From: an uncultured Candidatus Saccharibacteria bacterium
GTDB taxonomy: Bacteria; Patescibacteriota; Minisyncoccia; Phycocordibacterales; Zambryskibacteraceae
Direction of reading: 5' to 3'
DNA length: 64,000 nt
NCBI GenBank assembly: GCA_964349945.1
Contig: CAYGIH010000002.1
Span: forward strand, 125,492 to 189,491
The translations under genes were made by a program, and so were the position numbers. A model generated the notes under the pieces. It was given only the letters and a program-made list of their open reading frames with translations. It was not told where the DNA came from and made no database searches. Below are positions 1-64,000 of the stretch, in pieces. Each line of letters opens with the position of its first letter. Positions within the stretch are counted from its first letter, which is position 1.

Positions 1-1494
1 CATAATATTATTGCCTTTAAAAAAACTGCAGAATCTTTGGAAGTGGCAATGCTTGATACAGAAGACCTTACAGCTATAGATTTTGTGAAGAAAAAAGTAG
101 GTTTAAGAATTTTACCAAGGCTTACAGACAACGAGTCTATGAAGTGGGCCTTACTTTCATATCAAAAAAGTCTAAAAGCTGAATTCGGAGATATCATTCA
201 AAAAGAAGTCGGGTCTATTAAAGCTATAAATGACAATCCAGATGGTGAGACGGAGATTGAGGGCGATTTGAAAAAACTTGCAGAAGATGTGCCTGTAGTC
301 AGAATAGTAGATACTCTTCTTAAGCACGCCATTATTCAAGATGCATCGGATATTCACATTGAACCAGAAGAAGGTCAGGTGTTGGTTAGGTACAGAATTG
401 ATGGTCTACTCCATGATGCGATGGTTTTACCGAAAACTACTGCCGCAGGAATCACTGCTAGGATTAAAGTTTTGTCTAATTTAAAACTAGACGAAAAGAG
501 AGTGCCTCAAGATGGTCGCTTTAAAATTGATATGAATGGAGAAAAGGTTTCTTTTAGAGTTTCTACACTCCCTACTTATTATGGAGAGAAAACAGTAATG
601 CGTTTGCTCAGAGAAAATGTTTCAGGGTTCACATTAGAAGGACTTGGCTTTCATGGGTGGGGATTATCAGAAATACACAAAGCCATAAAATATACTACCG
701 GCATGATTCTTACCACTGGCCCAACTGGTTCAGGTAAAACTACTACTCTTTATACAATTTTGGACATTGTGAACACTCCAGACGTGAATATTTCCACCAT
801 TGAGGATCCGATTGAATATCAAATGAAAAGAATAAATCAAACTCAAGTTAGACCTGATATTGGTTTCACTTTTGCTTCGGGGCTACGAACTCTCGTAAGA
901 CAGGATCCAGATATCATTATGGTGGGGGAGATCAGAGACAATGAAACGGCTGCCCTTTCAGTTAATGCAGCCCTTACTGGTCACTTGGTTCTTTCTACTT
1001 TGCACACCAACTCTGCTGCAGGTGCAATCCCGAGACTTCTTGATATGAAAGTTGAACCATTTTTGCTGGTTTCTACAGTAAATATTGTTGTAGCTCAAAG
1101 ACTTATCAGAAAATTATCTGCTAATAAAGAAAAATATTTTTTGAATAAAGAGGAAATAAAATCTTTAAGTACAATCGTAGATCTCGATAGGATGCTCGAT
1201 TTGTTAAAGGCAGAAAATTTAATTGACAAGAAGGCTACTTGGGATAAGGTGCCGTTTTATAAACCAAAGCCCAGTGTCGACAGCGTGGATGGTTATCAAA
1301 GCCGTATAGGGATACACGAAGTTTTGAAAATGACTGATACAATTAGAAATTTAGTTATGAAAGGAGCTACTGCTCATGAGATAGAAGAACAAGCTAAAAA
1401 AGATGGCATGATGACTATGATAGAAGACGGGATATACAAGGCTGTTCAAGGAGTGACAACTATCGAAGAAGTTCTTAGAGTAATTTCAGAATAA
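1..1494 (+). CDS. pilB: Type IV pilus assembly ATPase PilB/GspE, 5'-truncated at window edge
   Basis: Walker A GPTGSGKTTT, Asp box, His box (LSTLHTNSAAG). The reading frame is open from nt 1 upstream of the M at 37, so the N-terminus lies outside the window. Confidence 0.85.
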   Translation, partial: HNIIAFKKTAESLEVAMLDTEDLTAIDFVKKKVGLRILPRLTDNESMKWALLSYQKSLKAEFGDIIQKEVGSIKAINDNPDGETEIEGDLKKLAEDVPVVRIVDTLLKHAIIQDASDIHIEPEEGQVLVRYRIDGLLHDAMVLPKTTAAGITARIKVLSNLKLDEKRVPQDGRFKIDMNGEKVSFRVSTLPTYYGEKTVMRLLRENVSGFTLEGLGFHGWGLSEIHKAIKYTTGMILTTGPTGSGKTTTLYTILDIVNTPDVNISTIEDPIEYQMKRINQTQVRPDIGFTFASGLRTLVRQDPDIIMVGEIRDNETAALSVNAALTGHLVLSTLHTNSAAGAIPRLLDMKVEPFLLVSTVNIVVAQRLIRKLSANKEKYFLNKEEIKSLSTIVDLDRMLDLLKAENLIDKKATWDKVPFYKPKPSVDSVDGYQSRIGIHEVLKMTDTIRNLVMKGATAHEIEEQAKKDGMMTMIEDGIYKAVQGVTTIEEVLRVISE

Positions 1495-1497
1495 TTT

Positions 1498-2712
1498 ATG
1501 ATTAAATATTCTTATCAAGCAAAAGATAAAGACGGCAAGACCTATACAGGTTTTCATGAAGCGAATAATAGAATAGAACTATATTCAAAAATTAGAGAAG
1601 AAGGAGGATCAGTTCTTTCGGTGAAAGAATTAAAAGGAAGTATTGATTTGGATACTATTATCGCGAGTATTTTTGGTGGAGTTAAGACGCATGACAAGAT
1701 ACTTTTAGCTCGTAATCTTGGTTCAATGATCAAAGCGGGGTTAGCGGTAACAAGGGCGCTTGCAGTAATGGAAAAACAAACAAAAAACAAAATACTTGCT
1801 GCTTTGTTGAGTGACCTATCAAACGATGTAAGTAAGGGGGAGACATTATCTGATTCTATGAAGAAACGACCACATGTGTTTTCTCAATTGTTTGTATCCA
1901 TGGTCAAAGCTGGGGAGGAGTCAGGCAACCTTGCTGATTCCCTTGAAATCGTGGCTAGTCAATTAGAAAAGTCGTATACATTAGTGAAAAAAGTACGTGG
2001 GGCATTAATATATCCAACGGTGATTCTCTTCGCAATGGTGGTAATTGCCATTCTCATGCTTATTTATATGGTCCCAACTCTTACTGCAACATTTAGTGGT
2101 ATAGGGATAGATCTTCCTCTTTCAACCAAAATTATTATTTATGTGAGTGATTTTTTAGTTAAACATACCTTTATTGTTGTCAGTGGATTGATCGGCATAA
2201 TTACACTCATTATTATGTTTTTTAGAACTACTACCGGTCATAAAACATTGGATTTGCTTACTATTAAACTCCCAGCCATTGGCACAATCACAAAGGAAAT
2301 ACAGAGTGCGAGGACAGCCAGAACGCTCTCATCACTATTATCAGCGGGTGTAGATGTTGTTGTTGCTATTGGGGTAACTATAGATGTTGTTCAAAATACG
2401 TATTATAAGAAAGTTTTAGAAGAAATAAGGGTTGCTATCCAAAAAGGGGAGCTTATGTCTGGAATATTTGAAAAAAATGATGATTTATACCCCCCGTTTG
2501 TTGGGGAAATGGTGGCAGTGGGAGAGGAGACAGGAAAGATTTCTGGCATGCTTTTAGAGGTAGCGGATTATTATGAAAAAGAAGTTGATGAAGCTACAAA
2601 AGATTTGTCTACAATTATTGAGCCAGTGCTTATGATTATTATCGGATTGGGTGTAGGTATTTTTGCTGTCTCAATGCTTGCCCCTACGTATTCTATGGTT
2701 AATTATATTTAA
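1498..2712 (+). CDS. pilC: Type IV pilus inner-membrane platform protein PilC/GspF
   Basis: About 400 aa with two GspF repeats and 3 TM segments, immediately after pilB. Stop/start overlap with the next gene. Confidence 0.85.
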   Translation: MIKYSYQAKDKDGKTYTGFHEANNRIELYSKIREEGGSVLSVKELKGSIDLDTIIASIFGGVKTHDKILLARNLGSMIKAGLAVTRALAVMEKQTKNKILAALLSDLSNDVSKGETLSDSMKKRPHVFSQLFVSMVKAGEESGNLADSLEIVASQLEKSYTLVKKVRGALIYPTVILFAMVVIAILMLIYMVPTLTATFSGIGIDLPLSTKIIIYVSDFLVKHTFIVVSGLIGIITLIIMFFRTTTGHKTLDLLTIKLPAIGTITKEIQSARTARTLSSLLSAGVDVVVAIGVTIDVVQNTYYKKVLEEIRVAIQKGELMSGIFEKNDDLYPPFVGEMVAVGEETGKISGMLLEVADYYEKEVDEATKDLSTIIEPVLMIIIGLGVGIFAVSMLAPTYSMVNYI

Positions 2713-3182
2713 TGAGAAAAGAAAAATTTATAAGAAAATCTCTTGGGTTTACATTTCTAGAGTTATTAATTGGTGTTGCTGTCTTCTCTCTTTTTGTTGT
2801 TGGAATATACAATGCATATTATTCCTTGCATGGATCAATTTTGGCATCTCATTCAAAAACGGTCGCATTAGATCTTGCAAACGAACAATTTGAACTAATC
2901 AAAAACCTCCCATATTTAAGTTTGGGAACTGTAGGTGGTAACCCCACAGGACTTATACAAGCAAACCAGTCAATTGTTAGAAGTGATATCACCTTTGATA
3001 TAAATACAACTATCCAATACAAAGATGATCCGTTTGATGGAGTGGCTGGTGGTGTTCCGGATGACACCTTACCAAATGATTATAAATTAGTTGAGGTTAC
3101 TGTATCTTGTTCAACATGTAAAAACTTCGTTCCTGTAGTTATAACAGGAAGATTTTCTCCGAAAAATCTTGAAAGTAATTAA
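2712..3182 (+). CDS. Prepilin-type N-terminal cleavage/methylation domain protein (minor pilin/pseudopilin)
   Basis: N-terminal GFTFLELLIGVAVF class III signal motif. ATGA overlap with pilC stop. Confidence 0.6.
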   Translation: MRKEKFIRKSLGFTFLELLIGVAVFSLFVVGIYNAYYSLHGSILASHSKTVALDLANEQFELIKNLPYLSLGTVGGNPTGLIQANQSIVRSDITFDINTTIQYKDDPFDGVAGGVPDDTLPNDYKLVEVTVSCSTCKNFVPVVITGRFSPKNLESN

Positions 3183-3789
3183 TATGAAAAAAAACGGATT
3201 CACTCTAATAGAATTTTTGATGGCAGTTTCTATGGTGACAATTATTATTGTCGTGGTCACTATGTTCATAAAAGATGTTTTTTCATTCAATTCTTCTTCT
3301 CAAGCAAGCATGACTTCAACACTTGAGGGTAGAAAGGTTTTAAGGACAATGGTAGCTGAAATTAGAGCTATCACTCAAGGTGTAGACAATTCTTATGCCA
3401 TAAATACAGCATCTACCAGCACTCTTGTTTTTTATGTAGATACCAACGGAGATAGTCTTTCAGATAAGATAAGATATTACTTGGATGCTCCTTCTAAATC
3501 AATAAAGAGAGGAGTAATCCTTGCTTCTGGGTCTCCCTCTGGATATTCTGCTTCAGAAGATGTTTCAACCTTAATAAATAATGTCTCAAATGGAACCTCA
3601 ACAGCACTATTTGATTACTTTGATGAGGATTATGCAGGCACTACCAGTCCTATGACTATTCCTGTAGATCCGGCTTCAATTAGAATAATTAGGATTACTG
3701 TTAAGATTGATAAAGATATAAATCGTTCTCCTATGTCAGTCACGGTCACCTCTGAAGCTGTGCTTAGAAATTTAAAGGATAATTTATGA
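3169..3789 (+). CDS. Prepilin-type minor pilin
   Basis: N-terminal KNGFTLIEFLMAVSMV prepilin motif. Confidence 0.6.
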   Translation: MKVINMKKNGFTLIEFLMAVSMVTIIIVVVTMFIKDVFSFNSSSQASMTSTLEGRKVLRTMVAEIRAITQGVDNSYAINTASTSTLVFYVDTNGDSLSDKIRYYLDAPSKSIKRGVILASGSPSGYSASEDVSTLINNVSNGTSTALFDYFDEDYAGTTSPMTIPVDPASIRIIRITVKIDKDINRSPMSVTVTSEAVLRNLKDNL

Positions 3790-4964
3790 TCAACAAAAAA
3801 ACAAATGGATACTTTCTGATTCAAGTGCTTGTTTTTGGAGCAGTGGCAACGATAGTTATTTCCGGTTTAATTATGTTTGCAATTACAAATACTAAACTCG
3901 GAAGGAGAGCCGTCTTATCTGAACAAGCCTTCCAGATAGCTGAGGCAGGTGTTGAGTACTACAGATGGCATTTATCGCATGCTCCTAGTGATTTTAAAGA
4001 TGGAACAAATGATGCGGGACCGTATGTGAAAAATTTTTATGATAAGAATGACAATTTGTTAGGCACTTATACACTGACTATCACTCCATCTGCAAATGGT
4101 AGCTCAGTCACTATAAAATCTGTCGGGACATCGAGCGTAGATCCAAGTGTAAAGAGAACTGTTGTTACAAAAGTAACCACCGGTACAGGGGTAACATTTC
4201 ACTATGGAGTACAATCAGGAGTAGGGGGATTTGTTATGGGTGGAAACTCAGTAGTTAATGGAAATGTTTATTCAAACGGAGATATTACTGGAGGTAATGG
4301 TTCCTCTATAACTGGTAGTGCCAATGCAGTTGGGACAATTTCAAACGTTTCTGTGGGAACGAGTCAGACAGGTGTTTTACCTCAAGATATGCCTGTGACA
4401 CAAGCTGAAATAGATGGATGGAAATTAGATGCTGCTACCACAACTTTTGTGGGTAATAAAACAATAAATGGTTCGAATAATAATCTTGGGCCAATGAAAA
4501 TTCAAGGTAACTTAATCCTAAGCAATAATGCTACTTTAACTATTACTGGCACCTTGTGGGTAACAGGAACTATTACTTTAGGAAATAACGCTACAATCAA
4601 TCTTTCTTCAAACTATGGTGCCACTGGTGGAATAGTTATCGCTGATGGTGATATTTCTCTTGGTAATGATGTTAATCTAAGCGGTTCGGGTACAACAGGA
4701 AGTTATCTAATGTTTATATCTCTTTCAACCTCCTCTTTGGCCATAGATATGGGTAATGGCAATGCTGCTACGGTTATGCTTTATGCCCCAAATGGAACAA
4801 TAAATGTGAAAAATAACGCTAGCCTGAGAGCTTTATCGGCTAAAACTATTAATCTGGGGAACAATGTAGAATTAAATTATGTTACAGGGATTATCGATAC
4901 CACCTTCAGCAGTGGACCTTCAGGGGGGTGGAGTATTGATGGTTGGCAAGAAGTAAGTAACTAA
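3786..4964 (+). CDS. PilX-like pilus-associated protein with C-terminal beta-helix-like repeats
   Basis: N-terminal hydrophobic anchor, then repeated G-N-N-A-T-[LI]-T/N-[LI]-S/T-G units (TLTITGTLWVTGTITLGNNATINLSSN). Confidence 0.45.
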   Translation: MINKKTNGYFLIQVLVFGAVATIVISGLIMFAITNTKLGRRAVLSEQAFQIAEAGVEYYRWHLSHAPSDFKDGTNDAGPYVKNFYDKNDNLLGTYTLTITPSANGSSVTIKSVGTSSVDPSVKRTVVTKVTTGTGVTFHYGVQSGVGGFVMGGNSVVNGNVYSNGDITGGNGSSITGSANAVGTISNVSVGTSQTGVLPQDMPVTQAEIDGWKLDAATTTFVGNKTINGSNNNLGPMKIQGNLILSNNATLTITGTLWVTGTITLGNNATINLSSNYGATGGIVIADGDISLGNDVNLSGSGTTGSYLMFISLSTSSLAIDMGNGNAATVMLYAPNGTINVKNNASLRALSAKTINLGNNVELNYVTGIIDTTFSSGPSGGWSIDGWQEVSN

Positions 4965-5000
4965 TGAGCGTCTTCGGTTGGAATCATTTATACTATAGGT

Positions 5001-5756
5001 ATGGTTAAACCCATTCTTGTTGCTAATTGGAAAAATTATCCAAATTCTTTGGAGGAAGTAAGAGATCTTCTTAGAGATATATCCAAAAATCCTACCCAAT
5101 TTAAAAAAGTTAATCTTTTTATTGCTCCTCCATTCGTGTACCTAGAACAAGTCGTTGATAAAATAAAAAAATTTGGTTCTTTGGCCGTTCAAGATGTGCC
5201 ACTTATGTTTGAAGGTACTTACACAGGAGAGTTGAGTATGCATATTCTAAAGAGTTTTGGAGTTAGACTAAGTATTGTTGGCCATAGTGAGAGGAGAAAG
5301 CTGGGGGAAACAAACGAAGTAATAAACCATAAAATAAAAAATATTTTGAGGGCAGGGATGATTCCACTTCTATGTGTTGGTGAGAAGGAAAAAGATTTGC
5401 ATGGAGAACATTTTGAATTTGTTCGAGAACAGATTGTTGCCTGTTTATATAAGATAAAAAAAGAGGATGTTTCTAAAATTATTATCGCTTATGAACCAGT
5501 GTGGACTATAGGTAAACGGGCAAAAGATGCAATGGAAAGAGAAAATATTGAACAGATGGTAATTTATATTAAAAAAATATTAACTGACCAATATTCCAGA
5601 GAAATCGCTGAAAAAATAAAAATTCTCTATGGGGGTTCTGTGGAGCCAACTAACGCAGAATCAATTTTTGGGTCTGGCGTTAATGGTTTCTTGATTGGAC
5701 ATTCATCAATTGATGCAGGATTTTTTAATAAAATTGTTAAAATGCTAAATAATTAA
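5001..5756 (+). CDS. tpiA: Triosephosphate isomerase
   Basis: VANWKNY N-terminus, catalytic GHSERR, YGGSV phosphate loop. Confidence 0.85.
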   Translation: MVKPILVANWKNYPNSLEEVRDLLRDISKNPTQFKKVNLFIAPPFVYLEQVVDKIKKFGSLAVQDVPLMFEGTYTGELSMHILKSFGVRLSIVGHSERRKLGETNEVINHKIKNILRAGMIPLLCVGEKEKDLHGEHFEFVREQIVACLYKIKKEDVSKIIIAYEPVWTIGKRAKDAMERENIEQMVIYIKKILTDQYSREIAEKIKILYGGSVEPTNAESIFGSGVNGFLIGHSSIDAGFFNKIVKMLNN

Positions 5757-5757
5757 T

Positions 5758-6861
5758 ATGGACTTTAAAACTTTGCTCGAGGTCGGTGACTTGGAAGGAA
5801 AACGAGTTTTGGTTCGTGTTGATTGGAATGTACCTATAAAAAACGGCTCTGTAGTTGATGATTTCAGGATTAGAGAAGCATTACCTACTATTGAATATTT
5901 ACTTAAACATGGAGCTAAGGTGACAATTATTAGCCATGCAGAATCTTCTGTTGGTACAGGTATGCAACAAGAAGTTTCACTTGAACCAGTATATGAATGC
6001 GCGAAAAAATTTCTTCCAGAACTTACGTTTAAAAAAGAAAGCGATTTAGTTTTATTAGAAAATTTAAGACATGATGTTGGTGAGAGGGATAATTCAAGAG
6101 AATTTGCACTCACCTTAACAAAAAATATTGATTTATTTGTGAACGAAGCCTTTTCTGCATCGCATAGAGAGCATGCTTCTATAATTGGGGTGCCAAAATT
6201 GTTACCAAGCTTCGCGGGTCTTCGGTTCACAGAGGAAGTGAAGAGATTGTCAAAGGCTTTTTATCCCAAACATCCATTCCTGTTTATTCTTGGGGGAGCA
6301 AAATTTGATACTAAACTTCCTCTCATAGATAAATTTATTCAAATTGCAGATACTTTGTTTGTTGGGGGAGCGCTGGCCCACAATTTTTACAAAGAAATGA
6401 AACATAATATTGGAGATTCCCTTGTTTCTAATAAAGAATTTGGATTATTAGATAAAATTGCTACAGGTAAAATAATTTTACCTGTAGAAGTGGTGGTCAA
6501 AGGACACGACGGTATACGAGCCGAGTCAGTAGATCATGTGGCCGATGGTGATGTTATCTTAGACGCTGGGCCAAGAACCTTAGAAGATTTGGAAACGAAG
6601 ATTCATAATGCACAATTTATTCTTTGGAATGGTCCGTTAGGAAATTATGAGAATGGGTTTAAGGGGGGAACACTAAAATTGGCTCAATTACTGGCAGAAT
6701 CAGGAAAAGAGGTAATTATCGGTGGGGTAGACACCTTGGCTTGTATTGAAGAGCTAGGTTTGTTTAATAAATATTCTTTTGTTTCTACTGGGGGTGGCGC
6801 AATGCTTGATTTTCTGGCTACGGGCACACTTCCTGGCATAGAAGCTCTTAAGAAGATATAG
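5758..6861 (+). CDS. pgk: Phosphoglycerate kinase
   Basis: RVDWNVP N-terminal motif and GGGA C-terminal hinge motif. Confidence 0.9.
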   Translation: MDFKTLLEVGDLEGKRVLVRVDWNVPIKNGSVVDDFRIREALPTIEYLLKHGAKVTIISHAESSVGTGMQQEVSLEPVYECAKKFLPELTFKKESDLVLLENLRHDVGERDNSREFALTLTKNIDLFVNEAFSASHREHASIIGVPKLLPSFAGLRFTEEVKRLSKAFYPKHPFLFILGGAKFDTKLPLIDKFIQIADTLFVGGALAHNFYKEMKHNIGDSLVSNKEFGLLDKIATGKIILPVEVVVKGHDGIRAESVDHVADGDVILDAGPRTLEDLETKIHNAQFILWNGPLGNYENGFKGGTLKLAQLLAESGKEVIIGGVDTLACIEELGLFNKYSFVSTGGGAMLDFLATGTLPGIEALKKI

Positions 6862-7171
6862 GTATCTTGTGTGGAGTAAGGTGAACGTGAACATGTGGTA
6901 CATCAACTCCAACTATAGAAACTTCAATATAATCTGCCGAGTACTCCTTTTTTAGTTTTATGGCCAATGTTTTCATCACTCTCATCATTTTGTCTGATAA
7001 GTCGTTAGGGAGTTCGTAAAACCAACGATAATGTGGAGACGGGATGACTAGGGTGTGCCCAGGATTAGATTGGTTGATATCTAGCATGGACAATATATCG
7101 CCATCTTCATGATGGGTCTTCTCACTTGGTATTTCACCTTTAATTATTTTACAAAAAATGCAGTCATCCAT
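6848..7171 (-). CDS. HIT-family (histidine triad) nucleotide hydrolase
   Basis: HVHVHLTP histidine triad motif in a 107 aa protein. Confidence 0.8.
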   Translation of the reverse strand: MDDCIFCKIIKGEIPSEKTHHEDGDILSMLDINQSNPGHTLVIPSPHYRWFYELPNDLSDKMMRVMKTLAIKLKKEYSADYIEVSIVGVDVPHVHVHLTPHKIPISS

Positions 7172-7172
7172 A

Positions 7173-8129
7173 TTAGTAGGAATAATAATTTACTAATTTA
7201 CCCATATTATCTAATAGAGAGATTGTATCATTGCTCTTTGACCACATTTCAAAACTTCTACCCAAGAAAATTCTCCATGCTGGATAATTAAAGTCCGGGT
7301 CATCTTTGTGGTTATTAATACACATTGCATAAGATGCGTGTTGTTTAATAAAGTTTACACAGGAGCTTGATAAACGAGATTCTCCATCTACACAACCAGT
7401 ACAGACTTCTCCCTTTTGATTTGAACCATCAAATTTTGGGGTGTGACAGCCAGATATCCCAGAAACATAATCTTTGCATTGCTGATCGAGGCTATTAAAA
7501 CCAACCTCTCTTTTCATTAATGGGCAATTTGTTTCGAGTGGAGGAGTAAATTGGTATTCTGGTAGCTTTTCTAAATATCCAGAACATTTATTTTCTCTAA
7601 AATTAACAATCTTATATGGCGAGTTTATCCCTAATGACCCACTACTTACTATCACTCTATCTCCATCATCGAGCACTATATCAACAAAATTATTATTACC
7701 TGTTGGAGAAATATAAGTTGTTGCCCTGGGTATCATTACTGAATCAATACCATAATTTAATGTATTACCACTTATCTCATAAGTTTTGGTGTCCTTAGAA
7801 TTTTTAAGTGTCCAACCGGAGATGTTTATCTTGTTTTTGCCTCTAGTTTCGATGGTGACATACTCATTAAAAGGATCTGATTCATATGAAGCGTTACCCG
7901 GTCCAACTAAAATTCCTGAGGTAAAGATTGAATCCGGTTTTGGCCCATTGTATGAGTTATTAGAAAAATTCCACTGATTTTTATCTCCTACAGTTCTGAA
8001 TATCCCACCAACTGGGCCAAGCTTCTTCTCAGGGATTATAAAGACGAAGATAACAATACAGAGAGCAATTAATATTAAAAGACCATCATCTCCAGCACCA
8101 CCATTAAATTTTCTAAGTATATTTTTCAT
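7173..8129 (-). CDS. Membrane-anchored protein with lamin-tail-like (LTD) domain
   Basis: N-terminal TM helix, NEYVTIETRG...ISGWTLKN resembling the LTD signature, and a Cys-rich C-terminus. Confidence 0.4.
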   Translation of the reverse strand: MKNILRKFNGGAGDDGLLILIALCIVIFVFIIPEKKLGPVGGIFRTVGDKNQWNFSNNSYNGPKPDSIFTSGILVGPGNASYESDPFNEYVTIETRGKNKINISGWTLKNSKDTKTYEISGNTLNYGIDSVMIPRATTYISPTGNNNFVDIVLDDGDRVIVSSGSLGINSPYKIVNFRENKCSGYLEKLPEYQFTPPLETNCPLMKREVGFNSLDQQCKDYVSGISGCHTPKFDGSNQKGEVCTGCVDGESRLSSSCVNFIKQHASYAMCINNHKDDPDFNYPAWRIFLGRSFEMWSKSNDTISLLDNMGKLVNYYSY

Positions 8130-8178
8130 AAGCTAATCATAATACAAACAGTGATTGCCTGCATGCTAGAATGAATAA

Positions 8179-9837
8179 ATGGAAGTCCTACATTTCGCTC
8201 AAATTTTCGCCTCTATGCTCGAGGAAAGGGGTATTTTCCATGAACAAGCAGAGGAATTTTTGAACCCCAGCTATTCTAAACTACATAATCCACTGCTTCT
8301 ACCAGACATGGAGAAGGCTCGAGATAGGGTAATAGAGGGGGTAAAGAACAAAGAACACATAGTGGTTTTTTCTGATTATGATGCAGATGGTATACCTGGA
8401 GCCGTAGTAATGGCTGACTTTTTTAAACGAATAAATTATGAAAATGTTTCTTTTTATATACCTCATAGACATGATGAAGGTTTTGGATTGAATGAAGAGG
8501 CTGTAAACGAGATAGAGAAAAGGGGAACGAAACTTCTTATCACTGTAGATTGTGGGACAGCCGACCATTTTGAAGTTGAGCATGCTCAAAAGGCGGGTAT
8601 AGATGTGATTATCACGGACCATCATGAATCAGATGAACTACCTAAGGCGTATGCGATAGTGAATCCAAAGAGAAAGGATTCAAATTATCCTTTTAAAGAA
8701 CTTTGTGGAGCTGGGCTGGCATTTAAATTAGTACAAGCCATATTAGAAAAAGAAAAATTTGGGGTGAAGGAAGGGATGGAGAAATGGTCCTTGGATATGG
8801 TGGCTATAGCCACGCTTTCTGACATGGTCCCACTTGTGGGTGAGAACAGAATTTTGGCTAAATTTGGATTAAATGTTCTCCGTAAATCTCCTCGCCTTGG
8901 ACTCTCTGCACTTTTTAGGATTATGAAAATGGATCAAGCGAATCTTTCTGAAGATGATGTGGCTTTTATGATTACCCCAAGGATTAATGCAGCATCAAGA
9001 ATGGGTGTGCCTATGGATGCATTTAATCTACTATCAACTACGAATCAACTAGAGGCAGAAAAATATGCAATGCACTTAGAGCAAATAAATAATGAACGCA
9101 AAGGCATCGTGGCTCAATTGGTAAAAGATGCGAAGCATAAATTATCTTTGAGGCAAGATATTCCTGATGTGATAGTGATTGGTAATCCAGATTGGAAACC
9201 AAGTTTACTAGGTCTTGTAGCTAATTCACTTGTAGAAGATTATCTTCGACCGGTGTTTGTATGGGGAAGAGATGGTGACGGAGTGATAAAAGGTTCGTGT
9301 AGGTCTTATGATGGGATAGATTTGTATGAGCTTATGAAAGGTGCCAAGAAAGCCTTCATTGAATATGGAGGACACACAGGAGCAGGTGGGTTTTCTTGTA
9401 CACTTGAACAGATTGGAGTGCTTGAGGGAAAATTATCTAAAGTGGTCGGGAAACATTCGATGTTAAAAGATTCTCAAACATCGAATGTTGAGGAGACCAG
9501 AATTAAAATTCAAATAGATGATGTTGGGGAGAATCTTTGGAACACCATCGCTCCCTTCGCACCATTTGGGATGGGGAATCCAAAGCCAGTGTTTTATTTA
9601 AAGAATGCAGAAATAAAATCAGCCAAGAATTTTGGGAAGAAAGGAGACCATATGGAAATAATCTTTAAAACCAAAGACGGAAGAAGCATAAAGGCTATTC
9701 AATTCTTTACTACTATAGAAGACCAAAAAACTCCTATCACTGCTGGTTCACATGCCTCCTTTACTGCCCACCTTGAAAAGTCCTTCTTTATGAACCGCCC
9801 AGAGGTTCGTCTACGCATCCTAGAAATAGGGTTATAA
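8179..9837 (+). CDS. recJ: Single-stranded-DNA-specific exonuclease RecJ
   Basis: DHH motifs (DYDADGI, ITDHHE) and a DHHA1 region. Confidence 0.85.
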   Translation: MEVLHFAQIFASMLEERGIFHEQAEEFLNPSYSKLHNPLLLPDMEKARDRVIEGVKNKEHIVVFSDYDADGIPGAVVMADFFKRINYENVSFYIPHRHDEGFGLNEEAVNEIEKRGTKLLITVDCGTADHFEVEHAQKAGIDVIITDHHESDELPKAYAIVNPKRKDSNYPFKELCGAGLAFKLVQAILEKEKFGVKEGMEKWSLDMVAIATLSDMVPLVGENRILAKFGLNVLRKSPRLGLSALFRIMKMDQANLSEDDVAFMITPRINAASRMGVPMDAFNLLSTTNQLEAEKYAMHLEQINNERKGIVAQLVKDAKHKLSLRQDIPDVIVIGNPDWKPSLLGLVANSLVEDYLRPVFVWGRDGDGVIKGSCRSYDGIDLYELMKGAKKAFIEYGGHTGAGGFSCTLEQIGVLEGKLSKVVGKHSMLKDSQTSNVEETRIKIQIDDVGENLWNTIAPFAPFGMGNPKPVFYLKNAEIKSAKNFGKKGDHMEIIFKTKDGRSIKAIQFFTTIEDQKTPITAGSHASFTAHLEKSFFMNRPEVRLRILEIGL

Positions 9838-9844
9838 TGACCAA

Positions 9845-10318
9845 ATGATAATTATTTATACAGACGGATCTTCTAGAGGGAATCCTGGACCGGGGGGTTG
9901 GGGGGCAATAATTGCAGATGAGAAGAAGGTTAGGGAACTTGGTGGGAAAGAAGAACATACTACGAATAATAGGATGGAATTAACTGCGGCCATTCGAGCG
10001 ACTCAATCACTTGAACAAGGTGCAGAAGCCACAATCTTTTGTGACGCTTCTTATGTGGTGAAGGGAATTACAGAATGGATTCATGGGTGGCATAGGAACA
10101 ATTGGAAGACTGCAGGCAAGAAGCCAGTGGAGAACAAAGATTTATGGATTAACTTGTTTGAAGCCATTCAAGGTAAAAAATTACATTGGAAACTCATCGC
10201 AGGTCACGCAGGTATAGAAGGGAACGAGAGGTGTGATGTGATAGCCACAGGCTTCGCAGATGGAGAACATATAGATTTATACGATGGGGCAAGGAGCAAA
10301 TATAAAATTAAACTTTAA
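9845..10318 (+). CDS. rnhA: Ribonuclease HI
   Basis: IYTDGSSRGNPGPGGWG and NNRMEL catalytic motifs. Confidence 0.9.
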   Translation: MIIIYTDGSSRGNPGPGGWGAIIADEKKVRELGGKEEHTTNNRMELTAAIRATQSLEQGAEATIFCDASYVVKGITEWIHGWHRNNWKTAGKKPVENKDLWINLFEAIQGKKLHWKLIAGHAGIEGNERCDVIATGFADGEHIDLYDGARSKYKIKL

Positions 10319-11795
10319 TAAATTCATTAACTCCCCACATGCGGGAGTTTTTGTTTTCATTTGGAGTTTTATTTTAGCTATTTTAATTTCATCATACGTA
10401 ACTATTACTCCAATATATAGTTTGGTTTTAATTTGTTTTGGTTTAATCGGAAGTATTGTTTATATTTTTATTAGAAATAAAGTTAGTATTTTATTTTTAA
10501 TAATTTCCTTAATTATTTTTGGTTTTGGTTTAGGAGTGATGAGGTATGCGGTGAAAGATTTCCATGAATCAGATAATTATCTAGTTTCAAATATTGATAA
10601 AAGAATCACTATAAAAGGTTTAACAGTGAATGAACCAGAACATAGAGAAAATGATATACGTATAGTAGTAGATACGGGCATAGATAGGGTATTGGTTAGT
10701 ACTAATTTGTTCTCAAAGGTGAATTATGGAGATGAGGTCGAAGTGGTTGGAAAGCTAGCATTGCCAGGCAAGTTTGTAAGCGATGCAGGTAGGGATTTTG
10801 ATTATGGAGCTTATTTATCCAAAGAAAATATTTATTACACTATTAGCTTTGCACAAATAAAAATCCTTGAATCAAATAAGGGAAATAAAATAAAAACATT
10901 TCTTTATAAAATTAAGAGCGCCTTCACGAATAAAATAAACGAGATTTTAGTAGAACCAGAATCCAGTTTACTCGCAGGACTTTTGGTGTCTGGGAAACAG
11001 GCATTACCAAAAAATATTTTAGAGGAATTTAGGCGAGCAGGAGTGGTGCATATAGTAGTTTTGTCTGGGTATAACATCACCATTGTGGCTGAGTTTCTAA
11101 AAAAGATTTTTGGATTTCTCTCCCTGCGTTTAGCCACAAGCGCATCAGTATTTGGGATAATTTTCTTCACTATTATGACCGGTGCGACAGCCACAGTGGT
11201 GAGGGCATCGATAATGGTTCTCATAGTTGTTTTGGGTAAGTCTATGGGTCGGACTTATTCTGTCCCCCGAGCATTACTCACAGCCGGGTTTTTTATGCTT
11301 CTTGAGAATCCAAAGATTTTGGTTTTTGATGCATCCTTCGAGCTAAGTTTCCTCGCAGTACTTGCACTCGTTTATGTTGAACCGATTGTATTGAAATATC
11401 TAACAAAAGTCCCAGAGAAATTCGGGCTTCGTTCGATTCTTTCTACAACCATAGCTACACAACTCACTGTCCTGCCATTCCTGCTATATCTCATGGGGAA
11501 TTTTTCTAATGTTTCAGTTTTTTCTAACATTCTAATTCTTATGTTTATACCAATCACTATGTTTGTTGGTTTTTCTGCTGTTGGACTTTCCTTTATAAAT
11601 TATTATTTGGCTCTACCTCTTTCATATATATCGCACTTGTTTCTAATGTGGATTTTGGGTGTCGCGCATTATTTAGGCAATCTGCCTTTCGCTCAATTAA
11701 GTATAAAAAACTTTCCATTATGGCTGGTATTATTTTTATATATTCTATTTATTTTCTTTATTTATAAGCAGAAAAAAACTAAGCAGCTTTTTTGA
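10284..11795 (+). CDS. comEC: ComEC/Rec2 DNA-internalisation channel, membrane (competence) domain only
   Basis: Polytopic membrane protein with the ComEC core (VVHIVVLSGYNIT). No MBL domain in this ORF. The exact start is uncertain because it overlaps the rnhA end. Confidence 0.7.
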   Translation: MGQGANIKLNFNKFINSPHAGVFVFIWSFILAILISSYVTITPIYSLVLICFGLIGSIVYIFIRNKVSILFLIISLIIFGFGLGVMRYAVKDFHESDNYLVSNIDKRITIKGLTVNEPEHRENDIRIVVDTGIDRVLVSTNLFSKVNYGDEVEVVGKLALPGKFVSDAGRDFDYGAYLSKENIYYTISFAQIKILESNKGNKIKTFLYKIKSAFTNKINEILVEPESSLLAGLLVSGKQALPKNILEEFRRAGVVHIVVLSGYNITIVAEFLKKIFGFLSLRLATSASVFGIIFFTIMTGATATVVRASIMVLIVVLGKSMGRTYSVPRALLTAGFFMLLENPKILVFDASFELSFLAVLALVYVEPIVLKYLTKVPEKFGLRSILSTTIATQLTVLPFLLYLMGNFSNVSVFSNILILMFIPITMFVGFSAVGLSFINYYLALPLSYISHLFLMWILGVAHYLGNLPFAQLSIKNFPLWLVLFLYILFIFFIYKQKKTKQLF

Positions 11796-12120
11796 TGAGT
11801 AGGTGGTGAGCTAATGCGTCTATTTCCTCTGTAACTCTTACTAGATGTTCTGTCACCTCATTTGCATCATAATTTCTTATTGATTCATCTCCAATGGTCC
11901 ATTCATGGTGAGTATCAGTGCTTTGGGTGGCATCAAGGTGAGGAATAAACATTTCTCTTTGGAGAATGCCTCGAACTGCTTCATCATAAGCTTCTACTTC
12001 TCTGCTAGTATGGGCATCAAAACTAATAGTCCAATTTCTTTCTCCTTTAGGTTGGATGATTTGTAAAATACTTTCTTGTTCCTTTTCTTTTGGTTGTTCT
12101 TCGTGAAAATCTATAGACAT
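11779..12120 (-). CDS. Hypothetical protein
   Basis: 113 aa ORF at native GC. No recognisable motif. Confidence 0.35.
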   Translation of the reverse strand: MSIDFHEEQPKEKEQESILQIIQPKGERNWTISFDAHTSREVEAYDEAVRGILQREMFIPHLDATQSTDTHHEWTIGDESIRNYDANEVTEHLVRVTEEIDALAHHLLIKKAA

Positions 12121-12124
12121 ATTT

Positions 12125-12727
12125 TTATTGTATTCGTTTATAATTTTCTTCTATTTTCTTCCAATTTATATTGGCAAAAAAATCTTCCACGTATTGTTTC
12201 TTACCACTTGGGAGATAATCTGCGACGTATGAATGTTCCCACATATCAAGACCCAAAATCATCTCACACCCGTTTAATTGTCCAAGGTGTTGTTCGTCTA
12301 CCCAAGAGATCAATAACTCTTGGTCTTTCTTATCGTACCAAAGTACTGCCCAACCAACACCACGAGTAAGGGCGAGAGCTTTAATATTAGAAAGAAAAGT
12401 CTCTACAGAACCGAAAGTTTCAGAAAGTTTCTTTGAAAGTTCACTTTCTGGATTGAGGGCCTTGGCACCATCAGATAGAGAGTCAAAATACACTTCATGG
12501 TTTCTCATACCATTGTATTCAAAAGAGAATCTACGTCCTAATTCTCCAACTACATAAGGCGCGAAAGCATCTTGAGTTGCATATCCTTGATATTCAGGAG
12601 TCTTTTCTAATATGGAGTTCGCATTCTTCACATAACCAGTATAGAGCTTTAAATGTTCTTCGATAGTCTTTGCGCTAATTCCTTTTAATTCCCCAATATT
12701 AAATTTTTTTTCTTCAAATGTAGTCAT
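12125..12727 (-). CDS. Fe/Mn superoxide dismutase
   Basis: DMWEHSY signature near the C-terminus. N-terminal His ligands sit in EEHLKLYTGYV. Confidence 0.8.
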   Translation of the reverse strand: MTTFEEKKFNIGELKGISAKTIEEHLKLYTGYVKNANSILEKTPEYQGYATQDAFAPYVVGELGRRFSFEYNGMRNHEVYFDSLSDGAKALNPESELSKKLSETFGSVETFLSNIKALALTRGVGWAVLWYDKKDQELLISWVDEQHLGQLNGCEMILGLDMWEHSYVADYLPSGKKQYVEDFFANINWKKIEENYKRIQ

Positions 12728-12747
12728 ATGAGAATTATACTATAGGT

Positions 12748-13602
12748 ATGAGTTCTCTAAGACAAAGCTGGAAGAAGCTATTTTTGGTTTTTTTGGTCAT
12801 TTCTAACCTAGTAGTATGGACAGCCGTATATGAGAGGCAACCAGGGAATCTCCATGTTTATTTCTTCGATGTGGGTCAAGGGGATTCAATCTTCATAGAT
12901 TCTCCAACACATGGGAGGGCGCTCGTAGATGGGGGGCCAAATACAAAAGTACTCACAGAGTTAGGAAAAATTTTACCTTTCGGAGATAGACGAATAGATG
13001 TGGTCATAGAAACACATCCAGATAAAGATCATATCGGTGGATTGACTGATGTGGTCTCAAGGTACTCTGTAGGGAAATTTTTGGAACCTGGAGTGGAATC
13101 ACCGAGTAAGGTTGATGATAACTTGAGGGCTGAATTAAAAAATAAAAATATTGAAAGTATTTTGGCACGAAGGGGAATGGTAGTGAATTTTAATGATGGA
13201 GTCAGACTCGAAATACTTTTCCCTGACCGAGATGTATCCAAATGGGAAACGAATCAGGCATCGGTGGTGGCTAAGTTAGTTTATGGAGAGAAATCCTTCC
13301 TTCTCACTGGAGATTCTCCAAAAAAATCTGAATATATGATTATGGAATACGGCAAGAAAGAATTGAAGAGTAATGTATTGAAAGTGGGGCATCACGGCTC
13401 AAAAACTTCTACAGCAATCGCCTTTGCAAGCTTAGTTCGACCGGAGTACGCGGTTATCTCAGCAGGTTTAAACAATAGATATGGTCATCCAAATCAAGAA
13501 ACTTTAGATACTTTAAATAAATTAGGTGTAAAAATCCTTTCAACCATAGAAAAAGGCACTATAGAATTTGAAACAGATGGAAAGAATTTAATTTTAAAAT
13601 AA
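12748..13602 (+). CDS. ComEC C-terminal metallo-beta-lactamase-fold domain protein (stand-alone)
   Basis: N-terminal TM helix, then the MBL fold (FFDVGQGDS, HPDKDHIGG, GHHGS). Confidence 0.7.
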   Translation: MSSLRQSWKKLFLVFLVISNLVVWTAVYERQPGNLHVYFFDVGQGDSIFIDSPTHGRALVDGGPNTKVLTELGKILPFGDRRIDVVIETHPDKDHIGGLTDVVSRYSVGKFLEPGVESPSKVDDNLRAELKNKNIESILARRGMVVNFNDGVRLEILFPDRDVSKWETNQASVVAKLVYGEKSFLLTGDSPKKSEYMIMEYGKKELKSNVLKVGHHGSKTSTAIAFASLVRPEYAVISAGLNNRYGHPNQETLDTLNKLGVKILSTIEKGTIEFETDGKNLILK

Positions 13603-13788
13603 AAATCCCTACCGGTGATTTGGTGGGATTGGGGTGTTGAGTCGTCTCCATTGTATGCCGGCCGAGATAGGAATCAGGCAAACAAAAAGTCCGAAAACAA
13701 TGAAAAGTCCAATAAATACCCAAAGCATGAAGGTCTCCAGGCAGAGTGTCTGTTTCAGTAATACTATTTAAAATACGTAGAGTCAACT

Positions 13789-14031
13789 CTAGATTAGTCC
13801 TGCCTTGGAGAGAGTTTTGTGGGCACCACGCTTGTTGATGGTCTTGATAGCCTTAGTAGAAAGGATAAGAGTGACAGTTTTCTTTAGTTCAGGTATATAA
13901 ACACGCTTCTTTTGGAGGTTGGGATACTTACGAACCATTCCTGTTGGGTTGAATTGGGTAGCACGAGTACGGTTAGAGTAGCCTCCACCAATTTTTGACC
14001 CCTTTTTAGTTACTGGACAGATTCTTGCCAT
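13789..14031 (-). CDS. rpmB: Ribosomal protein L28
   Basis: MARICPVTKK...FNPTG pattern typical of L28. Confidence 0.8.
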   Translation of the reverse strand: MARICPVTKKGSKIGGGYSNRTRATQFNPTGMVRKYPNLQKKRVYIPELKKTVTLILSTKAIKTINKRGAHKTLSKAGLI

Positions 14032-14714
14032 ATATTTGTATAGGTGAATATCCTAACACGATTATTGAGTATTGCAAAGTTTGGTATACTGGCCTTATGC
14101 AAATAGATTTTGTCTTTCAAATAGCAGTTCTAATCATGTCTGTGGTTATCCATGAGGTCAGTCACGGCTATATGGCTTATTATCTTGGTGATCCTACAGC
14201 CAAGTATCAAAATAGGTTAACTTTGAACCCATTTAGACATTTAGAGATTTTTGGTTCACTTATTGTGCCAGCTCTTTGTTATATGACCGGAGGATTTATT
14301 TTCGGTTGGGCTAAACCAGTGCCATATAACCCACATAACCTAAAGCCAGGGAGGTGGTCAGAAGCTCTTGTGGCTCTCGCTGGACCGGCATCCAATCTAT
14401 TTTTGGCTCTAGTTTTTGGAATATTTCTTCGTTTTTATGCCCTTGGAGCATCAGCCAACCCAGCAGTCATACATATCACCGCACTTATAGTTTTTATTAA
14501 CATTATCCTTATGGTTTTTAATCTTGTACCCATTGCTCCTCTTGATGGTTCAAAGATTCTTTATGCGATTTTCCCTGAAAGGATGTACCAATTCCGTGAA
14601 TTTTTCGAAAGATATGGATTTATGTTGGTTATAATCTTTATATTCTTTGGATGGCAATATGTTGCTCCGCTCGCCGGTGTATTCTTTAGATTGATAACTG
14701 GGGTGAATATTTAG
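14025..14714 (+). CDS. Peptidase M50 / site-2 protease-like membrane metalloprotease
   Basis: HEVSHG zinc motif and NLVPIAPLDGSKIL (LDG) motif. Multi-TM. Confidence 0.7.
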   Translation: MPYICIGEYPNTIIEYCKVWYTGLMQIDFVFQIAVLIMSVVIHEVSHGYMAYYLGDPTAKYQNRLTLNPFRHLEIFGSLIVPALCYMTGGFIFGWAKPVPYNPHNLKPGRWSEALVALAGPASNLFLALVFGIFLRFYALGASANPAVIHITALIVFINIILMVFNLVPIAPLDGSKILYAIFPERMYQFREFFERYGFMLVIIFIFFGWQYVAPLAGVFFRLITGVNI

Positions 14715-14776
14715 CTATAAGCTTGCGTTAATCCGTTCTTTTTAGTAGAGTATGGGTCTCCGTTTGGAGGTTTTTT

Positions 14777-15190
14777 ATGTCAACAATCAATCAGCTAGTC
14801 AAGAGAAAAAGAAGCAAAACTACTCGCAAATCAAAGGCGATTGCCCTTACTCGTGGCTTTAATACTATTAAAAACCGCCCAATCTACTTTAACTCTCCAT
14901 TCAAGCGTGGTGTTTGTACCAAGGTGACCACCAAGACTCCAAAGAAACCTAACTCCGCTGTTCGAAAGATTGCCCGTGTTCGTCTATCGAATGGCCAAGA
15001 AGTGACTGCCTACATCCCAGGAGAAGGACACAACCTACAAGAACACTCAGTGGTGGTTATCCGCGGAGGTCGTGTGAAGGACCTTGGAGTTAGATACACT
15101 ATTGTACGAGGACTCCTCGATGCTCAAGGCGTAGAGAAGAGACGACAGTCAAGAAGCCAATATGGAACTAAGAAGCCTAAGGCCAAATAA
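14777..15190 (+). CDS. rpsL: Ribosomal protein S12
   Basis: PTINQLV-like N-terminus and conserved PKKPNSA. One of the few native genes with a GGAGG SD. Confidence 0.95.
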
Positions 15191-15195
15191 TTTTT

Positions 15196-15666
15196 ATGCG
15201 AAGAAAACTCAAAGCCAAACCAAAAATAACCCCAGATTCAGTCTATGAATCAGAAAAAGTAGCGAAGTTTATTAACTACACCATGCTTGAAGGTAAGAAA
15301 ACTACTGCTCGAGGAGTAGTTTATAGAGCGCTTGATGAGATAAAGGAGAAGGCCAAGGTGACTGATCCTATGGAAATCTTTGAACTTGCTTTGAAGAACA
15401 CTGGTCCTACTATGGAAGTTCGTTCTCGAAGAGTTGGAGGTGCGAACTACCAAATCCCACGTGAAGTTCGCCCAGAGAGACGACAACAGCTATCTATGAA
15501 ATGGATTATTGAAGCTGCTCGAAGCAAGAAAGGCAAGCCAATGCATGAGAAACTCGCAGAAGAAATTATTTTGGCTTCAAACAATGAAGGGGATGCAGTG
15601 AAGAAGCGTGAGACTACGCACCGAATGGCTGAAGCCAACAAGGCCTTCGCCCACTTCGCTTGGTAA
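15196..15666 (+). CDS. rpsG: Ribosomal protein S7
   Basis: Conserved S7 sequence and operon position. Confidence 0.95.
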
Positions 15667-15703
15667 TTATTTATTAATATTGTTTTTTTAATTTGTTATT
15701 TAA

Positions 15704-17869
15704 ATGGAACGAGATTATCCACTAGAGAGAGTTAGAAACTTCGGTATCATTGCGCATATTGATGCGGGTAAAACCACAACTTCAGAGCGAGTGCTTTTTT
15801 ATACTGGTGCCCAACACTCAATCGGTGAAGTTCATGAAGGAGATACCACTACTGACTGGATGGAACAAGAGCGAGAGCGAGGTATCACCATCACCGCTGC
15901 GGCCATCACTTGTTTTTGGGCTCCTACATACTTGACCAAAGAGCAACACGAGAAGAAAGAAAATAAATATCGTTTTAATATCATCGATACCCCAGGGCAC
16001 ATCGACTTTACTGTAGAAGTGAAGCGTTCTCTCCGCGTGCTCGACGGTGCAGTTGTGGTTTTCGATGGTGTAGCTGGAGTAGAGCCTCAATCAGAAACAA
16101 ACTGGCGTTATGCAGAAGATGCCAAGGTGCCTCGCGTATGTTTCATCAACAAACTTGACCGAACAGGTGCATCTTTTGAACGTTCATACAAATCTATTTT
16201 GGACAGACTTTCAAAGAAAGCAGTTAGAATGCAAATCCCTATAGGAGAAGAAGATAAACATGAGGGAGTTGTTGATCTTCTAAAAATGAAGGCTTACTAC
16301 TTCGAAGGTAATATGGGTAATCAAGTGGTTGAGAAGGAAATCCCAGCAGAATATCTAGAAACTGCTACAAAATATCGTGCTGACCTCGTAGAAAGAATCG
16401 TAGAAAACGATGAGCACCTCATGAATGCTTACCTTGAAGGTAAGGAAATTTCTCTTGAAGCTCTAAAGGAAACTCTTCGTAAGGCAGTTATCACTAATAA
16501 AATTTTCCCTGTTTATGCTGGTTCAGCTTTGAAGAACAAAGGTGTTCAACTCGTCCTCGATGCAGTGGTTGAACTGCTTCCTTCACCTTTGGACATCCCT
16601 CCTGTTTCTGGTATTGACCCAAACACAGGACTTGAAATCCTTAGACACGCATCTGATTCTGAACCATTTTCAGCACTAGCCTTTAAACTTCAAGCAGACC
16701 CATTCGTTGGTCAGCTTACATTCTTCCGTGTGTATTCAGGAACAATTGAATCAGGAAGTTATATTTACAACTCAACTACAGGCAACAAAGAGAGACTTGG
16801 TCGTATTGTAAGGCTTCAGGCCAACGACAGAGAGGAAGTGAAAAAAGTTTATGCAGGAGAAATCGCCGCCGCAGTAGGCTTGAAGGAAGCCAAGACTTCT
16901 CATACTTTCTCTGATGAAAATTCTCCAATCATCCTCGACCAAATCACATTCCCTGAACCAGTTATTTCTCTCCGTATTGAACCAAAGACAAAAGCTGACC
17001 AAGAGAAAATGGGATTTGCATTGAAGAGACTTTCGGATGAAGACCCAACTTTCAAAATTAAATCAGATTCAGAAACTGGTGAGACAGTTATCATGGGTAT
17101 GGGTGAACTTCACTTAGAAATCCTTGTAGACAGAATGAAGAGAGAATTCTCTGTGGAAGCCAATGTAGGTAAACCTCAAGTGGCTTACAAGGAAACTATC
17201 CAAGGTGAAGCAGAAGTTGATAACAAATACATCAAGCAAACAGGAGGTAAGGGACAATACGGTCACGTACGAATCAAGATTAAACCTCTACCTAAATATG
17301 ATCCAGAAGAGAAAGTACCAAAGAATGCTCATAGGGAAGAAGGTTTCGAATTCATTGATGCTATTAAGGGAGGAGTTATCCCTCAAGAATTTATCCCTGC
17401 AGTAGAGAAGGGAGTGAAGGAAGCTATGGAACGTGGAATCCTCGCAGGCTACAAGATGGTAGATATTTCTTGTGAATTGAATTTCGGTTCTTCACACGAT
17501 GTGGACTCATCAGAAATCGCTTACAAGATTGCTGCCTCTCAAGCATTTCAAGAAGCGGCCAAGAAGGCTCGACCAGTTATCCTTGAACCTATTATGAAAG
17601 TAGAAGTAGTAGTACCTGAGAAGTTCATGGGAGACATCACTGGAAACCTTAGCGGTAAGCGTGGACAGATAGAAGCTATGGAAGACAGAAACGAACTCAA
17701 GGTGGTCCGAGCGATGGTGCCTCTTTCAGAAATGTTCGGATACGTCACCGCTCTTCGTTCTATGACCGAAGGTCGTGGTTCATCCACTATGGAGTTTGAT
17801 CACTATGCTATCGTTCCTCCAAACGTAGCCACAGCTATTATTGAGCAGAGAACAGGAGCAAAGGCTTAA
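15704..17869 (+). CDS. fusA: Elongation factor G
   Basis: G1 motif AHIDAGKTT, DTPGHIDF, 721 aa. Confidence 0.95.
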   Translation: MERDYPLERVRNFGIIAHIDAGKTTTSERVLFYTGAQHSIGEVHEGDTTTDWMEQERERGITITAAAITCFWAPTYLTKEQHEKKENKYRFNIIDTPGHIDFTVEVKRSLRVLDGAVVVFDGVAGVEPQSETNWRYAEDAKVPRVCFINKLDRTGASFERSYKSILDRLSKKAVRMQIPIGEEDKHEGVVDLLKMKAYYFEGNMGNQVVEKEIPAEYLETATKYRADLVERIVENDEHLMNAYLEGKEISLEALKETLRKAVITNKIFPVYAGSALKNKGVQLVLDAVVELLPSPLDIPPVSGIDPNTGLEILRHASDSEPFSALAFKLQADPFVGQLTFFRVYSGTIESGSYIYNSTTGNKERLGRIVRLQANDREEVKKVYAGEIAAAVGLKEAKTSHTFSDENSPIILDQITFPEPVISLRIEPKTKADQEKMGFALKRLSDEDPTFKIKSDSETGETVIMGMGELHLEILVDRMKREFSVEANVGKPQVAYKETIQGEAEVDNKYIKQTGGKGQYGHVRIKIKPLPKYDPEEKVPKNAHREEGFEFIDAIKGGVIPQEFIPAVEKGVKEAMERGILAGYKMVDISCELNFGSSHDVDSSEIAYKIAASQAFQEAAKKARPVILEPIMKVEVVVPEKFMGDITGNLSGKRGQIEAMEDRNELKVVRAMVPLSEMFGYVTALRSMTEGRGSSTMEFDHYAIVPPNVATAIIEQRTGAKA

Positions 17870-17875
17870 TTAATC

Positions 17876-17900
17876 AAAAAAACCGCTTCGGCGGTTTTTT
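17876..17900 (+). terminator. Intrinsic terminator after fusA (AAAAACCGCTTCGGCGGTTTTTT)
   Basis: GC stem CCGC-TTCG-GCGG followed by a T-run. Confidence 0.7.
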
Positions 17901-17942
17901 GAATGGTGTATAATTGATTCATTAATAAATATACATAAAAAT

Positions 17943-18332
17943 ATGGCTGGAAATAAATATGAACCAACCCCAGATGAATTAGCCGATGGGGAAGAAAATT
18001 TAACTGAATACCAGACTCAACTATCAAGAGATAGAAGAGAAATGATGAAAGGTGTTGACTTGGAGCTATTAAAAAAATGTAATTTAGAACTTAATGCTAA
18101 CGGTATGGCGATTATGGGTACGATAGATGGGACTGCAATCAGACTCAGGCTTACACCAGAGGGAGGGTATGGAGGAGGAATAGGGGATCCAGAAGTATTT
18201 TTAGACAATGATATGGCGGAGAAACTTTGGCAAAAATACTATCCGATTGCAAAAATAATAAAACATGATGGTGAGATGGAAACAACCGGAGAGCAAGCAA
18301 AACTTGAGGCGTCTAGATTGTTAAGTTTATAA
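17943..18332 (+). CDS. Hypothetical protein (native GC)
   Basis: 129 aa ORF preceded by a TATAAT box. No SD, as is typical of native genes here. Confidence 0.5.
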   Translation: MAGNKYEPTPDELADGEENLTEYQTQLSRDRREMMKGVDLELLKKCNLELNANGMAIMGTIDGTAIRLRLTPEGGYGGGIGDPEVFLDNDMAEKLWQKYYPIAKIIKHDGEMETTGEQAKLEASRLLSL

Positions 18333-18402
18333 TAGTAAAATAAGTTTTCAACAAAAAAACGGCTTAACAAGGCTGTTTTTTGTTATATTTGAGGCTAAAT
18401 GC

Positions 18403-18431
18403 TTGACATTTAATACTGACTGTGCTATTAT
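18403..18431 (+). promoter_or_regulatory. Near-consensus sigma70 promoter TTGACA-N17-TATTAT driving high-GC cassette gene
   Basis: TTGACA at 18403-18408, 17-nt spacer, TATTAT at 18426-18431. GGAGG SD at 18475-18479. Confidence 0.6.
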
Positions 18432-18485
18432 ACACAAGTACAGATGTCCTTTCCCACTACAACGGCCTAGCGCCGGAGGTATCCC

Positions 18486-19106
18486 GTGAACCGGTTTGAG
18501 AAGCTCCTGAACGCCCTGTTGGCGAAGATCGAGTCCGTCCGCGCCCTGTGCGCTGACATCCCGACCGACGTGGCGACGAAGGTGAGCGAAGAGCTCGCCC
18601 ACGTCGTGAAGGTTCTGCGTGACCCGCAGGCCATCACGACCGGTCGCAACGTCGGCTACGTCGGCGCCCTCGCGGAGGAGGCTCTGAGGGATCTGCGCTC
18701 GAACGAGCGTCGGTTCCTCATCACCCTCGGCACGATCAACGGTCTGCGAGAGCGGATCGGTGCGCTTCACCCGCAGACGCCCATGAAGATGGGGGTCTCG
18801 GACGCCATCACGCTCTACGACATCTCGCGCCAGAATCATGACACGGGGACCGCTGTGCTCCGCACGGAGTACGACGGCATCCTGTTCCTCATGGAGGAGG
18901 CCGAGACCCAGTCCCGGCTTCTGCGCTCGCGCGAAGCGGACGAGCGGATTCGCGAGACCATCGCGAACGGCGTCGTCGGCGCGATCAAGCCGGCCAAGCG
19001 CGGTCGGGCTGCAGGCAAGAGACTTGCTGATGCTGAACGTCGTTCCCAGATGAAGGGCAAGACGAACGGCGGTGGCAAGAACAACCGCAAGCAGAAGACG
19101 GCGTAG
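18486..19106 (+). CDS. High-GC (about 65%) hypothetical protein with basic C-terminal tail; GTG start
   Basis: GGAGG, 6 nt, then GTG. Private promoter and terminator. Composition is foreign to the genome. The antisense ORF 18348-19274 is judged to be a GC artefact. Confidence 0.55.
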   Translation: MNRFEKLLNALLAKIESVRALCADIPTDVATKVSEELAHVVKVLRDPQAITTGRNVGYVGALAEEALRDLRSNERRFLITLGTINGLRERIGALHPQTPMKMGVSDAITLYDISRQNHDTGTAVLRTEYDGILFLMEEAETQSRLLRSREADERIRETIANGVVGAIKPAKRGRAAGKRLADAERRSQMKGKTNGGGKNNRKQKTA

Positions 19107-19107
19107 T

Positions 19108-19168
19108 CGGGGTTCGCCCCACGAAAAGTTCCCACGGATTCCCGTGAGCACTATTCGTGGGGCTTTTT
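19108..19168 (+). terminator. Compound hairpin terminator (GGGGTTCGCCCC ... CCCCACGAA/TTCGTGGGG + T-run)
   Basis: Nested GC hairpins ending in CTTTTTG. Confidence 0.55.
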
Positions 19169-19224
19169 GTTTTCCTAAAAATGTGTAATATAGCCAGAGG
19201 CCCCATAACCAGAGGAGTATGCGC

Positions 19225-19575
19225 ATGTATAATGGTCCGGATTCTGATGTGCAAGGAGTGCCAGTAGTTCCCACTGCATCAGGCCTGTCGAAGGTTCATC
19301 ACAGCGATCTTACGGGTCTTACCCAACCAACGATCAGAGAAGTGGATGCCATGGTGGCCCACTTCAAGGGATGGAAGATGCCATCCCTTGTGGTCGCTCT
19401 TGCTGAGACGGGTTTCGTACATCGTGCGGCATGGTCGCACGGGGAAACCAAGGTTACTCAGGATGAACTCGATCGCGCGAATCGCTGTCTCTCGAAGCAC
19501 ATCACTGGTCAAATCAGGATGAATCGGGAGTACATCTGGTTTGCCAAGACGGGCGGATCAAATCCGGTGAACTAA
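19225..19575 (+). CDS. Mid/high-GC hypothetical protein, second gene of the island
   Basis: GAGGAG SD 7 nt upstream of ATG 19225. Followed by terminator AGGCCCC-AAC-GGGGCCTTTTTT. Confidence 0.45.
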   Translation: MYNGPDSDVQGVPVVPTASGLSKVHHSDLTGLTQPTIREVDAMVAHFKGWKMPSLVVALAETGFVHRAAWSHGETKVTQDELDRANRCLSKHITGQIRMNREYIWFAKTGGSNPVN

Positions 19576-19578
19576 CCC

Positions 19579-19602
19579 AAGGCCCCAACGGGGCCTTTTT
19601 TC
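19579..19602 (+). terminator. Intrinsic terminator
   Basis: GGCCCC/GGGGCC stem plus T6. Confidence 0.65.
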
Positions 19603-19840
19603 TTTAATGAATATTGCCCATTGGATATTGACTATTTTAGTAGTTTTGCGTAAGATAGCCCTTACGCGTCATGTGCCGTTTTTAATTTGCTCTTTGAGAT
19701 CTTTTCTTAATAGACCGAATGAAAATATGGCTTTATTACGCGCTCAATCTAATTCTAGGTCGAAGAGAGCAAATGTTCTCGCGCGCTCCCTTCGTTTTAG
19801 AATTTACCCTTATTTAATTTAATAATAATTATTTACTCAA

Positions 19841-21031
19841 ATGGCAGAATTTAATCGTTCAAAGCCACACCTCAACGTAGGAACCATTGGACACGTTGAC
19901 CACGGCAAGACAACCCTTACAGCAGCAATTTTGAATGTGCTTCACCGCGCAGGCAAGACAGCTACAGTAAAATCAGTAGGTGATATTGATAAGAGTCCTG
20001 AAGAAAAGGCTCGAGGTATTACTATTTCTCTTTCACACAGCGAATACGAGTCAGATGCTCGTCACTACGCTCACGTGGATGCTCCCGGCCACGCCGACTA
20101 CATTAAAAACATGATTACTGGTGCCGCTCAAATGGACGGTGCTATTCTCGTGGTAGCAGCAACAGACGGGGTGATGCCTCAAACTCGTGAACACATCCTA
20201 CTTGCAAAGCAAGTTGGAGTGCCAAAGATTATTGTGTTCTTGAACAAGTGTGACATGGTTCCTGATCCAGAACTCATCGACCTCGTTGAAGAGGAAATCA
20301 GAGAATTGCTCACCAAATACGAATTCGACGGTGCAAATGCTCCTATCATTCGTGGCTCAGCCCTAAAAGCTCTTGAAGCTACAGGTACTGATGATGAATG
20401 GTCAAAGAAAATCCTTGACCTCGTCAACGCCTTGGACACTTACTTCCCAATCCCTGTTCGTGAAGTAGATAAGCCATTCCTAATGCCTATCGAAGACATC
20501 TTCTCTATTGAAGGTCGAGGTACAGTGGTTACTGGTCGTATTGAAAGAGGTATCTGTAAGATTGGTGAAGAAGTAGAAATTGTTGGTATTGAAGCTACTT
20601 CAAAGACAACCATTACTGGTATTGAAATGTTCAACAAACAACTCCAAGAAGGACAAGCTGGAGACAATGCCGGAATCTTGCTCCGTGGTGTGAAGAAAGA
20701 AGAATTGCATCGAGGACAAGTGCTTGCTAAACCAGGAAGCGTAACTCCTCATACAGAGTTCACAGCAGAAGTTTACATCTTGAAGAAGGAAGAAGGGGGA
20801 AGACACACTCCATTCTTCACTGGATACAAGCCTCAGTTCTATGTCAGAACAACTGACGTGACTGGAGAAGTAACTCTTGCTGAAGGAGTAGAAATGGTTA
20901 TGCCTGGAGATACAGTGACCTTCAAAGTTAAGCTCGTAGCACCAGTGGCCCTTGAGGAGCAGACTCGTTTCGCTATCCGTGAAGGAGGCAAGACAGTAGG
21001 TGCCGGAGTGGTAACAAAGGTTATCGCCTAA
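19841..21031 (+). CDS. tuf: Elongation factor Tu
   Basis: [19 protein letters not shown] motifs. 396 aa. Confidence 0.95.
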
Positions 21032-21053
21032 GCATTAATCAACCGCACATTAC

Positions 21054-21437
21054 ATGGCCAAGGAAACAACAAAACCGAAAGAGAAATCAAAAGCAAAGAC
21101 AAAAAGTACCGCAGTGAAGGCTGAAGAAGGCATTTCAATGTTGCGTATTAGAGTCAGAGCTTATGAATCTAAGATTCTGGATGTTTCTGTGAAGCAGATT
21201 ATAGACACAGCACTTCGCTATGATGCAGAAGTGATGGGTCCGATACCTCTGCCAACCGAAATAAAGAAATATACGGTGAATCGTGCTGCATTCGTCTACA
21301 AAAACGCGCGAGAACAGTTTGAGATGCGAATACACAAGAGACTCATCGATATCAAGAATCCAAATCAGAAAATTATTGAATCTCTTACGAACATGAATCT
21401 TCCTTCCGGTGTAAACATAGACGTAAAGCTCGTCTAA
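21054..21437 (+). CDS. rpsJ: Ribosomal protein S10 (with N-terminal Lys-rich extension)
   Basis: S10 core from about residue 28 (LRIRVRAYE...). Confidence 0.9.
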   Translation: MAKETTKPKEKSKAKTKSTAVKAEEGISMLRIRVRAYESKILDVSVKQIIDTALRYDAEVMGPIPLPTEIKKYTVNRAAFVYKNAREQFEMRIHKRLIDIKNPNQKIIESLTNMNLPSGVNIDVKLV

Positions 21438-21455
21438 TAATTCAGAAAATCCAAT

Positions 21456-22073
21456 ATGAAATTCCTTCTCGCCAAAAAGGTGAATATGACTCAAGTCTTC
21501 GATGAAAAGGGCGCGACCTATCCGGTCACGATCCTTTCTGCTACTCCAGTTAAGGTCACCAACATAAAAGATATGGCTCGAGATGGATATAAGGCTGTTC
21601 AAGTAGGATTTGGTGAGAAGCGCGAGAAGAACATCACTAAAGCTCGTCTAGGACAAATGGGAGGTAATAAATTCGAACATCTAAAGGAATACAAACTTAA
21701 AGATGCGGATACCATCCCTGCAGTTGGTGACTCAATCGACCTCTCTATCTTTAGTGAAGGAGACAAGGTTGAAGTGACTGCTGTTTCTAAGGGTAAAGGA
21801 TTCCAAGGAGTGGTGAAGAGACACAAGTTTGGTGGAGGCCGACGTTCACACGGACAGAAACACTCTGAACGTGAACCAGGTTCTATTGGTGGAGGTGCTC
21901 GTGCAGGAGGTCGTGTAGCCAGAGGATTAAGGATGGCTGGCAGAATGGGGAGTGATCGTGTTACAGTGTCAAACCTAAAGATTATAAAAATCTTACCTGA
22001 CACCAATGAGATTATGGTTCATGGAGCTGTCCCTGGGAAGAAGGGGACACTAGTGGAAATCTGGTCAAAGTAA
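21456..22073 (+). CDS. rplC: Ribosomal protein L3
   Basis: Conserved L3 sequence and S10-operon order. Confidence 0.9.
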   Translation: MKFLLAKKVNMTQVFDEKGATYPVTILSATPVKVTNIKDMARDGYKAVQVGFGEKREKNITKARLGQMGGNKFEHLKEYKLKDADTIPAVGDSIDLSIFSEGDKVEVTAVSKGKGFQGVVKRHKFGGGRRSHGQKHSEREPGSIGGGARAGGRVARGLRMAGRMGSDRVTVSNLKIIKILPDTNEIMVHGAVPGKKGTLVEIWSK

Positions 22074-22082
22074 TTCAAAAAC

Positions 22083-22799
22083 ATGGAAGCAAAAGTCTAC
22101 GACATAAATGCCAAAGAAAAATCATCAATCTCTCTCCCAGAGAATCTTTTTGGACTTCCATGGAATTCTGACCTTGTTCACCAAGTTGCAACCTCTCTAA
22201 ATTCATCAAAGAGAAAAACCGTCGCTCATACAAAGAACCGATCAGAGGTTCGTGGTGGAGGCAAGAAGCCTTGGCAACAAAAGGGCACAGGTCGCGCTCG
22301 ACACGGATCAACTCGTTCCCCAATTTGGGTAGGTGGAGGTGTTGCTCATGGACCAAGGAACGAAGAGAACTTTGACCGCAAGGTTTCAAAGAAAATGAAA
22401 GCCAAGGCTTTCTACACTATTCTCTCAAGGAAGTTCAAGGACGGAGAAGTGCTCTTTGTAGACTCTATTTCTTTCAAGGAACCAAAGACCAAGCTTGCCA
22501 TAGGAGCTATGAAGAAGCTTGAAGGCATCAAAGGTTTTGAGATGATTTTCAAGAAGAAAAATAATTCTGCAGTCATTGCTCTTGGAGAGAAAAATACTTC
22601 TACAGAGAAAGCTATTTCAAATCTTTCAAATATGGAAGTGATTGAATCCAGAAACTTGCACCCACTTGCACTTCTAAAATACAAATATTTGGTTATAGAA
22701 AATCCAGAAGTTTCTCTAAAGAACCTCCCGGGCCAACTTACCAAGAAGGTTATGGAGAAAGAAGCTCCAAAGAAAAAAGTAGTAGCCAAGAAAAAATAA
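22083..22799 (+). CDS. rplD: Ribosomal protein L4
   Basis: Conserved L4 core with a Lys-rich C-terminal extension. Confidence 0.9.
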   Translation: MEAKVYDINAKEKSSISLPENLFGLPWNSDLVHQVATSLNSSKRKTVAHTKNRSEVRGGGKKPWQQKGTGRARHGSTRSPIWVGGGVAHGPRNEENFDRKVSKKMKAKAFYTILSRKFKDGEVLFVDSISFKEPKTKLAIGAMKKLEGIKGFEMIFKKKNNSAVIALGEKNTSTEKAISNLSNMEVIESRNLHPLALLKYKYLVIENPEVSLKNLPGQLTKKVMEKEAPKKKVVAKKK

Positions 22800-22803
22800 A
22801 TTT

Positions 22804-23094
22804 ATGACTACCCACATCCAACCAGCAACAGTTCTACTTCGTCCAAGAGTGACAGAGAAAGCAGCGCTCAAAGCAGACAAATCAAACATCTATGTTTTTG
22901 AGGTGACGAAGGGTGCTACCAAGAAACAAATCATCGCTTCTATAAAGGATGCATACAAGGTGACTCCTATATCTGTTCATCTCCTAGCTATCCCTAGGAA
23001 GGAAGTTTTTCGCAGAGGTAAGTCAGGTATAAAGGGGGGAGGCAAGAAAGCTTATATTGAATTAAAAAAGGGAGATAAAATCGAAGTAATATAA
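22804..23094 (+). CDS. rplW: Ribosomal protein L23
   Basis: Operon position and conserved sequence. Confidence 0.9.
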   Translation: MTTHIQPATVLLRPRVTEKAALKADKSNIYVFEVTKGATKKQIIASIKDAYKVTPISVHLLAIPRKEVFRRGKSGIKGGGKKAYIELKKGDKIEVI

Positions 23095-23104
23095 TACAAA
23101 TTTT

Positions 23105-23944
23105 ATGAAGAAATACAGACCAACATCTCCATCAAGACGACAAACTTCAAACGTTGAATTCAAAAAATTCACCACTACAAACGAACCTTTGAAGTCTTTA
23201 ACCAAGGGTTTTAGACGAGCCAATGGACGCAACAATACAGGTAGAATCACCACTCGACACAAAGGGGGAGGACACAAAAGACTTTTTAGAGAAATAGACT
23301 TTACATACAACAAACTCAATGTGCCTTTCACTATTAAAACTGTTGAATACGATCCAAATCGTTCTGGTTTCATTGGACTTGTGGCTTATAAGGATGGAGA
23401 GAGACGATATGCACTTCTACACAAAGGAGTTAAAATTGGGGAAACATTTGTAGCCGGAGAAAATGCTCCTTTGGTGCCTGGGAACAAACTACCTCTAAAG
23501 AATATCCCTGTTGGAACATTCGTATACAACGTAGAACTAAAGCCAAATGGTGGAGCTCGCATCGCTCGCTCTGGAGGAAACTATGTAGAAGTGAGTGCGA
23601 AGGATGGTGGTTATGTAGATGTGAAGATGCCTTCATCAGAAGTTCGAAAAGTTATTGAAACTGCTTATGCAACTATCGGTGAAGCTTCAAATGATGAGAA
23701 CCGTCTTACAAATCTAGGTAAGGCAGGGAGAAATAGATGGTTAGGAGTTCGTCCAACTGTCCGAGGTACTGCTCAAAACCCAGTAGACCACCCACATGGA
23801 GGAGGAGAAGGAAGACAAGGAAGAGGACGCAGACGAGCAATCTCTGTTTATGGGAAGCCAACAGGCAAGGGACAAAAATCTCGACGCTCAAAGAAATATT
23901 CAAACAAACATATTGTCAGAAGACGAAAAGTTGGCAAGAAATAA
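23105..23944 (+). CDS. rplB: Ribosomal protein L2
   Basis: Conserved L2 (GGGHK, HPHGGGEG). Confidence 0.95.
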   Translation: MKKYRPTSPSRRQTSNVEFKKFTTTNEPLKSLTKGFRRANGRNNTGRITTRHKGGGHKRLFREIDFTYNKLNVPFTIKTVEYDPNRSGFIGLVAYKDGERRYALLHKGVKIGETFVAGENAPLVPGNKLPLKNIPVGTFVYNVELKPNGGARIARSGGNYVEVSAKDGGYVDVKMPSSEVRKVIETAYATIGEASNDENRLTNLGKAGRNRWLGVRPTVRGTAQNPVDHPHGGGEGRQGRGRRRAISVYGKPTGKGQKSRRSKKYSNKHIVRRRKVGKK

Positions 23945-23949
23945 AATCA

Positions 23950-23974
23950 AAAATCCCCACTCGGGGATTTTTTG
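23950..23974 (+). terminator. Intrinsic terminator after rplB (AAATCCCC-ACTC-GGGGATTTTTT)
   Basis: Perfect 6-bp GC stem plus T-run. Unexpected here, because rpsS normally follows directly. Confidence 0.7.
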
Positions 23975-24025
23975 TAACACACTTCGGGGTTATACTTTCA
24001 ACAGACACTTAACCGAGGATTGATT

Positions 24026-24268
24026 ATGAGTGAAGCTCAAGAAAAAAATCCTTGGATTAGGTTTGTATATAGTCCATGCGATGATGATCATCGAGTAGTA
24101 GTTGATTTTGTGAACCAACATGAACTGCCGGTCATACTTGATTCAAATGAATGCGCTCCACATCCAGAACTTCGGGTGAATCATGGAGAGATTCTGACTG
24201 GCGCTGATAAAATCATAAACCACTTGAAGGCACAGTTTGCCCACCTCATCACCCCAATGCCTAGTTAG
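24026..24268 (+). CDS. Small thioredoxin-fold (GST-N/glutaredoxin-like) protein
   Basis: GAGGA SD 6 nt before ATG. FVYSPCDDDHRVVVDFVNQHELPVILD resembles the GST-N beta-alpha-beta core. Weak call. Confidence 0.35.
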   Translation: MSEAQEKNPWIRFVYSPCDDDHRVVVDFVNQHELPVILDSNECAPHPELRVNHGEILTGADKIINHLKAQFAHLITPMPS

Positions 24269-24400
24269 GCATTTTTTTGTTTATATTGACAAATATTATA
24301 CATATTGTAATGTTTCTTTGTTTCCGATAGGTGAAGAACACTTTACTCATGGAGCAGATCTCCTTGAGCCACAACGGCGGAACAGTTCTTTGGGGGTTCT

Positions 24401-24799
24401 ATGAGTGAAATTGCTGGATTCATCGGGTGGTGCATCATTGTCATGCTATTTGGTAGCGTTATTATCATGATCCTCGAGATGATCAAAAACTGGTTTACTC
24501 AGAACTCTCGGTTCATTGATGAGTTTGTTGATCAAGGAACGGTCAACTTCAAGATCAGGAATCTCGCTATCGAACTCAAGGATCTCTTTGATCAGCAGAT
24601 CGAAGAGCAAAAGAGGTTTTCTGGGGACTCTCTCCATCAGCGCGAGCACAACATCAATTCGTTTTCTGAGCTTGTTTCTGAAAAGAAGGGGAAGTTTTGG
24701 AAGGTGGTCAATCTGGCCAAGAAGGTCGGCTTCGACACTCCCAGCACCATCGAAGAAGCGCTCGTATTGCCGATTGTCTTTGAAGAAGACGACGATTGA
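24401..24799 (+). CDS. Hypothetical N-terminally membrane-anchored acidic protein
   Basis: TTGACA-type promoter at about 24287, long leader, GGGGG before ATG, one TM helix, terminator at about 24822-24850. Confidence 0.45.
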   Translation: MSEIAGFIGWCIIVMLFGSVIIMILEMIKNWFTQNSRFIDEFVDQGTVNFKIRNLAIELKDLFDQQIEEQKRFSGDSLHQREHNINSFSELVSEKKGKFWKVVNLAKKVGFDTPSTIEEALVLPIVFEEDDD

Positions 24800-24996
24800 T
24801 CTAGTAATCGTCATTATGTCTTTGGCCATCCGTAAGGGTGGTTTTTTCATTGACAAAAACCTAAAATCCTATAAAGTATCCGCATAAGGTCAAAGACAAG
24901 AGGCGAACAATAAGTCCTCTCGAGACTACTCTCTCTGCAATAGCGGACGTTGAGACCTTATATAGGTCGATTTTTTTAGCCAAAAAACAAAACCAA

Positions 24997-25485
24997 ATGG
25001 CAATATCAAGAACCAAAAAAGGAGAAATAATTGATAAGCTCCAAGGAGCGCTCAAGGGTGCCAAGTCTCTTGTTTTCGTGAACTTCCATGGTTTAAAAGT
25101 TTCTGATGCCACCGCGATGCGCCGAGCCCTCAAGGGCGAAGGTGTCTCATACGCAGTGACTAAGAAAAGTTTAACCAAAAGAGTTTTAGCAGATGAGAAG
25201 TTTGAAGGTACGCAACCAGAGCTCACAGGTGAACTGGCAATGGCTTGGTCAGAAGACCTCATTGCCCCAGCCCGTGGAGTTTACGGCTTCCAAAAAAAAT
25301 TCCCAGAAGGTATTCAAATCCTCGGTGGAGTTTTCGAAGGACGATACATGGATAAGAAGGAGATGGAAGGCATCGCCACCATCCCAACTACAGATGTACT
25401 CCGTGGAATGTTTGTGAACATCATCAATTCTCCAATACAGCGTTTCGCTATCGCGCTCAATGAGGTAGCAAAAACTAAGAACTAA
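24997..25485 (+). CDS. rplJ: Ribosomal protein L10
   Basis: Conserved L10 sequence. About 145-nt structured leader upstream. Confidence 0.9.
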   Translation: MAISRTKKGEIIDKLQGALKGAKSLVFVNFHGLKVSDATAMRRALKGEGVSYAVTKKSLTKRVLADEKFEGTQPELTGELAMAWSEDLIAPARGVYGFQKKFPEGIQILGGVFEGRYMDKKEMEGIATIPTTDVLRGMFVNIINSPIQRFAIALNEVAKTKN

Positions 25486-25498
25486 TTAATTATAAAAT

Positions 25499-25861
25499 AT
25501 GACACAAGAACAAATCATCGAAGCTGTAGAGAAGTTGAGTGTACTAGAACTCAACACTCTAGTGAAGGCTATTGAAGAAAAGTGGGGTGTTTCAGCTACA
25601 GCCGTAGCGGCCGCAGGACCTGCAGCAGCCGGTGAAGCAGTAGAAGCCAAGTCAACAGCAGATGTAGAACTTACAGACGCTGGTGCCAATAAGATTGCAG
25701 TTATCAAGGTAGTGAAGGAAGTGCTCGCCCTAGGCCTCAAAGAAGCCAAGGATCTCGTAGATGCAGCACCTTCAATGCTTAAAGCAGGAATGAAGAATGA
25801 TGAAGCCGCAGATCTCAAGAAAAAGATTGAGGAAGCAGGCGGAAAGGTTACTTTAAAGTAA
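25499..25861 (+). CDS. rplL: Ribosomal protein L7/L12
   Basis: Ala-rich hinge and conserved C-terminal domain ([18 protein letters not shown]). Confidence 0.92.
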
Positions 25862-25881
25862 TAAATCATTTGTTCCGATTC

Positions 25882-25906
25882 AAAAAACCGCTTAGGCGGT
25901 TTTTTG
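25882..25906 (+). terminator. Intrinsic terminator after rplL (AAAAAACCGCTTAGGCGGTTTTTTG)
   Basis: Near-identical to the fusA terminator. Confidence 0.7.
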
Positions 25907-25963
25907 TTGACACTGAAACTCACAAGAGTAATCTATCTATAGACGGTCCCCCAAGGAGGAACG

Positions 25964-26221
25964 GTGCGTGCCACCCTAATGGATGTAAGGATCTTGTGGC
26001 TCGTCTGGTTGTATGAGAACAGACGGCCTGCGCGGAGTAAGACGCGCAAGGATCTGAACGCGCGTTTCCTCGGAATGTTCAAGGAAATTGCGAAGATAAC
26101 CAGGAAGAAGATTGGCTTTCCTGGTCGACCAGACGACGAGGTGCCTCTGGACGAGAAGTCGGATGCCCTCTACTGTCGAATGGAAAAAGAGTGGGACAGA
26201 GTCATGTCCCGCAAGAGGTGA
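25964..26221 (+). CDS. High-GC small basic hypothetical protein (85 aa), GTG start
   Basis: TTGACA at 25907-25912. AAGGAGG SD at 25953-25959, then GTG. Terminator AAACCCTATCGCTTTGATAGGGTTTTT follows. Confidence 0.45.
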   Translation: MRATLMDVRILWLVWLYENRRPARSKTRKDLNARFLGMFKEIAKITRKKIGFPGRPDDEVPLDEKSDALYCRMEKEWDRVMSRKR

Positions 26222-26288
26222 AACCCTATCGCTTTGATAGGGTTTTTACTTACTGGCATTCCTTATAGATTGTGAGTAGAATGGCCGT

Positions 26289-26849
26289 ATGACAAAGTCA
26301 GTATCCAATATCTTCGGCGGTGAAGCCAAGGTGAAAATAATGCGTTTATTCATATTTAATCCAGGCACTATTTTCGAAGCTTCAGCTGTATCAGATAGAA
26401 CCCAAGAAAGACGTGCGGTAGTAGCCAGAGAAATTCGCAATTTAATGAAGGGAGGTTTACTCAGAAAAAAAGGTAAGGGTTATACATTAAATTATGATTA
26501 TCCTTTTGTTGAAGCCTTGAATAGTTTCCTCATAGATGCGAGTCCTATTTCAGAAAAGGAAATAATCAAAAAGGTTTCTCGTGCAGGAACGATGAAGCTC
26601 ATTTTAATTTCTGGGGTATTCCTTCATGATCCAGAAGCCAGAGTTGATATGCTCGTAGTGGGGGACCATCTAAAGAAAGGTGTTTTGGTTCAAGCTATTA
26701 GTTCTATTGAAGCCATGCTCGGCAGGGAAATTCGCTATGCATCGTTTGAAACGGCTGATTTTCAATATAGATTAGGTCTCTATGACAAGCTCGTTCGAGA
26801 TATCCTCGACTTCAACCACAAGAAAATCCTTAATAAATTAGGAGTTTAG
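26289..26849 (+). CDS. Hypothetical protein (possible winged-helix N-terminal domain)
   Basis: 186 aa at native GC. No confident family assignment. Confidence 0.4.
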   Translation: MTKSVSNIFGGEAKVKIMRLFIFNPGTIFEASAVSDRTQERRAVVAREIRNLMKGGLLRKKGKGYTLNYDYPFVEALNSFLIDASPISEKEIIKKVSRAGTMKLILISGVFLHDPEARVDMLVVGDHLKKGVLVQAISSIEAMLGREIRYASFETADFQYRLGLYDKLVRDILDFNHKKILNKLGV

Positions 26850-26981
26850 CTTTATTTATTATCCACAAACCCTATACAATCATTGTTTTTATGGTTTTTG
26901 GCGGTGTATAATAAAGCATACCCCTAAAAAGAGGTAACATTAATAATAAGTGCATTTGCACAGACCCTCAGTCAAGAACAT

Positions 26982-27671
26982 ATGTTGATTAATACATGGG
27001 GACAAGTTCTCACACTTTCATTCCAGAATCTTTGGATGGGAGTTGTAGCCTTTGTTCCACAGTTAGTTGTCGCAATTATTATCCTCATCCTCGGATGGCT
27101 CATCGGCGCATTATTTGGCCGAGCTGTCTGGCAGGTGTTCCGTTCTCTAAGAGTTGATGAAGCTCTAAGACGAGCAGGTTTTGAAACATTCCTTCGCCGA
27201 GGAGGACTAAACCTCGATTCTGGTGCTTTCATTGGCGGACTTGTTAAGTGGTTTGTGATCCTTGTTTTCCTTATTGGATCATTCAACGTTCTAGGTCTCA
27301 GCCAAGTTAACGCATTCATTAGTGATGTTGTTCTTCTTTACCTCCCTCGCGTAATTGTCGCTGCCCTCATCCTACTTGTAGGAGGAGTAGTTGGTGATGT
27401 TATCGATCGAGTAGTAGTCACAGCAGCTAAGACAGCTGAAATTCGTTCAGCACACTTCGCTGGTTCACTTTCAAAGTGGGCAGTTTGGGTATTTGCTATC
27501 CTTGTCGCGCTTAGTCAGCTCGGCATCGCGGCAGCCTTTAGTCAAACTCTCTTCACAGGTATTGTTATAGCTATCTCTCTTGCACTAGGCCTTTCATTTG
27601 GTCTTGGAGGTCAAGAAGCAGCGGCTCGATTTATCGAGAAGCTACGTGGAGAGATGAGTGGGAATAAGTAA
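26982..27671 (+). CDS. Conserved-TM-helix repeat membrane protein (MscS-related TM_helix family-like)
   Basis: Four similar amphipathic/TM repeats (LVVAIIILILGWLIGALFGRAV..., VIVAALILLVGGVVGDVIDRVV...). Confidence 0.5.
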   Translation: MLINTWGQVLTLSFQNLWMGVVAFVPQLVVAIIILILGWLIGALFGRAVWQVFRSLRVDEALRRAGFETFLRRGGLNLDSGAFIGGLVKWFVILVFLIGSFNVLGLSQVNAFISDVVLLYLPRVIVAALILLVGGVVGDVIDRVVVTAAKTAEIRSAHFAGSLSKWAVWVFAILVALSQLGIAAAFSQTLFTGIVIAISLALGLSFGLGGQEAAARFIEKLRGEMSGNK

Positions 27672-27752
27672 AAAGAAGTATTATAGCTAGATAATACTTC
27701 AACTTGCATAAAAGGGCCCTATTTAGGGCTCTTTTATGTATTATAAATGTCC

Positions 27753-27781
27753 TTGACTTTATACATCAAGTATGCTATTAT
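27753..27781 (+). promoter_or_regulatory. Consensus sigma70 promoter TTGACT-N17-TATTAT
   Basis: TTGACT at 27753-27758, 17-nt spacer, TATTAT at 27776-27781. Preceded by terminator AAAAGGGCCCTATTTAGGGCTCTTTT. Confidence 0.6.
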
Positions 27782-27835
27782 AGACAGGTACGCTCTTTAG
27801 TTATACTCCCTTTAACGTATTACCACGGAGTAGCC

Positions 27836-28408
27836 ATGACGGTTGCGATGATGCAGGACCAGAGCTCGTCCGAAGGCCTTTGCCTCAAGGACGTGAACAC
27901 GGTGCTGGTGAATTTCAACTTCACCAACCCGCGAGTTGTGCCGCAGGGTCTGCGACATGTCGAACGCAAGAGCGAGCGCGAGCTCCTCGAGCGTCGCAAG
28001 CAGCAGGGCGTTGGTACCGGCCATCAGGTCGTGAACAATGCTCAGCAGACGCAGGTCGCGATGCTCCGCAAGGGTCTCTCGTCGAATGGCTTCCACCTCG
28101 TGGACAGCCACACGACCGAGATCGCGCGTCCGGGCCGCCAGAAGAAGTACCGGGTCGTGCTGCAGTTCCGGCGTATGGAGGCCGGCGAACAGGCTCCTGA
28201 GATTCCTTCGGAAGCTCTCGCCGATCTGCGCAGTCTCGCCACTGACGCTGTCTGGTCCGGCCACGTCTGGTCGAACCCGAACGGCGTGGCGGCGGTGGAC
28301 CTTGTCCAGCGCCAGCCGGGCACCCTTCCGAAGCATGCGTTCGTCACCCGCAAGGGGTGGATCGTGGCGGAGCCGGTGAGCCAGCTCGTTGCGGAAGACG
28401 GGGAGTAA
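27836..28408 (+). CDS. High-GC (about 63%) hypothetical protein, 190 aa
   Basis: GGAG SD at 27827-27830, ATG at 27836. Terminator at 28436-28462. The antisense ORF 27812-28480 is rejected as a GC artefact. Confidence 0.55.
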   Translation: MTVAMMQDQSSSEGLCLKDVNTVLVNFNFTNPRVVPQGLRHVERKSERELLERRKQQGVGTGHQVVNNAQQTQVAMLRKGLSSNGFHLVDSHTTEIARPGRQKKYRVVLQFRRMEAGEQAPEIPSEALADLRSLATDAVWSGHVWSNPNGVAAVDLVQRQPGTLPKHAFVTRKGWIVAEPVSQLVAEDGE

Positions 28409-28435
28409 TTCGCACAAGGGACTGTTCTGGGTCCA

Positions 28436-28462
28436 AGGTCGTCTGAAAAGGCGACCTTTTTT
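28436..28462 (+). terminator. Intrinsic terminator (AGGTCGTC-TGAAAAG-GCGACCTTTTTT)
   Basis: Hairpin plus T6. Confidence 0.65.
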
Positions 28463-28473
28463 CTTATAATAGT

Positions 28474-28502
28474 TTGACAATACGCCTTGATTTCTATACT
28501 AT
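28474..28502 (+). promoter_or_regulatory. Consensus promoter TTGACA-N17-TACTAT directly upstream of rpsS, with 5'-UTR hairpin AAGCTC-TCTCTC-GAGCTT (28511-28528)
   Basis: Seen directly in the sequence. A private rpsS promoter is unusual. Confidence 0.5.
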
Positions 28503-28539
28503 ATCTTCCTAAGCTCTCTCTCGAGCTTCTTTATTTCTC

Positions 28540-28881
28540 ATGACCAGATCATCGAAGAAAGGCCCATATGTAGACCCTCGAGTCTTGAAAAAGATTGAAG
28601 GCAAAAAGCCCGGCGAAACCGGTGTTATTAAGACTTGGGCCCGAGCATGTCAGATTGCTCCAGAAATGGTTGGTTTTACTTTCGGTGTTCATAATGGCAA
28701 GGACCACATCGAGGTTTTTGTCACCGAAGACATGGTTGGTCACCGATTAGGAGAGTTTTCTCTTACTCGCAAGTTTAATAAACACGGAGGAAAGATGCAG
28801 AAAGAGCTCGAGATGAAAAAGAAAGAATCAGAACTAGCAGCAGCCAAGGCGGCCAAAGGTTCAGCAGATGCGAAGAAATAA
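28540..28881 (+). CDS. rpsS: Ribosomal protein S19 (with Lys/Ala-rich C-terminal extension)
   Basis: [13 protein letters not shown]...[23 protein letters not shown] core. Confidence 0.9.
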
Positions 28882-28890
28882 TAAACTACT

Positions 28891-29283
28891 ATGGCCGAAG
28901 CAAAAGCAACATTATCAGATTATAGACAGTCACCACGAAAAGTTCGCATTGTCGCAGATATGGTTCGAGGTAAAAAAGTGGAGGATGCAATCATCACTCT
29001 TTCTTTTATCCCAAAGCGTTCTGCTCTTCCTCTGCAGAAACTTCTTGCTTCAGCAGTAGCTAATGCGAAGAATCTCTCTATCCCTATGGAGAACCTTGTA
29101 GTGAAGGAGATTAGGGTGGATGGAGGAAAAATTTTATACCGCAGACTGCCTATGTCTCGAGGTCGTGCCTTTTCAATAAGAAAGAGAACTACTCATGTGA
29201 ACATTACCCTTGCAGAAGTAGCTCCAAAAGTTAAAAAGTCTAGAGCTAACAAGATAGCCAAAGATTTAAAAGCCAAAAAATAA
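28891..29283 (+). CDS. rplV: Ribosomal protein L22
   Basis: Conserved L22 sequence and order. Confidence 0.9.
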   Translation: MAEAKATLSDYRQSPRKVRIVADMVRGKKVEDAIITLSFIPKRSALPLQKLLASAVANAKNLSIPMENLVVKEIRVDGGKILYRRLPMSRGRAFSIRKRTTHVNITLAEVAPKVKKSRANKIAKDLKAKK

Positions 29284-29284
29284 T

Positions 29285-29962
29285 ATGTCACACACAGTCC
29301 ACCCATATTCACATAGATTAGGAATCCTACGAGACTGGAAGTCACGATGGTTTTCTACTAAAGAAAAATACAAAGAATTTCTACGAGGCGATGTATTAGT
29401 GAGAGAATATTTGGAGAAAAAGCTCAAGGGTTTCTATGTTTCTGATGTAGAAATAGAGAGAAGTGAGAAGGCCATGAGAGTTATTATCATGACTTCTCGT
29501 CCAGGTATGATCATTGGTCGTCAGGGAGATGGGGCAGTTAAACTCCGAGACACAGTTATAAAACTTCTAAAGAAACACAATCTCCATGATCCAAAGATTG
29601 AAGTAAAGCTTGATATTAAAGAAATTCGTTCTCCAGAATCAAACGCTTCTATTGTTAGCCAAATGGTTGTAGAAGGTTTAGAGAAGCGTCTTCCGTTTCG
29701 AAGAGTGATGAAGTCAACACTCGAGAAAGTTATGGCTAACCGCGATGTTCTAGGAGTGCGAGTGCTCTGTTCTGGTCGACTTGGAGGAGCCACTATGTCT
29801 CGTTCAGAGGATAGAAAACTTGGACGACTCCCGCTTCAGACTTTCCGTGCTGATGTTGATTATGCTTGTAACCGTGCTCGTATGCCTTATGGCACCATTG
29901 GTGTGAAGGTTTGGATATACAAAGGAGATATTTTTGATAAAGATATTCTCATAAAGAAATAA
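29285..29962 (+). CDS. rpsC: Ribosomal protein S3
   Basis: KH domain and conserved S3 C-terminus. Confidence 0.92.
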   Translation: MSHTVHPYSHRLGILRDWKSRWFSTKEKYKEFLRGDVLVREYLEKKLKGFYVSDVEIERSEKAMRVIIMTSRPGMIIGRQGDGAVKLRDTVIKLLKKHNLHDPKIEVKLDIKEIRSPESNASIVSQMVVEGLEKRLPFRRVMKSTLEKVMANRDVLGVRVLCSGRLGGATMSRSEDRKLGRLPLQTFRADVDYACNRARMPYGTIGVKVWIYKGDIFDKDILIKK

Positions 29963-29972
29963 TTTTAATACT

Positions 29973-30392
29973 ATGTTAGCTCCAAAAAAAGTTAAATATC
30001 GAAAGTGGCACACTATGCGCAAGAATCCAAAGAAGGTTGGAGCTGCTACTCGTGGAGTGACCATTGCTTTTGGTTCTTTTGGGATAAAGGCTCTTGCTCC
30101 TATGCGTATTCGTTCAAATCAACTTGAAGCAGCTAGAAAAGTACTTTCAAAAGCTTTGGGTAAAACTGGTCGTCTTTGGATTCGCATTTTCCCCGACATG
30201 CCTTATACTGCAAAGCCAGCCGAAGTGAAATTAGGAAAGGGTAAGGGAGATTTGCAAGGCTATGTAGCTCCAGTTCGAGCAGGAACAGTCATTTTTGAAG
30301 TAGATGGGGTGACTGATGCTGTGGCCAAGGAGGCACTTCGCAAGGCGGGCACCAAGCTTCCGGTGAAGGTTAAAATCGTAGCCCGAATGTAA
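29973..30392 (+). CDS. rplP: Ribosomal protein L16
   Basis: Conserved L16 sequence. Confidence 0.92.
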   Translation: MLAPKKVKYRKWHTMRKNPKKVGAATRGVTIAFGSFGIKALAPMRIRSNQLEAARKVLSKALGKTGRLWIRIFPDMPYTAKPAEVKLGKGKGDLQGYVAPVRAGTVIFEVDGVTDAVAKEALRKAGTKLPVKVKIVARM

Positions 30393-30398
30393 TATTTT

Positions 30399-30584
30399 AT
30401 GAAAAAGACAACCTACCTCAATAAACCAACAGCCGAACTACAGAAAACTCTAAAGGAAAAGAGAGTGGTTCTTCGAGATTTTCGTTTTGCTGTGGCTGGT
30501 TCAAAGACCAGAAATGTGAAGGAAGGAAAACAGGCACGCAAGGAAATTGCACGTATAATGACAGAAATCAATAGACAGAAATAA
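30399..30584 (+). CDS. rpmC: Ribosomal protein L29
   Basis: 61 aa with the L29 helical pattern. Operon position. Confidence 0.85.
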   Translation: MKKTTYLNKPTAELQKTLKEKRVVLRDFRFAVAGSKTRNVKEGKQARKEIARIMTEINRQK

Positions 30585-30589
30585 ATTTT

Positions 30590-30832
30590 ATGACTAAAAA
30601 AACCCTTACAAAGAAAAAAACTTTCACTGGTACCGTCGTCTCAGACAAGATGAAGGATACTGTGGTAGTGCTTGTAGAAAGATATGAAAAGCATCCAAAG
30701 TACGGTAAGTTTGTGAAGCACAAGAAGAAATTCAAGGCTCATGATGCAGGTAATACGAAGAAAATTGGAGAGAAAGTTTCTATCCAAGAAACAAAACCAA
30801 TTTCAAAGGATAAGAAATTCATAATTATTTAA
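30590..30832 (+). CDS. rpsQ: Ribosomal protein S17
   Basis: GTVVSDKMKDTVVVLVER pattern. Confidence 0.9.
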   Translation: MTKKTLTKKKTFTGTVVSDKMKDTVVVLVERYEKHPKYGKFVKHKKKFKAHDAGNTKKIGEKVSIQETKPISKDKKFIII

Positions 30833-30838
30833 ACTTTT

Positions 30839-31210
30839 ATGGTTCAACCACAATCAATAGTTCAAATAGCTGACAACTCTGGAGGAAAAATCGGAAGAGT
30901 TTTCAAAGTGCTTGGTTCATCAAAGAAACGCTATGCAACCATCGGTGAGATTGTGGTTCTTTCTGTTCAAAAAGCAGAACCTAGAAAGACAGTGAAGAAA
31001 AAAGATATCCTCTATGCAGTAGTCGTTCGACAAGTGGCTCCGTTTCGTCGAGCTGATGGTTCGTATATAAGGTTTGATGAGAATGCAGTGGTGATTTTGG
31101 ATAAAGCTAAAAAGGAACCTCAAGCAGGACGTGTGTTCGGTCCAATCCCTAGGGAAATTGGAGAAAAAGGTTTCCAAAAGATTATTTCCTTGGCCCAAGA
31201 AGTTGTATAA
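30839..31210 (+). CDS. rplN: Ribosomal protein L14
   Basis: MVQPQSIVQIADNSG N-terminus. Confidence 0.95.
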   Translation: MVQPQSIVQIADNSGGKIGRVFKVLGSSKKRYATIGEIVVLSVQKAEPRKTVKKKDILYAVVVRQVAPFRRADGSYIRFDENAVVILDKAKKEPQAGRVFGPIPREIGEKGFQKIISLAQEVV

Positions 31211-31214
31211 ATAT

Positions 31215-31472
31215 ATGAAAATCAAAAAGAACGACAACGTCATAATCCTCTCAGGCAAAGACAAAGGCAAAACAGGCAAGGTTTTGAAGGCTCTTCCTCG
31301 TGAACTTAAAATAGTTGTAGAGGGTATAAATATTCGTAAGATGCACAAGAAGGCCACTAGAGCAGAAGGCAAGGGTCAGATTATAGAGCGAGCTTATCCA
31401 ATCCACGCTTCAACAGCATCACTTATTGATCCAAAGACAAACAAGGCTACTCGCAAGCGACCTCTAAAATAA
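31215..31472 (+). CDS. rplX: Ribosomal protein L24
   Basis: MKIKKNDNVIILSGKDKGKTGKV (KOW motif). Internal start chosen over the longer ORF 31131. Confidence 0.88.
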   Translation: MKIKKNDNVIILSGKDKGKTGKVLKALPRELKIVVEGINIRKMHKKATRAEGKGQIIERAYPIHASTASLIDPKTNKATRKRPLK

Positions 31473-31476
31473 ATTT

Positions 31477-32010
31477 ATGGAAACATTAAAAACAAAAATT
31501 GAAAAGGCATTTGATACTTTGAAGAAGACTCAAGGTTATAAGAACAAAATGCAATCACCAAAGATTAAAAAGGTGGTTATTTCTGTTGGAGTTGGTTCAA
31601 TCAAGGATAAGGCTAAAATAAAACTCATTGCTGATAGGTTGGCAAAAATCACAGGTCAAAAAGCAGCAGAGAGAACAGCCAAGATTGCTATCGCTGGATT
31701 TAAATCAAGACAAGGAGATATGATTGGATACCAAGTGACTCTTCGTGGTGCGAGAATGTATGATTTCCTTGAGAAGCTTATTCATATCTCTCTTCCTAGA
31801 ACCAAAGACTTCAGAGGTATTAATCGAGATTCAGCTGATGGGATGGGGAACTATACTCTAGGTATCAAAGAACATACTATCTTCCCAGAAACTGCAGATG
31901 AAGATATCAAGGATGTTTTTGGTTTGGCTATCACTATTGTCACTACAGCCAAATCAAAGTCAGAAGTACAAGCCTTTCTCGACTATCTCGGTTTTCCTTT
32001 CAAAAAATAG
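31477..32010 (+). CDS. rplE: Ribosomal protein L5
   Basis: Conserved L5 sequence. Confidence 0.92.
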   Translation: METLKTKIEKAFDTLKKTQGYKNKMQSPKIKKVVISVGVGSIKDKAKIKLIADRLAKITGQKAAERTAKIAIAGFKSRQGDMIGYQVTLRGARMYDFLEKLIHISLPRTKDFRGINRDSADGMGNYTLGIKEHTIFPETADEDIKDVFGLAITIVTTAKSKSEVQAFLDYLGFPFKK

Positions 32011-32029
32011 AACTCAATAAATAGTTATC

Positions 32030-32058
32030 TTGACAATACACCTCAAACGGTGTATTTT
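32030..32058 (+). promoter_or_regulatory. Promoter TTGACA-N17-TATTTT with palindrome ACACC-N6-GGTGT (32038-32053) in the spacer; second palindrome GGTGT-GTG-ACACC (32085-32097) over SD/start codon
   Basis: Seen directly in the sequence. Operator-like dyads overlap the promoter and the translation start. Confidence 0.5.
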
Positions 32059-32089
32059 CTTTTGAGAAAAACCTAACGCCGGAGGGTGT

Positions 32090-32710
32090 GTGACACCAAA
32101 CATTAGTTTTTGGATGCAGGTGTTGGGTGGTACTTTTTACACTCTGAATAAGATCTTCTTCAGCTTTAAGGAGAGAAGTAGTGGAGAAAGAGCGCGTCAG
32201 TGGAGAATCTGGGCCTGGATTGTGTATATCATCGGCTTGGCTCCCTGGCTCGTGATTCTCTCACACGAGAGGAATTGGATGGTGACCTTCGTCGAAGCGG
32301 GCGGAGCTCCTGCAATGTTTCTTGGGCTCATCCTTGCTTTTCGTAGGGCTGATGATCATCCAAGTGAACAGAACAAAAGGCTCGAGAACTTTTTCGACAA
32401 GTTTGCCCGAGTTGCAGCGGTTCTCGGTATCGCCTTTAGTCTTTATGATGTTGGCTTGATGAAGTCGTGGACACAGTGGGCTGAGCTTGGAGTGACGATT
32501 GGTTTCTTGGTTGGGACATATCGTTTGGCCAAGGATCATTTGGATGGTTACCTCTGGTTCTTACTCATGAATTTTTCCTGCTGTGTGCTCATGAACCTAC
32601 AAGGATACAAGTGGCTGGCATTTCAGCAGTTGTTGTCCCTTGTGTTTGTCCTCGATGCTTACAAGGTGAAGAAGTACAGACCCACAGATCCATATTGGTA
32701 TGTTCCTTGA
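32090..32710 (+). CDS. High-GC (about 52%) polytopic membrane protein, GTG start; family unclear (weak PnuC-like features)
   Basis: GGAGG at 32081-32085, GTG at 32090. 5-6 TM helices, Trp-rich (WRIWAW, ERNWMV). Confidence 0.5.
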   Translation: MTPNISFWMQVLGGTFYTLNKIFFSFKERSSGERARQWRIWAWIVYIIGLAPWLVILSHERNWMVTFVEAGGAPAMFLGLILAFRRADDHPSEQNKRLENFFDKFARVAAVLGIAFSLYDVGLMKSWTQWAELGVTIGFLVGTYRLAKDHLDGYLWFLLMNFSCCVLMNLQGYKWLAFQQLLSLVFVLDAYKVKKYRPTDPYWYVP

Positions 32711-32735
32711 CCGACGATGTTGTCGGTCTTTTTAT
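32709..32735 (+). terminator. Intrinsic terminator GACCGAC-GATGTT-GTCGGTCTTTTT
   Basis: Perfect 7-bp stem plus T5. Confidence 0.7.
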
Positions 32736-32763
32736 TGACTATATTTTGCTATAAGGTTATATT
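32735..32763 (+). promoter_or_regulatory. Consensus promoter TTGACT-N17-TATATT
   Basis: TTGACT at 32735-32740, TATATT at 32758-32763. Confidence 0.6.
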
Positions 32764-32803
32764 TTGTCGAGATTTTTTGTTCACATGTACATTTGGAGGA
32801 AGG

Positions 32804-33097
32804 ATGCCGAAACGTTTTGTGATTCTTAGCAACCCGAGCGAGTTTGAACTCATCATGTCGCTCTGGGACAGGAAATCTGGTCCGAGATCAGTACGTTTTG
32901 ACTGTATCGAGAACATTGAAGACGATGCAGACAAGGAAGTGACTTTCGAAGTTCACATCCTTCTCCTGAGGCGGGATCGTACGAACTCTCATGAATGGAC
33001 CTTCAGGGGAGTAATTGAGGAGACCAACGAGGAAGTTAGTGGTCTTTGTTCCACTGATTCTGAAGATCGAGGAGAGTACGTTCTCATCTTTGCTTAA
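32804..33097 (+). CDS. Mid-GC small acidic hypothetical protein (98 aa)
   Basis: GGAGG at 32795-32799, ATG at 32804 (MPKRFVILSN...). Terminator at 33098-33121. Confidence 0.5.
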   Translation: MPKRFVILSNPSEFELIMSLWDRKSGPRSVRFDCIENIEDDADKEVTFEVHILLLRRDRTNSHEWTFRGVIEETNEEVSGLCSTDSEDRGEYVLIFA

Positions 33098-33152
33098 CCA
33101 CGCTCTGGTCGTGGTTTTTTTATATAAAAAATCCGCCTAGTTTCAGGCGGAT
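33098..33152. terminator. Back-to-back terminators (+: ACCACG-CTCTGGT-CGTGGTTTTTTT; -: ATCCGCCT-GAAACT-AGGCGGATTTTTT)
   Basis: Convergent cassette genes end here. Confidence 0.6.
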
Positions 33153-33334
33153 GTTGCGTGGACTGGGACGGGCTTAGGTTCTTGTATTTCGGATTCTTCT
33201 TGATCTGGGAAGCAGATCATCGCGAAGCCTTCAGCAGCAGCTTCCAAAAAGAGGATAGCATCCTCTGCGCTACTGGTTAGGGCTTTCATGAGGTCTCTTA
33301 CTTCCTGATCATCTTCGGACCAAGCAGGCGCCAT
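33143..33334 (-). CDS. Small acidic hypothetical protein (63 aa)
   Basis: Minus-strand promoter TTGTCA (33397-33402)-N17-TATATT (33374-33379). GGAG SD 5 nt before ATG at 33334. The longer ORF to 33511 is rejected. Confidence 0.45.
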   Translation of the reverse strand: MAPAWSEDDQEVRDLMKALTSSAEDAILFLEAAAEGFAMICFPDQEESEIQEPKPVPVHATSA

Positions 33335-33458
33335 CACGTCTCCATGTGTTGAGGAACTGGGGGGTCCAGGCTCAATATAGCTAAAATCACTAGGTTTGAC
33401 AAGATAGGGCTTTATGATAAGCTGAATTACCAGCTTTTCGAAGCTATTTTTATTCAAT

Positions 33459-33644
33459 ATGGCCAAAACGTCAGTTAAAGCTAGAGCAAGAAAAACACCC
33501 AAGTTCAGCACTCGGGCTACTCATCGTTGCTTTAAATGTGGCCGAGGACGGGGCTATATGAGGGATTTCGACCTTTGCCGTATATGTTTTAGAGAATTGG
33601 CTAATGAGGGCAAAATCCCAGGGATAAAGAAATCTTCTTGGTAA
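33459..33644 (+). CDS. rpsN: Ribosomal protein S14 (zinc-binding type Z)
   Basis: 61 aa with CxxC...CxxC (CFKCGR...CRICFRE). Confidence 0.9.
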
Positions 33645-33657
33645 TTCAATAAAAACT

Positions 33658-34044
33658 ATGGATCCTATCGCAAACATGATTACTCAGATAAAAAATGCCG
33701 GCAACGCTGGCAGAGACACTGTTTTGGTGCCATTTTCTAGTATTAAAGAAAATATTGCCAACGTTTTAAAGGCAGAAGGTTTTATAAAGTCAGCAGAAAA
33801 GAAAATGGTTCTAAAGAAGCCAATGCTTGAAATAGGTCTTATTATTGAGAATCGTATTCCAAAAGTTAAAGGTGTCCAAAGAATTTCAAAGACTTCAAAG
33901 AGAATTTACAAAAAATCATCAGAAATTCGTCCAATTAAAAATGGTTATGGTGCTCTCGTTCTTTCTACCCCCAAGGGTGTGATGAGTGGTAGAGATGCAA
34001 GGAAAGCTAAACTAGGCGGGGAAGTCCTCTTTTCAATCTGGTAA
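33658..34044 (+). CDS. rpsH: Ribosomal protein S8
   Basis: MDPIANMITQIKNA N-terminus. Confidence 0.92.
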   Translation: MDPIANMITQIKNAGNAGRDTVLVPFSSIKENIANVLKAEGFIKSAEKKMVLKKPMLEIGLIIENRIPKVKGVQRISKTSKRIYKKSSEIRPIKNGYGALVLSTPKGVMSGRDARKAKLGGEVLFSIW

Positions 34045-34050
34045 AAATAT

Positions 34051-34584
34051 ATGTCACGAATCGGAAAACAAATTATAAATATCCCAACAGGCACAGAAGT
34101 AAAACTCTCTGGTTCTTTGGTTAGCGTGAAGGGTCCTCTTGGAGAACTTACAAAAACTTTTGATCCTATAATCGAAGTGAATATAAATGGCGCAGAAGTC
34201 ACTCTTGTTCCCAAGAAGGAAACTCTAGAATCAAGAGCTCTTTGGGGTACATATGCTGCCCATTTGAAAAACATGGTTAATGGCGTGAACAAACCTTTTG
34301 AACGCAAGCTCATCCTTGAAGGTATTGGTTTCAAATCAGAAGTAAAGGGAGAGGTGATCAATCTCGCTCTTGGTTTTTCTCATCCTGTGAATGTTCAAAT
34401 ACCAGCAGGGTTAAAGGTCACTGCAGAAAAAAATCTCATTACTATTTCAGGTATGAACAAGGAAGCAGTGGGACAATTTGCAGCCCAACTTCGTGCTTTA
34501 AAGAAACCAGAACCATATAAGGGCAAGGGTATGCGCTATGATGACGAAGTCATTAAACGCAAGCAAGGCAAGAAATCAGCATAA
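34051..34584 (+). CDS. rplF: Ribosomal protein L6
   Basis: MSRIGKQIINIP N-terminus with two L6 repeats. Confidence 0.92.
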   Translation: MSRIGKQIINIPTGTEVKLSGSLVSVKGPLGELTKTFDPIIEVNINGAEVTLVPKKETLESRALWGTYAAHLKNMVNGVNKPFERKLILEGIGFKSEVKGEVINLALGFSHPVNVQIPAGLKVTAEKNLITISGMNKEAVGQFAAQLRALKKPEPYKGKGMRYDDEVIKRKQGKKSA

Positions 34585-34588
34585 AAAC

Positions 34589-34912
34589 ATGTCTAAAACT
34601 CCAACAACAAAAGAAAAACGAGTTCGCAAGCATAAGAAAATTCGTACTGAAGTTTCTGGTACTGCTACCCGACCAAGACTTTGTGTTTTCAAATCAAACA
34701 CCGCTCTTTATGCACAACTCATTGATGATGTCGCGGGTAAAACTCTTGTAGAAGCACATGGCAAGGATGCGAAGAAAGTTGGAGCAGACATAGCCAAAGC
34801 GGGTTTGGCTAAAAAGATAGAAGCAGTAGTGTTTGATAGAGGCGGATATATTTATACAGGCAAAGTTAAGGAGCTTGCAGAAAGTGCCAGAACTGCCGGA
34901 CTTAAATTTTAA
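34589..34912 (+). CDS. rplR: Ribosomal protein L18
   Basis: Start chosen at ATG 34589 (MSKTPTTKEK...), after rplF. The longer ORF 34538 overlaps rplF. Confidence 0.85.
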   Translation: MSKTPTTKEKRVRKHKKIRTEVSGTATRPRLCVFKSNTALYAQLIDDVAGKTLVEAHGKDAKKVGADIAKAGLAKKIEAVVFDRGGYIYTGKVKELAESARTAGLKF

Positions 34913-34916
34913 AATT

Positions 34917-35534
34917 ATGGATGACACACTAAAAATTACAGAAGAAATAATCCCAACAACTGATGCTGTTGTGGCTGTTGTTGATGCTCCCAAAGACAAA
35001 CGTCCAGAGAGAGGAGACAGAGGTCGTGGAGGTAAGGGAGGTAATCGTCGTGGACCAAGACGAGATGGACAACGAACTAAACCAGAATTCGACCAAAAGA
35101 TTGTCAGTTTAAGGAGAGTGACTCGTGTGACTTCAGGAGGACGACGCTTCGCTTTCTCTGTTTGTGTTGTGGCCGGAAACAGAAAGGGTATGGTGGGTGT
35201 GGGACAAGGAAAGGCTTCAGATACTCCACTAGCCATAGAGAAAGCCTTTAGGGATGCTCGCAAGAATATGATTACTGTGAACACCACAAAGAATATGTCT
35301 ATCCCTCATGAGATAAATGCCAAGTATGCAGCTTCAGTAGTGAAGATTATGCCCGCTCCAGGCAAGGGAATCCTTGCAGGAAGTTCAGTGAGAACAGTGC
35401 TCGAGCTCGCGGGTCTAAAAGAAATTTCTTCAAAACTTCTGTCTCGTTCAAAGAATAGTGTGAACAATGCCTATGTAGCCATCGCAGCACTCAAGAAGCT
35501 TGATCATACTAAAATCAGACAATCATCTAAATAA
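34917..35534 (+). CDS. rpsE: Ribosomal protein S5
   Basis: Start at ATG 34917 (MDDTLKIT...). S5 dsRBD and C-terminal domain. Confidence 0.88.
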   Translation: MDDTLKITEEIIPTTDAVVAVVDAPKDKRPERGDRGRGGKGGNRRGPRRDGQRTKPEFDQKIVSLRRVTRVTSGGRRFAFSVCVVAGNRKGMVGVGQGKASDTPLAIEKAFRDARKNMITVNTTKNMSIPHEINAKYAASVVKIMPAPGKGILAGSSVRTVLELAGLKEISSKLLSRSKNSVNNAYVAIAALKKLDHTKIRQSSK

Positions 35535-35539
35535 ATTTT

Positions 35540-35980
35540 ATGCAGACACATTCATTAAAGGCTAGAACAAAACGCGTTACTTCTCAGCAAGTTGGACGTG
35601 GAGGCACAAGAGGTAAGACTAGTGGCAAGGGAACCAAAGGTCAAAATGCTCGTGCAGGACGCAAGAAACGTCCAGAACTCCGAGACTTTATCAAGCGTTT
35701 TCCTAAACTACGAGGTCGTGGTATTTCAGCTTTCAAGTCAATTCAAACCAAGCCACTGGCAGTAAACCTTGGTTCTATAGAATTAGCATTTTCAAATGGT
35801 GAGACAGTAAACAAAGCATCGATTATATCCAAAGGAATTCTCAGCCCAAAGAATAGCAAGAAATCATCAGTAAAAATCCTTGGAGCAGGAACCTTATCGA
35901 AGAAACTAAACTTCGAAGGAGTGTTGGTTTCAGCAAGTGCCAGAAAGGCAATTGAAGCGGTTGGTGGTACTATAAAGTAA
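35540..35980 (+). CDS. rplO: Ribosomal protein L15
   Basis: Gly/Arg-rich N-terminus typical of L15. It follows rpsE directly, so no L30 gene is present. Confidence 0.9.
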   Translation: MQTHSLKARTKRVTSQQVGRGGTRGKTSGKGTKGQNARAGRKKRPELRDFIKRFPKLRGRGISAFKSIQTKPLAVNLGSIELAFSNGETVNKASIISKGILSPKNSKKSSVKILGAGTLSKKLNFEGVLVSASARKAIEAVGGTIK

Positions 35981-35984
35981 ATTT

Positions 35985-37256
35985 ATGAATGCGTTAGTAC
36001 AAAAATTAAAACTGGTGTTCGGGGATCCGACGCTCAGAACTCGTTTACTTATTACTCTTGGGATTTTAGTTGCGACCAGAGTACTTGCAGTTATACCTAT
36101 CCCAGGGATAGATGCTCTTAAACTTCAGAGCCTTTTCGCTGGTAACCAATTTTTGAGTCTTTTGAATATGTTTTCAGGAGGAGGACTTTCTACTCTTTCT
36201 ATAGTGATGCTCGGTGTTGGTCCATACATCACCGCTTCTATCATCATGCAACTCATGACTCTTATGGTGCCAAAACTCAAATCAATGTATCAGGAGGAAG
36301 GAGATGCTGGTCGAAGGAAATTTGCCCAGTGGTCAAGGATTATTACTATCCCTCTTGCTTTAATCCAAGGTTACAGCTTTATACTACTTTTCCAGAAACA
36401 AGGAGTGTTGCCAGCGCTTTCTATGTCTGCTCTCGCTCTTGATTTGTTAGTAATCGTCGCCGGTTCAATGTTGCTTGTTTGGTTAGGAGAACTTATTAGT
36501 GAGTTTGGAGCAGGAAACGGAGTTTCCCTTATTATCTTTGCTGGTATAGTTTCGACCTTCCCTGCAAACTTGGGACAACTAGCATTTACTTTTGATCCAT
36601 CTCAGATACCGGTATATGTTGCATCATTAGTTCTTACTCTTCTGGTTATATTCGGTGTCGTCTATGTGACAGAAGCAGAGAGACCAATCCCAGTCACTTA
36701 TGCAAAACAATCAAGGACCGGAGCTTCTACTGGTGGCATAGCTTCATATCTTCCACTCCGGGTAAATCAAGCGGGAGTTATCCCTATAATCTTCGCACTT
36801 TCGATTTTACTCTTTCCTCAAATGATTCTACAGTTCCTTACTGGTGCAAAGGTGGTGGCTGTGGCAAACGCTGCCTCTGTGCTTTTGGGAATTCTTTCTA
36901 ATCAAATATTCTATGCTTGTGCATACTTCGTATTAGTTTTTGCTTTCACTTACTTCTACACTGCAGTTACGTTTGATCCAGATCAGATTGCCACCAATCT
37001 ACAGAAATCTGGAGCCTTTATCCCTGGAGTTCGTCCTGGAGAATCAACTGCACAACATATCTCAAAGATTCTTACTCGCTTAACTCTAGTTGGAGCACTT
37101 TTCCTTGGAGCTATTGCGGTTTTACCTCTAATTCTAAGAGGTATTACTGGGAATCAATCTTTGGCTATTGGTGGTACAGCTCTCCTCATCGTTGTTTCAG
37201 TGGTTATAGATTTGGTGAAGAAAATTGACGCCCAAATTTCAGCTCGCGAATATTAA
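35985..37256 (+). CDS. secY: Preprotein translocase SecY
   Basis: 10-TM SecY with conserved plug/hinge regions. Confidence 0.95.
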   Translation: MNALVQKLKLVFGDPTLRTRLLITLGILVATRVLAVIPIPGIDALKLQSLFAGNQFLSLLNMFSGGGLSTLSIVMLGVGPYITASIIMQLMTLMVPKLKSMYQEEGDAGRRKFAQWSRIITIPLALIQGYSFILLFQKQGVLPALSMSALALDLLVIVAGSMLLVWLGELISEFGAGNGVSLIIFAGIVSTFPANLGQLAFTFDPSQIPVYVASLVLTLLVIFGVVYVTEAERPIPVTYAKQSRTGASTGGIASYLPLRVNQAGVIPIIFALSILLFPQMILQFLTGAKVVAVANAASVLLGILSNQIFYACAYFVLVFAFTYFYTAVTFDPDQIATNLQKSGAFIPGVRPGESTAQHISKILTRLTLVGALFLGAIAVLPLILRGITGNQSLAIGGTALLIVVSVVIDLVKKIDAQISAREY

Positions 37257-37270
37257 GGTAGAATGGAGGT

Positions 37271-37867
37271 ATGCTCCATACAGTAATTTTTATTGGTCGT
37301 TCTGGTTGTGGTAAGGGAACTCAAGCCGGGCTCTTCAAAGATCTCATCTATAAACAGGATTTGGATAGACGTCCAATTCTTTATGCAGAGACTGGAGAGA
37401 GGTTTAGGAGATTTATTAAAGGCACCAGTTTCTCAGCAGATCTTTCAAACAAAATTTACGCTTCTGATGAACGTCAGCCAGATTTTCTTGCCTGTCTAAT
37501 GTGGGGTGGACTTTTGGTTGAAGAGTTAGAGGATAATATGCATTTGGTTTTCGATGGAGCTCCAAGATCAAAAAATGAAGCAGAGATACTCATGACTGCT
37601 CTGGAATTCTATAAGAGAGAAAATGTTACTGTCATTCATATTGATGTCAGTCGCAAATGGTCCGAAGACAGATTGCTCGCAAGAGGAAGAATGGATGATG
37701 TAAATTTGGTGAAAATAAACAAAAGACTTGATTGGTTTGATGCTGATGTGAAGCCTGCGCTTGAATATTTTAAGTCTTTAAAGAATTGTAAATATATAGA
37801 AGTGAATGGTGAACAAACCATAGAAAATGTCTTCAAAGAAATTATAGAGAAGTATAAAAATAAATGA
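37271..37867 (+). CDS. adk: Adenylate kinase
   Basis: P-loop GRSGCGKGTQ in a 198 aa protein. Confidence 0.85.
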   Translation: MLHTVIFIGRSGCGKGTQAGLFKDLIYKQDLDRRPILYAETGERFRRFIKGTSFSADLSNKIYASDERQPDFLACLMWGGLLVEELEDNMHLVFDGAPRSKNEAEILMTALEFYKRENVTVIHIDVSRKWSEDRLLARGRMDDVNLVKINKRLDWFDADVKPALEYFKSLKNCKYIEVNGEQTIENVFKEIIEKYKNK

Positions 37868-38631
37868 TTAAGTTAAAATCTAAAGAAGAAATAGAGATAA
37901 TGAAAGTAGGCGGCGCTCGTCATGCAGAAATTTTAAATGAACTTTCTAAATTGGTAGAGCCAGGAGTCTCAACATTAATATTAGAAGAAGAGGCTAGGAG
38001 ATTAATAAGAGAAAAGGGTGATAAACCCGCCTTTTTGGGGTATCAACCATCTGGAGCCAAAAGACCTTATCCTGCAGCGCTGTGTGTATCCATAAACGAT
38101 GAAATAGTCCACGGAGTACCAAATGAAGCAGAGAGAATATTGAAGCAGGGAGACATTGTTTCTCTTGATTTAGGGCTAATTCATAAAGGGTTGATTACGG
38201 ATGCAGCCATAACCGTACCTGTAGGAGCCATAGATGATGAAGCCAAAGAACTTATAAGGATTACAAAAAAAGCACTTGAAGCGGGGATCAGAGAAGCTAA
38301 GGGAGGCAATACTGTTGGGGATATAGGTCAGGCTATTATGGATGAAGTAAAAAAAACAAAATTTTCTCTAGCCGAAGATTTGGCTGGACACGGAGTTGGT
38401 TATAATGTTCATGAAGATCCATTTGTCCCAAATATTGGGAGAGCAGGTGAAGGAGAAAAATTAGTAGAGGGAATGGTGATTGCTATAGAGCCGATGGTCA
38501 ATGTTGGGAAGGTAGGGATAAAAGTTGCAAGTGATGGTTATACGATTAAAACCAGAGATGGTTCTCGCTCTGCGCATTTTGAACATACTGTAGCAATTAC
38601 AAAAAACGGGAATATTGTTTTAACAAATTAA
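37864..38631 (+). CDS. map: Methionine aminopeptidase type I
   Basis: Pita-bread-fold metal ligands (D, D, H, E, E pattern; HGVGYNVHE). Confidence 0.9.
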   Translation: MIKLKSKEEIEIMKVGGARHAEILNELSKLVEPGVSTLILEEEARRLIREKGDKPAFLGYQPSGAKRPYPAALCVSINDEIVHGVPNEAERILKQGDIVSLDLGLIHKGLITDAAITVPVGAIDDEAKELIRITKKALEAGIREAKGGNTVGDIGQAIMDEVKKTKFSLAEDLAGHGVGYNVHEDPFVPNIGRAGEGEKLVEGMVIAIEPMVNVGKVGIKVASDGYTIKTRDGSRSAHFEHTVAITKNGNIVLTN

Positions 38632-38665
38632 TCTGTTATAATCTCTTTTCAATATAATTATTTTT

Positions 38666-39265
38666 ATGCATCCAAAAAAACAAAGAACATTCGTCGCGGT
38701 TAAACATGATGGAGTACAAAGAGGATTAATAGGAGAAGTTATCACACGTATTGAACGTACAGGATTAAAAGTTATTGCTTTAAAAATGTTTGTACCCACT
38801 CGAGAGAAGGCGATTGAACATTATGGTAAGGATGATGCGTGGTGCGAAGAAAAAGGTGGTCATCTGGTGGAGGGTATGAAAGCCAAAGGAGAAACACCAA
38901 CAAAATCTGCTCTTGAATACGGTCGAGGAATAGTAGAAACAGTTATAAATTATTTCACTATGGGTCCAGTAGTTGGTTTTATCGTTGAAGGAGCTCATGC
39001 GGTTGATGTGGTGAAAAAGTTAGCTGGTAGTACAGAGCCAAGTAAGTCAGATGTAGGGACAATTCGAGGAGACTACAATATTGATTCTTATCTAACAGCT
39101 AATCTTGATAACCGTGCAGTTAGAAATATTTTACACTGCTCTGATAAACCAGAAGAAGCAGAGAGAGAAATAAATATTTGGTTTAAACCAGAGGAGATAA
39201 TCAACTACAGACACATCCAAGAAGAAATTCTCTATGATGTAAATATTGACGGTATTTTGGAGTAG
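38666..39265 (+). CDS. ndk: Nucleoside diphosphate kinase-like protein (long form)
   Basis: TFVAVKHDGVQRGLIGEVI N-terminus and NILHCSD active-site His region. Confidence 0.75.
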   Translation: MHPKKQRTFVAVKHDGVQRGLIGEVITRIERTGLKVIALKMFVPTREKAIEHYGKDDAWCEEKGGHLVEGMKAKGETPTKSALEYGRGIVETVINYFTMGPVVGFIVEGAHAVDVVKKLAGSTEPSKSDVGTIRGDYNIDSYLTANLDNRAVRNILHCSDKPEEAEREINIWFKPEEIINYRHIQEEILYDVNIDGILE

Positions 39266-39555
39266 TTATGTACTTGAATAGGCAGGGACTCATATAATGA
39301 AAATCTGGGGATTAGAATAAATTTTTTACTTTCATTCTCTTCTATGAGGGATATAATTTATTCAGGGTTATTTGAGGTATTATCTAGCAAATATATTTCA
39401 GGGAGCCAACCGTATTATCAAACTTCGGTTCGATGATCGAGGCACCCACCTTAGTTTTTTACTAGGGTATACTGAAAATAACCCCACTAAAGTTCTGCTC
39501 AGAGGAGCAGATTTTTAGTTTAAGAGAAGCAATTCATATCTGGTATAATTAAAAA

Positions 39556-39951
39556 ATGAAAAAATCACTCTTGAATACAAGTTTTTTAGTTTTAATTTGT
39601 ATTTTAATAATTCATCTTATAGGAATAAAATTTTATTTTTATTGGGATTCAAGGTGGTTTGATAATTTGGCTCATTTTACTGGAGGTTTGGGTGTCAGTC
39701 TGCTTTCGCTTTGGATTTTGTTTGTTTCAGGAGTGTTTGGTAAACATAAACCAAGTAAAAAACAAATTTTGTTTGCCAGTATTTTTTGTGGATTGATAAT
39801 AGGTATAGGTTGGGAAGTTTTTGAATTTATAAATGATATAGCTGGGCCGATAGAGAGTTATCAATTGGACACAGCTTGGGATTTGTTTATGGACCTAGTT
39901 GGGGCATCAGTTGCATATTTAATCGCCAGAGATGGAGAATACTATGAGTAA
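39556..39951 (+). CDS. Hypothetical membrane protein
   Basis: 3-4 TM helices. A TGGTATAAT extended -10 sits only about 6 nt before the ATG, so the mRNA is leaderless or has a short leader. Confidence 0.45.
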   Translation: MKKSLLNTSFLVLICILIIHLIGIKFYFYWDSRWFDNLAHFTGGLGVSLLSLWILFVSGVFGKHKPSKKQILFASIFCGLIIGIGWEVFEFINDIAGPIESYQLDTAWDLFMDLVGASVAYLIARDGEYYE

Positions 39952-41308
39952 ACCAACTCTTACTTGTTGGGGTGGAGTTGGTGCGGTCACTGGTGCTAAT
40001 TTTTTGTTTGAGACAGGCACTAAGAAAGTTTTAATTGATTGTGGTCTTCTCCAAGGTCTTCCTAGTGCAGAAAACATTAACGCAGAAAAATTTGATTATG
40101 AACCAACATCAATAGATTTTCTTTTTATTACCCATGCTCATATAGATCATATAGGCAAAGTTCCTAAATTAGTTAAGGATGGGTTCAAGGGTATTATTTA
40201 CTCTACAGGAGAGACAAGGGCCATCGCAGAATTAATGCTTGCAGACATGGCCAAAATAAATACATCTAATGCTCATGGGACAGGGTCAGAGCCACTATAC
40301 GGACATGATCATGTGGTCAAGGCCTTGAGTTTGTGGCAGACGATTAATTATCATGAACAAAAGGATTTTGGGGATTTTAGTCTTGAATTGTTTGATGCTG
40401 GACACATACTTGGCTCAGCCATGTATAAATTCACCTTTAAAAGCGGTAAAACTATGCTTTTCACTGGTGACTTGGGCAATTCGCCTTCTCCGCTCCTCAG
40501 GGATAATGAAAGGGTTTCTGGGCTCAGTTATCTCCTTATGGATTCGGTTTATGGAGACAGAAACCATGAAGATAAAACAGAAAGAGACAGAAAATTTAAA
40601 GAAATTATTGAGAGGACAGCCAAGGAGGGTAGAACACTTCTTGTCCCTGTTTTTTCTCTTGAACGAACACAAGTTTTGCTTTATGAATTAAATGAATTAT
40701 TTGAATCCAAACAAGTGACACAAATTCCTGTTTTCCTTGATTCACCTTTGGCTATTCATGTGACCGAGATTTATGAACGCATCACCAAAGAGTATAAAAA
40801 GACTGTGCAGGATGATATAAGGGGTGGGGATGATATCTTTGTTTTCCCTAAACTTCGTTCTATAACTGAATCACGCGAGTCTAGAGAAATAGTAAATATT
40901 AAAGGTCCAAAGATAATCATGGCTGGTTCAGGGATGTCTACGGCTGGGAGAATTGTGGGGCACGAAGAGATATACCTTCCAGATCCAAAAGCAACCATTC
41001 TCTTTGTTGGGTATCAAGCCCCAGGGACACTAGGTAGACAAATATCAGAAGGTGCAAAAAATGTAATGATAAAAGATAGGGGTGTCGAAGTGAGAGCAGA
41101 AGTGATACAAATCGATGGATTTTCTGCTCATGCGGATTCTGATGCTTTGGTAAATTTTGTCTCGAACACTGCCGAAACATTAAAAAATGTTTTTGTCACT
41201 ATGGGTGAACCAAAATCAGCTATGTTCCTTGCTCAAAGACTTAATGATGAGCTAAATGTGAAAGCTATCATGCCTGAGAGAGGGAAGAGATATGAATTAG
41301 ATTTATAA
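39932..41308 (+). CDS. MBL-fold beta-CASP RNA-metabolising hydrolase (RNase J / CPSF-like)
   Basis: HAHIDHIG motif, beta-CASP region, 458 aa. Confidence 0.75.
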   Translation: MENTMSKPTLTCWGGVGAVTGANFLFETGTKKVLIDCGLLQGLPSAENINAEKFDYEPTSIDFLFITHAHIDHIGKVPKLVKDGFKGIIYSTGETRAIAELMLADMAKINTSNAHGTGSEPLYGHDHVVKALSLWQTINYHEQKDFGDFSLELFDAGHILGSAMYKFTFKSGKTMLFTGDLGNSPSPLLRDNERVSGLSYLLMDSVYGDRNHEDKTERDRKFKEIIERTAKEGRTLLVPVFSLERTQVLLYELNELFESKQVTQIPVFLDSPLAIHVTEIYERITKEYKKTVQDDIRGGDDIFVFPKLRSITESRESREIVNIKGPKIIMAGSGMSTAGRIVGHEEIYLPDPKATILFVGYQAPGTLGRQISEGAKNVMIKDRGVEVRAEVIQIDGFSAHADSDALVNFVSNTAETLKNVFVTMGEPKSAMFLAQRLNDELNVKAIMPERGKRYELDL

Positions 41309-41333
41309 AAAACCGGCACTGCCGGTTTTTTTG

Positions 41334-41678
41334 TTATTTGGTTGCTTCGTAAACTTTTTTGAAAATTTCTGGGTGTTTCTCTGCGAGTTGAGCGAGAATT
41401 TTCCTATCTAGTGCAATCTGCTTCTTCTTTAGAGCTGGGATAAATTTTGAATAAGATGTACCAAGATCCTTGAGGATAGCACTGATGCGAACGTTCCAAA
41501 GTCGGCGCATATCTCCCTTCTTATCCTTTCTGTGGGCAAATGAGTAAGTACCTGCGTGGAAAATGGCTTCGTTTGCTTGTCTCTCCTTGGTACCTCGACC
41601 ATGCCTATAACCCTTAACTTTTCTGAGGATATTTCGTCTTGTTTTGAGAGCGTTTACTCCTTTTTTAACTCTTGTCAT
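41334..41678 (-). CDS. rplT: Ribosomal protein L20
   Basis: MTRVKKGVNALKTRRN... Confidence 0.92.
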   Translation of the reverse strand: MTRVKKGVNALKTRRNILRKVKGYRHGRGTKERQANEAIFHAGTYSFAHRKDKKGDMRRLWNVRISAILKDLGTSYSKFIPALKKKQIALDRKILAQLAEKHPEIFKKVYEATK

Positions 41679-41687
41679 AGGGTTTGA

Positions 41688-41900
41688 TTATAGATTAACT
41701 AGATAACGGCTTCTTTCTTTGTTAGACATATGAAATTCAACCTTACCACTTTTTCCTCCTTTGCTTGCGTGACGCTCCTTGGCATTAAAGTGATTTTGGC
41801 CAGTTTTTCTAGCTAAAATCTTGCCACTTTTGGTGACTTTTAGGCGTTTGCTATATGATTTATTGGTTTTCATAGCCATTTCGGTAGGTTTTAGCTTCAA
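41688..41900 (-). CDS. rpmI: Ribosomal protein L35
   Basis: Small basic protein between infC and rplT. Confidence 0.8.
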   Translation of the reverse strand: MKLKPTEMAMKTNKSYSKRLKVTKSGKILARKTGQNHFNAKERHASKGGKSGKVEFHMSNKERSRYLVNL

Positions 41901-42001
41901 GGTTTTAGCTGTCAGCTTAGGTGCTCTATATTACTCATTTATGCTGTATTTGTCCAGTATTTCAAGCTAGAAAGCTAATTAGCTAATTAGCCGAAAGCCA
42001 C

Positions 42002-42511
42002 CTATGCTCTTTCTACGATAATTGTCATACCCTTAGGGCTTTTGACTGCAGGAGCAGCTGTTTTGTACTCCACAGTGAGGAGCTTCAGCATTCTTTCAAG
42101 GCGTTCTTGGAGGAATTTATTATCCAAATATTTGGCTCTCCCGGGGAGAAAAAGATCTATTTTGACTCGGTTGCCTTCAGCGAGCCACTCACTTGTCTTC
42201 CTGGCTTTGAGGGCGAGGTCATGGTCACCTGTGCCGAGCTTCACTTGAACGGTCTTAATTTCCACAGAGTGAGACTTCGATTTGGCTTGTTTAAGCTTTT
42301 TATTCTCTTCATATTGATACTTACCAAAATCAGCTATCTTGGCCACTGGGGGGACAGCGTTCGGAGATATCTCTATAAGGTCGAGGCCGAGGTCGGTGGC
42401 TTTCTTGAAAGCTTCTTCAAAGCTAATAACACCAAAATTTTCACCCTTAGGTCCGATGACACGGAGTTCACGTGCCCTTATTTGCATATTAAACCTGACG
42501 TTTGTACTCAA
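42002..42511 (-). CDS. infC: Translation initiation factor IF-3
   Basis: IRARELRVIGPKGENFGVIS core. Non-ATG (TTG) start at 42511, or alternatively ATG at 42487. Confidence 0.85.
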   Translation of the reverse strand: MSTNVRFNMQIRARELRVIGPKGENFGVISFEEAFKKATDLGLDLIEISPNAVPPVAKIADFGKYQYEENKKLKQAKSKSHSVEIKTVQVKLGTGDHDLALKARKTSEWLAEGNRVKIDLFLPGRAKYLDNKFLQERLERMLKLLTVEYKTAAPAVKSPKGMTIIVERA

Positions 42512-42582
42512 CTTTTTTGTTTTATTATTGCGGAGATTATAACAGTTTAAAGTGACCTCTACAAGGAGTATAATATTCGGAT

Positions 42583-42816
42583 ATGGAATACAGACACCGA
42601 GTGCCTACCTTAGACGAATTGAGGCAAAACAGAGTTGATTCAAGGCGAAAGACCAACAAACCAAAGTCTAAGTTATTTGGTAATGGGAACAAAGAATTAG
42701 AAGCGATAGAGAAATTGAAGGAAAGGATAGAAATAGAGAACGACATCATCCTTGCTCACCTTGAGAATCAAAACGAGCTTTTGCTTGAGATGATTAGAAA
42801 AATAGAGAGGAAATAA
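42583..42816 (+). CDS. Hypothetical coiled-coil protein
   Basis: 77 aa charged helical protein at native GC. Confidence 0.4.
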   Translation: MEYRHRVPTLDELRQNRVDSRRKTNKPKSKLFGNGNKELEAIEKLKERIEIENDIILAHLENQNELLLEMIRKIERK

Positions 42817-42825
42817 AAGCCGCGG

Positions 42826-43020
42826 TTAGGCGGTTTTGTTGGGTCGACATTCTGGGCAACGTCCATCCACGAGGTACTGTACTCGTACTGCGAGGTGACA
42901 GTTGATGCAGTAAGCAGCCATCTTCAAGAGAATCAAATCAGATTCTCTGGTGGATGCAGATTCTTGGAGATAAGGACTTTTCCTCGCTGGTATCACTGAA
43001 GTGGTCACCTGTTTCTCCAT
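42826..43020 (-). CDS. Possible small zinc-ribbon protein
   Basis: CINCH...CPEC pair. No convincing SD or promoter, so this is a weak call. Confidence 0.25.
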   Translation of the reverse strand: MEKQVTTSVIPARKSPYLQESASTRESDLILLKMAAYCINCHLAVRVQYLVDGRCPECRPNKTA

Positions 43021-43128
43021 TTGAAGTGTCTGAAATAAATTTACTCCATATAGGATAAAAAATCATTTCAAATTGTGTATAACAAAAAAGCCCCGACAGA
43101 AGCCAAGGGCTAATCTGCGGGGCTGAGC

Positions 43129-43359
43129 TTAGAAAAGCGAAGTCAGAGGCAAGGTCAAGAAATATCCGGCCCACTTGAAGAGTACCCCAGTTATCCAGAG
43201 AATTACTCCGATCAGTGGGATGCTAATCGCGACGGTGGCTACCCGACCGGCGGGGCCGAGCGGATATCCGTCTGCAGTGATTGAGTCTCTGTTTACATAT
43301 GCCGTCAACATGGCGACAATGTACAGACACCACGCCAGTATTACGAGAAGGGTGTGCAA
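43129..43359 (-). CDS. Small 2-TM membrane protein (paralog of 43816-44061), TTG start
   Basis: Promoter TTGACA-N17-like at about 43390-43420 (minus). GAGGT-tccc-TTG. Leader and protein align with the 44061 paralog (…AM…SIT…P[IL]G…). Terminator repeat R1 at 43084-43124. Confidence 0.5.
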   Translation of the reverse strand: MHTLLVILAWCLYIVAMLTAYVNRDSITADGYPLGPAGRVATVAISIPLIGVILWITGVLFKWAGYFLTLPLTSLF

Positions 43360-43448
43360 GGGAACCTCGTTTGTGTGAGAGGACGAAGAGTATCTAACTA
43401 GTATTAGATACCTACTTAGACCATTTGTCAAGTAATAAAAAACCCGCA

Positions 43449-43697
43449 TTACTTGCGGGGTTGCTTGCTGACTGTGGTGACCTCAATACGAATTCGCGGT
43501 TCTTCTTCTTGCATTGTCCAAAGAAACGCCATGGCGAGACCAACTTTGCTACCCTTAACTACTAGCCAATCACCCTTGCGTTTGTAGAGCGGGTTAGGGA
43601 TACGTTCCATAATCCATGTGCCCGCAGACAACATGACTCGTTTGCGGTTGCTTCCATCGATGAGTTGAACAGTGATAGGGAAGGTGACTTTGTACAA
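43449..43697 (-). CDS. Small hypothetical protein (82 aa), TTG start
   Basis: GAGGT-gtcac-TTG. Own terminator CAACCCCGCAAGTAATGCGGGTTTTTT (minus) at about 43436-43462. Confidence 0.45.
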   Translation of the reverse strand: MYKVTFPITVQLIDGSNRKRVMLSAGTWIMERIPNPLYKRKGDWLVVKGSKVGLAMAFLWTMQEEEPRIRIEVTTVSKQPRK

Positions 43698-43815
43698 GTG
43701 ACACCTCGTCGAGCGGGTTGAACAGTCTTTTATTACCTTACGCTTAATATAAAAAATGTAAAACAGAAAAGCCCCGACAGAAGCCGAAGCAAATCTGTGG
43801 GGGCATGGAGAAGAA

Positions 43816-44061
43816 CTACTCCTTATTGATGCGCGTTAGGCGTGGGTCGTTCGCTCGAATGTTGAGCACCCAATCGTAGCTCAAGATGAAGATCATGCAG
43901 CCGGCGACCATGATGAGCAAGCTGATGATGGTTGCTCCGATGGGATCGGCGACATTCCCGGTGATGCTGTGACCCAAGCAATCCGCACCGAGTACCGCCA
44001 TGCACATGGCCGGAAAACCGACGAGGAAAAGCAGGAGCAGTGACTTCACAAACACGGACAT
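43816..44061 (-). CDS. Small 2-TM membrane protein (paralog of 43129-43359)
   Basis: Perfect minus-strand promoter TTGACA (44127-44132)-N17-TATAAT (44104-44109). GAGGT-cacg-ATG at 44061. Terminator repeat R2 at 43767-43803. Confidence 0.6.
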   Translation of the reverse strand: MSVFVKSLLLLFLVGFPAMCMAVLGADCLGHSITGNVADPIGATIISLLIMVAGCMIFILSYDWVLNIRANDPRLTRINKE

Positions 44062-44179
44062 CGTGACCTCGGCGTGAGAGAACAGGAAGATACTCTACCT
44101 TATATTATATACCTATTTATCCTATTTGTCAAGTAGAAAATATGCCTAATATACTAGGTTTATTTGCTACAATAAATCA

Positions 44180-44479
44180 ATGACATCACCCGAACAAAAT
44201 TTTTTTAATGACAAGGATATACACGAAGTAGTTATAAACGGTTTACCTGAAGTAGAAGATTTAAAAAAGATTGATAAGGAGTTAGATAAACAAGACGCTC
44301 TTGAGCAAATGTTTGGTGGGAGTATTAAAGAAGATGATAGAGCAGGGAAACAAAGAGCAGAAAGTTCGTGGGACAGATTTTTTAAAAAAGGCTGGCAGAA
44401 AATTAAACCTTCAAAAGCAGAAATAATAGAAGATACAGAGATTACCAGAGCCCAGAGACAAAGCCCAAGGAATCAATAA
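44180..44479 (+). CDS. Hypothetical charged protein
   Basis: 99 aa at native GC. Ends at the bidirectional hairpin 44484-44507. Confidence 0.4.
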   Translation: MTSPEQNFFNDKDIHEVVINGLPEVEDLKKIDKELDKQDALEQMFGGSIKEDDRAGKQRAESSWDRFFKKGWQKIKPSKAEIIEDTEITRAQRQSPRNQ

Positions 44480-44511
44480 ATTAAAAATCCCCAATTGGGG
44501 ATTTTTAATTA

Positions 44512-44905
44512 TGGTGGAGATGCCGGGAATCGAACCCGGGTGCAAAGAGAGATTCAAGTGAAGTCTACGCGAGGTAGGATGCTTCATTTAGTTCGAACAG
44601 AAAGATACAAAACAAACGAAAGCTCTTTCAATTCTATTCCCTTAATCTGAGAGTCAGTCGAGAAACACAAACTCCGAGTCTCTAGTTATTACGCACGCTT
44701 ATGAGTCAGAGGCACCCATCATAAGGCACGGTCGCACGCGAACTGTTAAGCTCGAGCGTAAGCGAACTGGAAATCATTCACACCGAAGTATGGTGATATC
44801 CTTGCAACAGTTTTGTTTGCAATTGTTTTTGAAGCGGATTAAAGAGTCACTTCGGCTCTCTCGCGCATCACTCGAATGAATCTCCTTGTCTAGGCCGATC
44901 ATCCC
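44512..44905 (-). ncRNA. ssrA: tmRNA (SsrA)
   Basis: 3' end ...CCGGGTTCGATTCCCGGCATCTCCACCA (T-arm plus acceptor plus CCA). 5' GGGGATG pairs with the 3' acceptor and gives a G3:U70 wobble. Internal tag ORF ends ...FAYARA-TAA. Adjacent to smpB. Confidence 0.8.
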
Positions 44906-45004
44906 CCTAAAACATTTTTGTATACAAAAATGTTCGGGCGATCGATTTGTAAACAAATCGATTTAGCCATAAAGCATCCTTGTATAAATGTTCGGGCGAA
45001 CAAA

Positions 45005-45274
45005 TTAATGGCTCGCCCTACTTTGTTTGTATTTATCTAGTATTTTCTTCTTTTCTCTCGCGCCCCACAAACTTTTTAGAAATCTTTCTCTATTGAACGC
45101 TTCAGTCTTATCTTCAAATTTTTCACTATGGATAAGACTGAGCGGTCTGCGAGATTTAGTTGCTTGCACGGCTCCATTGTTGTGTCGCACTAATCTTTTC
45201 TCAAGATTAGTGGTGCAACCAACATAAAGTTTGTGGTCTTTAGAACTTAGAAGGATATAAACAAAGTAGGGCAT
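45005..45274 (-). CDS. GIY-YIG nuclease superfamily protein (YhbQ-like)
   Basis: FVYILLSSKDHKLYVGCTTNLEKRLVRHN GIY-YIG motif. 89 aa. Confidence 0.75.
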   Translation of the reverse strand: MPYFVYILLSSKDHKLYVGCTTNLEKRLVRHNNGAVQATKSRRPLSLIHSEKFEDKTEAFNRERFLKSLWGAREKKKILDKYKQSRASH

Positions 45275-45284
45275 ACCATACTTA

Positions 45285-45722
45285 TTATTTCAATTTACGA
45301 TTCAGGTCTCTCTCGACATCGCGTTTCTTGATGGATTCGCGTTTGTCGAATTTTTTCTTGCCTCGCGCAATGGCGAGGTCAAGCTTTAGAAACCTACCTT
45401 TATTATACACCGAAAGAGGCACGATTGTCAAGCCTTTAGTCCCTTCAGCTTTTTCTAATTCACCAAGCTCTGCCTTGGTTAGAAGTATTTTCCTTGCCCT
45501 AGTTGATTCATAGTCCGCAGGGGCGTTTTTTGGCTGATAGGCTGGGATGTCAGCATTGAGGAGGAAGGCTTCTTTACCTCGGATGGTCACATAAGCCCCA
45601 GAGAGGGAAATGTGCCCAGCCCGAACAGACTTCACTTCTTGGCCAGTTAGCTCGAGCCCAGCCGTGAACTTCTCAAGGATTTCATAATCAAATGTCACTT
45701 TTCTGTTCTGTGCGAGTGCCAT
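45285..45722 (-). CDS. smpB: SsrA-binding protein SmpB
   Basis: Conserved SmpB core (GLELTGQEVKS, SGAYV). Confidence 0.9.
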   Translation of the reverse strand: MALAQNRKVTFDYEILEKFTAGLELTGQEVKSVRAGHISLSGAYVTIRGKEAFLLNADIPAYQPKNAPADYESTRARKILLTKAELGELEKAEGTKGLTIVPLSVYNKGRFLKLDLAIARGKKKFDKRESIKKRDVERDLNRKLK

Positions 45723-45767
45723 GGGCTAATCATAGCAAAGTATCTGTTTTTAGGTATAATATGCCCC

Positions 45768-47717
45768 ATGACAACACCTAAAATACCCAAGAATAAAGAG
45801 AAAAAGAGCGCAGGGAAGTCGTTTAAGCTTGTGATAAAAAAGGGTGCAGGAAGTGCGACCAAGGGGCCAATTAATCAGGGCATTATGGCTATCCTGATTT
45901 TTCTTATACTCATCACCATATATTCGATGGTGAGTGATGTTTCGAAGAAAAAGGAAGTCATCTCTATCTCTGAACTTTCTCAAAACATCCAAAAATCTCT
46001 AGTCACTTCTATTGCTGTGAAGGGAGACAACCTCGATATTGTTTATAAGGATGGGGCAGAGAAAACTTCCAAGAAAGAAGAGGGAACCCCCATCACCACT
46101 ACTTTCAAAAATTATGATGTCACACCAGAAGCCCTTTCTGCAGTGAAGATAGATGTACAGAATAATCAAGGGCTTGGATATTGGGTGCTCAACCTCCTTC
46201 CAATTCTCCTCCCAATCGGCTTCATACTTTTCTTCATTTGGTTTTTATCTAGACAGGTGAAAGGTGCGGGTATGCAAGCGATGTCCTTTGGACAATCAAA
46301 GGCGCGCATGACTCTCCCAGATGATAAGAAAAATCTAGTTACCTTCAAGGACGTGGCTGGGGCGAAGGAAGCCAAGGAAGAACTCACAGAAATAGTAGAC
46401 TTCCTAAAAAATCCTAAGAAGTTTCTGGATATTGGTGCCCGTATCCCAAAAGGTATCCTGCTCATGGGTGCACCGGGGACAGGTAAGACTTTGCTCGCTC
46501 GAGCGGTGGCTGGGGAAGCAGGTGTGGCTTTCTTCTCCATCTCCGGTTCTGAATTCGTAGAGATGTTCGTGGGTGTTGGAGCATCACGAGTGCGTGATTT
46601 GTTTGATATGGCCAAGAAGTCGAGTCCTGCGATAATCTTCGTCGATGAGATAGACGCAGTTGGAAGAGTACGTGGAGCAGGAATGGGTGGAGGCAATGAT
46701 GAACGAGAGCAAACTTTGAACCAAATCCTTGTGGAGATGGATGGCTTCGAACCAAATGAGAAGGTGATAGTCATGGCGGCCACTAACCGTCCAGATGTTC
46801 TTGACCCAGCTTTGCTTCGTCCTGGACGCTTTGATAGACGAGTGACTTTGGATCTTCCGGACAGAGGTGATCGTGAAGAGATTTTGAAAATCCATGCACG
46901 ACAGAAGCCTTTTGCAGAAGATGTTCATCTCCCTCTTATTGCTGAACGAACACCTGGATTTTCTGGTGCAGATTTGTATTCACTTATGAATGAAGCGGCT
47001 ATCCTCGCAGCCAGAGAGAATAGAACCAAAGTCAGTCAGTTTGATTTAATTCGCTCCATAGAGAAGGTGATGCTTGGTCCAGAACGAAGGTCACATATCC
47101 TTTCTAAGAAAGAAAAGGAACTCACTGCTTACCATGAAGCAGGGCACGCAATTTTGGCCTCGGTTCTTCCTTATGCTGACCCAGTGCACAAGATTTCTAT
47201 AATTGCCCGCGGTCGAGCAGCCGGATATGTCCTCAAACTTCCACTTGAAGATACCAAACTCCAATCCAAGAAAGAATTTATAGATGACATCACCGTGGCC
47301 CTCGGAGGATATGTGGTGGAGAAAATGATTTATAAAGATTTGACCACTGGTCCATCAAACGATCTGCAAGTTTCTACTGCTCTTGCTCGAGATATGGTGA
47401 CCAAATATGGGATGAGTGAGAAACTTGGACCAATAGCTCTCGAAGGTGCGGGAGGACGAGTGCTCTTTGGTTCTGGAGTAGAAAACAAAGAATATTCTGA
47501 GAGAGTCAGTGCAGAAATAGATGCAGAAGTGTCTAAGATTATGAACGAAGCGATGAAGAAAGCCGAAGAAATCATCAAACAACATGAGAATTTGCTTGAG
47601 GTCATAGCCAAAAGATTAGTTGTGGTAGAGACAATAGAACAAAAGGAATTTGAAGAACTACTCATAGCCAACGGAGTCACTCCAAAGAAAAAGAAAGACA
47701 TCGAACATCAAGCTTAG
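45768..47717 (+). CDS. ftsH: ATP-dependent zinc metalloprotease FtsH
   Basis: AAA Walker A GPPGTGKT, SRH, HEAGH zinc motif, N-terminal TM pair. Confidence 0.95.
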
Positions 47718-48009
47718 TATAATTATCTGGTGTTAAGGAAAACTATAATCATCGGTGTTGCGGTTTATGCGGTCTCTATGTTTCTTGGATTTTTTGTCTA
47801 TAGAAATGTTTATTTGGCCCAGTCCTTGGAAGGGACACAAGATTATCTGGCTTCAGTGTTTTTGGCCTTGAGAAATTTATTTTTTTAAATAACAAAAAAC
47901 CATTTTTCTTTGCACGATAGTTTTCTACTGAAAACTTCTCTGCTCAAGCCAAGCTTTCAGCAAGGCACGAAAAATGGTTTTTTTGTATTACTTCTTTATG
48001 TCGTCCATA

Positions 48010-48213
48010 TTACATCTTTGCCTCACAAGCCTTACAACAATTCTTGTGATTAAATACTTCGTACAATGCAGAAATGCCCACTAAGACGTAAACAATCCTA
48101 GCTACTGTGGTGCCTACATACGTGGCAAGATCCCATCCACCTACGAGAGCTACAAGCAACCAATTCAAACCTCCGATAACCAACAAAACAAATGCAATTT
48201 TATGAAGCTTCAT
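48010..48213 (-). CDS. DUF378-family small membrane protein
   Basis: KIAFVLLVIGGLNW...IVYVLVGISALY matches the DUF378 pattern. Confidence 0.6.
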   Translation of the reverse strand: MKLHKIAFVLLVIGGLNWLLVALVGGWDLATYVGTTVARIVYVLVGISALYEVFNHKNCCKACEAKM

Positions 48214-48343
48214 ATTTTAATTAACAATTAAAACAATTATTTATAAACCTTGTTAATTATAGCATCCCCTAGACTTTGGAAATTTTTTTTCCACAACCTA
48301 TTTATAAGAAAAAATGCCGAGCAACTACGCTCGGCATCTAGTG

Positions 48344-49066
48344 TCATCCCCAACCACGGTGTCGTTCGATGACTCGGTCCACATACTCTACGACAAAAAT
48401 GAACAAGTCGTACAGAAAGTGAACCAAGATTGCCGCCGGCAACCCGTATTTGAACATGAGGTAAAAGAAAAACATGCCACCGAACCAGGAATTTATCATG
48501 CCGATGATACCTTGGTACGCATGACCATTCCTGAAGTCTCCATTCACGCTGATAACTGCAGCACCCACAGCCCACCCGAAGCCATTCATGAGGATTGGCT
48601 TCAGATAGCCTAGAGTAAAGAAGTTGGCAACTGGGATGAAGAAGTGTGTGTAGAACCATTCGGCGATTCCAAAGCCGGCCCAGCCGAAGAATAGCCAGTT
48701 AACGATTTTCAGAGATACCATAGCTCCGAAGAAAAGAATCCAACGGAAGCAGATTTCCTCCATGACACCGGCCTTGATGCTGACGAGGAGACCATTGAGA
48801 AGGTGATCCTCAGCATAACGGTTTTCCTCACGGCTGTTCCTTGTGAAGACTGAAACGAGCGTGGTGATGCCCGTGCCCCACAAGAGCAGTATCCATGAGT
48901 GCTTGACCGCTTCAATCAGAGAGCCACCAATCTTCCAGAAATGGAAGAAATCAAATGGGATAGTCTGTGGGCGGATTGCCTTAACGATGGTGATGAACAC
49001 CAACGTCGATATGGCAATAGAAATGTAACTCCGCTTCTTTTCTTCGGCGGTTATTCTTCGTGACAC
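48344..49066 (-). CDS. CPBP-family intramembrane glutamic endopeptidase (CAAX protease/Abi domain), high GC, GTG start
   Basis: Motifs EExxxR (EEICFR), FxxxH (FRNGH), HxxxD (HFLYD), multi-TM. Minus-strand promoter TTGACT (49155-49160)-N17-TAATAT (49132-49137). GGAGG-6nt-GTG. Terminator GCCGAGC-GTAGTT-GCTCGGCATTTTTT (minus) at 48310-48340. Confidence 0.7.
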   Translation of the reverse strand: MSRRITAEEKKRSYISIAISTLVFITIVKAIRPQTIPFDFFHFWKIGGSLIEAVKHSWILLLWGTGITTLVSVFTRNSREENRYAEDHLLNGLLVSIKAGVMEEICFRWILFFGAMVSLKIVNWLFFGWAGFGIAEWFYTHFFIPVANFFTLGYLKPILMNGFGWAVGAAVISVNGDFRNGHAYQGIIGMINSWFGGMFFFYLMFKYGLPAAILVHFLYDLFIFVVEYVDRVIERHRGWG

Positions 49067-49419
49067 ACATCCTCCGTGGAAATAAGTCAGGGAACTGGTG
49101 AATCAGTGAGATTCCAGCGAGTCTAATGTGAATATTAGCACATAATATGTAAAAAGTCAAGATAAATCCACTTGTCGTCACATGCTTTTAACGTGTCGTC
49201 ACAAGTATTTTTCTGCTGAAAAATCTCGCGACCCCGACTCAGCCCGTCGGCTTCTGTCTCGGACAAGTAAAAAACCGTGTCCCACAAGCTTTTTTACTTG
49301 TCCGCCCTCTTGGAATCTTCACACCTAGGAAACCCACGGTTTTCCCAATCCTTCCTTCACGGGAGACCAGATGTTCTCCCGACCCCTCTCCGTTCGAATC
49401 CAAGAGGATTCACTTCGTG

Positions 49420-49493
49420 TCCGCCCTCTTGGATTCGAACCAAGGACCCCAGAGGTATAAGCTCTGTGCTCTAACCAACTGAGCTAAGGGCGG
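49420..49493 (-). tRNA. tRNA-Ile (anticodon UAU)
   Basis: Cloverleaf: acceptor CCGCCCT/AGGGCGG, D GCTC/GAGC, anticodon stem CAGAG/CTCTG with loop CTTATAC, T arm CTTGG-TTCGAAT-CCAAG. No encoded CCA. Confidence 0.7.
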
Positions 49494-49523
49494 AGTAGGA
49501 ATACTATATAGCAAAATAGACTC

Positions 49524-51680
49524 TTATTCAAAATGCACTTTTTTAATCTGACTTTCTAGATAATTTTTTAGGTTTTTATGATCGTTGAGGGTTGGATCTT
49601 CTTCTATTATTTTTGTAGCTTCAAGGCGGGCGGCCTCAACCATTTTGATATTTTTGATAGCTTCCATCGCAAGGTCACTCACTCCCCATTGTTTACCTCC
49701 ATAGAGTTCGCCTGAACCTCGTTGCTTGAGGTCAAACTCTGCGAGTTCAAAGCCATTTTTGGCAGTCTTGAGGGCATTTAGCCTTTCAATAGTTTTATCT
49801 GTTTTAGAGTCAGCGAAGACAAAGCAGTATGGTTGATGTGTGCCTCGTAGTACTCGTCCACGAAGTTGGTGTAGTTGGGCGAGGCCAAACCGCTCTGCGC
49901 CTTCGATGATGATGAGTGAGGCATTGACTACGTTCACTCCTATTTCTACAACCGATGTGGCGACCAAAATATCTAATTTTTTATCTTTGAACTCTAGCAT
50001 TATTTTTTCTTTCTCCGTTGGCTTCATTTTGGAATGCAAAATACCGATGTTGTATTCAGGGAAGATATTTCTTTTTAATCTTTTAGCCTCTTCTTTAACT
50101 GATTTAACCAATATGGCCGTTTCTTTCTCCGGATCTGGTTCATCTATGCGTGGACAAATTACATAAAGTTGTCTGCCTGCTTGCATCTCCTCACGTATCT
50201 TTTCATAAGTATTTTCTCTCTTATCTTTAGTGACTATTTCTGTGATAATTTGTTTGCGTCCTTCGGGCATTTGATCAAGGAGGGAGAGATCAAGGTCGCC
50301 GTAGAAGGTGAGGGCAAGGGTGCGAGGAATAGGTGTGGCTGTCATAGAGAGCAAATGTGGGACTATGCCTTCTTTACTTATTAATTTTTGCCTTTGAGCT
50401 GTACCGAATCGGTGTTGTTCATCAATGATGGCAAGGGCTAGATGTTTAAACTTCACACTTTTTTGAATAAGAGCATGTGTGCCTATAAGTATGGCTATTT
50501 CACCATTCGCCACCCACTTGAGGAGTTGTGGGCGAGAGATGTTTGTCCAACCTTCTGGGTTGAGTTTAGAAGGAAATTTTCTACAGCCTGTTCCAGTGAT
50601 GAGAGCAATGTTTATAGGTAGGTGTTTGAAATATTTTATAAATGATTCAAAGTGTTGCTGAGCGAGGATTTCTGTGGGGACCATATAAGCGGTTTGAAGG
50701 GTGCCGAAACTCTGGCCCTTAGGTTTGGAAGTAGTGACAGCATAAGCAGCGGCTGCGGCCACAGCAGTTTTACCTGAACCCACATCTCCTTCAAGGAGTC
50801 TACTCATAGGATATCCTCGTCGAAAGTCGTCCAAAATATGTTGAATAGTTTTATATTGTGCCTCGGTCGCTTTGAAGGGAAATCTTTCTATAAACTTTTC
50901 CATCTCATCAAAATTTTTGTCTATCACAAATGATTTTTGCTCTTTGAATTCTTGTTTTATTTTTTGTTTTTCTAATTGAATGAAAAATATTTCTTCAAAA
51001 GCAAACCTTTTTCGCGCAGATTCAGCATCAGCCAAACTGTGTGGAGTATGAATCCATACTAGAGCGGTGCGGAGAGTGGGGAGATTATATTTATTAATAA
51101 TTTCCTCTGGGATTGGGTCAACGAGAGTATCTAAAGCGCCAGATGTGAAAATATTTTGAATTTTATGATAAATCCAATTAGAAGTGACGCCTCGTGTCTC
51201 TGGATAAACTGGATACAAAGTATGCTTTTCATTTTTAGTGCCAAACAATGAATCCCCAATATCAATAGGTAGTTTGGGTATAGTTTCAATTTTTGGATTA
51301 GAAAAATATAATTCACCTTTGCGCTCACTAATTTTCCCCTCTACACGAACAAACGAATCTTCGGTGAGCATTTTGGCGAGGTATGCTTGGTGGAACCAAA
51401 CTATTTTTATTCTCCCAGTCTCGTCTGTTACCCAAGCTTCAGACATGGGGATTCTAGTCCTAAATCCTTTGGAAGTTTTTAGTCCACTGATTTGTCCAAA
51501 TACTACAGCTTCAGTGCCTTTGGTTAAGGTGTTCACATATGTCACTTTGGCTGTATCTCCGTATCTGGTAGGAAAGTAGTAGAGTAAATCCTCCACGGTT
51601 AATACGCCTATTTTCTTTAGAGCATTGGCCTGTACGGGTAAGATACGAAATACAGATGAGAGGTTATCTCTAATATTCAT
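49524..51680 (-). CDS. recG: ATP-dependent DNA helicase RecG
   Basis: Wedge domain plus helicase motifs (GDVGSGKT, DEQHRFG). 718 aa. Confidence 0.9.
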   Translation of the reverse strand: MNIRDNLSSVFRILPVQANALKKIGVLTVEDLLYYFPTRYGDTAKVTYVNTLTKGTEAVVFGQISGLKTSKGFRTRIPMSEAWVTDETGRIKIVWFHQAYLAKMLTEDSFVRVEGKISERKGELYFSNPKIETIPKLPIDIGDSLFGTKNEKHTLYPVYPETRGVTSNWIYHKIQNIFTSGALDTLVDPIPEEIINKYNLPTLRTALVWIHTPHSLADAESARKRFAFEEIFFIQLEKQKIKQEFKEQKSFVIDKNFDEMEKFIERFPFKATEAQYKTIQHILDDFRRGYPMSRLLEGDVGSGKTAVAAAAAYAVTTSKPKGQSFGTLQTAYMVPTEILAQQHFESFIKYFKHLPINIALITGTGCRKFPSKLNPEGWTNISRPQLLKWVANGEIAILIGTHALIQKSVKFKHLALAIIDEQHRFGTAQRQKLISKEGIVPHLLSMTATPIPRTLALTFYGDLDLSLLDQMPEGRKQIITEIVTKDKRENTYEKIREEMQAGRQLYVICPRIDEPDPEKETAILVKSVKEEAKRLKRNIFPEYNIGILHSKMKPTEKEKIMLEFKDKKLDILVATSVVEIGVNVVNASLIIIEGAERFGLAQLHQLRGRVLRGTHQPYCFVFADSKTDKTIERLNALKTAKNGFELAEFDLKQRGSGELYGGKQWGVSDLAMEAIKNIKMVEAARLEATKIIEEDPTLNDHKNLKNYLESQIKKVHFE

Positions 51681-51700
51681 ACCCTATATTGTGTACTAAT

Positions 51701-52138
51701 TTATTTCGCTGCGACAGTCACGTAGCCACCAAGGTTAGGTTGCATATGGTTGTGGTAACCCCAAACTCCCATTTTGTTGAAGGTGAAGACAAATGTTTTT
51801 TCTCCCTTATACTCTGTCTTGTATTGGTCAAATTGTGGGAAGAAAGTGTGTCCTGGGTGTGGGTTGGAGGCAACGGACATTGCTTGAGATGATTCGTTGA
51901 TGAATGTGACAGATTCACCTTGCTTCACAGTAATACCTTCAGGAACGAAACCTTTGTCTGTATAGGTAACAGTTTTAATCTCTGGAACGGTTGGAGCAGC
52001 TTCAGTAGCTGAAGCTGTATTTGGATTAGGAGTTAGTTCAGGTTTGCTGTCTGTTGGTGCGTATTTCCAAACCAAAAACCCAACGACTAATATTGCCAAA
52101 ATGATTATAATTTCTTTCTGCTTCATTTTTTTATTCAT
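51701..52138 (-). CDS. Secreted cupredoxin-like domain protein (no Cys ligand)
   Basis: Signal/TM anchor. His-rich beta-sandwich-like C-terminus (SNPHPGH, GYHNH). Weak call. Confidence 0.35.
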   Translation of the reverse strand: MNKKMKQKEIIIILAILVVGFLVWKYAPTDSKPELTPNPNTASATEAAPTVPEIKTVTYTDKGFVPEGITVKQGESVTFINESSQAMSVASNPHPGHTFFPQFDQYKTEYKGEKTFVFTFNKMGVWGYHNHMQPNLGGYVTVAAK

Positions 52139-52214
52139 TAAATAACTAATTTACGTATACATTATTCTAGCACAATATGAAAAGTCAAAGAAATATGCTA
52201 ATTTAGGCTGTACT

Positions 52215-52303
52215 GGAGACGTGTCAGAGTGGTCTAACGTACCTCTTTGCTAAAGAGGCAAGCCTCTTAAAGGGCTTCGAGGGTTCGAATCCCTCCGTCT
52301 CCG
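52215..52303 (+). tRNA. tRNA-Ser (anticodon GCU), class II with long variable arm
   Basis: Acceptor GGAGACG/CGTCTCC, anticodon stem CCTCT/AGAGG with loop TTGCTAA, variable arm AAGCC...GGCTT, T arm GAGGG-TTCGAAT-CCCTC. Terminator at 52321-52345. Confidence 0.75.
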
Positions 52304-52544
52304 CAAATATAAAAAATACAGGCTTCTGCCTGCATTTTTTATATTCTGCGTTGAGGTAGGAGGGAGAGAAAGACGGAGCACGACGGTGCGAGTCGGGGTA
52401 GCGGAAAATTTCAGTAGAAATTTATCCGTGACCGAATCCCTCCGTCTCCGCAAATTGAAAGAAAAATGAGTGGTGGGTTGTATTAAGGATAGAAAGACAA
52501 TAGAAATCTAAAATCTTTCTTAATTTAACTTCTAACCTTAAAAC

Positions 52545-52916
52545 ATGAAAAAAACAACAATAGGATTAACCTTAATGGTATTTGTGATTGGGCTAACAGC
52601 TATTTCAGCCAGCTCAGCCATGGCTTATAGAGGAGACCCAGCAGTAAAAGGGCCAAATTATTCAGTAGAACGTCACACTGCGATGGCCAAGGCACTTGAG
52701 ACCAAGGATTATACAGCTTGGAAACTACTTATGGGGAACAAAGGCAGAGTAACTCAGATAATCACCGAAGCCAATTTCGCCAAGTTTGCAGAAGCTCACA
52801 ACCTTGCCCTACAAGGGAAAACAGCCGAAGCTCAAAAGATCCGTCAGGAACTTGGACTGGGAACACAAAATAGTCCAAAGGGAAACAGAGGTTGTATGAT
52901 GGGTGTATGGAAATAG
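52545..52916 (+). CDS. Secreted small hypothetical protein (signal peptide)
   Basis: N-terminal signal peptide. 123 aa. Confidence 0.4.
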   Translation: MKKTTIGLTLMVFVIGLTAISASSAMAYRGDPAVKGPNYSVERHTAMAKALETKDYTAWKLLMGNKGRVTQIITEANFAKFAEAHNLALQGKTAEAQKIRQELGLGTQNSPKGNRGCMMGVWK

Positions 52917-53455
52917 GAGAGATAGAAAAACTTTCTGACGAGGAGATAGTAGAAAAGGTTTGTTTGAACAACCGAGACCTTTATGCTGTCATAATCGAAA
53001 GGTATAAAAATAAGCTTTTGAGGTATACAACAAACTTGGTACATGATGAAGACAAAGCGAGTCACATCACCCAAGATTCCTTAGTGAAAGCGTATATTAA
53101 CCTCAAAGGTTTTGATGTAAAAAAGAAATTTTCTAGCTGGATATACCGTATTGCTCACAATGAGGCAATGAATGTGGTTAAGAAATACGAGAAAGAAATA
53201 CAAATACCAGATGATTTTGACTATGAGAGTGAGGAAAACATAATAGAAAATTATGAGAAAAAAGAAGTCATTATACTTGTGGAAAAGTGTCTAAATTCTA
53301 TGCCTATAATTTATTCAGAACCACTAAGTCTTTATTATCTAGATAACAAATCGTATGAAGAAATAAGTGAGATTCTAAGGATTCCTATGGGCACAGTGGC
53401 TACTCGGATTAGCCGAGCGAAGAAATTAATGAAACATATATGTCAAAAGAACTAA
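52892..53455 (+). CDS. ECF-type RNA polymerase sigma factor
   Basis: Sigma region 2 (YRIAHNEAMNVVKKY) and region 4 HTH (YEEISEILRIPMGTVATRISRAKK). The true start is probably M at about 52907. Confidence 0.75.
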   Translation: MYDGCMEIGEIEKLSDEEIVEKVCLNNRDLYAVIIERYKNKLLRYTTNLVHDEDKASHITQDSLVKAYINLKGFDVKKKFSSWIYRIAHNEAMNVVKKYEKEIQIPDDFDYESEENIIENYEKKEVIILVEKCLNSMPIIYSEPLSLYYLDNKSYEEISEILRIPMGTVATRISRAKKLMKHICQKN

Positions 53456-53922
53456 AACAAATTACAGACAACATTATGGACCAAATCCACAATGAGAAGA
53501 TTAAAATGCGTCCAAAAATATATTTTATTATTGGCTCTATCTTAACCTTAGTAGGACTCGTATCTTCGGTAGTCTTCTCAATTTTTTTGGTTGGATTGAC
53601 TCGGTTTTCTCTGCGTTCACACGGACCAATGGCGAATTACAGAATGGATCAAATTATTTCAAGCTTCCCTTGGTGGGCTCCCATACTCGCGGTTATTGGT
53701 TTAATCATAGGTATACAACTACTCCGTAAATATGATTTTTCTTTCAAAACAAATTTCAAGTTAGTGGTTATAGGATTTATTTTCTCTGTTTTTGTTGGAG
53801 GATGGATAGTAGACAGTATTGGATTAAATGATACTTTGGCTCGACGTGGACCAATGCGAGGAATGATGAGGCAATATATGCAAGAAAATTACAATCAAAA
53901 CAATTTCGAGTGGCGACGCTAA
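53440..53922 (+). CDS. Putative membrane anti-sigma factor
   Basis: Immediately downstream of, and overlapping, the ECF sigma gene. Multi-TM. Confidence 0.4.
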   Translation: MSKELKQITDNIMDQIHNEKIKMRPKIYFIIGSILTLVGLVSSVVFSIFLVGLTRFSLRSHGPMANYRMDQIISSFPWWAPILAVIGLIIGIQLLRKYDFSFKTNFKLVVIGFIFSVFVGGWIVDSIGLNDTLARRGPMRGMMRQYMQENYNQNNFEWRR

Positions 53923-53951
53923 ATGAATTTTTGGTGGTGTATACTTAATCT

Positions 53952-54449
53952 ATGCCAAATGAAGAATATCAAAAACTAGGTTGGAAGACTTTCTGGGTCT
54001 TTTTATCCGAGAGGTTAAAGATAGCCATCCTTATCGGATTTATTGCTCTTGCTTTTATTGTTTTCAAGATTCCTTATGCTGGTTGGATTGCTTTAGCTTT
54101 TGTTTTAGCCTCAATTATCACAGCAGTTATCACTTGGGTTGATTATTCGGGTTATGGTTACCAACTTGGACCAGACGCTCTAAAGCTTCGACGAGGGACT
54201 TTCCACAAAGATGAGACAGCTATACCATATAGGCAAATACAAAACATAGGGATAGAGAGGCCTTTTCTATATGTATTATCTGGTACCTCAAAATTAGTTA
54301 TTCTAACTGCCGGTCACGAAGATAAAGATAGTGCAGCAGGTGATGCTGAATCAGAAGGGATAATCCCTATTATAGACAAAGATTTGGCCATTAGGCTTCA
54401 AAACGAGCTTCTTAGTAGAGCCAATATCCAAAAAGTAGTTCAAGCATAA
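53952..54449 (+). CDS. Bacterial PH-domain (bPH_2/YdbS-like) membrane protein
   Basis: Two N-terminal TM helices followed by a bPH_2-like domain. Confidence 0.5.
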   Translation: MPNEEYQKLGWKTFWVFLSERLKIAILIGFIALAFIVFKIPYAGWIALAFVLASIITAVITWVDYSGYGYQLGPDALKLRRGTFHKDETAIPYRQIQNIGIERPFLYVLSGTSKLVILTAGHEDKDSAAGDAESEGIIPIIDKDLAIRLQNELLSRANIQKVVQA

Positions 54450-54451
54450 AT

Positions 54452-55108
54452 TTAGTGCGCCACTGCTACGCACAAAATTTTTCTAGCCCCTGCTTGTTTT
54501 AGCGCACGCTTGGCTTCTGTGAAAGTAGCTCCTGATGTGGTGACATCGTCTAAAAGAATAATATTTTTATCTTTAATTGAATTATTAGCTTGCATTGAAT
54601 TCTTTAAATTTTCATCACGTTCTCGTTTGGTTGCATGAGTCCTCGCTTGGCTTTCCGTATAAAGAGTTTTTTTCAACAAATTAGAGGAATAAACAAATAA
54701 ATTATTTATATCTAATTTTTTTATTTCTTCACCTAATATTTCAGTTTGATTCCATCCTCGTTCACGACGACGTTTGTCTGCAATAGGCATAGGGATGAGT
54801 AGGGGATTTATAAAATTTTCAAAAAGAGCTCTTTCAGCCAATTCATGTTCTAAAACATCAATAAGTATTTGGGCAATTTTTTGAGCGATTCTTTTATTAC
54901 CCTTATATTTGAGTTCCCAAACCAAGGTTTTTACATCTTCATTTTTATAATCAAATAACACAATCATTCTTTCATCTTTTATTTCTCTTGCTTGAGGTAG
55001 ATGATTTAAAAGGTCACCAATACTCATATTTTCTAAAATTTCCACAGCAAGGTTTTTAGGGAAGAGAAAATCTAAAAAATATTCATAGATAGATTTGAGT
55101 TTATCCAT
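54452..55108 (-). CDS. comF: ComF-family phosphoribosyltransferase-domain competence protein
   Basis: C-terminal PRTase motif IILLDDVTTSGATF. Confidence 0.75.
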   Translation of the reverse strand: MDKLKSIYEYFLDFLFPKNLAVEILENMSIGDLLNHLPQAREIKDERMIVLFDYKNEDVKTLVWELKYKGNKRIAQKIAQILIDVLEHELAERALFENFINPLLIPMPIADKRRRERGWNQTEILGEEIKKLDINNLFVYSSNLLKKTLYTESQARTHATKRERDENLKNSMQANNSIKDKNIILLDDVTTSGATFTEAKRALKQAGARKILCVAVAH

Positions 55109-55149
55109 ATATCTATAATAAACGAATATTCACATGTTATACTTAGAAT

Positions 55150-56268
55150 ATGTCGTTTTTCTCGAATATTTTTTCTGCTAAGCAAGAACAAAGTGTCTTG
55201 GGGATAGATATAGGTTCTTCGGCCATAAAAGTAGTCCAAATTAAGCGCCAAAATGGTCAGGCGGTCCTAGAGACATACGGTGAATTGGCCTTGGGTCCAT
55301 ATGCAGGAGGGACCATAGGTCAGGCAGTGGTAATGTCTCCAGAAAAGATTGCTCAAGCTTTAGTAGATCTTATAAAAGAAAAAGAAGTAAATATCACCAC
55401 CAGAAAGTGTGGAGTCTCAATTCCTTTCGCCTCAAGTCTCATGTCTATTGTAGAAATGCCAGAAGTTTCGAATAAGCAGTTGTCTGTTATGGTCCCTATA
55501 GAAGCACGCAAATATATCCCTGTGCCAATTTCTGAAGTAGTTCTTGATTGGTCATTAATTCCCAAAACAGAAGTAGCTGTAGAAGAAACAAACAATACCC
55601 CAGAATCTAATTTACAAAAATCAGCTAGAAAGATAGATGTTTTGGTGGTTGCTATTCATAAAGATACTATTTCTCGCTATGAAGAAATTATTTCTAAGGC
55701 AGGACTTGAAGCCAGTTTCTTTGAGATAGAAATATTTAGTACTATGCGCGCTGTTTTGGATGATTCTCTCACACCTGTGATGATTATGGATATGGGAGCC
55801 GCATCAACAAAGCTTTATATTATTGAAAGGGGGGTTATCAAATCGTCTCATACAGTCAATAGAGGTTCACAAGATATTACTTCCACAATCTCCAAATCAC
55901 TTGGGCTTACTCTTGAACGTTCTGAAGTGATGAAGAGGACTATTGGTGCTACGGGTGAAGATAAAACCTTAACTAGCGTTATTTCTCTCACACTTGATTA
56001 TATTTTTGAGGAGGCCAACAGGATTTTGCTTTCTTTTGAGAAAAGATATAACAAAACAGTTACTAAAGTAATCCTTGTTGGTGGAGGAGCCTCGCTCAAA
56101 GGTTTGAGTGATTTGGCAAAAAATAATTTCAAGACAAATGCAGTGACTGGCGATCCGTTTAACAAACTTTCAAGTCCAGCATTTCTTGATTCAATCCTAA
56201 AAGAGACCGGCCCTGAATTTGCTGTGGCTATAGGAGCTGCTCTTCGTAAACTTTCAGAAGAAGAATAA
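55150..56268 (+). CDS. pilM: Type IV pilus assembly ATPase-like protein PilM
   Basis: Actin-like fold (LGIDIGSSAIKVV, VGGGASL). Confidence 0.8.
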   Translation: MSFFSNIFSAKQEQSVLGIDIGSSAIKVVQIKRQNGQAVLETYGELALGPYAGGTIGQAVVMSPEKIAQALVDLIKEKEVNITTRKCGVSIPFASSLMSIVEMPEVSNKQLSVMVPIEARKYIPVPISEVVLDWSLIPKTEVAVEETNNTPESNLQKSARKIDVLVVAIHKDTISRYEEIISKAGLEASFFEIEIFSTMRAVLDDSLTPVMIMDMGAASTKLYIIERGVIKSSHTVNRGSQDITSTISKSLGLTLERSEVMKRTIGATGEDKTLTSVISLTLDYIFEEANRILLSFEKRYNKTVTKVILVGGGASLKGLSDLAKNNFKTNAVTGDPFNKLSSPAFLDSILKETGPEFAVAIGAALRKLSEEE

Positions 56269-56336
56269 GTTGTTATAAACACCCTAGGGACTTCTATTCT
56301 TTATTAAACATTGTTTCTAGTCTATAATTTGTCTAG

Positions 56337-57014
56337 ATGGATCCGAAATTTCAATCATCATTTATACCAAAGGGGCCTGTCGCTTCTCCGGCGTCTTTTA
56401 CAACACCCAAGAAATCTGGCGGTTTGTTCGGTTTTATTGCCTCAGTAATTTTCTTTATTGCTGTGGCTATTTCTGCTGGGCTTTTTGGTTATGAGAAATA
56501 CCTACTCTCAAGTATCGCTCAAAGAGGTGATGACTTAAAACAAGCCAAAGAAGCACTTAATCCAGATTTGATTAAAGATCTTTTGAAGCTAAATTCTCGT
56601 ATAAATTCTACTGAGGACATCCTTTCTAAACATACCGTACTTTCTCCATTATTTGATTTCCTAGAGAGTTCTACCTATAAATCAGTTCGATATACTTCGT
56701 TTAAATTTTCAAATGATAAGGAATTGACTATTTCTATGGGCGGACAAGCTCGTGGTTATGCCGCTGTGGCCCTGCAAGCAGATACTTTGAGTCGAAGCAA
56801 ATATATAAAAAATCCTGTTTTCTCTGATCTTTTGCTAGATGATAAGGGGAATGTTTTGTTTAGTTTTAAGGCAACATTGAATCCTGATATTATTTCCTAC
56901 AAGAGACAAATAGAGAGTGGTGAATTGGAGATAAACAAAACTCCGGTAAAAGTTTCAACACCAGTTGCTACCACCACTCCAGCTGTTCAAGCGACAACCA
57001 CAACACCAAAATAA
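56337..57014 (+). CDS. pilN: PilN-like pilus assembly protein
   Basis: Single TM then a periplasmic coiled-coil. Position after pilM. Confidence 0.55.
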   Translation: MDPKFQSSFIPKGPVASPASFTTPKKSGGLFGFIASVIFFIAVAISAGLFGYEKYLLSSIAQRGDDLKQAKEALNPDLIKDLLKLNSRINSTEDILSKHTVLSPLFDFLESSTYKSVRYTSFKFSNDKELTISMGGQARGYAAVALQADTLSRSKYIKNPVFSDLLLDDKGNVLFSFKATLNPDIISYKRQIESGELEINKTPVKVSTPVATTTPAVQATTTTPK

Positions 57015-57015
57015 T

Positions 57016-57549
57016 ATGAAAAATTCTACTGCCATAATCGTAATTCTCATTGCTGGAGCCCTCTTTTATACTTTTATTGCACCCGAGTACAGCAAAGTTC
57101 AAGCTCTTAGAGAAAATTTAATAGAGTATGAAAATATTATTCAAAATGTCTCAAGTTTAGCCAAACAAAGAGATAATCTTTTGATTAAATATAATGCTGT
57201 TCCTAATTCGGAAATCACTCGTCTAACCAAGGCATTACCAGACTATATTGATACCGTAAGGCTGGCTATGGACTTTGATAACATTTCTGCAAAATATGGT
57301 ATTTCTATAAAGAGTTTTCAAGTGGTTGATAACAAAACTACTTCAATAGCTGATGCTGTTTCAAATAAGCCCTATAATGCCACTACTGTTTCATTTAGTT
57401 TTGTGACAACCTATCCTAATTTCAGAAAATTTATGAAAGATATAGAGCAAAGTTTGAGAATTATTGATGTGAAGAATGTATCATTTTCAGCCAGCGATAA
57501 TGGTTTGAATGAATATAGTGTTTCGATCCAAACATATTGGCTCAAATAA
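57016..57549 (+). CDS. pilO: PilO-like pilus assembly protein
   Basis: ATG at 57016 (MKNSTAII...). TM helix plus coiled-coil. Confidence 0.55.
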   Translation: MKNSTAIIVILIAGALFYTFIAPEYSKVQALRENLIEYENIIQNVSSLAKQRDNLLIKYNAVPNSEITRLTKALPDYIDTVRLAMDFDNISAKYGISIKSFQVVDNKTTSIADAVSNKPYNATTVSFSFVTTYPNFRKFMKDIEQSLRIIDVKNVSFSASDNGLNEYSVSIQTYWLK

Positions 57550-57552
57550 AAT

Positions 57553-57897
57553 ATGAAAAACTTTCTACAAAACAACAAGAATATCATTATAACCATCATT
57601 ATTTTTGTTATTGGTTTTTATGTTTTCAAATATTTTAAAAACACAACCTCACCAACCGAATCTTTGGATACTAGTGTAGTTTCTGCTGGTAAGGATGTGG
57701 TGGATTTGAGTAATAGTATTAAAACTGCCACCTTGAATAATTCACTTTTTTCTATTCCTGCCTATAAAGCATTACAGGATTTCAGCACAGAAATCATGTC
57801 ACAACCAATGGGTAGAACGAATCCTTTTAGCCCCATTGGTTCAGAAAGCGTTCAGCAAGTAGTTACACCTGCACCAAGTACTTCAACTAAAAAATAA
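57553..57897 (+). CDS. Small membrane-anchored pilus-locus protein (PilP-like?)
   Basis: TM helix plus a Ser/Thr-rich periplasmic region. Confidence 0.35.
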   Translation: MKNFLQNNKNIIITIIIFVIGFYVFKYFKNTTSPTESLDTSVVSAGKDVVDLSNSIKTATLNNSLFSIPAYKALQDFSTEIMSQPMGRTNPFSPIGSESVQQVVTPAPSTSTKK

Positions 57898-59628
57898 ATG
57901 AGCATACTAGATGTTCTGAAAGAGAAAAAGATAATAAAGGAAGGAGATGTCACATCGATTGAGTCTGAGTCGGTTTCTTCGGGTCTTTCTGTTGAGCAGG
58001 TTCTGCTATCAAGAGGAGTAACCCCAGAACAAATCCTTGAGAGTAAGGGAGAGGCGCTCGACATCCCGACTAGGAGTTTAAAGGGCGTAGATATACCAGG
58101 CAAGATTTTGAACTACATCCCTGAAGAATCAGCCAGGCATTATCGTTTGATTGCTATAGGAGTCACGGATGGAGTTTTGGAGGTTGGAATTGTTGATCCT
58201 GATGATATGGAAGGGAGAGATGCATTAAATTTTATTTCTTCTAGAATAGGCATGCCTTATAAATTGTTTTTAATTAGTGAGGAAGATTTAGAACACGAAC
58301 TCGAGCTTTATAAAGGTATTTCTGGAGAAGTGACGAAGGCCCTTTCAGAACTTGAATCAGAATTATCAGAAAAAATTGCAGAACAAAAAATAAGCGAAGA
58401 AGGAGTCGGAGAGAATCAGGGGGGTAAATTAGAACCAAAAATCGTTGAAGATGCACCGGTGACAAAGATTGTGGCCACAATTTTGTCATACGCATCAGAC
58501 GGCAATGCCTCAGATATTCACATCGAACCAATGTTCGAAAACATTAGGGTCCGTTTTCGTGTAGATGGAGTGCTTAATACATCACTAACTTTACCATCCA
58601 AAGTTCACTCGGCTCTTGTTGCTCGAATAAAAATTCTCACAAACAGCATGCGCTTAGATGAGAAGCGTAAACCCCAAGACGGCAGATTTTCTGCCAAGAT
58701 CGAAGGGAAGAAAATTGATTTTCGTGTCTCAACATTCCCCACATACTATGGAGAAAAAGTGGTGATGAGAATTCTGGATCAACAAAGAGGGGTGAACAAA
58801 CTTGATGATATGGGTCTATCTCCAAAAAATCTCGCTTTAATAAAAGATGCTATTAAGCGCCCATACGGACTCATTTTGATTTCTGGTCCGACTGGTTCAG
58901 GAAAATCTACCACCCTATATTCAATGTTAAACGAAGTAGACAAGGATCATATGAACGTTTTGTCTCTTGAAGACCCTATTGAATACAATATGGAAGGAGT
59001 ATCTCAGTCCCAAGTTCATCCAGAGATTGATTATACTTTTGCCACAGGACTCAGAACTACCCTTCGTCAGGATCCAGACATAATTATGGTGGGGGAGATT
59101 AGAGATAAAGAAACTGCCCAACTGGCAATTCAGGCTGCACTTACTGGACACCTAGTGCTTTCAACCATCCATACCAACAACGCCCTTGGAGTTATTCCTC
59201 GTCTCATAGACATGGGCGTTGATCCTTATCTCATTGCCCCTACACTTATTTTGGCTATGGCTCAACGATTAGTCAGAACACTTTGTCCTGGTGGAGGTAA
59301 ACCAATCCCAGTAGAGGACAGCATTAAAATGCTAATCGAAAGAGAGTTTGCTGATTTGCCAGCAGAGTTTCGTAAGGAAATTCCATTTGGAAACGAGATT
59401 TATGAGCCGTTAGTTACTCCAACCTGTCTAAATGGAACTTCTGGTAGAACAGCGGTAATGGAAGTTTTGGATATGAATAAAGATGTTGAGGCGGTTATAT
59501 TAAAGAATCCTACTGAACAAGAATTAAGAAAAGTTGCCAGAAAGAACGGCATGCTATTCATGAAAGAAGACGCCATTCTCAAGGCCTATAATAGGGTCAT
59601 TCCATTTGAGGAGGTAAATACGCTATAA
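57898..59628 (+). CDS. pilB: Type IV pilus extension ATPase PilB (full length)
   Basis: N-terminal GSPII_E_N domain plus ATPase core (GPTGSGKSTT). Paralog of the gene at 1-1494. Confidence 0.9.
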   Translation: MSILDVLKEKKIIKEGDVTSIESESVSSGLSVEQVLLSRGVTPEQILESKGEALDIPTRSLKGVDIPGKILNYIPEESARHYRLIAIGVTDGVLEVGIVDPDDMEGRDALNFISSRIGMPYKLFLISEEDLEHELELYKGISGEVTKALSELESELSEKIAEQKISEEGVGENQGGKLEPKIVEDAPVTKIVATILSYASDGNASDIHIEPMFENIRVRFRVDGVLNTSLTLPSKVHSALVARIKILTNSMRLDEKRKPQDGRFSAKIEGKKIDFRVSTFPTYYGEKVVMRILDQQRGVNKLDDMGLSPKNLALIKDAIKRPYGLILISGPTGSGKSTTLYSMLNEVDKDHMNVLSLEDPIEYNMEGVSQSQVHPEIDYTFATGLRTTLRQDPDIIMVGEIRDKETAQLAIQAALTGHLVLSTIHTNNALGVIPRLIDMGVDPYLIAPTLILAMAQRLVRTLCPGGGKPIPVEDSIKMLIEREFADLPAEFRKEIPFGNEIYEPLVTPTCLNGTSGRTAVMEVLDMNKDVEAVILKNPTEQELRKVARKNGMLFMKEDAILKAYNRVIPFEEVNTL

Positions 59629-59635
59629 TTCTAAT

Positions 59636-60025
59636 ATGAACAAAAAATATTCAATACTCATAGTTGATGATGATAAATTTCTTCTAGATATGTATAGAAA
59701 GAAGTTTGAACACTATGGGATTCTCCCAGAGCTTTCAGTTGGGTCAAATGATGCTCTTAGTAAGCTCAGAGGTGGTTTAAAAGTCGATGTTTTGGTTTTA
59801 GATATTATTATGCCTAGTATGGACGGCTTGGAGCTCCTTGAGACTATAAGGAAAGAAAAGTTATGCTCAACCGCTGTTGTTATTATGCTTACCAATGAAG
59901 GTGATGGGGTGAAAATAGACAAAGCAAAATCTCTCGGTGCAGTGGGTTATATAGTGAAGGCTACCAGTATTCCTTCAGAGGTAACAGAAGAAATTATTCG
60001 CATAGCTGATGCTCATATAAAATAA
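59636..60025 (+). CDS. Stand-alone response-regulator receiver (CheY/PilH-like)
   Basis: ILIVDDD...LVLDIIMPSMDG...K receiver motifs. Confidence 0.8.
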   Translation: MNKKYSILIVDDDKFLLDMYRKKFEHYGILPELSVGSNDALSKLRGGLKVDVLVLDIIMPSMDGLELLETIRKEKLCSTAVVIMLTNEGDGVKIDKAKSLGAVGYIVKATSIPSEVTEEIIRIADAHIK

Positions 60026-60031
60026 ACCAGG

Positions 60032-61096
60032 ATGGCTTTTACAGAAAAATTTTTTGATGAACTTGTAGATATTGTGATCAAGGAAGGGGCTTCTGATTTG
60101 CATTTGACCGAAGGTAGAAGACCAACTATTCGAGTAGCCGGCTTTCTTATTCCTCTTATGAAGATGGAGGTTTTGTCCAAAGAAAATATTGATGGTTTGG
60201 TGGATTTATTCCTAACAACAGAAAATCGAAAGATTTTTGATGTGGAAAAGGAGGCAAATTTCGCTTATACACACAAATCTATAGGGAGGTTTAGGGGTAA
60301 TGTATATATGGAGCTAGGGAAAACTTCTATAGCTTTGCGCCTCGTTGTCTCCAAGATAAAGACACTTGCTGAATTAAATTTACCTTCAGTATTAGAAACT
60401 TTCACTAAATTAAAACAAGGGTTCTTCTTAGTAGTAGGTCCGGCAGGTCAAGGTAAGTCCACAACACTAGCCAGTATGATGGAGATAATCAACGAAGAAA
60501 GGCTTGATCATATTATCACCATAGAAGATCCAATAGAGTATATCTTCGAAGAAAAAAAAGCTCTTATTAATCAACGAGAGGTGAGAGCGGACACTCCTGA
60601 TTTCCACACAGCGCTCCGTGGTGTCTTTAGGCAAGATGCTGATGTGATAATGGTTGGAGAAATGAGAGATCCAGAAACTATGTCTACAGCAGTGACCGCC
60701 GCAGAGACTGGACATTTGGTTTTCTCCACCCTACACACAAACACTGCTGCTCAAACCATTGATCGTATTATTGATTCTTTCCCAGCTGATCAACAGGCTC
60801 AAATTCGAATACAACTTTCAAACAGCCTAGTGGGGATTTTCTCCCAAAGATTAGTACCAAGGATTTCTGGTGGATTGATACCTGCGTATGAACTCCTCAT
60901 AAATAACAACGCTGTTTCGAATTTGATTAGAGAAAACAGGACACATGAGATAACTTCTGTTATAGAGACTGGTTCAGAGGATGGTATGATTGATATGAAT
61001 AGATGTTTGGCTGGTTTAGTAAAAAATGGTGAAGTTACCATAGAAAATGCTATGAGTTTCTCAACCAATCCAAAAACACTAGAAAGATTGATTTAA
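60032..61096 (+). CDS. pilT: Twitching-motility retraction ATPase PilT
   Basis: GPAGQGKSTT Walker A and conserved PilT motifs. 354 aa. Confidence 0.9.
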   Translation: MAFTEKFFDELVDIVIKEGASDLHLTEGRRPTIRVAGFLIPLMKMEVLSKENIDGLVDLFLTTENRKIFDVEKEANFAYTHKSIGRFRGNVYMELGKTSIALRLVVSKIKTLAELNLPSVLETFTKLKQGFFLVVGPAGQGKSTTLASMMEIINEERLDHIITIEDPIEYIFEEKKALINQREVRADTPDFHTALRGVFRQDADVIMVGEMRDPETMSTAVTAAETGHLVFSTLHTNTAAQTIDRIIDSFPADQQAQIRIQLSNSLVGIFSQRLVPRISGGLIPAYELLINNNAVSNLIRENRTHEITSVIETGSEDGMIDMNRCLAGLVKNGEVTIENAMSFSTNPKTLERLI

Positions 61097-61100
61097 AATT

Positions 61101-62309
61101 ATGCTCTATAACTACAAAGCATTAGAGAGTTCAGGTGAATCAAAAAAGGGTTCTATTGAAGCGGTCTCCATTGATGTGGCTATAGAAAGTCTTCAAAAAA
61201 GAGGTTTAATTATTGCTAATATAGAGCCAGCAGAAAAACCATCTTTCTTCTCAAAATTTTATTCTAGTTCAGGTATTTCAAGTAGAGAAATAGTTATTCT
61301 CTCTCGTCAGATGGCCACGCTTTTCGAAGCTCAAGTTTCTGCTTTGAAAATTTTCGCCCTTCTTTCAGCAGAAGTAGAAAATCAGAATTTACACAAGATT
61401 CTTTCTGAAATTGCAGAAGATTTACAAGGAGGAAGTTCTATTTCCAAGGCTTTAGCCAAACATCCTGATGTTTTCTCTGACTTTTATGTGAATATGGTAA
61501 AGTCTGGTGAAGAAACGGGGAAACTCAATGAGACATTTAATTACCTCGCAGATTATTTGGACAGAAACTATGAGATTGTTACCAAAGCTAAAAACGCTTT
61601 AGTTTATCCTATTTTCGTCATTGGTGTTTTTATAAGTGTGATGGTTCTCATGTTTACTTTTATTATCCCTAAAATTAGCGTTATCTTGCTTGATTCTGGG
61701 CAGGCAGTACCGTTTTATACCAAGATAGTTTTCGCTATTTCTAACTTGTTTGTGAACTATGGGGCCTTACTCCTTGCTGCTATTGTAATTCTTATCTTTT
61801 TTATTGTGAGGTTTATAAGGACTGATGAAGGTCGTAGTGATTTTGCCAAATTTAAACTAGGAGTTCCATATGTTGGTGATTTGTATAAGAAACTTTATCT
61901 TTCTATCATTGCAGACAACCTTAACACTATGATTCATGCGGGTATTCCTATGGTCAGAGCACTTGAGGTAACCTCAAAGGTGGTGGGGAACGACGTTTAT
62001 AAACAAATTCTTGAGGAAAGCTTGGCAGCAGTAAAAAGTGGAAGCTCTCTTTCCCAATCCTTGTCTCAATACGAAGAAATCCCAGGGATGCTTGTACAAA
62101 TGATACGTATTGGAGAAGAAACAGGGGGACTCGCGAGTGTATTAAAGACGATGGCGCATTTTTACCAAAGAGAAGTGATAAATACAGTAGACACATTAGT
62201 TAGCCTTATTGAGCCCGTGATGATTGTGGCACTTGGTTTGGGTGTAGGAACTCTTCTCGCCTCAGTGCTTATCCCTATATACAACATTGCTAACTCTGCT
62301 GGAGCATAG
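61101..62309 (+). CDS. pilC: Type IV pilus platform protein PilC (second copy)
   Basis: GspF repeats in a 402 aa protein. Confidence 0.85.
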   Translation: MLYNYKALESSGESKKGSIEAVSIDVAIESLQKRGLIIANIEPAEKPSFFSKFYSSSGISSREIVILSRQMATLFEAQVSALKIFALLSAEVENQNLHKILSEIAEDLQGGSSISKALAKHPDVFSDFYVNMVKSGEETGKLNETFNYLADYLDRNYEIVTKAKNALVYPIFVIGVFISVMVLMFTFIIPKISVILLDSGQAVPFYTKIVFAISNLFVNYGALLLAAIVILIFFIVRFIRTDEGRSDFAKFKLGVPYVGDLYKKLYLSIIADNLNTMIHAGIPMVRALEVTSKVVGNDVYKQILEESLAAVKSGSSLSQSLSQYEEIPGMLVQMIRIGEETGGLASVLKTMAHFYQREVINTVDTLVSLIEPVMIVALGLGVGTLLASVLIPIYNIANSAGA

Positions 62310-62383
62310 GGAGTTATCCACAAGAAGTAATAAAAACCATTAATAGGGTATATAATAGATAGGTAATTAAAATTAATAATAAA

Positions 62384-62845
62384 ATGTCAATAAGATTAAA
62401 TAATAAAAAGGGTTTTACCCTCATTGAACTATTGGTGGTTATCGCCATCATCGGTATTCTATCGTCAGTTGTGCTCGCATCTCTTAACACTGCAAGAGGC
62501 AAGGGAAATGATGCCAAGGTTAAAGCTCAGCTTGCTGGATTAAGAGGAGCAGCAGAGGTTTACTATGATACTAATGGTAATTATGGTGCTGCGGCTGGTG
62601 CTGCATGCAACGCTGGGATGTTTGCTGATACAACATCAGGAATGGCAGCTTACACAAATACAACGGGAGCATTCCCAACAGGAGCTACACTTACTTGTGT
62701 TTCAGTTGGTACCCCATCAACATCATATGCAGTTTCAGCCCTTCTTCCAGGTGCTGGTGGAACAAAATCGTGGTGTGTTGATAGTACAGGCAAGTCAATT
62801 CCAACAGATACTGTTACGATTGGTGCGGGAGACGCTGCGTGTTAA
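62384..62845 (+). CDS. pilA: Type IV major pilin
   Basis: KGFTLIELLVVIAIIGIL prepilin leader, C-terminal Cys pair. Ala/Gly-rich, which explains the locally higher GC. Confidence 0.85.
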   Translation: MSIRLNNKKGFTLIELLVVIAIIGILSSVVLASLNTARGKGNDAKVKAQLAGLRGAAEVYYDTNGNYGAAAGAACNAGMFADTTSGMAAYTNTTGAFPTGATLTCVSVGTPSTSYAVSALLPGAGGTKSWCVDSTGKSIPTDTVTIGAGDAAC

Positions 62846-62875
62846 TCATTTAGTTCTGTCTGGTATACTTAAAGG

Positions 62876-63619
62876 ATGACAACAGTCATCCTTTTTGTTT
62901 TAGGTCTTATTATAGGCAGTTTTCTCAATGTTTTAGGATTAAGGTGGAACTCGGGTCGAGGGGTTGGGGGCAGATCGTTTTGTGTGGTGTGTGAGAAGAC
63001 TTTACCTTGGTATGAACTTGTCCCCGTAGTAAGTTTTCTAGGATTAGGAGGTAAATGCTCAAGGTGCAAAACGAAGATTTCATGGCAATACCCTCTGGTA
63101 GAGCTTTGGACGGGGTTAATTTTTGCTACCGTACCCATCTTAGCTATCCCTATCTTTTGTATTTATGTAGTGATAACCATATATGATCTTAGGCACAAGA
63201 TAATTCCAGACAATCTGGTTTATTCAGCTATCATTCTTTCTATTTTTTATAGATACATAACTGGTGGAGGAATGATTGATTGGTTAATGGGTCCTATTAT
63301 CTTTTCTTTCTTTGGACTTATATGGTTAGCCTCAAAGGGTCGGGCCATTGGATTTGGTGATGCGAAGCTCGGCCTCTCCATTGGACTGCTCCTTGGGGGT
63401 TCTTTGGGTGCTTCGGCTTTTGCTCTGGCGTTTTGGATAGGAGCTTCTGTTTCTCTTCTAATTTTACTCTTTGGGAAGCTCGGTTTTTCTTTGTTTAAGA
63501 GGGCAAAAGGGCTTACAATGAAGAGTGAGATACCCTTTGCACCATTCTTGATTTTGGGTGCATGGTTGGCGGTTGTGTATCAATTAGATATTCTTCATGT
63601 CGCATATTTCTTCAATTAA
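62876..63619 (+). CDS. pilD: Prepilin peptidase PilD (A24 family)
   Basis: CxxC...CxxC zinc-binding N-terminus. Catalytic Asp in FGDAKL. Confidence 0.85.
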   Translation: MTTVILFVLGLIIGSFLNVLGLRWNSGRGVGGRSFCVVCEKTLPWYELVPVVSFLGLGGKCSRCKTKISWQYPLVELWTGLIFATVPILAIPIFCIYVVITIYDLRHKIIPDNLVYSAIILSIFYRYITGGGMIDWLMGPIIFSFFGLIWLASKGRAIGFGDAKLGLSIGLLLGGSLGASAFALAFWIGASVSLLILLFGKLGFSLFKRAKGLTMKSEIPFAPFLILGAWLAVVYQLDILHVAYFFN

Positions 63620-64000
63620 ATTAACTAAAGGATTCACGCTTGTAGAATTGATAGTTTCAATTGCTATTATGGGAATAATTCTAACCACAGTGGTGTCTAG
63701 TCAGACCAACTATACTTCTGGGTCAGCTCTTAGGCAGATTGCTGATGATATCAGTCTCTCCCTACGACAAGCCCAAGTATATGGGATAAGTGTCAGTCAA
63801 CTTTCCCCAGGAAATTTTGATATTGGTTATGGGATAGAGTTTCGTATGGAAAGTGCGGGTGGGAGTGATGGTGCTTATATATTGTTTGCTGACAAGAGTC
63901 CGTATAATTATGTTTTTGACGGTTCTTGGGCTAATTGTGATAACGAGTGTTTACAGAAAACTACTTTAACCAGAGGCAACAAAATAAAAAAATTATGTGC
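63597..64000 (+). CDS. Prepilin-type pilin-like protein, 3'-truncated at window end
   Basis: ATG at 63597. TKGFTLVELIVSIAIMGIIL prepilin motif. The frame is open to nt 64000. Confidence 0.6.
   Translation, partial: MSHISSIKLTKGFTLVELIVSIAIMGIILTTVVSSQTNYTSGSALRQIADDISLSLRQAQVYGISVSQLSPGNFDIGYGIEFRMESAGGSDGAYILFADKSPYNYVFDGSWANCDNECLQKTTLTRGNKIKKLC

Follow-up and report, generated by a model that had tools for sequence, protein, structure and literature searches.

Why is a bacterial tRNA gene followed by both a direct and an inverted copy of its own 3′ end? This arrangement is found at a tRNA-Ile(UAU) gene in the window, by which we mean the whole stretch of 64,000 nucleotides (64 kb) analysed here. 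A first-pass annotation had interpreted it as an attL/attR scar left by a decayed or excised integrative element or, alternatively, as a regulatory or terminator hairpin. The features of the locus are collected in Table 1.

Table 1. Features at and downstream of the tRNA-Ile(UAU) gene, in the direction of its transcription (positions in the window).
Feature	Position	Strand	Remark
σ70-like promoter, TTGAAT-17-TATAGT	49503-49531	-	consensus match only; just upstream of the tRNA
tRNA-Ile(UAU), intact	49420-49493	-	ARAGORN and Rfam; 3′ part identical to many relatives
copy A, UCCAAGAGGGCGGACA (tRNA positions 60-73 plus 2 nt)	49418-49433	-	newly supplied tRNA 3′ end
mini-hairpin P0, CACGAAGUG, C-GAA-G triloop	49411-49419	-	between tRNA and element
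copy B, CCUCUUGGAUUCGAAC (antisense of tRNA positions 53-68)	49392-49407	-	5′ strand of closing stem P1
junction J1/2, GGAGAGGGGUC	49381-49391	-	GGGGUC nearly invariant
hairpin P2, GGGAGAAC-AUCU-GGUCUCCC	49361-49380	-	all 7 pairs covary, 96% paired
junction J2/4, GUGAAGGAAGGAU	49348-49360	-	AGGAAGG demanded by the search pattern
hairpin P4, U-G-GGAAAACCGUGGGUUUCC-U-A	49326-49347	-	18-nt centre set by the search pattern
J4/1 and degenerate T-loop, GGUGUGAAGAU	49315-49325	-	corresponds to GUGAGAU or GUUCGAU in other members
copy C, ancestral tRNA 3′ end, displaced by 119 bp	49299-49314	-	3′ strand of P1
conserved hairpin beginning in the last nt of the tRNA 3′ end (here copy C)	49260-49304	-	

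The tRNA gene itself is genuine. ARAGORN reports a tRNA-Ile with the anticodon TAT at 49419-49493 (-), and the Rfam tRNA model matches 49420-49493 over its full length with 69.4 bits. The identity of the tRNA, its location on the minus strand and its 3′ end at 49420, the discriminator A73, are thus as first annotated, and it is not a pseudogene. The cloverleaf shows no irregularity, the acceptor stem is formed by CCGCCCU and AGGGCGG, and CCA is not encoded. A UAU anticodon had been regarded as uncommon for a bacterial tRNA-Ile, but it is the norm in this lineage: an exact search of species genomes with the 3′ end of this tRNA retrieved at least 119 stretches, all of them from Patescibacteria MAGs (labelled Paceibacterota, Nomurabacteria, Parcubacteria, Kaiserbacteria and similar), and almost all rows among the matches listed contain the UAU anticodon arm. 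We therefore regard tRNA-Ile(UAU) as standard in this lineage, in which the synteny of recG and tRNA-Ile is also common. The promoter-like site upstream of the gene, judged by its sequence, is presumed to be the start of a transcription unit that comprises the tRNA and the element described below.

The 16-nt sequence TGTCCGCCCTCTTGGA (plus strand) occurs exactly at 49299-49314 (copy C) and 49418-49433 (copy A), and the direct repeat can be extended to 49317/49436 with 18 of 19 nt identical. The direct copy had thus been recognized correctly, but its coordinates (49298-49313) were one base off. Likewise, the inverted copy (copy B) is a perfect complement as annotated, but instead of 15 bp at 49394-49408 it comprises 16 nt at 49392-49407, which are 100% complementary to 49425-49440 with 17 nt between the two arms. 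Neither 16-mer has any further match in the 64-kb window, even if up to three mismatches are allowed. For comparison, the number of matches expected by chance for any one 16-mer is ~3e-5 by our calculation when both strands of the 64 kb are counted. Copy B can also pair with copy C (49396-49407 with 49306-49317, 12 nt with one mismatch), and copy C overlaps a further hairpin at 49260-49304. The counterpart of this hairpin in relatives is located directly after the tRNA, and its stem covaries. Neither the pairing of copies B and C nor the overlap with this hairpin had been noted in the first-pass annotation.

The polarity of the event became clear from four relatives without the insert (L061, L037, L076 and L077). 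Here, the tRNA-Ile 3′ end and its downstream flank align with copy C, the adjoining hairpin and ~100 nt beyond, whereas the sequence after copy A is unrelated and has no counterpart in the insert-free relatives. Since copy C is joined to the ancestral flank and copy A is followed by unrelated sequence, copy C represents the displaced original. The alignment thus shows that a 119-bp block, consisting of 103 new nucleotides and the 16-nt repeat, was inserted into the tRNA-Ile(UAU) gene at about T-loop position 59/60. The tRNA stays intact because the block carries a fresh copy of positions 60-73. The empty-site comparison recommended in the first-pass annotation therefore bears out the attL/attR logic to this extent: DNA was inserted, the tRNA was duplicated from its T-loop onwards through to the 3′ end, and the distal copy is the displaced original. 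The other part of this interpretation finds no counterpart at the locus. No integrase was found in the window around the site, as had been noted, and neither integrase remnants nor island genes are present between or beside the repeats, which are separated by 103 nt overlapped by short ORFs; moreover, the core of the insert is not tied to one tRNA species. An exact pattern of the empty-site junction gave no match in metagenome contigs.

On comparative grounds, the insert is an intact element of ~105 bases with a predicted fold and represents a complete copy of a conserved three-way-junction family. A covariance model of this family detects exactly one copy in the window, at 49302-49407, with 88.8 bits and over its full length (model positions 1-107). 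The element alone is predicted to fold with P1 (B:C), P2 and P4 at -39 kcal/mol. The inverted copy is no accident of a scar but the regular 5′ flank of the conserved unit, and the P0 motif recurs between tRNA and element at ~30 other loci.

We identified the family by the pattern AGGAAGG-N(2-32)-GGAAAACCGTGGGTTTCC, which is present in at least 120 metagenome contigs of uncultured Patescibacteria; the same core was found in 2-3 species genomes. Homologues are located after tRNA-Ile in L118 and, in inverted orientation, next to tRNA-Ile in L079, while L006 shows only a short partial resemblance, cut by the contig end. No match was obtained in 2.9 million viral contigs, and we therefore discarded a phage origin of the element. 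Members of the family are ~100-130 nt long and contain a closing stem (P1), two hairpins (P2 and P4) and, in some members, a third (P3), with conserved junctions that are rich in purines. Their common order is 5′ flank, purine junction up to GGGGUC, P2, GUGRAGGAAGG, P3 if present (inserted in J2/4), P4, a short junction and the 3′ flank. The centre of P4 is the 18-mer, and the 3′ flank pairs with the 5′ flank to form P1.

Covariation was analysed in an alignment of 106 sequences whose members had been chosen by the exact 18-mer pattern. In this alignment, 89% of the cells are paired compared with 78% in shuffles, and 281 cells show double changes compared with 114; the observed values were reached by none of 500 shuffles. 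Slid controls gave 25-66% paired cells against the observed 89%. Double changes affect 15 of 21 pairs, with P2 being 96% paired and changed in all seven of its pairs, and the pair at the base of P4, just outside the 18-mer, occurs as GC (60), UA (24) and CG (20). Within the stems, G·U combinations (21) exceed A·C combinations (11), a bias of only 2:1. With compensatory changes beyond both types of controls, the element qualifies as a conserved, putatively structured RNA.

Two alternative views of the core were rejected. In some members, an SD-like GGAGG is followed by UUG or AUG and 7-9 codons, but this frame is lost in the presence of P3 and the position in question covaries as a base pair. 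A rod-like pairing of the P2 with the P4 strands is contradicted by the covariation of P2 while P4 is invariant.

The element matched none of the known RNA families. Besides the tRNA and its antisense, a search of 49150-49520 with Rfam 15 (E ≤10) returned only sub-threshold hits (≤15 bits, E >3), and the element of 20 other loci gave no Rfam match at E ≤1. SRP, 6S and RNase P RNA remained without match with permissive filters at E ≤10. We did not find the invariant sequence in any paper of the searchable literature, and the only work found there on Patescibacteria RNAs or tRNA insertions concerns group I introns at position 35/36, which are unrelated. A comparison of the conserved loops with the tmRNA of the window revealed no notable complementarity. 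The covariance model detects two copies in 746 kb, a data set composed of the 64-kb window and 99 loci of relatives rather than of whole genomes: one in the window and one (L079) in the other 682 kb. This number fits about one copy per genome.

The family is closely associated with tRNA genes. Among the 124 listed instances, 61 have a tRNA gene on the same strand 50-110 nt upstream of the element, a further 11 are located just upstream of a same-strand tRNA gene, and three are convergent with one. The strand is the same as that of the adjacent tRNA in 72 of 75 cases among the instances listed, and opposite in only three. The upstream tRNAs represent at least 17 specificities (Ile, Phe, Arg, Met, Glu, Gly, Lys, Cys, Thr, His, Asp, Gln, Tyr, Ser, Leu, Ala and Val). 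Two of the listed instances without tRNA follow group I introns and may have upstream of them a tRNA with an intron that the tRNA finder overlooked. Nine listed instances lie between rpsI and grpE and have non-tRNA flanks. The neighbours of the 124 listed instances include neither a conserved protein nor a recurrent recombinase. A few loci have small GIY-YIG and LAGLIDADG-like genes as neighbours.

At the tRNA-linked loci, the 3′ flank of the element repeats the host tRNA in direct orientation, beginning at about position 60 and continuing past the 3′ end, with a median exact length of 12 nt and a maximum of 24, in some loci extending through the terminator. The distance from the core to the start of this repeat is 13 nt in most loci, 21 nt if AGCGAAGCG is inserted, and 9-12 nt in a minority. 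In the 5′ flank, the T-loop, the T-stem and the 3′ strand of the acceptor stem are present as their reverse complement (median exact length 10 nt, maximum 24). Copies A, B and C of the window are one instance of this general geometry. At its ends, the element itself carries inverted repeats that resemble the T-loop (AUCGAAC ... GUUCGAU or GUGAGAU). In many loci, the hairpin between tRNA and element resembles a full intrinsic terminator, and downstream terminators were found in sense for 46 and in antisense for 37 of the 119 listed, a split too even to indicate the transcribed strand.

This geometry allows two competing pairings of the 5′ flank. In 58 of 61 loci, its pairing with the upstream tRNA is stronger than that with the 3′ flank; the mean pairing energies are -28 and -20 kcal/mol, respectively. 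At sites that distinguish the tRNA from the 3′ flank, the 5′ flank tracks the tRNA 129 times and the 3′ flank twice. Part of this preference is explained by a recurrent change of the T-loop sequence on the 3′ side from GUUCGAU to GUGAGAU (32 of 123 listed instances), which gives tandem G·A pairs. In silico, the unconstrained fold of the window's precursor combines A:B with a pairing of the tRNA 5′ strand to copy C (-87 kcal/mol), compared with -67 kcal/mol for the cloverleaf combined with P1 (B:C). According to this prediction, the lowest-energy precursor fold would break the tRNA. Because the 5′ flank tracks the tRNA so closely, P1 may not be its only or main pairing.

With moderate confidence, we propose that the element is a small RNA gene which is expressed from the tRNA transcription unit and relocates between tRNA genes, with two of the tRNA-derived copies forming its closing stem. 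The tRNA gene would serve as an expression platform for this non-coding RNA: transcription would start at the tRNA promoter and proceed through the tRNA and P0 into the element. The tRNA would fold first, copy B could then pair with copy C and thereby close the three-way junction, and the cut of tRNA 3′ processing would part the two RNAs. By landing with a duplicated tRNA end, the element could occupy a presumably essential tRNA gene without inactivating it. The tRNA flanks (on the left the entire tRNA, which is highly conserved, and on the right at least 16 nt) might be used as homology arms for transfer between genomes, and we conjecture that relocation among tRNA genes could occur by recombination at the universal T-loop sequence, with which the T-loop-like inverted ends of the element would be consistent. 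This proposal draws on the promoter-like site in front of the tRNA, the lack of room for a promoter of the element's own, the co-orientation in 72 of 75 cases and the excess of G·U over A·C. On the other hand, a terminator-like hairpin in front of the element would hinder co-transcription, given that there is no room for a separate promoter. The invariant hairpin and the conserved junction look like a candidate binding site for a conserved partner.

A more far-reaching version of this proposal, which we consider possible but rather unlikely, would make the element a new class of tRNA-directed RNA, in which a conserved scaffold, the three-way-junction core, carries a variable segment of 10-24 nt antisense to the T-loop, the T-stem and the acceptor 3′ strand of one particular tRNA. 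Since this segment follows the functional tRNA and not its own partner strand, it may act on the tRNA or the tRNA gene instead of only closing the stem, either as a guide for the element's own insertion at the T-loop or as a regulator or quality-control partner of that tRNA.

Small RNAs derived from tRNA units have precedents in MALAT1-mascRNA, the tRNA-miRNA units of gammaherpesviruses, the tRNA-snoRNA units of plants and the 3′ETS-leuZ trailer of E. coli, and RNase P cleaves pre-4.5S RNA. What these have in common with our element is a small RNA directly downstream of and on the same strand as the tRNA, without a promoter of its own, and a closing stem that copies the acceptor/T-stem helix. 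In our case, however, the flanks are literal copies of host tRNA sequence in direct and inverted form, the gene has changed its place between many tRNA genes, and processing is proposed. Interruptions at position 59/60 are found in the non-canonical introns of archaea, the permuted tRNAs of Cyanidioschyzon and the split tRNAs of Nanoarchaeum, the last with complementary leaders. Here, too, the T-loop position is affected, and complementary copies could join the tRNA body to a distal 3′ part, as they do in the predicted lowest-energy fold. However, the tRNA gene described here is complete without splicing, and use of the distal copy is not implied; to our knowledge, the bulge-helix-bulge endonuclease does not occur in bacteria.

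Islands and prophages that target tRNA genes use a tyrosine integrase with a crossover in the T-loop, and integrase-less remnants, including cis-mobilisable elements, exist as well. As in these systems, insertion took place in the T-loop, a replacement 3′ end was brought in, the tRNA remained functional and the original end was displaced as a direct repeat. But the insert comprises only 103 nt, there is no integrase at this or the listed related loci, one core is combined with at least 17 tRNA identities and an additional inverted tRNA copy, and the element shows RNA-like covariation, is present in about a single copy and is partly inherited in synteny. Family-2 casposons and CRISPR spacer integration rely on Cas1-type integration with a duplication of 14-15 bp. 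They share with the element the tRNA 3′ end as a target, its duplication on both sides and terminal inverted repeats; here, by contrast, no Cas1 gene is present, the duplication varies from about 5 to 24 or more nt, and the insert of ~100 nt has a conserved structured core. MITEs, REP/BIME, Correia and RPE elements resemble it in size, terminal inverted repeats, flanking direct repeats and lack of coding capacity, but not in its occurrence at about one copy per genome, its near-invariant core across divergent genomes, and its strict association and co-orientation with tRNA genes.

The kind of event, an insertion into a tRNA gene that regenerates its 3′ end, is therefore known, whereas the passenger has no match in Rfam 15 or the searchable literature: ~100 nt, protein-less, RNA-like, associated with many tRNAs and equipped with an antisense copy. 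It would add a widespread, conserved and unnamed small RNA or element to the Patescibacteria, a very large uncultured group whose genomes are minimal and in which every conserved gene counts. A gene-sized passenger can occupy presumably essential tRNA genes without harm to them and without a protein gene of its own, by rebuilding the tRNA end and wrapping itself in tRNA copies. Annotators of these genomes should not take every duplicated tRNA end for the mark of an island. The system also opens testable questions about the origin and matching of the inverted copy, the partner of the invariant hairpin, and maturation by tRNA-processing enzymes.

Among the alternatives to an RNA gene, a protein-less mobile DNA element survives best, although we regard it as unlikely. 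It would be MITE-like or a folded single-strand hairpin, moved in trans by a recombinase or nuclease of host or foreign origin, and its hairpins would be DNA recognition structures. This view accounts for the T-loop-like terminal inverted repeats and the flanking direct repeats, the different positions in different genomes, the inverted element beside the same tRNA in L079 and the GIY-YIG or LAGLIDADG-like small genes beside a few loci. C-GAA-G mini-hairpins are unusually stable as DNA, and they recur in P0, P3 and the P1 insert. But the two copies found in the 746 kb of loci are not the dispersed repeats of a MITE, and the exact direct repeats of about 5 to 24 or more nt, sometimes including a terminator, are not the target-site duplications of fixed length left by a transposase with a fixed stagger. 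The strong co-orientation with tRNAs (72 on the same and three on the opposite strand among the instances listed) and the tolerance of G·U wobble also speak against it. Purine junctions that are unpaired and yet conserved fit a functional RNA better, and vertical inheritance is indicated by stable synteny classes, for example rpsI-element-grpE.

We think it quite improbable that the element is a divergent housekeeping RNA, above all a small SRP (4.5S) RNA that the Rfam models do not recognize in this phylum. Its length of ~100 nt, its variable closing stem and its presence in about one copy per genome (estimated from the 746 kb of loci) would agree with such a function, and the purine run GGAGGAAGG(CAGC) bears a faint resemblance to GGAAGGAAGCAGC in SRP domain IV. 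The 64-kb window and 287 kb of contigs with the element showed no canonical SRP RNA, but this is little sequence and makes a weak argument; the canonical SRP motif was not found in 1.59 Mb of loci either, which is uninformative in this respect. The searches with the SRP, 6S and RNase P models at E ≤10 speak against this assignment even with permissive filters, as does the three-way junction with a variable P2 loop in place of a rod with a GNRA tetraloop. Moreover, the AGCA motif is invariant in SRP RNA, but the window's copy and other members without P3 lack it, and the covariation of P2 contradicts a rod-like alternative.

Slightly less probable still is the initial idea of an attL/attR scar, left by an integrase-mediated island or prophage that decayed or was deleted to ~100 bp. 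Tyrosine integrases of the T-loop class that target tRNA genes are classically recognized by an identity block reaching from the T-loop to the 3′ end, and exactly such a block is present; the distal copy is the ancestral end, and partial tRNA copies occur at other tRNA-Ile loci in the same phylum. However, the 103 nt are not what a decayed or excised island would leave behind but a complete, conserved and covarying unit, full length relative to the family consensus (88.8 bits, positions 1-107) and found in at least 120 contigs. One core behind at least 17 tRNA types cannot be the attP of one tRNA-specific integrase, and its stems covary like those of an RNA. An integrase-like neighbour is recurrent in none of the locus clusters and absent near the window's site, and the 2.9 million viral contigs contain no match.

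We give very little credence to the other initial suggestion, a hairpin that would act in cis on the tRNA or the downstream gene as a terminator, attenuator or processing signal, and for which the repeats would only provide the A:B stem. With 16 perfectly matched bp (~-32 kcal/mol), this stem is the dominant feature of the fold predicted for the precursor, and copy B follows copy A in evolution. Yet the hairpin formed by the tRNA and the inverted copy is followed by GGAGAGGGG and has no U tract, and the terminator scan made no call on the minus strand in 48900-49700. The conserved core of 70 nt between copies B and C would be left unexplained, as would the members without a nearby tRNA. In addition, the gene downstream is preceded by a promoter of its own, and it is not the same gene from locus to locus.

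Breaks and false joins do occur at this tRNA in assemblies. No second assembly of this strain extends across the locus; Logan contigs end at 49227 (two) or within recG. A sequence from ENA (L001/L003) that could have been taken for the empty-site allele of a near-identical strain was rejected as an assembly chimera joined inside the tRNA. It is 99.96% identical to the window over 2412 nt, with an identical RecG, and diverges 6 nt after the tRNA, but its 5′ acceptor strand CCGCCCU is mismatched to the opposite AGGACGG, its downstream part corresponds to L014 of another MAG, and it holds a second recG that is 62% identical. Despite such cases, we assign a negligible probability to repeats that arose by chance or to an artefact of assembling across a conserved tRNA, as the exact 16-mers are far beyond chance and the same architecture is found in more than 60 independent contigs from many projects.

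Several public loci (designated L; relatives or metagenome contigs) carry tRNA-Ile(UAU) genes in a nested arrangement, among them L084. In this array, a tRNA(UAU) 5′ fragment comprising positions 1-36 and ending in CTTAT is followed by a ∼31-nt spacer and a complete tRNA-Ile(UAU), after which a ∼40-nt spacer (..ATTTGCA..GGTGCGAGCG.AGA..ATATG.AATAT) leads to the matching 3′ fragment, which starts at position 37 and continues to the 3′ end. The spacers are complementary to each other; for L084 their pairing, which includes tandem G.A, has a value of –25.8 kcal/mol. From this layout and the complementarity of the spacers, we conclude that the anticodon loop of one tRNA copy is the site of a ∼150-nt insert containing an entire tRNA. 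The outer tRNA of the nested pair in L088 is a second UAU tRNA with the acceptor GGGCGUG. Nested tRNAs also occur in L028, L048, L051, L073, L020, and L112; layouts related to this one are present in L013 and L098.

Features at and around the tRNA-Ile/element site and in public loci
Feature	Location	Strand	Remark
Nested tRNA genes	L084:3665-3886	+	full tRNA inside split copy of another
Group I intron	L185:4559-4805	same as element	Rfam, 78 bits
Group I intron	L169:5867-6108	same as element	Rfam, 72 bits
tmRNA	window 44512-44906	–	
smpB	window 45285-45722	–	adjoins tmRNA
Small GIY-YIG nuclease-family gene	window 45005-45274	–	∼85 aa
Conserved stretch GTCCGAGnCGGAG...GGGGTCGCGAGATTTTTCAGCAGAAAAATACTTGTGACGAC	window 49171-49203 + 49205-49260		3′ of tRNA-Ile
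Further occurrences of stretch/motif	L083:5517-5565, L044:3248-3289, L066:6174-6215, L054:5664-5706		

Both group I introns lie ∼100-150 nt upstream of the element, and their hosts may be tRNA genes overlooked by ARAGORN. Small GIY-YIG genes of the size found in the window are repeatedly located in the vicinity of tRNA genes and of the element (seven loci). A LAGLIDADG-like protein of ∼220 aa is encoded beside the element or its tRNA in six loci, including L118 and L195. These putative free-standing nucleases may have a bearing on mobility. Loci with such genes include the window, L126, L193, L201, L230, and others. The tmRNA/smpB pair of the window, ∼4.5 kb away from the tRNA-Ile/element site, is ordinary: the tmRNA has the standard one-piece form with the tag ANKTVARISPYFGVNDFQFAYARA.

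The conserved stretch downstream of tRNA-Ile is also present in L076, L077, L061, and L037, relatives without the inserted element. In the window, two copies of TGTGACGACA, spaced 21 nt, directly precede the –35 box (49155-49160) of a membrane-protease-like gene (49066-48344). This motif, found elsewhere in relatives too, probably serves as the site for a transcription factor that controls a small regulon. Furthermore, GGGGTCGCGAGA (49224-49235) resembles GGGGTCGGGAGA of the element (49375-49386).

Some assemblies are joined or broken at tRNA-Ile. The public contig L001/L003 (ENA ERZ27247817 k141_504357) is chimeric: sequence from one organism is fused to that of a related one within the conserved tRNA-Ile (position about 2330-2412); its tRNA-Ile acceptor strands are mismatched, and its two recG genes share 62% identity. 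Contigs L012 and L014 of MAG CAZADR01 end at the same tRNA-Ile. Window position 49227 is the end point of two Logan contigs that come from separate runs. The 4.1-kb metagenome contig L142 carries identical, inverted element copies at both ends (62-117, +; 3976-4031, –), which may represent a palindromic assembly artefact or a genuine inverted duplication.

What the first reader, a model, noticed from the sequence alone, without database searches (positions are those of the whole stretch)
52286..52455. 23-bp direct repeat of the tRNA-Ser 3' end 125 bp downstream of the gene: att-site-like remnant enclosing GC-rich filler
CGAATCCCTCCGTCTCCGCAAAT occurs at 52286-52308 (the tRNA-Ser 3' end plus 5 nt) and again at 52433-52455. 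The 124 nt between them is GC-rich (GGAGGGAGAGAAAGACGGAGCACGACGGTGCGAGTCGGGGTAGCGG). It contains inverted partial copies of the same tRNA segment (GGAGGGA, GACGGAG). This is the architecture left by a tRNA-targeting integrative element that has largely been deleted. Alternatively it is a miniature element.
Basis: seen in the sequence. Interest (0 to 1): 0.6.

Follow-up and report, generated by a model that had tools for sequence, protein, structure and literature searches.

The report
Mini hairpin element mirroring tRNA ends
The repeated tRNA-Ser tail is one arm of a complete ~150-base structured insert, one of a previously undescribed family with well over a hundred copies beside tRNA and tmRNA genes of Parcubacteria; each copies its neighbour's end in both orientations, so it is not the scar of a lost prophage.

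Summary
The 23-nt repeat is real: exact at 52286-52308 and 52433-52455, with 0 expected by chance. It is not a leftover of a deleted island.

The second copy is the 3' strand of a long closing helix. Its 5' strand (52347-52365) is a degenerate inverted copy of the same tRNA end. The helix encloses a 63-nt three-way-junction core (52371-52433).

The same layout recurs after tRNAs of at least 16 amino-acid types and after tmRNA: tRNA end, spacer or terminator, inverted copy, core, direct copy. I found it in Parcubacteria genomes and in at least 120 metagenome contigs. The arms always match the local tRNA.

The window holds two more members after tRNA-Ile, plus a diverged variant at 47897-47977.

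The core shows strong covariation and an invariant G.U pair that exists only on the tRNA-sense strand. No Rfam family, phage or plasmid record, or searchable paper matches it.

Closely related genomes differ by whole units. The tRNA end is duplicated over 4-55 nt, and the ancestral flank lies after the distal copy.

Best reading: a small non-autonomous insertion element family. How it copies itself is unknown. A host-functional tRNA-trailer RNA is the main rival.

The parts
52215..52303 (+). tRNA-Ser(GCU), intact; no encoded CCA
   Evidence: ARAGORN; Rfam tRNA, 46.9 bits
52286..52308 (+). X(1): proximal copy of the 23-nt repeat = T-loop C56 to the tRNA 3' end plus 5 trailer nt
   Evidence: Exact repeat, 0 expected by chance; sequence
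52306..52345 (+). AT-rich palindrome / intrinsic terminator between the tRNA and the element (arms 52306-52323 and 52328-52345; G+C stem 52319-52332 followed by a T-run). By analogy with occupied versus empty loci in relatives, it is probably brought in with the element.
   Evidence: the repeat finder I1, 18-nt arms, 94% complementary; terminator scan; polarity of insertions in L010/L007, L048/L042 and L033/L034
52347..52370 (+). X': degenerate inverted copy of the tRNA 3' end and 5' strand of closing helix P1, followed by the GAGAA junction (52366-52370). TGCG 52347-52350, GAGG 52353-52356 and GGAGGGA 52359-52365 are separated by TT and TA bulges.
   Evidence: MFE fold -46.2 kcal/mol, z = -4.5; comparison with the reverse complement of the repeat
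52371..52433 (+). 63-nt 'type A' three-way-junction core. P2a 52372-52374/52392-52394. Internal loop GGA/GA. P2b 52378-52381/52386-52389 with GACG loop. GG linker 52395-52396. P3 52397-52412/52417-52433 with AGUA loop, a bulged A at 52424 and the invariant G.U pair 52401-52429.
   Evidence: Alignment A1; covariation counts; independent RNAalifold structure; family model R1 82.5 bits, E 6e-22
52433..52455 (+). X(2): distal exact copy of the 23-nt repeat and 3' strand of P1. 52437-52443 pairs with GGAGGGA; 52445-52452 pairs with GAGG..TGCG. It is contiguous with what is probably the ancestral tRNA-Ser downstream flank.
   Evidence: polarity inferred from empty/occupied pairs

Best explanation
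SHOWN. The locus holds one complete member of a widespread, unannotated family of small (about 100-160 nt), non-coding, strongly structured units. These units lodge at the ends of tRNA and tmRNA genes in Parcubacteria (Patescibacteria). Every unit has the order: tRNA 3' end X(1), short spacer (usually a terminator hairpin), inverted copy X', conserved core, direct copy X(2). X' and X(2) pair to close the core. Related genomes differ by whole units. In each clean comparison the flank after X(2) is the ancestral tRNA flank, and the trailer or terminator after X(1) is new.

INFERRED. The unit is a non-autonomous, selfish insertion element that enters at, or just inside, the 3' end of a tRNA gene, typically at the palindromic T-loop box TTCGAA. 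It leaves the gene intact because the segment from the entry point to the gene end is duplicated. Three facts bear on how it copies itself: X' is the Watson-Crick reverse complement of the local tRNA end; the duplicated length varies from 4 to 55 nt; and the same cores occur beside unrelated tRNAs. From these I infer that the arms are templated from the target at or after insertion, by DNA-synthesis-dependent copying. In this scheme the new strand folds back at the terminator hairpin, switches template into a core through the TTCGAA microhomology, then returns to the T-loop. This differs from a conservative integrase or a fixed-stagger transposase. The conserved three-way junction is presumably what the unknown machinery, or an RNA/ssDNA intermediate, recognises. 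This mechanistic step is the least certain part of the account.
For: Local anatomy: the repeat is exact. The interval folds at -46.2 kcal/mol (z = -4.5), with the second copy paired to 52347-52365.

Family in an unbiased sample (recG neighbourhoods of 80 species plus the window, 0.99 Mb). Copies of each tRNA's own 3' end lie 100-170 nt downstream of tRNA-Ser(GCU), tRNA-Ser(ACU) and tRNA-Ile(UAU), with lineage-specific sequences. Family elements also follow tRNA-Ile(GAU) and tmRNA. A covariance model finds 34 copies of at least 20 bits. Of these, 22 lie within 175 nt downstream of a tRNA or tmRNA on the same strand. All but one of the 16 scoring above 45 bits do so.

About 50 of the first 82 have a co-oriented tRNA or tmRNA ending 50-150 nt upstream, covering at least 16 amino-acid types, with X(2) and/or X' of 10-26 nt.

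Core structure: P2b and P3 are 96-98% paired. 13 of 20 pairs show compensatory double changes. 0 of 500 shuffles reach the observed values on four of the five covariation measures and 1 of 500 on the fifth. RNAalifold gives the same helices.

Arms: in 10 of 12 informative cases, including all 5 tmRNAs with G3.U70, X' is the Watson-Crick complement of the 3' strand and not a copy of the tRNA 5' strand. P1 arms are about 92% Watson-Crick.

Insertion/deletion polymorphism between close relatives:
- L010 versus L007: 113 nt, with a 17-nt duplication ATCCAAGCGGGCGGACA.
- L112 versus L128: 161 nt.
- L048 versus L042: 148 nt.
- L202 versus L195: 276 nt, two units.
- L033 versus L034: 112 nt.

Duplications reach about 55 nt and include trailer and terminator (L137, L045). 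Many orthologous tRNA sites are empty. Cores 94-100% identical sit beside different tRNAs (window 49197-49259 versus L024; Leu versus tmRNA). Nested and tandem units occur. No coding capacity. No neighbouring gene family recurs in 120 loci.
Against: No transposase, recombinase or reverse transcriptase was linked to the elements, so mobility is inferred from indels only. Each indel could equally be a deletion between the direct repeats.

The core is conserved far more deeply than a passive insertion would need. About 23 positions are invariant in the 87-nt aligned stretch. One G.U pair is invariant (21/21) and a second is mostly G.U. Both can form only on the tRNA-sense strand. This points to selection on an RNA, or on one specific DNA strand.

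Copies within one genome are not near-identical, so there is no sign of a recent burst.

In the window X(2) is perfect while X' carries about 7 differences. This does not fit a simple simultaneous 'reflection' of both arms.

No empty allele of this very locus was found (0 hits). That result is uninformative, because the organism may be absent from that collection.

Variable duplication length has no precedent among characterised transposition systems, so the template-switch scheme is conjecture.
Confidence: 0.55

Rival explanations
1. Host-functional structured RNA embedded in tRNA/tmRNA trailers. Possible roles are a processing, stability or termination module, or a switch in which X' pairs either with the tRNA's own 3' end or with X(2) and so controls tRNA maturation. 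On this reading the repeat exists because the helix must match the tRNA.
For: Strong covariation, conserved junction nucleotides, and an invariant sense-strand G.U pair. The highest-scoring copies are almost always co-oriented with, and just 3' of, the tRNA. X' is complementary to both X(1) and X(2), so alternative pairing is physically possible. Diverged variants sit in terminator-like A/T-armed hairpins followed by T-runs after protein genes (window 47897-47977). This suggests a role at RNA 3' ends.
Against: Presence/absence varies between close relatives and many orthologous sites are empty, so the unit is dispensable. A terminator with a T-run usually lies between the tRNA and X', with no room for a promoter, so the unit would be transcribed only by read-through. 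At least three unrelated core types share the same arm layout. Some copies lie upstream of the tRNA on the opposite strand. P1 pairs through the discriminator and trailer, unlike an RNase P or RNase Z substrate. Tandem, nested and truncated copies occur.
Confidence: 0.25
2. Miniature integrative element with a folded single-strand attP, as in CTX-phi/IMEX elements or integron attC. In a small ssDNA circle, X' and X pair into a hairpin that mimics the duplex tRNA 3' end. A recombinase encoded elsewhere exchanges one strand with the tRNA gene. Replication then fixes the order X(1) ... X'-loop-X(2).
For: The bulges in P1 (TT and TA here; single-nt bulges in L137) recall the extrahelical bases that such sites need. 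Structure is specific to one strand. Entry is at the T-loop, a classical integrase crossover sublocation. An island with a Rep protein, which indicates an ssDNA-type replicon, sits at tRNA-Ser(GCU) in L021.
Against: Conservative recombination cannot explain how the same core acquires arms matching at least 16 tRNA types and tmRNA. It also cannot explain duplications ranging from 4 to 55 nt. No recombinase is associated with the elements. A ~150-nt circle has no replication function.
Confidence: 0.1
3. One reading: an att-site scar. A kb-scale tRNA-Ser-integrating element was almost entirely deleted, leaving attL, attR and GC-rich debris.
For: Direct repeat of the tRNA 3' end starting in the T-loop. 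Real islands do use this tRNA in relatives (L021).
Against: The 'debris' is a full-length, high-scoring member of a conserved family (82.5 bits). That family has the same size and order at scores of other tRNA sites. An inverted copy of the tRNA end is always present, which att scars do not have. There are no integrase fragments. Clean occupied/empty pairs differ by exactly one small unit.
Confidence: 0.03
4. Chance repeat or assembly artefact.
For: None beyond the fact that the source is a metagenome assembly. One relative (L022) does show a scaffold-gap duplication.
Against: 0 of 100 shuffles give even a 3-mismatch second copy. An independent assembly is identical. The architecture recurs in well over a hundred independent contigs.
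Confidence: 0.01

Closest known systems
tRNA-site integrative elements (phage and genomic-island attL/attR) and their integrase-less derivatives (CIMEs)
   Same: Insertion at the 3' part of a tRNA or tmRNA gene, often from the T-loop. The gene is kept intact by a duplicated 3' segment. Direct repeats bound the insert. The ancestral flank lies after the distal repeat.
   Different: Only ~150 nt, with no integrase and no integrase remnant. It always carries an inverted copy of the target as well. The same core has arms for many different tRNAs. Repeat length is variable (4-55 nt).
MITEs and other interspersed structured repeats (Correia, ERIC, RPE of Rickettsia, REP/REPIN-RAYT)
   Same: Small, non-coding, multi-copy, hairpin-forming, intergenic, polymorphic between strains. 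From memory, RPEs can also sit in RNA genes such as tmRNA.
   Different: The inverted 'terminal repeats' are not element-specific; they are copied from the neighbouring gene. There is no fixed target-site duplication. There is a near-exclusive preference for tRNA/tmRNA ends. The three-way-junction core shows RNA-like covariation. No partner transposase is known.
Folded-hairpin recombination sites (CTX-phi attP(+), integron attC)
   Same: By my recollection of those systems, two inverted copies of a target-like sequence flank a variable structured loop, forming a strand-specific hairpin with bulges; the integrated order X ... X'-loop-X is the same.
   Different: The target is a tRNA end rather than dif or attI. 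No Xer or IntI link was tested or seen. The arms vary with the target.
tRNA-linked small RNAs (3' external transcribed spacer sRNAs, tRNA-snoRNA/miRNA dicistrons) and tRNA-like minihelices
   Same: A structured RNA-like module immediately 3' of a tRNA, in the same orientation. The lower 12 bp of the closing helix repeat the acceptor and T-stem sequence.
   Different: A terminator usually intervenes. The helix continues through the T-loop, discriminator and trailer, so there is no T-loop and no free 3' tail. The 5' strand is the Watson-Crick complement, not the tRNA 5' strand: the tmRNA G3.U70 pair is lost. The unit is dispensable.
Quasipalindrome template-switch mutagenesis / fold-back inverted duplications
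   Same: These produce templated inverted and direct copies of sequence adjacent to a hairpin. This is the only known process that naturally yields arms matching whatever lies next to the hairpin.
   Different: It is known as a mutational process acting over a few to ~20 nt. It is not known as the dispersal mechanism of a conserved element family.

Membership tests
tRNA-integrating genomic island / prophage (att scar) | Direct repeats that include the 3' end of the tRNA gene bound the element | tested here: met
   23-nt exact repeat from the T-loop to 5 nt past the gene
tRNA-integrating genomic island / prophage (att scar) | Integrase/recombinase gene, or a recognisable pseudogene, between the repeats | tested here: not met
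   Only 124 nt lie between the repeats. The sole ORF there is a spurious antisense 67-aa frame over the tRNA. For contrast, L021 has a 488-aa serine recombinase.
tRNA-integrating genomic island / prophage (att scar) | One element, one cognate tRNA: the attP identity block is fixed | tested here: not met
   The same core type has arms matching at least 16 tRNA types and tmRNA
MITE | Terminal inverted repeats conserved among copies and shared with an autonomous IS | tested here: not met
   The arms equal the local tRNA end and differ between copies. No autonomous partner was seen in 200 loci.
MITE | Target-site duplication of fixed length | tested here: not met
   Duplications of about 4, 5, 8, 17, 23 and about 55 nt
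MITE | Small, non-coding, multi-copy, presence/absence polymorphism | tested here: met
REP/REPIN | Association with a RAYT (Y1 transposase) gene flanked by the repeats | not tested
   Only element neighbourhoods were clustered. No genome-wide protein census was possible.
Any Rfam family (ribozymes, riboswitches, sRNAs, tRNA-like) | Covariance-model match at or near the gathering score | tested here: not met
   Only tRNA and tmRNA reach the gathering score. Nothing credible appears at E <= 10 over the Ser, Ile and L080 elements.
tRNA / pseudo-tRNA / acceptor-T minihelix mimic | The 5' strand derives from the tRNA 5' acceptor and T-stem strands; the T-loop and a free discriminator/3' tail are retained | tested here: not met
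   X' is the Watson-Crick complement of the 3' strand in 10 of 12 informative cases. T-loop bases are paired (GAUUCG/CGAAUC) and pairing runs through the discriminator and trailer. ARAGORN and Rfam call no tRNA there.
Hairpin-attP integrative element (CTX-phi/IMEX, integron attC) | Integrated order target-copy ... inverted copy - loop - target-copy, with a strand-specific folded site | tested here: met
   The order is seen in all members. G.U pairs occur on one strand only.
Hairpin-attP integrative element (CTX-phi/IMEX, integron attC) | Cognate tyrosine recombinase (XerCD/IntI) and its core site | not testable with these tools
   No recombinase is linked to the elements. This requires genome-wide co-occurrence analysis or biochemistry.
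Intrinsic terminator (for the 52306-52345 part only) | G+C-containing stem followed by a T-run directly after the gene | tested here: met
   Stem 52319-52332 plus CATTTTTTAT

The most novel reading that the evidence does not exclude
These units are a new kind of self-propagating genetic element. It consists of a conserved three-way-junction nucleic acid, acting as RNA or as one DNA strand. It spreads among tRNA and tmRNA genes by templated copying: fold-back plus template switching through the palindromic T-loop box TTCGAA. At each new site it builds its own closing helix from the target's sequence, without a dedicated transposase or integrase. An equally novel alternative is that the core is an unrecognised ribozyme, or a protein-binding RNA, that gates tRNA 3'-end maturation through competition between the tRNA end and its decoy copy for X'.
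Probability: 0.3. Interest if true: 0.9.

Novelty: new variant of a known kind. Interest (0 to 1): 0.72.

Why it matters
1. Patescibacteria genomes are tiny and, in my general understanding (not checked here), regarded as poor in repeats. Here an abundant structured repeat family occupies roughly one tRNA or tmRNA flank in five in the sampled loci. The 64-kb window alone holds three canonical copies plus one diverged variant.

2. Direct repeats of tRNA 3' ends are the standard signature used to delimit prophages and genomic islands. These units will generate false att calls in candidate phyla radiation (CPR) genomes.

3. The 63-nt core is a well-supported new structured motif. It has covariation, invariant wobble pairs and a tandem-GA internal loop. 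Its partner is unknown, which makes it a concrete target for ribozyme, protein-binding or ssDNA-recombination assays.

4. Arms that mirror whatever tRNA lies next door imply a copying mechanism not described for any mobile element. If confirmed, this would be a new route of sequence dispersal that exploits the universal T-loop box.

5. The units place a sequence complementary to the tRNA 3' end, plus a decoy copy, in the same transcript region. They may therefore affect tRNA expression or processing.

Tried and rejected
- Known RNA families. Rfam at gathering score over the window, and at E <= 10 over three element regions, gave nothing beyond tRNA and tmRNA.

- Second tRNA, tRNA-like gene, split or permuted tRNA, intron in the T-loop. 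All rejected. No cloverleaf is called, hairpin loops have the wrong size, and X' is not the tRNA 5' strand.

- PBS-like primer site copied from mature tRNA. Rejected. By my reading of the sequences printed (no script tested this), X' complements the genomic trailer, not CCA.

- Hammerhead, HDV-like, twister, pistol and hatchet ribozymes, K-turn, retron msr/msd, TnpB/IscB omega-RNA, IS110 bridge RNA. I considered these by eye. There are no core motifs and no adjacent RT, TnpB or recombinase gene.

- Empty allele of this locus. An exact-junction search of metagenome contigs found 0 hits. This is uninformative.

- Phage or plasmid origin. No BLAST hit in 50,697 phage or 72,556 plasmid records. 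The single viral-contig pattern hit (L083) lies in a GC-rich stretch with no tRNA nearby and looks like a chance match.

- Synteny-based empty site for tRNA-Ser. The flanking genes (cupredoxin-like, 123-aa protein, sigma factor) are not syntenic in the 80 relatives. The polarity of insertion had to be taken from other tRNA sites.

- G.T versus A.C mismatch asymmetry in P1. The count was 8 versus 4 in only 23 scorable helices, which is not significant.

- Recurrent neighbouring protein. The largest cluster covers only 6 of 120 loci.

- Literature. Five full-text searches found no description of the family.
Full report
OBSERVATION. The window contains tRNA-Ser(GCU) at 52215-52303/4. The string CGAATCCCTCCGTCTCCGCAAAT occurs at 52286-52308 and again at 52433-52455, and nowhere else even with three mismatches. 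None of 100 shuffles gave a second match. The first copy starts inside the T-loop (TT|CGAAT) and runs 5 nt past the gene. An independent Logan assembly of run ERR3094292 has the identical sequence.

LOCAL ANATOMY. The 124 nt between the copies fall into two parts.
- 52306-52345 is an AT-rich palindrome with a G+C stem and a T-run. It is an intrinsic terminator for the tRNA (GC 0.29).
- 52347-52432 has GC 0.52 and folds very strongly (-46.2 kcal/mol, z = -4.5).

In that fold the second repeat copy is not free. UCCCUCC and UCUCCGCA pair with GGAGGGA, GAGG and UGCG at 52347-52365. This 5' strand is a degenerate inverted copy of the same tRNA end, and I call it X'. The helix encloses two hairpins that form a three-way junction.

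THE SAME ARCHITECTURE IN RELATIVES. The adjacent RecG protein retrieved 80 species-level relatives (62-82% identity). All are Parcubacteria/Paceibacteria-type MAGs. Scanning every tRNA in these loci showed many cases of the same arrangement. A copy of that tRNA's own 3' end lies 100-170 nt downstream, and an inverted copy lies closer in. Hosts include tRNA-Ser(GCU), tRNA-Ser(ACU) and tRNA-Ile(UAU), and family elements also follow tRNA-Ile(GAU) and tmRNA. The repeat sequence differs from lineage to lineage and always equals the local gene.

The window itself has a second unit after tRNA-Ile(UAU), on the minus strand: X' at 49393-49408, a different 'type C' core, and X(2) at 49296-49314. A third unit follows it, with a type A core at 49197-49259.

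At least three core types share the arm layout:
- Type A: CGAAAGACGGAG-hp-CGAGUCGGGGUCGC-hp-GUGACCGAAU.
- Type B: UCGAAGCCCGAUUGAG-hp-CCAAUCGGGRUACUGA-hp-UCGAAU.
- Type C: GGGGUCGGGAG...GGGAAAACCGUGGGUUUCC.

A covariance model of type A found 34 copies of at least 20 bits in 0.99 Mb. Of these, 22 lie within 175 nt downstream of a tRNA or tmRNA on the same strand, although such flanks are under 2% of the sequence. A few lie upstream on the opposite strand, pointing away from the gene. A few diverged variants sit in A/T-armed terminator-like hairpins after protein genes, including window 47897-47977.

BREADTH. Of the first 82 matches, about 50 have a co-oriented tRNA or tmRNA ending 50-150 nt upstream. 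These cover Trp, Gly, Asp, Cys, Ser, Val, Arg, Gln, Tyr, Leu, Glu, Ala, Thr, Met and Ile tRNAs and tmRNA. Exact X(2) and/or X' copies of 10-26 nt are present. A handful are chance hits in GC-rich coding DNA. Six show the mirror-image arrangement upstream of a tRNA: a direct copy of the 5' end, the core, an inverted copy, then the real gene. No Rfam family matches. No phage or plasmid record matches. Five literature searches found nothing.

THE CORE IS A SELECTED STRUCTURE ON THE tRNA-SENSE STRAND. I aligned 21 canonical 63-nt cores with flanks.
- Helices P2b and P3 are 96-98% paired, and 13 of their 20 pairs show double compensatory changes.
- 0 of 500 shuffles reach the observed values on four of the five measures and 1 of 500 on the fifth; slid-register controls collapse to about 40% paired.
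- RNAalifold predicts the same helices without my input.
- One G.U pair is invariant (21/21) and a second is mostly G.U. On the opposite strand these would be C.A mismatches.
- A GGA/GA internal loop, a GG linker and a bulged A are conserved.

In the window these features map as follows: P2a 52372-52374/52392-52394, P2b 52378-52381/52386-52389, P3 52397-52412/52417-52433.

THE ARMS ARE 'REFLECTIONS', NOT A PSEUDO-tRNA. Some tRNAs or tmRNAs have a wobble or mismatch in the acceptor stem. In 10 of 12 such cases, including all five tmRNAs (G3.U70), X' is the Watson-Crick complement of the 3' strand and not a copy of the real 5' strand. X' also complements the discriminator and 1-8 trailer nucleotides of the genome, not CCA (my reading of the sequences printed; not tested by a script). 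The T-loop bases are themselves paired (GAUUCG/CGAAUC). This rules out a degenerate tRNA duplicate, a minihelix substrate mimic, and copying from mature tRNA.

INSERTION POLYMORPHISM AND POLARITY. All-against-all comparison of tRNA neighbourhoods gave clean occupied/empty pairs:
- L010 has 113 nt that L007 lacks, bounded by a 17-nt duplication ATCCAAGCGGGCGGACA.
- L112 versus L128: 161 nt.
- L048 versus L042: 148 nt.
- L202 versus L195: 276 nt, two units.
- L033 versus L034: 112 nt.

In the pairs where both flanks can be compared (L010/L007, L112/L128, L033/L034; L048/L042 less cleanly), the sequence after X(2) continues as the ancestral tRNA flank, and the trailer or terminator after X(1) is new. 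Perfect duplications range from about 4 nt to about 55 nt. The longest include trailer and terminator (L137, L045). The right end of each core resembles a degenerate T-arm 5' half, for example GUGACCGAAUCC against GGGUUCGAAUCC. Many orthologous tRNA-Ile sites are empty. Only about 7 of ~35 scorable tRNA-Ser(GCU) genes carry a unit, and the nearest relative does not. Cores 94-100% identical occur beside different tRNAs in different contigs. One example is the window core 49197-49259 against L024, identical over 46 nt even though RecG is only 67% identical.

WHAT IT IS NOT. It is not a decayed island. The insert is a full-length family member with no coding remnant. A real 5-kb island at tRNA-Ser(GCU) in L021 carries a large serine recombinase and a Rep protein, with only a 12-nt repeat and no inverted copy or core. 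It is also not a chance repeat or an assembly artefact.

MOST LIKELY EXPLANATION (confidence about 0.55). The locus holds a small non-autonomous insertion element of a new family. The element targets tRNA and tmRNA gene ends and duplicates the end, so the gene survives.

Shown: family membership, helix role of the repeat, indel polymorphism, polarity, and arms templated from the local gene.

Inferred: the arms match any tRNA, X' is a Watson-Crick reflection, and duplication length varies. I therefore favour DNA-synthesis-dependent copying over a conservative integrase or a fixed-stagger transposase. In this scheme the new strand folds back at the terminator hairpin to make X'. It then switches into a core through the palindromic TTCGAA box that ends every X', and returns at the T-loop-like 3' end of the core. 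This step is conjecture.

Points against: no enzyme has been identified. There are no near-identical intragenomic copies. In this window X(2) is perfect but X' has about 7 differences. The core's deep, strand-specific conservation argues for selection on an RNA or on one DNA strand.

RIVALS.
(i) A host-functional tRNA-trailer RNA, acting in processing, stability or termination, or as a switch in which X' competes between the tRNA end and its decoy (about 0.25). It is supported by covariation and orientation. It is weakened by dispensability, by intervening terminators, by the multiple core types, and by opposite-strand and truncated copies.
(ii) A CTX-phi/attC-like folded single-strand attP used by a recombinase acting in trans (about 0.1). 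As I recall those systems, the integrated order is the same, but this cannot explain retargeting or variable duplications.
(iii) An att scar (about 0.03).
(iv) An artefact (about 0.01).

COMPARISON AND NOVELTY. The element works like a miniature tRNA-site integrative element or MITE. It fails the defining tests of both. It has no integrase or fixed cognate tRNA, and it has neither element-specific terminal repeats nor a fixed target duplication. It shares the layout of hairpin-attP systems, but no recombinase link could be tested. I rate it a new variant of a known kind (small non-autonomous insertion elements at tRNA genes). There is a substantial chance, about 0.3, that the copying mechanism or the core's activity is categorically new.

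CAVEATS. All data are MAG or metagenome assemblies. The metagenome loci were selected by the motif itself. E-values from the quick-calibrated model are rough. No expression data were available. The literature library covers open-access papers only.

Noticed in passing
window 49296-49409 (- strand), directly 3' of tRNA-Ile(UAU) 49420-49493: A second family member with a different ('type C') core. X' is TCCTCTTGGATTCGAA at 49393-49408, the core spans about 49322-49392, and X(2) is TCCAAGAGGGCGGACAAGT at 49296-49314. Orthologous units occur in L004 and L010 with arms tracking each species' tRNA-Ile. L003 and L005 are empty.
   Followed up: yes
window 49185-49271 (- strand): A third family member: a type A core at 49197-49259 (84 bits) with short arms ACTTGTC/GACAAGT. 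It lies after the terminator that follows the type C unit. Its core is 100% identical over 46 nt to one beside tRNA-Ser(ACU) in L024, although RecG is only 67% identical between the two genomes.
   Followed up: yes
window 47897-47977 (- strand): A diverged three-way-junction variant (28.5 bits). It is closed by A/T-rich arms CCATTTTTC/GAAAAATGG and followed by a T-run, after the DUF378 gene at 48010-48213. It is probably a branched terminator. Similar variants are in L017, L026, L036, L037 and L048.
   Followed up: partly
window 52480-52498: GTATTAAGGATAGAAAGAC is 79% identical to the X'/core start GTAGGAGGGAGAGAAAGAC (52356-52374) at a spacing of 124 nt. It may be the decayed start of a further unit after X(2).
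   Followed up: no
L003 2540-2627, L024 4801-4888, L030 5405-5492, L036 2758-2845, L052, L065, L070, L071, L076, L077, L079: Class II tRNA-Ser genes with anticodon ACU sit next to tRNA-Ser(GCU) in at least 11 relatives. By my general knowledge, A34 in a bacterial Ser tRNA is unusual. The window has none.
   Followed up: no
window 49420-49493 and most recG loci: tRNA-Ile with anticodon UAU lies next to recG across these Parcubacteria. From memory, this is a rare way of reading AUA in bacteria.
   Followed up: no
L021 373-5470: A genuine ~5-kb integrated element at tRNA-Ser(GCU). It has a large serine recombinase (3927-5393, overlapping the tRNA end), a Rep ORF2/G2P-like replication protein (2971-3879), and a 12-nt direct repeat CACACTCTCCGC.
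   Followed up: partly
L115 ~2440-3110, L088 ~2880-3405, L089 ~94-560: A ~220-aa ORF family with an N-terminal HTH_23 domain and a C-terminal segment that looks LAGLIDADG-like by eye (VAGVMIYWGEGDK). It lies immediately upstream of tRNA-Gly genes that carry a type A unit. It is present in 6 of 120 metagenome loci and is a possible nuclease lead.
   Followed up: partly
L040, L070, L030, L041, L112 (X' regions): An extra conserved hairpin module AGCA-stem-loop-stem-UGCGU is inserted exactly between the acceptor-complement and the T-stem-complement of X'. This makes P1 itself a three-way junction. The stems covary.
   Followed up: no
L001 / L002 (Logan ERR3094292): The independent assembly breaks inside tRNA-Ser, between window positions 52243 and 52275, on both contigs. 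This suggests assembly-graph branching at the tRNA, from shared sequence or population variants.
   Followed up: no
L022 2440-2566: An apparent 49-nt duplication of the tRNA-Ser 3' half flanks a run of N. It is a scaffolding artefact, not a family member.
   Followed up: yes
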